Shown one piece after another: positions 1 through 12,590 of a stretch of 12,590 bases of DNA. Each line of letters begins with the position of its first letter. Position 1 is the first letter of the stretch. The position numbers and the translations under genes were made by a program. The stretch spans positions 1 to 12,590 of the forward strand of contig WJMJ01000145.1 of NCBI GenBank assembly GCA_014728035.1. Reading direction: 5' to 3'. The notes beneath the pieces are model-generated. The model saw only the letters and a program-made list of their open reading frames with translations, had not been told where the DNA came from and ran no database searches. Source of the stretch: Promethearchaeota archaeon. GTDB lineage: Archaea > Asgardarchaeota > Thorarchaeia > Thorarchaeales > Thorarchaeaceae.

Positions 1-124
1 ATATATCCTCTTCATCTTCATCAAACTCAGGAATTTCATCCTGTTCGAGGAAGATTCTATCTCCTACTTCTAGGAGATATTCTTGATCATCTAGGATTAC
101 CTTAGATTCCCTAGTTACGATCAT
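1..124 (-). CDS. Partial CDS (runs off the left edge): MIVTRESKVILDDQEYLLEVGDRIFLEQDEIPEFDEDEEDI..., paralogue of 1429..2049
   Basis: Read by hand: ATG at 124, open to the window edge. Only 3 mismatches in 124 nt versus 1926..2049. Overlaps the end of 111..461. Confidence 0.85.
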   Translation of the reverse strand, partial: MIVTRESKVILDDQEYLLEVGDRIFLEQDEIPEFDEDEEDI

Positions 125-461
125 CTAATAATTTACTTTCCGCATCCATAATAGCATATGCGCCTAATAATCTATCATCCTCTTTCGATATTTCTGATAA
201 ATCAATTTCATCATATGTAGATTCAAATTCAACTTCATTTGGTGCTTCGGGTTCATCACGACTAAGCGGGTGTCCGAAATAAACAGTATATGCTATTTCT
301 ATTTCGCGCTCTTCTGGATCTATAGAACTAGGCAGATCAATGAACATATAATCTTTATAAACTTTATCAATTAATCTGCGATCGACTGGCGGCTCATACA
401 CGCGATTAATCATATTGCGATCATATTTGAGACGAGAATCAATCATTTCCATAATATTCAT
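111..461 (-). CDS. Acidic hypothetical protein, paralogue of 475..822
   Basis: 116-aa ORF with GGGGTG upstream. Shares MNIxEMIxSRL, IDPxExxI and GxPxxRDE with its neighbour. Confidence 0.8.
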   Translation of the reverse strand: MNIMEMIDSRLKYDRNMINRVYEPPVDRRLIDKVYKDYMFIDLPSSIDPEEREIEIAYTVYFGHPLSRDEPEAPNEVEFESTYDEIDLSEISKEDDRLLGAYAIMDAESKLLDDRN

Positions 462-474
462 GTCTTAACACCCC

Positions 475-822
475 CTATATTGTTTTGCCTCTTGCTTTAT
501 CCAACAAATGCTGTCCATGCATTGCCTCTTCCTCCTGTGCATTTTCTATAACCTTCTGCACAGCCAAATATTCCAAATTATCAATTTCTTCATCTGGCCA
601 GCCCGAGAAATCCACATCATTATCATTCATGTCCACAATTTGTGTTATTTCTGCGTTTGTATCAATTCCTTCCTCATCCCGTGTGGATGGCTGACCCAAT
701 GTGGCATCATAATAAACAACAATATCACTTTCATTGGGGTCTATTTGATAAGGCATCGAGTATTCAAACGATCCAGATACATTCCCCCTTAAACGAGAAT
801 TAATCATTTCTAAAATATTCAT
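475..822 (-). CDS. Acidic hypothetical protein, paralogue of 111..461
   Basis: 115-aa ORF, GAGGAG RBS, start abuts the upstream stop. Confidence 0.8.
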   Translation of the reverse strand: MNILEMINSRLRGNVSGSFEYSMPYQIDPNESDIVVYYDATLGQPSTRDEEGIDTNAEITQIVDMNDNDVDFSGWPDEEIDNLEYLAVQKVIENAQEEEAMHGQHLLDKARGKTI

Positions 823-1137
823 CTACATCTCCTCAACTGGAATTAATTCATCTAAAAATCTGCGAAGAGATTGTGGCCTTACTCCCGATGGCAATTTATG
901 AACTATTTGTGTAGGTCCACATTCCATCTTTTCACACAATCTTTTGACAAATCTGAGGAGCCAATTATCAGATGCACTTGGGGCCACAAAGTATCTGGCA
1001 TTATCACCATCACCCACTTTCAAGGATTTTCTGATGATAGCACCCTCAGACATTATATCGATGTGGTCGCCTTTTTCCAACAAAAGGCGACCAACATCTG
1101 CTTGAATCTCGGCGTTTTCGGTTATTAGATATCTCAT
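823..1137 (-). CDS. Hypothetical protein with a diverged N-terminal LExGDxI module
   Basis: 104-aa ORF, ATGA overlap with the upstream gene. N-terminus is YLITENAEIQADVGRLLLEKGDHIDIMSE. Confidence 0.8.
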   Translation of the reverse strand: MRYLITENAEIQADVGRLLLEKGDHIDIMSEGAIIRKSLKVGDGDNARYFVAPSASDNWLLRFVKRLCEKMECGPTQIVHKLPSGVRPQSLRRFLDELIPVEEM

Positions 1138-1358
1138 TGTTTGGGCTGGACAGGCTTATCTTGTTTTGCCTTCATCTTTTGAATATCAATGAAACCCTGC
1201 GCTACAATATAGGCAACGGCAATGACACCAATAGCAATGATCTTGGCCAAATCAGCAGCATAAATAATAAATGCAGCGGCCAAAGCGCCAACGATCACCT
1301 TCTTTGAGGTAACAAATTCGATAAGATTAGAAATTCTTTCCTTGATAAAATCAACCAT
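1134..1358 (-). CDS. Small two-TM membrane protein, holin-like (74 aa, MVDFIKER...)
   Basis: Start reassigned to ATG 1358, which has an AGAAGGAG RBS. Two hydrophobic segments, a YIxxQGxxD motif and a basic C-tail, as in many phage holin-like proteins. Confidence 0.65.
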   Translation of the reverse strand: MVDFIKERISNLIEFVTSKKVIVGALAAAFIIYAADLAKIIAIGVIAVAYIVAQGFIDIQKMKAKQDKPVQPKQ

Positions 1359-1360
1359 GT

Positions 1361-1429
1361 TTACTCCTTCTCCGCGTGAACAAACAACTCCAACAAAAAT
1401 CCAACAACCAATAAGATGATATGAGTCAT
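1361..1429 (-). CDS. Possible 22-aa hydrophobic peptide MTHIILLVVGFLLELFVHAEKE
   Basis: ATG overlaps the upstream TAA (TAATG), GAGGG RBS, fills the gap almost exactly. Too short for the ORF track. Confidence 0.4.
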   Translation of the reverse strand: MTHIILLVVGFLLELFVHAEKE

Positions 1430-2049
1430 TATATCCCTCGTTGATATTCATACCATAATCGTTTATTTTTCCTGATGGCGTCTTCGCCCTCTGGCCATCG
1501 ACCTTGAACAACCTGACGAGCATACTGGTACGCATCTCTAGTATTACGTGCAATTACTTCTTCTGCTTCTGGCCATCTATCTTTAATTACTGCAAGAGCA
1601 TATCTATAGGCAGAATATGGATCCTGTTTGATTACTTCCTCTGCCTCAGGCCATCTTCCCTTGATCACATCACGAGCATACTTATAAGCATACCATGGAT
1701 CTTGCTTGATTGTGTTCTCAGCCTCAGGCCATCTTTCCCCAGTATAATATGCATATTCATAGGCATACCCAGGATCCTGTTTAATTACAGATTCACCTGC
1801 AGGCCATCTATTATTATTCATAATTTCATTGACAAATCTGATGACAAAATCAGGATCTTGTTTGATAGCATTAAGTACTCTCTTATCATCAGGGTGCTCT
1901 TTGATGTATTCTATTGGATCACCGAATATATCCTCTTCATCTTCATCAAACTCAGGAATTTCATCCTGTTCGAGGAAGATCCTATCTCCTACTTCTAGGA
2001 GATATTCTTGATCATCTAGGATTACCTTGGATTCCTTAGTTACGATCAT
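1429..2049 (-). CDS. LExGDxI-module protein with about five 26-aa helical repeats (RWPEAExxIKQDPxxAYxYAxxVIKG)
   Basis: 206-aa ORF, GGAG RBS, tandem repeats visible in protein and DNA. Confidence 0.9.
   Translation of the reverse strand: MIVTKESKVILDDQEYLLEVGDRIFLEQDEIPEFDEDEEDIFGDPIEYIKEHPDDKRVLNAIKQDPDFVIRFVNEIMNNNRWPAGESVIKQDPGYAYEYAYYTGERWPEAENTIKQDPWYAYKYARDVIKGRWPEAEEVIKQDPYSAYRYALAVIKDRWPEAEEVIARNTRDAYQYARQVVQGRWPEGEDAIRKNKRLWYEYQRGI
1432..1866 (-). repeat. Intragenic ~78-nt (26-aa) tandem repeats
   Basis: Five RWP units in the translation; ggccatct recurs at ~78-nt spacing. Confidence 0.85.
1926..2049 (-). repeat. Dispersed N-terminal cassette, copy B (other copies at 1..124, 4906..4997 and ~5425..5614)
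   Basis: Direct nucleotide comparison: a few mismatches over the shared ~92-nt core. Confidence 0.95.
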
Positions 2050-2061
2050 CTAGTCTCCACA

Positions 2062-2469
2062 TCAAGATATCTCAATGTTGCATTTATTAAATGAATAATC
2101 GAACCCACGACATGGATTATATCTGTTTACTGGTTCTTCATCTTGAACTGGTGGTACATCAGCATTTTCTCTGAGTATAGAATACCAATCAACACGATCT
2201 ATATCACACGGACACACAAAATCGGGTGGTGGACCATCAGGAAGTACAAAATACCTCTGATCATAATTTGGCCCAAATTCAACATGTGATCCGGGTATTA
2301 CTTCTAAAGCCTTTTTCACGGTTATATAAGACGAATGACATTCATCACGAATACCTACCATCAACCCCTCAGTGGTTGCTGCGGATACTGGTTCACATCC
2401 AGGCACCAACATAGTACCACCTGGCATAATTGTAATTCTGTTTGCTACTCTTATTTCAGGAGCACTCAT
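2062..2469 (-). CDS. Hypothetical Cys/Pro-rich protein
   Basis: 135-aa ORF with an AGGAG RBS. Confidence 0.75.
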   Translation of the reverse strand: MSAPEIRVANRITIMPGGTMLVPGCEPVSAATTEGLMVGIRDECHSSYITVKKALEVIPGSHVEFGPNYDQRYFVLPDGPPPDFVCPCDIDRVDWYSILRENADVPPVQDEEPVNRYNPCRGFDYSFNKCNIEIS

Positions 2470-2488
2470 AGGAAGATCTCCTATGAGT
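2464..2488 (-). promoter_or_regulatory. Perfect 10-bp hairpin that sequesters the SD and AUG of 2062..2469
   Basis: Minus strand ACUCAUAGGA-GAUCU-UCCUAUGAGU. The SD lies in the 5' arm and the AUG (2469-2467) in the 3' arm. Confidence 0.65.
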
Positions 2489-2508
2489 ATATTTGCGAAG
2501 TGTTATAT

Positions 2509-2928
2509 CTATTCAAGTTCAAAGGTGATGCCAACACCAATTCTGTTCATTAGATCAAAAGCCTCTTCTTCCGACAGATCCAATCTTTCACTGATCTCAT
2601 CAATAGCATTCTCTATCATATGGGAACCAAGATCGCCAAGACTATCACTAGCACCCGATTCCAATTCTTTCAAAATACTTCTAATCTCATCGTCACGAGA
2701 ACCACCTTCTTCGGCCATTATTCTTATCTTATCGCCTTCCTCTAGCATATATTTCTTACCATCCAATTCTACTTCGACATTCTTGCTGACAACATGTCTA
2801 TCGATGTCTTCCTTCTCAAAGGTTTCTGGATCTCTGCCCTGCTTCTTGGCCGTGGCATAATAAATCTGCTTGCCCTTCTTCTTGCCATACTGTTTCTGAA
2901 ATTTCTTGATGATATCCTTGGGCATCAT
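2509..2928 (-). CDS. Hypothetical protein: basic N-terminus (KKFQKQYGKKKGKQIYYAT), internal LExGDxI module, acidic C-terminus
   Basis: 139-aa ORF, AAGGAG RBS (start 2928 or 2925). Confidence 0.85.
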   Translation of the reverse strand: MMPKDIIKKFQKQYGKKKGKQIYYATAKKQGRDPETFEKEDIDRHVVSKNVEVELDGKKYMLEEGDKIRIMAEEGGSRDDEIRSILKELESGASDSLGDLGSHMIENAIDEISERLDLSEEEAFDLMNRIGVGITFELE

Positions 2929-2934
2929 CTCTCC

Positions 2935-3321
2935 TTAGGTAAGGTAGGTTACTATCTCATATCTTCCAGATTCATCCATCTTGTGCCACACTAGGTATAA
3001 ATTTGAATTATCGTATGGTGCATAATATGGCTCATTCATATCTGGTCGATATTTGGCGCTCGATTCTGGTGCTATGTCTATTGATACACGACCATCATCA
3101 CCAGCCAGAAATCCTGCAAATTTTGTGTTGTCTTCTTGTAATGGAATGATATCATATTTGTTCAGAACCGCAAATATGTTGTCTAGAGGAATTATTTTAA
3201 AATAAATACCCGATACCAATTCCGCCAATTCATGATTAACTGTCTGTCGCATTTGATTGCGCAGGGTCTTACGATCTTCATTTATAACATTCAGCGCGTC
3301 ATTTAATTTATTCTTAAACAT
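2935..3321 (-). CDS. Hypothetical phage protein
   Basis: 128-aa ORF in series with its neighbours. No clear SD; GCAAAAATA motif just upstream. Confidence 0.8.
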   Translation of the reverse strand: MFKNKLNDALNVINEDRKTLRNQMRQTVNHELAELVSGIYFKIIPLDNIFAVLNKYDIIPLQEDNTKFAGFLAGDDGRVSIDIAPESSAKYRPDMNEPYYAPYDNSNLYLVWHKMDESGRYEIVTYLT

Positions 3322-3370
3322 GCATTATTTTTGCATTCTGTGGTTATCTTGAAGATGATTTAATACAAAT

Positions 3371-3402
3371 GGGGGAGGAGATCTACCCTGACCCCCTCCC
3401 CC
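3371..3402 (-). terminator. GC-rich 13-bp hairpin, probable terminator or 3' end of the ncRNA transcript
   Basis: Minus strand GGGGGAGGGGGUC-AGGGUA-GAUCUCCUCCCCC. Its two G-U pairs only work on the minus strand. Followed by AUUUGUAUU, a weak U-tract. Confidence 0.65.
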
Positions 3403-3436
3403 TAGTATAAGTTTTCAAGACTTAACTAATTCGGGC

Positions 3437-3625
3437 GGCTCATACTCATCATATAACGAATTGCCTCATTTTGCTAATGGCGCTCTACCACTGAGCTACG
3501 CGTCCTCGTATCCCTCTGCTTTGTCGGGCTTGGGACCGTCATCGGCAGCATTATTGGGGGACGCGATGGGATTCGAACCCATGACCACCAATTCATTGGA
3601 CAATTCGCATATCAAATAAAGAGCC
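3437..3625 (-). ncRNA. Circularly permuted tRNA-like RNA with no anticodon loop
   Basis: The 3' half comes first: UGGUC, AUGGG-UUCGAAU-CCCAU T-arm (3582-3566), CGCGUCC-C-CCA (3565-3555). The 5' half follows: GGACGCG-UA-GCUC-AGUGGUA-GAGC-G (3505-3481). Perfect 7-bp acceptor stem. CCAUU/AUUGG forms the anticodon stem, extended outward by CGAAUUG/CAAUUCG and GGCUC/GAGCC. Confidence 0.85.
3511..3554 (-). ncRNA. Twister self-cleaving ribozyme core; predicted cleavage between U3553 and A3552
   Basis: UAA UGCU GCC GAUG ACGG UCCCAAGC CCGA CAA AGCA GAGGG. P2 UGCU/AGCA, P4 CGG/CCG, pseudoknots GC/GC and CCC/GGG. Conserved U^A cleavage site and catalytic-G position (3516). Aligns closely with the Oryza sativa twister as I recall it. 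Confidence 0.85.
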
Positions 3626-3627
3626 TA

Positions 3628-3729
3628 CTGACACTAACTGGACAATAATCTGACACTGAATCTGCGGTGATAGTAAATGTTATCACGACAGATACGATGA
3701 TACTGATACTGCGGCTGACACTGTCCAGT
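3628..3729 (-). repeat. Structured short-repeat domain (CAGURUCAG units) between the 254-aa gene and the tRNA-like domain
   Basis: CAGTGTCAG at 3723-3715 and 3658-3650, CAGTATCAG at 3711-3703, CAGTATCAT at 3705-3697, TAGTGTCAG at 3636-3628. Closing stem ACUGGACA/UGUCCAGU plus an inner hairpin at 3693-3660. Confidence 0.7.
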
Positions 3730-3736
3730 AAAAATT

Positions 3737-4501
3737 TTATTTGCCAAGAATGTAGTTGGCAATCTCCTTTCCTATAGTCACATTCAAGATTTCCTGCTCG
3801 TTTGCACGCTGACGAGCTTTCTTTACTGCGCGTTGCAATTTATCAACCCTGCTGATAATAGAAGATTTGTCAGCAGGAGACAAAACACCAGACCAATGAG
3901 TCTCAATGAATTTTCCAATCGGCGCATCTTCATTCCATTTTTCAATTTGTGCTGGATGTTTATCAGTAGCATCATATAAGACCTTGTGCTGAACCACCTT
4001 CTTGGTGCGTCGTTTTTCAACAGGATTTGCCGTCTTATACACAGTACCCGTCGTGGCCTTGACATGCGTTTCGTCTTTTTCCCATTTAATCCCAGGCTGT
4101 AATGTTGGAATATTATCCAACACTTGTCTGATATCTTTCAACCTGGTTTCAAGGCCAAGAAGGAAAGTGGCCGGAACATCCTTAGCTATAGTCACCCCAT
4201 CCACAACAAGGTCGGTCCTTGCTTCTTGGTTGGTTCTCTCTTTCTGAATGAGTACATCCAGATATGGTATGATGGATTCACTAAATATATAATCCAATTT
4301 TTCATCCACCGTCGTTACCATTTCCACTTCTTCATCTGCCAACACGTCTGGATCATTCTCATCAAATGGCTCATAATGACGCACCTGAGCCATAAAATGG
4401 TTTGGCTTGTTCTTGAATGTGGCGGTTGCTTCGTTTAGAATTTTCTGGTAGGCACCCCGGTGGTCACCCTCTACTGCGATAATTTCGTGCAATTTACCCA
4501 T
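3737..4501 (-). CDS. Hypothetical protein (MGKLHEIIAVE...), largely helical/coiled-coil, upstream of the ncRNA
   Basis: 254-aa ORF with a strong AAGGAG RBS. I recall similar proteins in bacteria and phages but cannot assign a function. Confidence 0.9.
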   Translation of the reverse strand: MGKLHEIIAVEGDHRGAYQKILNEATATFKNKPNHFMAQVRHYEPFDENDPDVLADEEVEMVTTVDEKLDYIFSESIIPYLDVLIQKERTNQEARTDLVVDGVTIAKDVPATFLLGLETRLKDIRQVLDNIPTLQPGIKWEKDETHVKATTGTVYKTANPVEKRRTKKVVQHKVLYDATDKHPAQIEKWNEDAPIGKFIETHWSGVLSPADKSSIISRVDKLQRAVKKARQRANEQEILNVTIGKEIANYILGK

Positions 4502-4550
4502 TATAATCTCCTTTTGGTTGAATAGAGATATATAATGGTGCAGTAAATTA

Positions 4551-4997
4551 TTAACCGAAATATCTTCTTAGTAATTCTTTAGATTCATTATCATCTACCA
4601 AGTCTACAAAAAATTCAAGCGGAATCTCCATATAATTATCATCCATGCTTGACAGCAATTCATGAGCTACCTCTTTTATGATATCATAATGATCTGGGTC
4701 AATGTTAATAAAATCTTTGAGAATCTTATCCTTACTGTGTACTGTGGTGGTTGGCATATTTAGATCGGTCGTCTCTACAGACAGCGCAACTGACACTGAC
4801 ACTTTACCATTATTGCCTTCCATAGTTATCATATATAGGAATGGTCCTTCATAAGTGCTTTTATCACTCTCAGCATATCTACTTATGGATACCTTTACAT
4901 CAAAGATTTCATCCTGTTCGAGGAAGATTCTATCTCCTACTTCTAGGAGATATTCTTGATCATCTAGGATTACCTTGGATTCTTTAGTTACGATCAT
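4551..4997 (-). CDS. LExGDxI cassette fused to an unrelated ~117-aa body (148 aa)
   Basis: Start reassigned to 4997 (ATGA overlap with the upstream stop; matches the paralogue starts). Confidence 0.85.
   Translation of the reverse strand: MIVTKESKVILDDQEYLLEVGDRIFLEQDEIFDVKVSISRYAESDKSTYEGPFLYMITMEGNNGKVSVSVALSVETTDLNMPTTTVHSKDKILKDFINIDPDHYDIIKEVAHELLSSMDDNYMEIPLEFFVDLVDDNESKELLRRYFG
4906..4997 (-). repeat. Dispersed N-terminal cassette, copy C (identity ends after ...FLEQDEI)
   Basis: Two mismatches versus the copy at 5523..5614, then abrupt divergence. Confidence 0.95.
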
Positions 4998-5614
4998 AGG
5001 AATTTCCTCTTGTACGCACGCCACCATTTTGGACTTTGCTTGATTGTATCCTCAGCCTCAGGCCATCTACCATTAATTACATAACAAGCATAATAATAAG
5101 CTAATCGTGGATCTTGCTTGATGGTGTCCTCGGCCTCAGGCCACCTACCCTTGATCACATTACGAGCATATGCATTTGCCCATTCTGGATCTTGTTTAAT
5201 TATATCCTCTACCTCAGGCCACCTACCCTTGATCACATCACGAGCATACATATAAGACCATTTTGGATCTTGCTTGATTGTGTTCTCACCCTCAGGCCAT
5301 CTACCCTTAATCACATTAAAAGCATAATAATAAGACCAATATGGATCTTGCTTGATTGCCTCCTCACCCTCAGGCCATCTGCCCTTGATTACGTCATCGG
5401 CATATTCATAAGCCCATTTTGGATTTTGCTTGATAACATTAAGTACTCTATTATCATCAGGGTGCTCTTTGATGTATTCTATTGGATCACCGAATATATC
5501 CTCCTCATCCTCGAATTCTGGAATTTCATCCTGTTCGAGGAAAATCCTATCTCCTACTTCTAGGAGATATTCTTGATCATCTAGGATTACCTTGGATTCT
5601 TTAGTTACGATCAT
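4994..5614 (-). CDS. LExGDxI-module protein with 26-aa RWPE/KQDP helical repeats (206 aa), paralogue of 1429..2049
   Basis: Start reassigned to 5614 (ATGA overlap with the endonuclease stop). Five RWPE units. Confidence 0.9.
   Translation of the reverse strand: MIVTKESKVILDDQEYLLEVGDRIFLEQDEIPEFEDEEDIFGDPIEYIKEHPDDNRVLNVIKQNPKWAYEYADDVIKGRWPEGEEAIKQDPYWSYYYAFNVIKGRWPEGENTIKQDPKWSYMYARDVIKGRWPEVEDIIKQDPEWANAYARNVIKGRWPEAEDTIKQDPRLAYYYACYVINGRWPEAEDTIKQSPKWWRAYKRKFL
4997..5434 (-). repeat. Intragenic 78-nt (26-aa) tandem repeats
   Basis: ctcaggcca recurs every 78 nt (e.g. 5057 and 5135). Confidence 0.9.
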
Positions 5615-7485
5615 CTTGTCCATATAAATCTCAAATTACCAGCATCCCACAATCTTCTATACCCATTTAGAAACATGTTTTCAGCTTCCGTAACATGCTC
5701 ATCAAAATGTTCAAGTTTATCTTTGAGCTTATGCTTCTGAAATTGTATTCTTGAATAAACTCTATTTTGCTTCACGTAACAATAATTTGGTCTTGTGATA
5801 CCATCAAGATCAAACCCCAAATGATAATATAAATCGCCATTGCTATATCTTCTATTGGCATATGATAATACCAATTCTGGATTGCACCTTTTGATGAAGT
5901 GCTTAAATAATCTACTGGCACCACCAATTACAGTTTTTCCAATTTTATTAGCAAATCGAGTAATTTCCCAACCATATTTATTGTGTTTATTAAATGACAT
6001 CACCGCCAATAACTCATCATTATAATATAAACCGCATATAAAGTGTGAATATTTATAACCTTGCAGATGATTAGATGCCATGAATTTCCTATACGTGCCT
6101 ATACCCACTTCCATTATATCACATTTTCTAGCATAAATTCTATCCGTCATGTTAAGTTTGCTTTTTATAATTGATTTTACAACATGTTGGTTGTTTCTCC
6201 ATTCATCCTCTGATATTTGTATCAATCTAATTCCTAATTCATTGCATCTATCTAATTTAAACACGTGTCGTTGTCTTTCTTGTGTGGTTTCTACATGATC
6301 ATAAGAATGCCAGTATATACCATTCACTTCAATGGCCAGGTTGCAATCCAATACCAAAATATCTAGTTCATATGGATAAATGGCGGATCTATCATTCATT
6401 TTAGATCTAGATAATTCATTTACAAATTCATAGACTTCATTCTGCAAGTGACCACCAGAACACAGTTGACATCCATTTCTATTTAGAATATGATATCGCG
6501 GCACCTGCCAAAACATACCATGGGTTGGGCACTTCATATTGGCAAGTGAATCATAAGATTCATAGATCATCTCACCATAATCATATGTATCTCCATGAAT
6601 CTCCTTTGCTTTCGCTACAAATTCCTCTCTGGTAATCCGTATGTCGTGTACTTTTAGTCCAAATCTTTTAACTGCACTAGATACTGCTTTCTTCCCACAT
6701 CCAATTTCTGATGCAATATCTCTGGTAGATCTGCCAGATTTAATATATTCATTTTTTAGCCAATCAACATCATTTAATTTATCAAATGCATTATCACCTA
6801 TAACTGATTTCAAATTTGTTGGTTTATCAAATTGGGGTGCATGTGGTTTTAAACCAATCTTCTTCATTCTGTTTTTTATAACATGCACTCCTTGCCCAAG
6901 CACTGATGCGATATCAGATAAACACATACCAGATTCATGTAGCTCTTTTATTTGATCAATGTCTACACTGTGCTTATTATGTGGTATTACATTTTGACTT
7001 GGCTTCCCAGATGGTTTCAATCCATTGGAGCGTAATAATCTGCGCACGACATGGCCACCTACATTATACATTCTAGCAATATCTGTTGTTGACATGCCAT
7101 TATGATAATGCTTTATAACATCATCTACATGATCTGATAATTTCGATTTTGGATACTTTGAAGATCTGTTCTTCGTGAATCTTGGTTTTCTATTTGGATA
7201 CTTATCCCGCAAAATAGTGCTGACTAGTGAATATTCAACCCCAAGAGAATGAGCAATATCGCTTGGTGCATGTCCATTCTCATACATGTCTGTGATTTGT
7301 TCTTTATATCTTACCTTTAGACTGTTTTTGGAAGGTTTTCTGCGAGGATTAATATCGTGTAGTTTAAGAATTCTTGATATTACTTTATGAGTTACTTCAT
7401 ATTTTGCAGCAATATCTGATACATTATAATTAGAATTATATAATTCGATTATTTTATCGTGTTCATTGTGTATGTCCATGACCAC
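5611..7485 (-). CDS. Hef-like homing endonuclease: tandem HTH repeats, CPxHG...GCxxC Zn finger, Vsr/DUF559-like nuclease, IYARKC-initiated GNAT-like C-terminal domain
   Basis: Motifs CPTHGMFWQ..HIL..NGCQLC, YELDI...LAIEVNGIYWHS, IYARKC, WEITRFA, SYANRRYSNG.LY..LGF and WDAGN. Confidence 0.8.
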   Translation of the reverse strand: MVMDIHNEHDKIIELYNSNYNVSDIAAKYEVTHKVISRILKLHDINPRRKPSKNSLKVRYKEQITDMYENGHAPSDIAHSLGVEYSLVSTILRDKYPNRKPRFTKNRSSKYPKSKLSDHVDDVIKHYHNGMSTTDIARMYNVGGHVVRRLLRSNGLKPSGKPSQNVIPHNKHSVDIDQIKELHESGMCLSDIASVLGQGVHVIKNRMKKIGLKPHAPQFDKPTNLKSVIGDNAFDKLNDVDWLKNEYIKSGRSTRDIASEIGCGKKAVSSAVKRFGLKVHDIRITREEFVAKAKEIHGDTYDYGEMIYESYDSLANMKCPTHGMFWQVPRYHILNRNGCQLCSGGHLQNEVYEFVNELSRSKMNDRSAIYPYELDILVLDCNLAIEVNGIYWHSYDHVETTQERQRHVFKLDRCNELGIRLIQISEDEWRNNQHVVKSIIKSKLNMTDRIYARKCDIMEVGIGTYRKFMASNHLQGYKYSHFICGLYYNDELLAVMSFNKHNKYGWEITRFANKIGKTVIGGASRLFKHFIKRCNPELVLSYANRRYSNGDLYYHLGFDLDGITRPNYCYVKQNRVYSRIQFQKHKLKDKLEHFDEHVTEAENMFLNGYRRLWDAGNLRFIWTR

Positions 7486-7494
7486 TAAAATACA

Positions 7495-8160
7495 TTATTT
7501 CAGAACGAATCCAAGCGGCTCGCCAAGTCGAATTGCATCTTGGATACATTCTTTGTATTCTTCTCTACCTTCACTCACCATTTCTGCCCCATCTAATGTC
7601 ATAATACCACCATCAGGTGATGGCAAACTCATCTTTCTTCTCACCATACCGATCATTTGTTTTGCTTGTGCAATGATAGCTCTTATACAAATTTCCCTCG
7701 CTGACGGCAATGTAAATTCATCTATAGATGGTATGTAGCGTACGACCACCGGGAAACTACCCTTTGGAGTCGGCTTTAGACGCAATTTCCTGTCACTTGT
7801 GGCCTCCCACGAACCCTCAGTACCGAGCACCCGTTGCGAGAATTTGCGGTAACTTTGAAGTAAGTGATAATCCAATAACATATTTTGAATACCTGTTATG
7901 TTACCAATATTTGCACCAATATGTTGGGGTAATAAACCATCTACGGAATCATTATGGTATGGTATTCTACCATATGTGTCTTCACATTCTTTACGCCATA
8001 CTTCATCATGAAATCCAGATCTAGTTGATAAATGCACACATTCATCCATCAAAATATCATCTATGTTTAAATAATCTATTTTAGTAGATATAAATATATC
8101 TTTAGTGTTGATATCTGTAAGTGCATTCACATGTTTAAAAGGAACGAGGTGGATATTCAT
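7495..8160 (-). CDS. Neck/head-completion protein (T4 gp13-like) C-terminal half with an atypical N-terminus
   Basis: The C-terminal LRLKPTP...AQAKQMIGMVRRK....PDGG.MTLDG.EMVSEG.EE...PLGF pattern is typical of gp13-like neck proteins. GGAGG RBS. Confidence 0.65.
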   Translation of the reverse strand: MNIHLVPFKHVNALTDINTKDIFISTKIDYLNIDDILMDECVHLSTRSGFHDEVWRKECEDTYGRIPYHNDSVDGLLPQHIGANIGNITGIQNMLLDYHLLQSYRKFSQRVLGTEGSWEATSDRKLRLKPTPKGSFPVVVRYIPSIDEFTLPSAREICIRAIIAQAKQMIGMVRRKMSLPSPDGGIMTLDGAEMVSEGREEYKECIQDAIRLGEPLGFVLK

Positions 8161-8177
8161 AATGACCCTCCAATATT

Positions 8178-9734
8178 TTATTTTTGATTTCTATGATAAA
8201 TATATTTCAACTTTTCTTTTCCCATCACTTTAATTAAACCAAAGGTAGCCACATAAGCTGCCTCAGTAATTTTTGATTTCTTGGCGTGATAATATATAGA
8301 CTTCTTGTGGGTATAATATCCATCAGCATCAATATACCAATAGTCTGGTTTAACCTCTCCCATAAACTCAAAATTACTTGCCTTATAAATTGTACCACGA
8401 TGATTGAAAGTTGTATCTGAGTAAGCTATTATGTCATGGTATCGCCGTGGTAATCGTTTTATGCTCTGTGATATTAACCAACTAGCAAAATTCTTTTTTT
8501 GATATCTTGGATGAATACATAATCTCGATAATTCAGTGGTATGATAATAATCATGTGGCAGATTTTGCCTTATTAAAGGCGAAAAGACAACACTACCAAT
8601 AAGCACATCACCAAGGTACGCAGCAAATACGTTGCCACAACGACCGGCGCTTCCAATATAATGGTGTGAACTTATAAATATATCAACTTCGGATTTACTT
8701 ACCTTTTTTATTATCACGTCCTTGAAACAAAAATCATATATATCATCATTGATATTACACCAATATTTTATTAAATTGACAATTTTACCAACACTTTTGA
8801 ATTCATGCTCCCATATATATTTTATCTCACATTCTGGATGATTTTTTGCTATATAATCAAATTTCAATCTATCATTCTGTACAGCAGTGGGCAATGAATG
8901 CCAATAAACACCATTGCATTCAATTAGGACTATTTTATGTCCTAAGGGTATGGCACAATCAAAAGAAAACGGTCCATAATGGCATTGTTGATCATCATCC
9001 CTGTCTTCATACTCTCTATAATATGTAATCCCAAGATTATCTAATATCATATATAACATAAGCTGTAATTTTGATACTCTGGAACGATTCACATGGATTT
9101 CTGCCATCTTTTTTCTGTATTCTGGATCACCCCATCTGCGCTTCGCTACAATAGACATTTTATGCTTAAATTCTTCACCAAAGTGAATATCAGTATTGAT
9201 TCCATGCTTATTTAATAATCTACCTATAGTTGAATATGAGCACCCAAAATATTTACCACATTCTTCCATAGTATGTGATTGATAATATTCAATCAATTCT
9301 TTAATATTGATGTGATCACGTAGATCATCAATATTATTGATATTGTTTCTTCGTAAGAATGATCTAATAGAAGCTACGCCAACACCACATTTATCAGCAC
9401 ATTCTTTGAGAGTGTGATCTTTCAAATATTCTTTAATGAATTCAAGGTCATGATTATCAGCATAATGAATACCAGTTTCATATCCTGCTTTTCTCAATCT
9501 TGTGCCAAGAACATGGGGAGAGCAACCAAATTTATGTGTACATTCCTCTAATGTGTGATCTTGATAATAGTGATATAATTCATCAATGTCAATGTGCTTC
9601 TTATTGGGCGGATCTTTTGGTGGTTTAACCAATCCAAGATTTTTGGCTTTATATCGAACTTGATCAACTGTCATATTAAATTCAATAGCTGTTTCTTTCA
9701 ATGTATGTGTCAAATAGTGTTGATCAAAATTCAT
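8178..9734 (-). CDS. HTH-repeat protein with a Vsr/DUF559-like nuclease and a Mom-like (GNAT) C-terminal domain
   Basis: About four HTxxECxxxFGxS repeats. FSFDCAI...LIECNGVYWH. ELSRLC...NFASWLIS...IAYSD...HRGTIYKASNF matches the Mom-family motif. Confidence 0.8.
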   Translation of the reverse strand: MNFDQHYLTHTLKETAIEFNMTVDQVRYKAKNLGLVKPPKDPPNKKHIDIDELYHYYQDHTLEECTHKFGCSPHVLGTRLRKAGYETGIHYADNHDLEFIKEYLKDHTLKECADKCGVGVASIRSFLRRNNINNIDDLRDHINIKELIEYYQSHTMEECGKYFGCSYSTIGRLLNKHGINTDIHFGEEFKHKMSIVAKRRWGDPEYRKKMAEIHVNRSRVSKLQLMLYMILDNLGITYYREYEDRDDDQQCHYGPFSFDCAIPLGHKIVLIECNGVYWHSLPTAVQNDRLKFDYIAKNHPECEIKYIWEHEFKSVGKIVNLIKYWCNINDDIYDFCFKDVIIKKVSKSEVDIFISSHHYIGSAGRCGNVFAAYLGDVLIGSVVFSPLIRQNLPHDYYHTTELSRLCIHPRYQKKNFASWLISQSIKRLPRRYHDIIAYSDTTFNHRGTIYKASNFEFMGEVKPDYWYIDADGYYTHKKSIYYHAKKSKITEAAYVATFGLIKVMGKEKLKYIYHRNQK

Positions 9735-10212
9735 TCTTTTTTACTGAACTCCTATGTTTATTTTTTCTGATATCAGAATGATTGTAAATTGATGTATCCA
9801 TTCCTATGGATTTTAATCGTCTTTTAATGGTAAGTATAGAACAATTGTATTTGTCTGCGCAATCACCTAATGTGTGGCCATCTAGAAAATATGATTTTAA
9901 CTCGTTTAGATCTATCGATATAAAGGCCCTCTTTCGAGTATTGACACCAGCAATCCTCAATCTAGATGCCAAGTATCGTGCACCAACACCAAATTTGTCA
10001 GCACATTGTTTCATCGTATGATCTTCATAATATTGCTTCAATTCGTCTATATCAATATAATCTTCTCTATCTTGATATCTTTCAATATTAGTGATACCAG
10101 ACTTGTGTGCCCATCTACGTATCGTGGTGGGTGATACTCCAAATTCTTGTGCAGTATCTAACACCGTATTCTTCTTAAGATAATGTAATGCCATCTTCTC
10201 ATAAGTTTCCAT
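9724..10212 (-). CDS. Tandem HTH-repeat DNA-binding protein
   Basis: Three repeats such as IDIDELKQYYEDHTMKQCADKFGV, the same repeat as the N-terminus of 8178..9734. Confidence 0.85.
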   Translation of the reverse strand: METYEKMALHYLKKNTVLDTAQEFGVSPTTIRRWAHKSGITNIERYQDREDYIDIDELKQYYEDHTMKQCADKFGVGARYLASRLRIAGVNTRKRAFISIDLNELKSYFLDGHTLGDCADKYNCSILTIKRRLKSIGMDTSIYNHSDIRKNKHRSSVKKNEF

Positions 10213-10270
10213 TGTGCCCCCATAAATATCATGATATGTGTGACAATATACACATAATCTAAATATGTTG

Positions 10271-10870
10271 TCAGATAATTAGTGATTCTAAAGATCTTAA
10301 CTTTAGATGATATATTTTTCTACCATCTGCCCACTGCCGTACACCTGCCACTACTTCTCTTACCCAATATTCTTTTGAATTGGGATCAAAATCATGCCAA
10401 GCTATCCATCCGCCATCGCTTAGAATCTTCTCGCACATCACACCATCTAAATAAGCATATTTCTTGTCATGGCACCCATCTATAAAGCAGAAGTTGGGCG
10501 GTGAACCTTCATATTTCCAATCAATAGAACTACCATAATATTGACATATGTTCTTAAGACCAAGATCTATGTAGTATTTCCCGATGTCTTTCTTAGTCAT
10601 ATTCAAGGTGATCTGGCCAGTGTGGTGTTCTGGGAGAGGATTAATGGTGTGGACGGTGTGAGAGGTGTTAGAGGCCAAAATACAGGTGCCTCTACCATAT
10701 GAAGTGCCTATTTCTACGATGTCACCTTTGCTGGTGGCGGCAAGATATGACATAAAAATATCATCAAGTCGCCTTCTATCGTTAGCTGGTTTTATTTGGG
10801 TTGGAATGGTACCTTTGGTAAGGCCAAGAACATCAACCAAATCATCTAATTCTATCGTTTCAATTTTCAT
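10271..10870 (-). CDS. Class I SAM-dependent methyltransferase (Methyltransf_24-like)
   Basis: VEIGTSYGRGT motif I, FIDGCH and GGWIAWHD. Start probably MKIET at 10870. Confidence 0.8.
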   Translation of the reverse strand: MKIETIELDDLVDVLGLTKGTIPTQIKPANDRRRLDDIFMSYLAATSKGDIVEIGTSYGRGTCILASNTSHTVHTINPLPEHHTGQITLNMTKKDIGKYYIDLGLKNICQYYGSSIDWKYEGSPPNFCFIDGCHDKKYAYLDGVMCEKILSDGGWIAWHDFDPNSKEYWVREVVAGVRQWADGRKIYHLKLRSLESLII

Positions 10871-10884
10871 AACATATATTTGCA

Positions 10885-11175
10885 TCATCCCACAAAACAA
10901 AATTGAGAGTAAGGCTTTAATATGACAGTTTCAAGCCTGAGCTTGAACTTCTTGACATATGGAACAGGTGGGAGTATTGGGTCCCTATTGCGTGCACTGC
11001 ACCAGCCAGGAACCCGCACATTCTTTTCATCATTGGTGGGAACATAATGGGTATACGAAGACACCGCCATTTTGGCGGTGCGATACGCATCACCGGCATA
11101 TGTATAAACAACACTATCGCTTGAATCGTAATCAAATGTGGCTACTGATGTGGCACCCGAATCGTCCCAAATCAT
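10885..11175 (-). CDS. Hypothetical protein
   Basis: 96-aa ORF filling the gap on the coding strand; no clear SD. Confidence 0.45.
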   Translation of the reverse strand: MIWDDSGATSVATFDYDSSDSVVYTYAGDAYRTAKMAVSSYTHYVPTNDEKNVRVPGWCSARNRDPILPPVPYVKKFKLRLETVILKPYSQFCFVG

Positions 11176-11185
11176 AGTAACATGA

Positions 11186-11353
11186 TCATAATTTTATCGC
11201 GTCGACCTGGGCATCAAATTGATCATCACCTTTTCTGATGCCCAATTTCATATAAATTTCTTCTTTGGTCAACTTCTTACCCTTCCACTTGGACGCAAAT
11301 CCCTTCAAATTACGTTCTACCGCTTCTTCATATTTTTCTTTTTTGGGTTTCAT
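11186..11353 (-). CDS. Small basic hypothetical protein (55 aa, MKPKKEKYEEAVERNLKGF...)
   Basis: Read by hand; AAGGTG RBS; below the ORF-track length cut-off. Confidence 0.65.
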   Translation of the reverse strand: MKPKKEKYEEAVERNLKGFASKWKGKKLTKEEIYMKLGIRKGDDQFDAQVDAIKL

Positions 11354-11363
11354 TTTTCACCTT

Positions 11364-11567
11364 CTATGCAAAGTGCGTTAGATATCTTTTGATGGACGGT
11401 GTACGATGTGATGGCGGTGGTGGAGTTTTATTCTGATATGGGCAAAATTTACCATCTATCACACGACACAAACGTGCGCCTATACCCCAAAGTGACCGAC
11501 CAACACGTTTATCTGTGCAATATAAGCCATCCTTATTCTGTTTGCAATTAACTCTGACTCTTACCAT
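11364..11567 (-). CDS. Small basic four-Cys protein (67 aa, MVRVRVNC...)
   Basis: Start reassigned to 11567: AAGGA RBS, 1 nt after the upstream stop. Confidence 0.6.
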   Translation of the reverse strand: MVRVRVNCKQNKDGLYCTDKRVGRSLWGIGARLCRVIDGKFCPYQNKTPPPPSHRTPSIKRYLTHFA

Positions 11568-11568
11568 C

Positions 11569-12417
11569 TTAGTCCTTAAACGTATACAAATGACCCTGCT
11601 CAGTCCAGCCAGCAAATCCAGTAATATCTTGTTCATCATAATTATCTGCATAATGCACAAGATACATCTTTTCTTTCCATTTAGAAGGCAATGTGTTCAG
11701 TGAGTACAATGGGGCATGAACAGCGCCAGGAAAGAATTGGACGTCATGGAACAGAACCTCTGAATGATCGGCATATGTATCTAGCAACTCTTCATCAAAT
11801 TTAGTATCACCAGAATAAAAAACACGACCATCAATAGAAAGTCCGTATGAAATAAATGATCCGGACCAACTATCCGATTGCTCAGGTATGTGGTTTGTTC
11901 TAAAAAGCTCTAGTGATATGGAACCAACATCAACACTGAAAATTTCTCTTGGCTTATGCTCTACCCATTGGGGCCTTATAATATCAAAATAATCCGTGAA
12001 TGCCATAACACGACCATGGGCAAGTTGTTCATTGTATTCTAAGCCACCTCTAAGGCTGTTCTCCCACAGTATTCTCTGATATTCAACACTAACAACCATC
12101 TTCAGCTTAGGTTTACCCATAAATGGAATACCAACATATTTATTCATCTGTGCAAGCTGTTCAAACCCACCTATGTGATCACCATGGCTGTGGGTAGGGA
12201 GAATAACTTCAATATCATACGGAGATAACCCCGTGGTTTGATGGAAGGCTTCTGGACCAGTACGGCCAAAATCCACCATAACATGATCATCGCCTTTCAT
12301 AATGAGAAGATTTGTCTGATTGTGTTTAGTTGCAAGTGCAGATCCCACTCCTATGAAGTATAGAACAAGTTCTCCATCTGTCTTAAGATTTTCAAGTTTC
12401 ATCAGATTCTTCTCCAC
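11569..12417 (-). CDS. MBL-fold metallo-hydrolase, Apyc1-like (anti-Pycsar cyclic-nucleotide phosphodiesterase family)
   Basis: THSHGDH metal motif plus GxGSA, LWENSLRGGL, FYSGDT, FHDVQFF, VHA and HYADN, which I recognise from Apyc1. Confidence 0.8.
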   Translation of the reverse strand: MEKNLMKLENLKTDGELVLYFIGVGSALATKHNQTNLLIMKGDDHVMVDFGRTGPEAFHQTTGLSPYDIEVILPTHSHGDHIGGFEQLAQMNKYVGIPFMGKPKLKMVVSVEYQRILWENSLRGGLEYNEQLAHGRVMAFTDYFDIIRPQWVEHKPREIFSVDVGSISLELFRTNHIPEQSDSWSGSFISYGLSIDGRVFYSGDTKFDEELLDTYADHSEVLFHDVQFFPGAVHAPLYSLNTLPSKWKEKMYLVHYADNYDEQDITGFAGWTEQGHLYTFKD

Positions 12418-12429
12418 CCTTGTGTCTAC

Positions 12430-12590
12430 CTAAGATACTTTGTGCCTTTGTTCGCGCTTCGTAGAAGCTCCGTAGCGGACGAAAATCTTTTCGACACGAT
12501 CGGGTGTGATGCCGATTCCTCGGTCCTCAACCCACCACTGCGGCTCAAGAGATGTGGGTATATGAATGAAGAGAGGGATGTCCTCGTTGC
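12430..12590 (-). pseudogene. 3' end of a truncated rIIA-like GHKL ATPase ORF
   Basis: Hand translation ...IHIPTSLEPQWWVEDRGIGITPDRVEKIFVRYGASTKREQRHKVS* carries the DxGxG box but stops before the GxxGxG box. Confidence 0.6.

Follow-up and report, generated by a model that had tools for sequence, protein, structure and literature searches.

A widespread module of a DUF7873 gene and a permuted tRNA-mimic RNA, with a candidate twister ribozyme in one acceptor loop

The window analysed here, a whole stretch of 12,590 nt from a contig assigned to a Promethearchaeota archaeon, carries on its minus strand a protein gene followed by an RNA in which the two halves of a tRNA-like fold appear in inverted order, with a ribozyme-like core between them. 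The contig (12.6 kb) is phage-like. What is this RNA, is it tied to the protein encoded beside it, and what might a ribozyme do at the place where a tRNA has its acceptor end?

The DUF7873 gene and the RNA behind it

The minus-strand ORF at 3737-4501 encodes 254 aa and has an AAGGAG 7 nt upstream of its ATG. The preliminary description of this locus had recognised no TROVE or vWA features in the protein, and the Pfam profile search bore this out, assigning it instead to DUF7873 (PF25283) with 253.3 bits (E = 3.5e-75, curated cut-off 27 bits) and aligning residues 1-252 with profile positions 1-242 of 244. There are more than 1100 homologues of DUF7873. The nearest shares 63% identity, and its contig lies outside the DNA-level comparison. 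PHROGs and PADLOC contain no family for the 254-aa protein, BLASTN of 3300-4600 against GenBank phages gave no match, no conserved protein neighbour of DUF7873 was seen across four long contigs, and a literature search for DUF7873 returned nothing relevant.

The structure prediction and fold search proposed in the preliminary description yielded a confident AlphaFold model (pLDDT 90.7) and no fold match outside the protein's own family. Foldseek found no match in the PDB at E <= 0.001 (the top rows, Cas7, had a TM of about 0.1), VIA-align gave no meaningful match (best Z 8.4, on helical bundles), and the Atlas returned DUF7873's own family only. Searching PDB sequences by profile yielded 0 matches, and the look-alikes proposed by a language model were unnamed. 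Judged from the model, DUF7873 is without a known fold. The protein is predicted to self-associate as a homodimer, with a score of 0.79 against 0.00 for the best control; contacts agreed to at least 97% between runs, and the partner pLDDT was at least 90. Of 30 proteins solved as same-chain pairs, 20 attained this score, as did one of 23 solved as single chains.

Just 3' of the gene and in the same direction lies a folded, non-coding RNA of ~360 nt (Table 1). All of its parts named in the preliminary description, from the repeat-bearing stem domain to the terminal hairpin, were found at their proposed places on the minus strand, and an unconstrained fold of 3365-3736 recovered the whole layout (-122.8 kcal/mol, z = -3.2). 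No terminator-like site was detected on the minus strand between 3737 and 3402, in agreement with the claim that none follows the stop codon. The terminal hairpin and the AUUUGUAUUA after it are probably an intrinsic terminator and the 3' end of the RNA. The UAGUGU-CAG unit, together with the UUGUCC that precedes it, is the counterpart of the family motif UUGNCCC-NN-YAGYUU-YAG.

The RNA does not have the standard order of a tRNA with an anticodon arm. ARAGORN called no tRNA, the Rfam tRNA model RF00005 had no match at E <= 10 in 3300-3800, and nothing in the window reached an Rfam gathering threshold.

A sigma-70-like site is present at 3762-3734, just upstream of the RNA. We rejected it as a separate promoter, such sites being no commoner than in shuffled sequences. 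The conserved UUGACCC motif was rejected as a -35 box, there being no -10 element at a workable spacing.

Table 1. Coordinates of the gene and of the RNA elements in the window.
Feature	Position	Strand	Details and basis
DUF7873 gene	3737..4501	-	254 aa; Shine-Dalgarno AAGGAG at 4513-4508; Pfam PF25283
5' stem domain	3637..3729	-	closing helix of 8 bp, 3729-3722 with 3644-3637; inner hairpin 3693-3660; MFE fold
CAGURU hexamer repeats of the 5' stem domain	3723-3700 and 3658-3645	-	lag-6 and lag-12 periodicity
Extra UAGUGU-CAG repeat unit	3621..3636	-	consensus of alignment A2; stop-codon-to-T-arm sequences of relatives
Long imperfect duplex, 5' strand	3588..3625	-	includes anticodon-stem equivalent AUUGG 3592-3588, paired with 3480-3476; MFE
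Long duplex and anticodon-like stem, 3' strand	3437..3480	-	family motif AUUAGC 3478-3473; MFE, family comparison
Permuted tRNA-like core	3463..3604	-	model R1, 66.2 bits, E 3e-28; variable loop, T arm 3582-3566, D arm 3496-3482
Acceptor stem of the tRNA-like core	3565-3559 with 3505-3499	-	7/7 pairs
Acceptor 3' end	C3558, CCA 3557-3555	-	encoded CCA
Acceptor loop with twister core	3506..3554	-	49 nt; Rfam twister-P1 alignment, base-by-base reading
Small 3' hairpin	3403..3428	-	9 pairs, one bulge; MFE and centroid fold
Terminal hairpin	3371..3402	-	13 bp, G+C-rich (9 G-C), then AUUUGUAUUA; terminator scan

Family-wide linkage, covariation and repeats

The preliminary description had tentatively pointed to similar pairings of a gene with tRNA halves in other genomes and had proposed a covariance-model test of their co-occurrence. 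This test was run with a model of the tRNA-like core, R1, which matched with at least 50 bits, on the same strand and downstream of the gene, in 79 of the 88 DUF7873 homologue loci (66.2 bits at the present locus). The pairing is thus real and general: the DUF7873 gene and the permuted tRNA-mimic RNA form a widespread, mostly phage-borne two-part module. The RNA described here shares all the features of the family, namely the R1 core, the 7-bp acceptor stem, the C-CCA at 3558-3555, the hexamer-bearing 5' domain and the AUUAGC motif. The present RNA lacks the second tRNA-like head that 25 of 66 relatives carry at a constant spacing.

The fold is maintained by compensatory change. In the 49 seed loci of R1, 91% of the cells in paired positions are paired and 19 of 21 pairs change on both sides; for the 34 R1 matches outside the seed the corresponding figures are 94% and 20 of 21, and their acceptor helix is paired in 99.6%. 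The anticodon-like stem is also kept with covariation in the relatives, where both strands of the helix that closes the 5' domain change sequence together. A tRNA-gene relic left at a prophage attachment site was a further candidate, rejected on account of this family-wide covariation.

The repeats, likewise, proved to be common to the family. In the 5' domain of the present RNA the identity is 0.40 at lag 6 and 0.38 at lag 12 (z = 3.5 versus shuffles), and across 57 loci the 6-nt periodicity is pronounced (z = 9.3 at lag 6 and 5.3 at lag 12). The same 57 loci gave no signal of 3-nt periodicity, so the periodicity is non-coding.

R1-type RNAs also adjoin a Ro60 gene (locus L107) and stand alone (locus L108) in phages that encode DUF7873 elsewhere, and the RNA class is therefore not exclusive to DUF7873. 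The claim that the system is undescribed holds in part. It is favoured by the lack of an Rfam family at gathering threshold and of a match in the literature searched, and it is weakened by the occurrence of the same RNA class behind a Ro60 gene in a phage with DUF7873 elsewhere.

The acceptor loop: CCA end and candidate twister ribozyme

In most relatives an encoded NCCA leads into a short closing loop rich in A and U. CCA occupies positions 74-76 in 58 of 67 non-redundant relatives; in the same set the acceptor loops are 76% A+U, and the presumed RNase P site carries U at -1 (39 relatives) and G at +1 (44 relatives). From this comparison, the NCCA and the A/U-rich loop of the relatives look like an RNase P site. 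The YrlA RNA of Mycobacterium smegmatis is cut by RNase P at the corresponding position and carries CCA in vivo (PMC4201824). Position -1 is A in the RNA under study, in contrast to the usual U of the family.

The acceptor loop of the present RNA begins with AUAA, similar to the AUAAAA start of the relatives' loops, and holds what appears to be a twister core. The Rfam twister-P1 model (RF03160; type-P1 twister, Roth et al. 2014) matched 3508-3557 with 34.7 bits (E = 7e-6 in a scan of 501 nt). With the whole 4.3-Mb genome as the search space, the match had an E-value of 1.5e-5 and was the sole one at E <= 0.01. Its score lies well under the gathering score of 67.2 bits because stems P1 and P3 are missing. 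The conserved core is complete and is shared with type-P1 twisters: the UAA cleavage junction, GCC, P2 (UGCU/AGCA, 3550-3547 with 3519-3516), P4 (CGG/CCG, 3538-3536 with 3527-3525) with the loop UCCCAAGC, and GAGGG. The partners of both pseudoknots are present as well, since CCC 3534-3532 can pair with GGG 3514-3512 (T1) and GC 3546-3545 with GC 3529-3528 (T2). The optional stem P3 is absent from the rice twister as it is here. Unlike in type-P1 twisters, there is no P1 beside the cleavage site: the alignment shows no pairing in the P1 columns, and it is the acceptor stem that encloses the motif, from the far side of a 5/6-nt internal loop. Twisters are reported to cleave without stem P1 (PMC5408937). 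The predicted cleavage site falls between U3553 and A3552, two nucleotides past the CCA. A further difference from type-P1 twisters is the setting: the motif lies within a structured non-coding RNA, at a site of tRNA-type processing, and we found no description of such a context.

The candidate twister, as read from the sequence, is a single and new case. No twister was found in the 88 related loci, and the 18 relatives whose acceptor loops have the largest insertions gave no ribozyme when scanned with Rfam by E-value. Patterns combining the tRNA mimic with the twister, all of which match the window, were also searched for in larger collections. The three patterns run on IMG/VR yielded either nothing or 3 matches in coding DNA, attributable to chance, and the pattern run on JGI metagenomes gave only a stand-alone intergenic twister, in two copies, with a chance TAGCTCAG. 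Literature searches on YrlA with twister, or on twister with permuted or tRNA-like phage RNAs, returned nothing relevant.

A processing model and its alternatives

How might these parts work together? We put at about even the chance that the twister and RNase P together open the acceptor loop and thereby produce a two-piece, CCA-ended tRNA mimic, with DUF7873 as its likeliest partner. The acceptor loop in this phage would have gained a twister ribozyme, which would cut itself between U3553 and A3552 and leave ...CCA-AU with a 2',3'-cyclic phosphate. RNase P would then cut 5' of G3505 and remove the twister body. The two halves of the RNA, held by the acceptor stem, the tRNA elbow and the ~35-bp duplex, would make up a two-piece mimic with a free acceptor end, although exposure of the CCA would first require removal of the AU>p end. 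That DUF7873 binds the RNA is proposed from (i) their conserved adjacency, (ii) the iterated repeats and (iii) the predicted homodimer, for which the 6-nt-periodic repeats of the 5' domain would be the simplest site. The particle would show the acceptor and elbow surface of a tRNA to host or defence factors that read tRNA ends. The preliminary description had proposed a dedicated complex that serves as a tRNA decoy or as an RNA-repair or quality-control module, roles that are hypothetical here. A bolder version, which is unlikely to hold in full, has the twister as a built-in 3'-end maturase and the mimic, bound by DUF7873 dimers on its hexamer repeats, as a Ro60-independent phage RNP that decoys or engages host factors recognising the acceptor end. 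Candidate targets for such a particle are processing enzymes, translation factors, and defence toxins that modify or cut the CCA end.

Repeat-reading proteins offer a parallel to the proposed binding. TRAP and HutP are oligomeric proteins that read (G/U)AG triplets spaced every 5-7 nt in single-stranded RNA. The RNA at this locus likewise presents iterated NAG-containing hexamers, predicted to be single-stranded, beside the gene of a protein predicted to self-associate. DUF7873, in contrast, has no sequence or fold similarity to TRAP or HutP, only a dimer of it is predicted, and the binding of repeats is hypothetical here.

Alternatively, the RNA may be a cis-acting element for processing or stability of the DUF7873 mRNA rather than a partner of the protein. 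The tRNA-like fold would then recruit RNase P (assisted here by the twister) to give the mRNA a structured, CCA-ended 3' end and to separate it from downstream tRNA-like genes, and through the repeats the protein might regulate its own mRNA by feedback. In favour of this reading, gene and RNA share a strand, with the RNA on the 3' side in every case, the stop codon leads to the RNA without a terminator, and many loci run on into tRNA-like genes. Against it, a cutting signal needs far less than ~360 nt with a conserved 5' domain, a long duplex, AUUAGC and an encoded CCA, and RNAs of this class are also found where no mRNA would need a 3' end, in tandem behind Ro60 or by themselves. On balance we hold the cis-acting reading to be unlikely, albeit worth keeping in mind. 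Doubts of another kind concern the twister, which could be an inactive or neutral insertion, the relic of an intergenic phage ribozyme in a tolerant loop; the loop would then stay shut or, as in the relatives, depend solely on RNase P for its opening. Its single occurrence, its sub-threshold Rfam score and the absence of a canonical P1 would fit such a relic, as would the unrelated insertions of 30-143 nt that the same loop takes in relatives and the stand-alone twisters between small genes on phage-like metagenome contigs (L109, L110). A decaying relic, however, is expected to lose some of its conserved positions, whereas here all of those in the core, P2, P4 and both pseudoknot partners are intact; P1, moreover, is dispensable for activity (PMC5408937), and the cleavage site lies two nucleotides past the CCA, the sole place where the relatives appear to be processed. 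We therefore regard a dead or neutral twister as rather improbable.

Other explanations would place the RNA in a system that is already known. As the preliminary description had it, the topology is that of a YrlA Y RNA, with permuted T arm, acceptor-like stem and D arm and with the two ends of the RNA leaving on the anticodon side through a long closing helix. YrlA (RF02553) was indeed the top Rfam match (43.1 bits, E = 2.4e-8, full-length alignment with a 54-nt insertion), albeit 26 bits short of its gathering score of 69 bits, and the DUF7873-linked relatives score 29-49 bits with the same model. The M. smegmatis YrlA also shares a 7-bp acceptor stem, an RNase P cut in the closing loop, a CCA, and two halves that stay joined (PMC4201824). 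The RNA could accordingly be an ordinary Y RNA that uses a Ro60/Rsr encoded elsewhere in the phage or host, its position next to DUF7873 being incidental. The contig is only 12.6 kb, which leaves the remainder of the phage outside view, and in the jumbo phage G001 a 560-aa TROVE gene has four to five R1-type RNAs in tandem immediately behind it. Nevertheless, in keeping with the claim that the RNA does not sit beside Ro60, its neighbour is DUF7873, and no TROVE match was found anywhere in the genome bin (97.9% complete), nor in four of five jumbo-phage records bearing DUF7873, three of them at least 92% complete. YrlA has a conserved Ro-binding helix with the motif GNCGAAN0-1G (Chen et al. 2014, PMC4201824), which is absent from the minus strand of 3361-3740. 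The DUF7873-linked family, in contrast to YrlA, has its own 5' repeat domain and AUUAGC, and its CCA is encoded rather than added; this copy further differs in the ribozyme of its loop. With the RNA beside DUF7873 in 79 of 88 loci, their pairing is more than incidental, and we consider an ordinary Y RNA very unlikely.

Permuted tRNA-like genes are also known outside the Y RNAs. Two-piece permuted tmRNA genes occur in alpha-proteobacteria and cyanobacteria; in them, as here, the CCA end comes before the 5' acceptor strand; the segment between the two is removed, as proposed for the present RNA, and long helices keep the pieces together. A two-piece, tmRNA-like or otherwise aminoacylated RNA acting in the ribosome or as an amino-acid donor would suit the gene order (T arm, acceptor 3' strand, CCA, spacer, acceptor 5' strand) and the conserved 7-bp acceptor stem with encoded CCA. 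The Rfam models for permuted tmRNA (RF04321; 16.3 bits versus a threshold of 47) and beta tmRNA (14 bits) match weakly here, and relatives score 21-35 bits. Against this, ARAGORN called no tmRNA, the third acceptor pair is A-U instead of the G-U (G3-U70) that marks alanine identity, the D arm is a complete tRNA D arm, unlike that of tmRNA, and neither a tag reading frame nor a pseudoknot series was recognised, which makes a tmRNA-like role hardly credible. In the permuted tRNA genes of Cyanidioschyzon merolae, the 3' half lies upstream of the 5' half, a short linker between the acceptor ends is removed by tRNA end-processing enzymes, and a circular intermediate gives rise to normal tRNAs with anticodon loops. 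The present RNA resembles them in this order of halves and in a linker that such enzymes would likewise remove, and differs in that a long open duplex replaces the anticodon arm and no anticodon exists.

Under the preferred model, in which the twister and RNase P open the acceptor loop, the purpose of the ribozyme could be read from about 80 ribozyme-free relatives: it would sit in a loop that has to be opened for the tRNA-like CCA end. Twister is one of the most thoroughly studied self-cleaving RNAs, and according to a 2021 abstract (PMC8501958) its biological function was still unconfirmed; opening the acceptor loop would, if true, be a rare natural job for this ribozyme. The 6-nt-periodic repeats provide a specific candidate site for protein binding. 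The module is a second, Ro60-independent use of a Y-RNA-type tRNA mimic, present in many large phages and coupled to a protein without a known fold. If it was selection that placed the ribozyme in the loop, the RNA is probably active in its open, two-piece form throughout the DUF7873-linked family.

Architecture of the RNA in the window

The 12,590 bp of C118 are a complete contig from a genome bin of 4.3 Mb (173 contigs, 97.9% complete, 8.5% contamination). All long ORFs lie on the minus strand without exception, and two of them encode multi-HTH proteins resembling homing/HNH endonucleases, the second of which (8178-9734) carries a Mom-like/GNAT C-terminal domain (PF25680, E 1.9e-18). No family match was found for most of the other ORFs scanned, and the window reads as a phage fragment.

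Features of the window, and of the TROVE locus in a jumbo-phage record (G001)
Feature	Coordinates	Strand	Evidence or remark
Multi-HTH homing/HNH-endonuclease-like protein, several N-terminal helix-turn-helix units (two genes)	5611-7485 and 8178-9734	minus	PHROG 559, 3339
DUF7873 gene, 254 aa	3737-4501	minus	Pfam DUF7873, E 3.5e-75; AAGGAG 7 nt 5' of ATG
Sigma-70-like site (TTGCCA, 17 nt, TAAAAT; 10/12) overlapping DUF7873 stop	3734-3762	minus	
8-bp stem enclosing CAGURU hexamers and inner hairpin	3729-3722 with 3644-3637	minus	
Imperfect long duplex	3625-3588 with 3480-3437	minus	
T arm of permuted tRNA-like core	3582-3566	minus	
Acceptor strands	3565-3559 and 3505-3499	minus	7/7 pairs
C3558-CCA	CCA 3557-3555	minus	
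Acceptor loop, 49-nt, separating both acceptor strands		minus	
D arm	3496-3482	minus	
Small hairpin	3428-3403	minus	
13-bp G+C-rich hairpin, U-rich tail	3402-3371	minus	
Next ORF after DUF7873	ATG at 3321	minus	
TROVE gene and tandem RNAs	L107:742-3405 (G001, 326700-330700)		R1 37-78 bits

The 254-aa ORF, the repeat stem domain, the permuted tRNA-like fold, the long duplex and the terminal 13-bp hairpin, all reported in the preliminary description, were each found in place. An unconstrained fold of 3365-3736 recovered the whole layout (-122.8 kcal/mol, z -3.2), and we have very little doubt that the RNA structure is real. The lack of a terminator after the stop at 3737 was likewise borne out, as no terminator-like site was found on the minus strand from the stop codon to 3402. 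The 3' limit of the sigma-70-like site lies 5 nt ahead of the first stem of the RNA, and such sites are no more frequent in this region than in shuffles. ARAGORN detected no tRNA or tmRNA in the window, and no Rfam family matched it at gathering thresholds.

A DUF7873-linked family of YrlA-type tRNA mimics

Homologues of DUF7873 number more than 1100 in the protein collection, and the clusters in the Atlas include one that is 78% viral and another that is 97% bacterial, with Actinomycetota commonest. The comparison drew on 97 homologue loci in IMG/VR and GTDB genomes, together with a small number of long contigs. A motif scan placed a T loop ahead of a D arm, which is the permuted order, 100-250 nt past almost every DUF7873 gene. 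A 7-bp acceptor stem in fixed register was present in 82 of 98 sequences (the 97 loci and the window), 69 of the 82 being non-redundant. A covariance model of the permuted core, R1, was seeded with 49 loci having short acceptor loops; it scored the window at 66.2 bits and matched at 50 bits or more, downstream and on the same strand, at 79 of 88 non-duplicate DUF7873 loci, 30 of them outside the seed. Among the nine exceptions, most were short of downstream sequence, carried a large insertion or scored 38-48 bits.

In the seed alignment, 91% of cells are paired and 19 of 21 pairs have both-side changes, and neither shuffles nor slid registers came near this pairing. The 34 non-seed matches reached 94% paired cells, both-side changes in 20 of 21 pairs and 99.6% pairing in the acceptor helix. 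Because acceptor and D-arm pairing was a condition for entry into the seed, and the non-seed matches were aligned to the model, the less biased evidence comes from the T arm and the anticodon-like stem. The proposed co-occurrence of the permuted tRNA halves with homologues of the 254-aa protein is upheld by the R1 matches, and covariation is strong. The window RNA truly belongs to a widespread DUF7873-linked family of YrlA-type tRNA mimics, which is unpublished as far as we searched the literature.

The likeness to YrlA, the bacterial Y RNA, had been noted from topology, and in an Rfam scan with E-value thresholds the core indeed aligns end to end with the YrlA model (43.1 bits, E 2.4e-8, below the gathering score of 69), with a 54-nt insertion in the acceptor-like loop. 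The window RNA nevertheless differs from YrlA proper in (i) this score, (ii) its neighbour and (iii) the Ro-binding motif GNCGAAN0-1G, which was not found in it. As first described, no Ro60 gene adjoins the RNA, DUF7873 taking that place, and the genome bin gave no TROVE match, though a contig of 12.6 kb is too small to represent the whole phage. TROVE is also absent from four of five jumbo-phage records with DUF7873, three of the four being at least 92% complete. The fifth (G001, 358 kb) has a DUF7873-linked RNA (84 bits) and, 200 kb from it, a 560-aa TROVE/Ro60 gene followed by 4-5 tandem R1-type RNAs, each with a 7-bp acceptor stem, NCCA and a short U-rich loop. Another phage record (G002) carries an orphan R1-type tRNA mimic (L108:993-1095, 63 bits), with no DUF7873 or TROVE gene among ORFs of at least 80 aa within ~1 kb. 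Given the R1-type RNAs after a Ro60 gene and the orphan copy, the RNA head belongs to a class that also includes Ro60-linked phage Y RNAs, and the DUF7873 form is set apart by its neighbour gene and its flanking domains.

A twister core in the acceptor loop

The new element of this RNA is a complete twister core, placed for a cut 2 nt past the CCA. The preliminary description had recognized it from the sequence alone, and the twister-P1 model of Rfam agrees, aligning with the acceptor-loop insertion at 34.7 bits (E 7e-6, below the gathering score of 67.2). The conserved core is kept, namely the UAA junction, P2 (UGCU with AGCA), GCC and GAGGG, and P4 is intact (CGG with CCG, loop UCCCAAGC). 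Direct base reading allows both T1 (CCC 3534-3532 with GGG 3514-3512) and T2 (GC 3546-3545 with GC 3529-3528). P1 and the optional P3 are absent; the acceptor stem stands in for P1 across a 5/6-nt internal loop, and P1 is reportedly dispensable for twister cleavage (PMC5408937). In the 4.3-Mb genome, the sole twister-P1 match at E <= 0.01 lies inside this 49-nt loop. Judged by its sequence, the insert is very probably a true twister, and it more likely than not cleaves at the predicted scissile bond, U3553/A3552, which would leave a 5' product with ...C-CCA-AU and a cyclic phosphate at its end.

None of 88 related loci has a twister core, and the 18 relatives whose loop insertions are largest gave no Rfam ribozyme at E <= 0.05. 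Pattern searches of IMG/VR (three patterns) and JGI metagenomes (one), each pattern also matching the window, returned no second tRNA mimic with a twister; they yielded chance matches and one stand-alone twister on two phage-like contigs, between small genes. As neither the relatives nor the pattern searches gave a second case, the twister is a single observation. The stand-alone twister-like core (UGACGGUCCCAAGCCCG ... ACACAGAGGGG; L109:1311-1400, minus, and L110:1085-1155) occupies a short intergenic space among small ORFs of a phage-like metagenome contig; it is free of tRNA-like context and is P3-less like that of the window.

Across 67 non-redundant RNAs, positions 74-76 are CCA in 58, U precedes the 5' acceptor strand in 39, G is the first acceptor base in 44, and acceptor loops span 3 to 143 nt, the short ones being 76% A+U. 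The acceptor region of the relatives thereby looks like a substrate for RNase P in which the CCA is encoded. RNase P cuts the YrlA of M. smegmatis at precisely the equivalent position; this RNA, the only YrlA with a 7-bp acceptor stem to have been studied, bears CCA in vivo and remains as two halves (PMC4201824). Several relatives open the loop with AUAAAA, and the window loop opens with AUAA followed by the twister, so that the ribozyme occupies the likeliest opening site of the relatives. From this anatomy and the mycobacterial precedent we infer a possible processing route, in which the twister cut 2 nt past the CCA would stand in alone for 3' trimming as it occurs elsewhere, and an RNase P cut 5' of G3505 could then free the ribozyme body. 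In one relative (L030:2405-2600), a structured 143-nt insertion occupies the acceptor loop, with the 7-bp acceptor strands intact on both flanks and no Rfam match to the insertion at E <= 0.05.

Flanking domains and the DUF7873 protein

On the 3' side, the window shares with many relatives an AUUAGC motif after the anticodon-like stem. Of 66 relatives, 25 have a second tRNA-like element, this one in normal order, at a constant spacing, beginning ~75-95 nt past the 5' acceptor strand (e.g., L001:3993-4067, L016, L029 and L061). Since its anticodons are often odd or unreadable (AUU, AUG, AAC, UUA, 8-nt loops), this element probably forms another head on the RNA and not a functional tRNA. The window lacks it and has two hairpins in its place.

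When 57 loci were compared between the stop codon and the T arm, hexamer runs of the form N-A-R-N-N-U appeared, CAGCUU, UAGCGU and CAGUGU being frequent. Past these runs come a variable hairpin, 1-2 additional hexamers, UUG, then a C-rich strand and a terminal YAGYUU-YAG. At lag 6, identity reaches 0.318, compared with 0.265 for shuffles (z 9.3), lag 12 gives z 5.3, and lags 3 and 9 show no periodicity in this 5' domain, the coding control having the usual 3-nt period; the window alone gives 0.40 at lag 6 and 0.38 at lag 12. The repeats recur across the family. A G-rich strand right after the stop codon pairs with the C-rich strand, and both vary together across loci (AGGACU/AGUCCU, GGGU/ACCC, AGGGG/CCCCU; ACUGGACA/UGUCCAGU in the window); each helix being too short for significance alone, this covariation is counted as suggestive only.

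The AlphaFold model of DUF7873 is confident (pLDDT 90.7), with four long helices and a sheet that includes a long beta hairpin, and no convincing structural relative was found in the PDB or the Atlas. The homodimer prediction passed at 0.79 (best control 0.00), a mark attained by 20 of 30 proteins whose solved structures are pairs of one chain and by 1 of 23 solved as single chains, with contact agreement of at least 97% between runs and partner pLDDT of at least 90. Many invariant residues sit in the predicted interface, and may be conserved for assembly rather than catalysis. TRAP and HutP bind repeated NAG triplets, and the present system offers an analogy, in that a protein predicted to self-associate is encoded beside an RNA with iterated single-stranded hexamers. 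We regard binding of this RNA by DUF7873 as conceivable but somewhat doubtful, and any particular cellular role as much less likely still. The hexamers differ by clade, e.g., GAGACU in L048, L052, L055, L063, L067 and L071 (read from the first 60 nt past the stop codon), CAACUU in L030, and AAACUU in L027, L066 and L087, with A at position 2 and U at position 6 kept constant, and these clade-specific forms offer a possible handle on co-variation with the DUF7873 protein.

What the first reader, a model, noticed from the sequence alone, without database searches (positions are those of the whole stretch)
3506..3555. Twister ribozyme positioned to cut 2 nt after the CCA end
Seen: the 49-nt linker contains UAAUGCUGCCGAUGACGGUCCCAAGCCCGACAAAGCAGAGGG. 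Known: this fits the twister core; relative to the rice twister as I recall it, P2 shows compensatory changes (CACU/AGUG to UGCU/AGCA). A normal P1 is missing, and the tRNA acceptor stem would close the motif instead. Cleavage would leave ...CCA-A-U>p and a 5'-OH. HDV-like theta ribozymes are known to trim phage tRNA trailers; I do not know of a twister doing this inside a permuted tRNA. Inference: self-cleavage plus RNase P would give a two-piece tRNA mimic. The ends are also RtcB-type ligation substrates.
Basis: partly seen in the sequence, partly recalled or inferred. Interest (0 to 1): 0.85.

Follow-up and report, generated by a model that had tools for sequence, protein, structure and literature searches.

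The report
Twister ribozyme inside phage tRNA mimic
A self-cutting RNA (twister ribozyme) sits in the loop that seals the end of a tRNA look-alike in a large virus, placed to cut two bases after the CCA tail; a distant virus keeps the same arrangement with matched changes, so it probably helps open this RNA into a two-piece tRNA mimic.

Summary
Confirmed, and found a second time. On the minus strand, 3553-3512 holds an intact twister core (Rfam twister-P1, 34.7 bits, below the gathering score; 0 of 300,000 shuffles match). The predicted cut, U3553/A3552, lies 2 nt after an encoded CCA. P1 is absent, but P1 is known to be dispensable.

The carrier is not a permuted tRNA gene. It is an anticodon-less tRNA mimic with the YrlA layout, part of a ~360-nt RNA behind a DUF7873 gene. 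Of 63 modules, 54 keep the CCA, and most have short ribozyme-free linkers.

A second virus (L263; 52% protein identity, 37% identity at fourfold sites) has a twister in the same loop. It has the same rare P2, a compensatory pseudoknot change, no P1, and cuts 1 nt after CCA. That argues for selection.

Best reading (55%): self-cleavage, RNase P and end-healing give a two-piece CCA-ended mimic. Rivals: a deliberately blocked cyclic-phosphate end, a harmless passenger, or a slow or dead copy. No cleavage or expression data exist.

The parts
3512..3553 (-). P1-less twister ribozyme core. Scissile U3553/A3552; P2 3550-3547/3520-3517; T2 3546-3545/3529-3528; P4 3538-3536/3527-3525; T1 3534-3532/3514-3512; general base G3516
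   Evidence: homolog L263
3555..3558 (-). Discriminator C73 and encoded CCA, 2 nt upstream of the predicted cut
   Evidence: CCA kept in 54 of 63 homologous modules
3559..3565 (-). Acceptor stem 3' strand
   Evidence: 7 of 7 pairs with 3505-3499, pair probability 0.92-0.99
3499..3505 (-). Acceptor stem 5' strand; predicted RNase P site 5' of G3505
   Evidence: RNase P use is inferred from family leaders and YrlA precedent
3566..3582 (-). T arm with canonical T loop
3482..3498 (-). U8, A9 and D arm
3437..3625 (-). Whole permuted tRNA-like domain with its long closing stem, which stands in place of the anticodon arm
   Evidence: YrlA match 3607-3454, 43.1 bits, E 6.1e-7; fold
3637..3729 (-). 5' stem domain with repeated YYAG-type words, conserved in the DUF7873-linked RNA family
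   Evidence: fold; word enrichment in homologs
3408..3424 (-). Anticodon-like hairpin (5-bp stem, 7-nt loop), probably the reduced second tRNA-like module of the family
   Evidence: homologs have a tRNA-like unit or a similar hairpin here
3371..3402 (-). 3' terminal G/C-rich hairpin, terminator-like, recurring in homologs
3737..4501 (-). DUF7873 gene (254 aa), the usual upstream neighbour of this RNA family
   Evidence: Pfam PF25283, E 3.5e-75; 59 of 86 homologous loci have the module within 500 nt

Best explanation
A functional twister ribozyme without P1 is built into the acceptor loop of an anticodon-less, circularly permuted tRNA mimic of a large virus, and serves as a cis-acting processing element. 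(1) The ~360-nt RNA behind DUF7873 is transcribed and folds with a 7-bp acceptor stem closed by the 53-nt loop (fold predicted; transcription not shown). (2) The twister cuts at U3553/A3552 and leaves CCA-A-U with a 2',3'-cyclic phosphate (site inferred from homology; activity not shown). (3) The remaining 47 nt become a 5' leader that RNase P removes at G3505 (inferred). (4) The cyclic phosphate is healed and 1-2 nt are trimmed back to the encoded CCA (inferred; enzyme unknown). The product is a two-piece tRNA mimic held together by its long stem, like RNase P-cut M. smegmatis YrlA. Ribozyme-free relatives probably reach the same product with RNase P and exonucleases alone. The ribozyme would make loop opening fast and independent of a host endonuclease.
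For: Intact core and chance controls. Its spacings occur in natural twisters: J2/4 of 6 nt is the commonest class and J4/2 of 4 nt occurs in 5 others. A second twister lies in the same loop of L263 (36.5 bits, E 1.4e-5): same P2, found in none of 97 other twisters; T2 changed on both sides, G-C to A-U, a variant also seen in the full-P1 twister of L197; no P1; cut 1 nt after CCA. Its DUF7873 gene is 52% identical in protein and 37% identical at 54 fourfold sites, and both acceptor stems differ yet pair fully. The descriptor hit only these two places in 1.97 Mb of DUF7873 loci. Family signs of tRNA-type processing, neither used as a search filter: CCA in 54 of 63, and linker ending A-U in 33 of 63 against 31 of 120 ordinary phage tRNA leaders. 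P1 is dispensable (PMC5408937). YrlA precedent (PMC4201824). A contig tied to the same virus by shared repeats encodes a DRB0094-family RNA ligase and RlaP; that ligase family is 140-fold enriched in theta-ribozyme phages (PMC10879173).
Against: Only 2 of about 75 modules carry a ribozyme, so it is optional. The closest relative with DNA (L009) has only a plain hairpin. In the window copy a shifted P2 register that buries G3516 wins in pseudoknot-free models (native P2 probability 0.09); L263 does not have this problem (0.81-1.0). A cyclic phosphate blocks trimming and charging until healed (established chemistry), and no T4-type Pnk or Rnl1 was found (the controls rang nowhere, so this is inconclusive). 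No RNA data.
Confidence: 0.55

Rival explanations
1. The ribozyme is active, but the purpose is the blocked end. The RNA stays as CCA-N(1-2) with a cyclic phosphate, a self-made damaged-tRNA mimic that binds, decoys or cycles through RNA-repair or tRNA-sensing proteins (RtcB, RtcR-type CARF domains, CCA-targeting defence toxins).
For: RNase P plus exonucleases already suffice in YrlA, so a cut that leaves a blocked end looks unnecessary for simple maturation. RtcR binds tRNA fragments that end in a cyclic phosphate (PMC7790460). The virus carries RNA-repair genes. Discriminator and acceptor pairs vary across the family, so no amino-acid identity is conserved.
Against: A function that needs the cyclic phosphate should make the ribozyme common in the family; it is in 2 of about 75. 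The cut offset differs (2 nt and 1 nt). The only RtcB found is on a host contig, and that genome is probably not the virus's host.
Confidence: 0.17
2. Passenger: an active twister entered a disposable linker, perhaps by recombination at the family's frequent A-U-A-A after CCA, which matches the twister's own U-A-A and would remove P1 at once. It is tolerated because the linker is discarded anyway.
For: Linkers vary from 7 to 147 nt and accept many hairpins. A-U-A follows CCA in 8 of 54 modules. Twisters are common in phage intergenic DNA. The two carriers are not sisters in the DUF7873 tree.
Against: Both copies share a P2 seen in none of 97 other twisters, and keep every core position with a compensatory change, while fourfold sites of the adjacent gene are 37% identical. 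A neutral passenger should have decayed, and two independent arrivals would need the same rare donor.
Confidence: 0.16
3. The window copy is slow or dead: it is trapped in the shifted register and works only as a hairpin, as in sister locus L009, which has the same 4-bp stem and no core.
For: The shifted register has 4 of 4 pairs, seen in only 1 of 73 other twisters, and is favoured by 3.8-4.7 kcal/mol without pseudoknots. P4 has an outer A-A mismatch. The score is about half the Rfam gathering score.
Against: The models cannot count T1 and T2, and T2 forms only in the active register. Of 73 natural cores folded without P1, 8 score as low. The outer P4 pair is unpaired in 9 other natural twisters. 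No conserved core base is changed.
Confidence: 0.1
4. A true permuted tRNA gene that is spliced into a circle and reopened into a decoding tRNA, with the twister removing the intervening sequence.
For: The half order and the encoded CCA fit permuted tRNA genes (described in PMC10085705). The assembly is probably archaeal and has RtcB.
Against: There is no anticodon loop: positions 32-33 read A-G here and Y-U in only 9 of 58 modules. The anticodon-equivalent stem runs into a long family-specific stem. ARAGORN finds no tRNA. The phage-like contig C26 has bacterial-type tRNA-Tyr.
Confidence: 0.02

Closest known systems
Type-P1 twister ribozyme (Rfam RF03160) and the engineered P1-less mini-twister (reviewed in PMC5408937)
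   Same: All core elements present in order: scissile step followed by A-A, P2, T2, P4, T1, general-base G.
   Different: Natural copies that lack P1 and lie inside a tRNA-like acceptor loop; 34.7 and 36.5 bits, below the gathering score of 67.2; P2 sequence not seen in 97 other phage twisters.
Theta ribozymes: tRNA-associated minimal HDV-like ribozymes of gut phages (PMC10879173)
   Same: Phage self-cleaving RNA placed to cut at a tRNA-type 3' end, leaving a cyclic phosphate; co-occurs with a DRB0094-family RNA ligase.
   Different: Different ribozyme class; the substrate is a permuted, anticodon-less mimic and not a decoding tRNA; CCA is encoded (only 4.5% of theta-linked tRNAs encode it); the cut is internal, so both products stay paired.
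YrlA bacterial and phage Y RNA (Rfam RF02553; PMC4201824; bioRxiv 10.1101/312249)
   Same: Same permuted layout: T arm, loop-closed acceptor stem, D arm on a long stem. M. smegmatis YrlA is RNase P-cut and gains CCA.
   Different: No Ro60 gene found nearby or in the assembly; Ro-binding motif absent; neighbour is DUF7873; CCA is encoded in the loop; no YrlA with a ribozyme was found in the papers searched.
Two-piece (permuted) tmRNA
   Same: CCA-bearing half first, an intervening loop removed, two pieces held by pairing (PMC10085705; details from my own knowledge).
   Different: No G3-U70 alanine pair, full D arm, no tmRNA call by ARAGORN; the loop holds a ribozyme.

Membership tests
Twister ribozyme, type P1 (RF03160) | Stems P2 and P4 | tested here: met
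   P2 4 of 4 Watson-Crick pairs, P4 3 G-C pairs; L263 P2 4 of 4, P4 5 pairs
Twister ribozyme, type P1 (RF03160) | Pseudoknots T1 and T2 | tested here: met
   T1 3 C-G pairs, T2 2 pairs; T2 covaries between the window and L263
Twister ribozyme, type P1 (RF03160) | Conserved catalytic nucleotides: A after the cut, general-base G, L4 A-A | tested here: met
   A3552, A3551, A3531, A3530, G3516, A3515
Twister ribozyme, type P1 (RF03160) | Stem P1 next to the cleavage site | tested here: not met
   1 of 4 pairs, against 3-4 of 4 in 67 of 73 others. P1 is dispensable for activity, so this makes it a variant and not a failed ribozyme.
Twister ribozyme, type P1 (RF03160) | Rfam gathering score 67.2 bits | tested here: not met
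   34.7 bits and 36.5 bits; twisters with a P1 in L131/L132 also fall short at 58-60 bits
Twister ribozyme, type P1 (RF03160) | Site-specific self-cleavage | not testable with these tools
   needs an in vitro assay
YrlA Y RNA (RF02553) | Permuted tRNA-like domain: T arm, closed acceptor stem, D arm | tested here: met
   43.1 bits, E 6.1e-7; fold
YrlA Y RNA (RF02553) | Ro60-binding motif GNCGAAN(0-1)G on the 5' strand | tested here: not met
   The window has only the C-G-A-A part; full motif in 4 of 63 homologs
YrlA Y RNA (RF02553) | Ro60/Rsr gene adjacent | tested here: not met
   Neighbour is DUF7873; no TROVE match in the assembly; 2 of 43 homologous virus records, 1 of 12 near-complete ones, have TROVE anywhere. 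Very divergent Ro-like proteins are not excluded.
YrlA Y RNA (RF02553) | Binds Ro60 in vivo | not testable with these tools
   needs a pull-down
Theta ribozyme | Minimal HDV-like fold | tested here: not met
   Rfam scan gives twister and no HDV-like family
Theta ribozyme | Cut at or near a tRNA-type 3' end in a phage | tested here: met
   2 nt (window) and 1 nt (L263) after CCA
Permuted tRNA gene | Halves rebuild a 7-nt anticodon loop | tested here: not met
   no Y32-U33 here; 9 of 58 in homologs
Permuted tRNA gene | Bulge-helix-bulge splice junction | not tested
   not searched formally; none evident in the predicted fold
Two-piece tmRNA | G3-U70 alanine identity and a tag reading frame | tested here: not met
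   pair 3-70 is A-U here and never G-U in 63 modules; no ARAGORN tmRNA

The most novel reading that the evidence does not exclude
Natural P1-less twister ribozymes are conserved, working parts of a viral tRNA-mimic RNA: they open its sealed acceptor loop next to the CCA and so switch it from a closed form to a two-piece form with a free or cyclic-phosphate-blocked CCA end. This would be a self-cleaving ribozyme that matures or activates a Y-RNA-like non-coding RNA. With the twister behind an intact tRNA-Glu in L131/L132, it would show that a second ribozyme class besides HDV-like theta processes tRNA-type 3' ends.
Probability: 0.6. Interest if true: 0.82.

Novelty: new variant of a known kind. 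Interest (0 to 1): 0.72.

Why it matters
The purpose of most bacterial and phage self-cleaving ribozymes is unknown (PMC6765202). Here the substrate and cut site can be read from the sequence, and dozens of ribozyme-free relatives serve as natural controls, so the question can be tested with one transcript and one point mutant. It would extend ribozyme-driven tRNA 3' processing from the HDV-like class to twister, and supply natural examples of the P1-less mini-twister so far described as an engineered construct. It also bears on the undescribed DUF7873-linked RNA family: a ribozyme kept beside the CCA suggests that the acceptor loop is meant to be opened.

Tried and rejected
Pattern scans of viral contigs for a twister tied to a T loop or D arm gave only chance hits. 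Such patterns would miss L263 (changed T loop and T2), so absence is weak evidence. The one metagenome scan found no permuted carrier, only L131/L132. blastn against cultured phages found no full-length relative. The closest protein relative (P0002, 63%) and P0052 came without DNA; L318 ends 84 nt after its gene. No further twister or other Rfam ribozyme was found in the other DUF7873 loci scanned. DUF7873 model (pLDDT 92): no Foldseek match at E <= 0.001, best VIA Z 8.2 on helices only, Atlas gives only its own family; the fold stays unassigned. The Burroughs and Aravind 2016 paper could not be fetched. Paper searches for YrlA with twister, for DUF7873, and for tRNA-associated twisters found nothing relevant; the library lacks most subscription papers. 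The MAFFT alignment of twisters misplaced the gaps and was not used for pair counts. The 7-of-7 acceptor pairing was a search filter and is not counted as evidence; with a 6-of-7 filter nearly all modules were still 7 of 7. The MBL gene at 11569-12417 is Apyc1-like, not RNase Z, so I do not invoke it for healing. The sigma-70-like site at 3762-3734 fits the RNA's 5' end but is within chance.

Full report
OBSERVATION. Read 5' to 3', the region gives a T arm (3582-3566), an acceptor 3' strand (3565-3559), C73 and CCA (3558-3555), 49 further bases, an acceptor 5' strand (3505-3499) and a D arm (3496-3482). Rfam returns twister-P1 at 3557-3508 (34.7 bits, E 1.8e-4) nested in a YrlA match at 3607-3454 (43.1 bits, E 6.1e-7); both are below their gathering scores. 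The twister match is the only one in the assembly (E 1.5e-5), and a pairing descriptor matched none of 300,000 shuffles of the loop. ARAGORN finds no tRNA or tmRNA in the window.

IS THE CORE PLAUSIBLE? I collected natural twisters from viral contigs and compared 73 of them with the window. The window has the commonest J2/4 length (6 nt), a short J4/2 (4 nt) shared by 5 others, and an unpaired outer P4 position shared by 9 others. Two things are unusual. P1 has 1 of 4 pairs, against 3 or 4 in 67 of 73; P1 is dispensable in vitro (PMC5408937). P2 carries a compensatory change that also allows a perfect shifted register burying the general base G3516; without pseudoknots this register wins by 3.8-4.7 kcal/mol. 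These models cannot count T1 and T2, and T2 forms only in the active register, so this lowers but does not remove the case for activity. The acceptor stem is predicted with probability 0.92-0.99 but lies across a 5x6-nt loop from the core; it is a distant clamp, not a stand-in P1.

WHAT CARRIES IT. The upstream gene is DUF7873, with 1,109 homologs, including cultured phages of Rhizobium, Vibrio, Gordonia and others. In 59 of 86 distinct homologous loci the same permuted module lies within 500 nt of the stop codon. CCA follows the acceptor stem in 54 of 63 modules. Linkers are 7-147 nt, and 33 of 63 end in A-U, against 31 of 120 ordinary phage tRNA leaders; U at -1 and A at -2 are favoured by bacterial RNase P (my own knowledge). 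There is no anticodon loop and no conserved amino-acid identity. The module is part of a ~360-nt RNA (3729-3371) with a 5' repeat-rich stem, a second tRNA-like unit or its remnant, and a final hairpin. It works like YrlA in layout, but lacks the Ro-binding motif and a Ro60 neighbour, so I do not file it as YrlA. Earlier notes of this scan describe the same family on other DNA; none of those shown mentions a ribozyme.

THE SECOND EXAMPLE. Locus L263 (JGI 3300037067) has a twister in the same loop: 36.5 bits, E 1.4e-5. It shares the window's P2, which none of 97 other twisters has, and again lacks P1. Pseudoknot T2 is changed on both sides (G-C to A-U), a variant also found in a full-P1 twister (L197). 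P4 has 5 pairs, the native P2 is predicted at 0.81-1.0, and the cut falls 1 nt after CCA. The two DUF7873 genes are 52% identical in protein and 37% identical at 54 fourfold-degenerate sites, and the acceptor stems differ while pairing fully. The descriptor found only these two places in 1.97 Mb of DUF7873 loci. The carriers are not sisters in the protein tree, and the nearest relative with DNA, L009, has a plain hairpin with the shifted-register stem. So the ribozyme was either inherited and lost often, or moved between viruses. An intact, covarying core across this distance is best explained by selection for cleavage (inference from two sequences).

A RELATED ARRANGEMENT. The metagenome scan found two human-gut phage-like contigs in which an intact tRNA-Glu with encoded CCA is followed by a twister (60 bits) cutting 4 nt after CCA. 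None of the 97 viral twisters had a T loop just upstream, so the association is rare.

SETTING. The window is all of contig C118 and is phage-like: Mom, endonuclease and Apyc1-like genes. It overlaps C160 by 141 nt and shares a repeated gene family with C131, C158, C74 and C27, which points to one large virus. C74 encodes a DRB0094-family RNA ligase above its cut-off and an RlaP nucleotidyltransferase. That ligase family is enriched 140-fold in theta-ribozyme phages (PMC10879173). Earlier notes call the assembly Thorarchaeota; it lacks sigma-70 and class II CCA enzymes. DUF7873 is absent from 86 related genomes, and the phage-like tRNA cluster on C26 has a bacterial-type tRNA-Tyr (C26 is tied to C118 only by composition). 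The virus is probably a mis-binned bacteriophage, so the RtcB on host contig C44 says little.

MECHANISM. Shown by sequence: the core, its position, the CCA, the second example and the covariation. Inferred: transcription, cleavage, RNase P removal of the 47-nt leader, and healing and trimming to CCA. M. smegmatis YrlA, which has a 7-bp acceptor stem, is cut by RNase P and ends in CCA in vivo (PMC4201824), so the two-piece product has a precedent; the ribozyme route does not, in the papers I could search. The weak point is that a cyclic phosphate must be removed before trimming. This keeps open the rival in which the blocked end is the goal, since RtcR senses tRNA fragments with such ends (PMC7790460). 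Odds: maturation 0.55, blocked-end decoy 0.17, active passenger 0.16, slow or dead window copy 0.10, true permuted tRNA 0.02.

VERDICT. Real, not chance, and repeated in a distant virus. It is a new variant of a known kind: a P1-less twister doing a theta-like job inside a YrlA-layout RNA of the DUF7873-linked family. Interest 0.72, limited by having only two carriers and no biochemical or expression data.

Noticed in passing
L131 1536-1674 (-); L132 11174-11312 (-): Intact tRNA-Glu(UUC) with encoded CCA followed by a twister-P1 (60 bits) that would cut 4 nt after CCA; sequence 3' of the ribozyme could pair with the tRNA's ACCA end. Human-gut phage-like contigs with RAGATH RNAs and a second twister.
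   Followed up: partly
L009 6962-6994 (+): Sister locus: the acceptor loop is a 33-nt hairpin with the same 4-bp stem as the window's shifted register but no twister core; possibly a decayed relic.
   Followed up: partly
L014, L021, L034, L045, L054, L079, L087, L099, L101 (module linkers): In these homologs the CCA (or a changed CUA/CCU) pairs with the linker's 3' end and extends the acceptor stem, suggesting a closed subtype that is not processed.
   Followed up: no
L035 5926-6072 (+): 147-nt highly paired acceptor-loop insert with no Rfam match.
   Followed up: partly
window 1-127, 1926-2052, 4906-4997, 5494-5616 (-): A near-identical ~90-130-nt segment starts several genes here and on C160, C131, C158, C74 and C27: a multi-copy gene family with a shared N-terminus and 78-nt repeats.
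   Followed up: partly
window 11569-12417 (-): Apyc1-like metallo-beta-lactamase (E 1e-30 to solved Apyc1), a candidate anti-Pycsar gene.
   Followed up: partly
window 8178-9734 (-) and 5611-7485 (-): Mom-family DNA-modification domain fused behind HTH repeats and a weak endonuclease-like segment, and an HTH-endonuclease gene; paralogs of both lie on C160.
   Followed up: no
G000 contigs C70, C160, C27, C158, C131, C152, C74, C26, C122, C140: About 270 kb of phage-like contigs, with more than 20 CCA-encoding tRNAs, are binned in this archaeal assembly (contamination 8.5%); probably one or more large bacteriophages.
   Followed up: partly
L257 3652-4737 and 6939-7766 (-): DRB0094-family RNA ligase and RlaP nucleotidyltransferase on viral contig C74.
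   Followed up: partly
L093, L104: DUF7873 with the same RNA module also occurs on contigs binned with Bathyarchaeia and Promethearchaeota; whether any such virus infects archaea is open.
   Followed up: no
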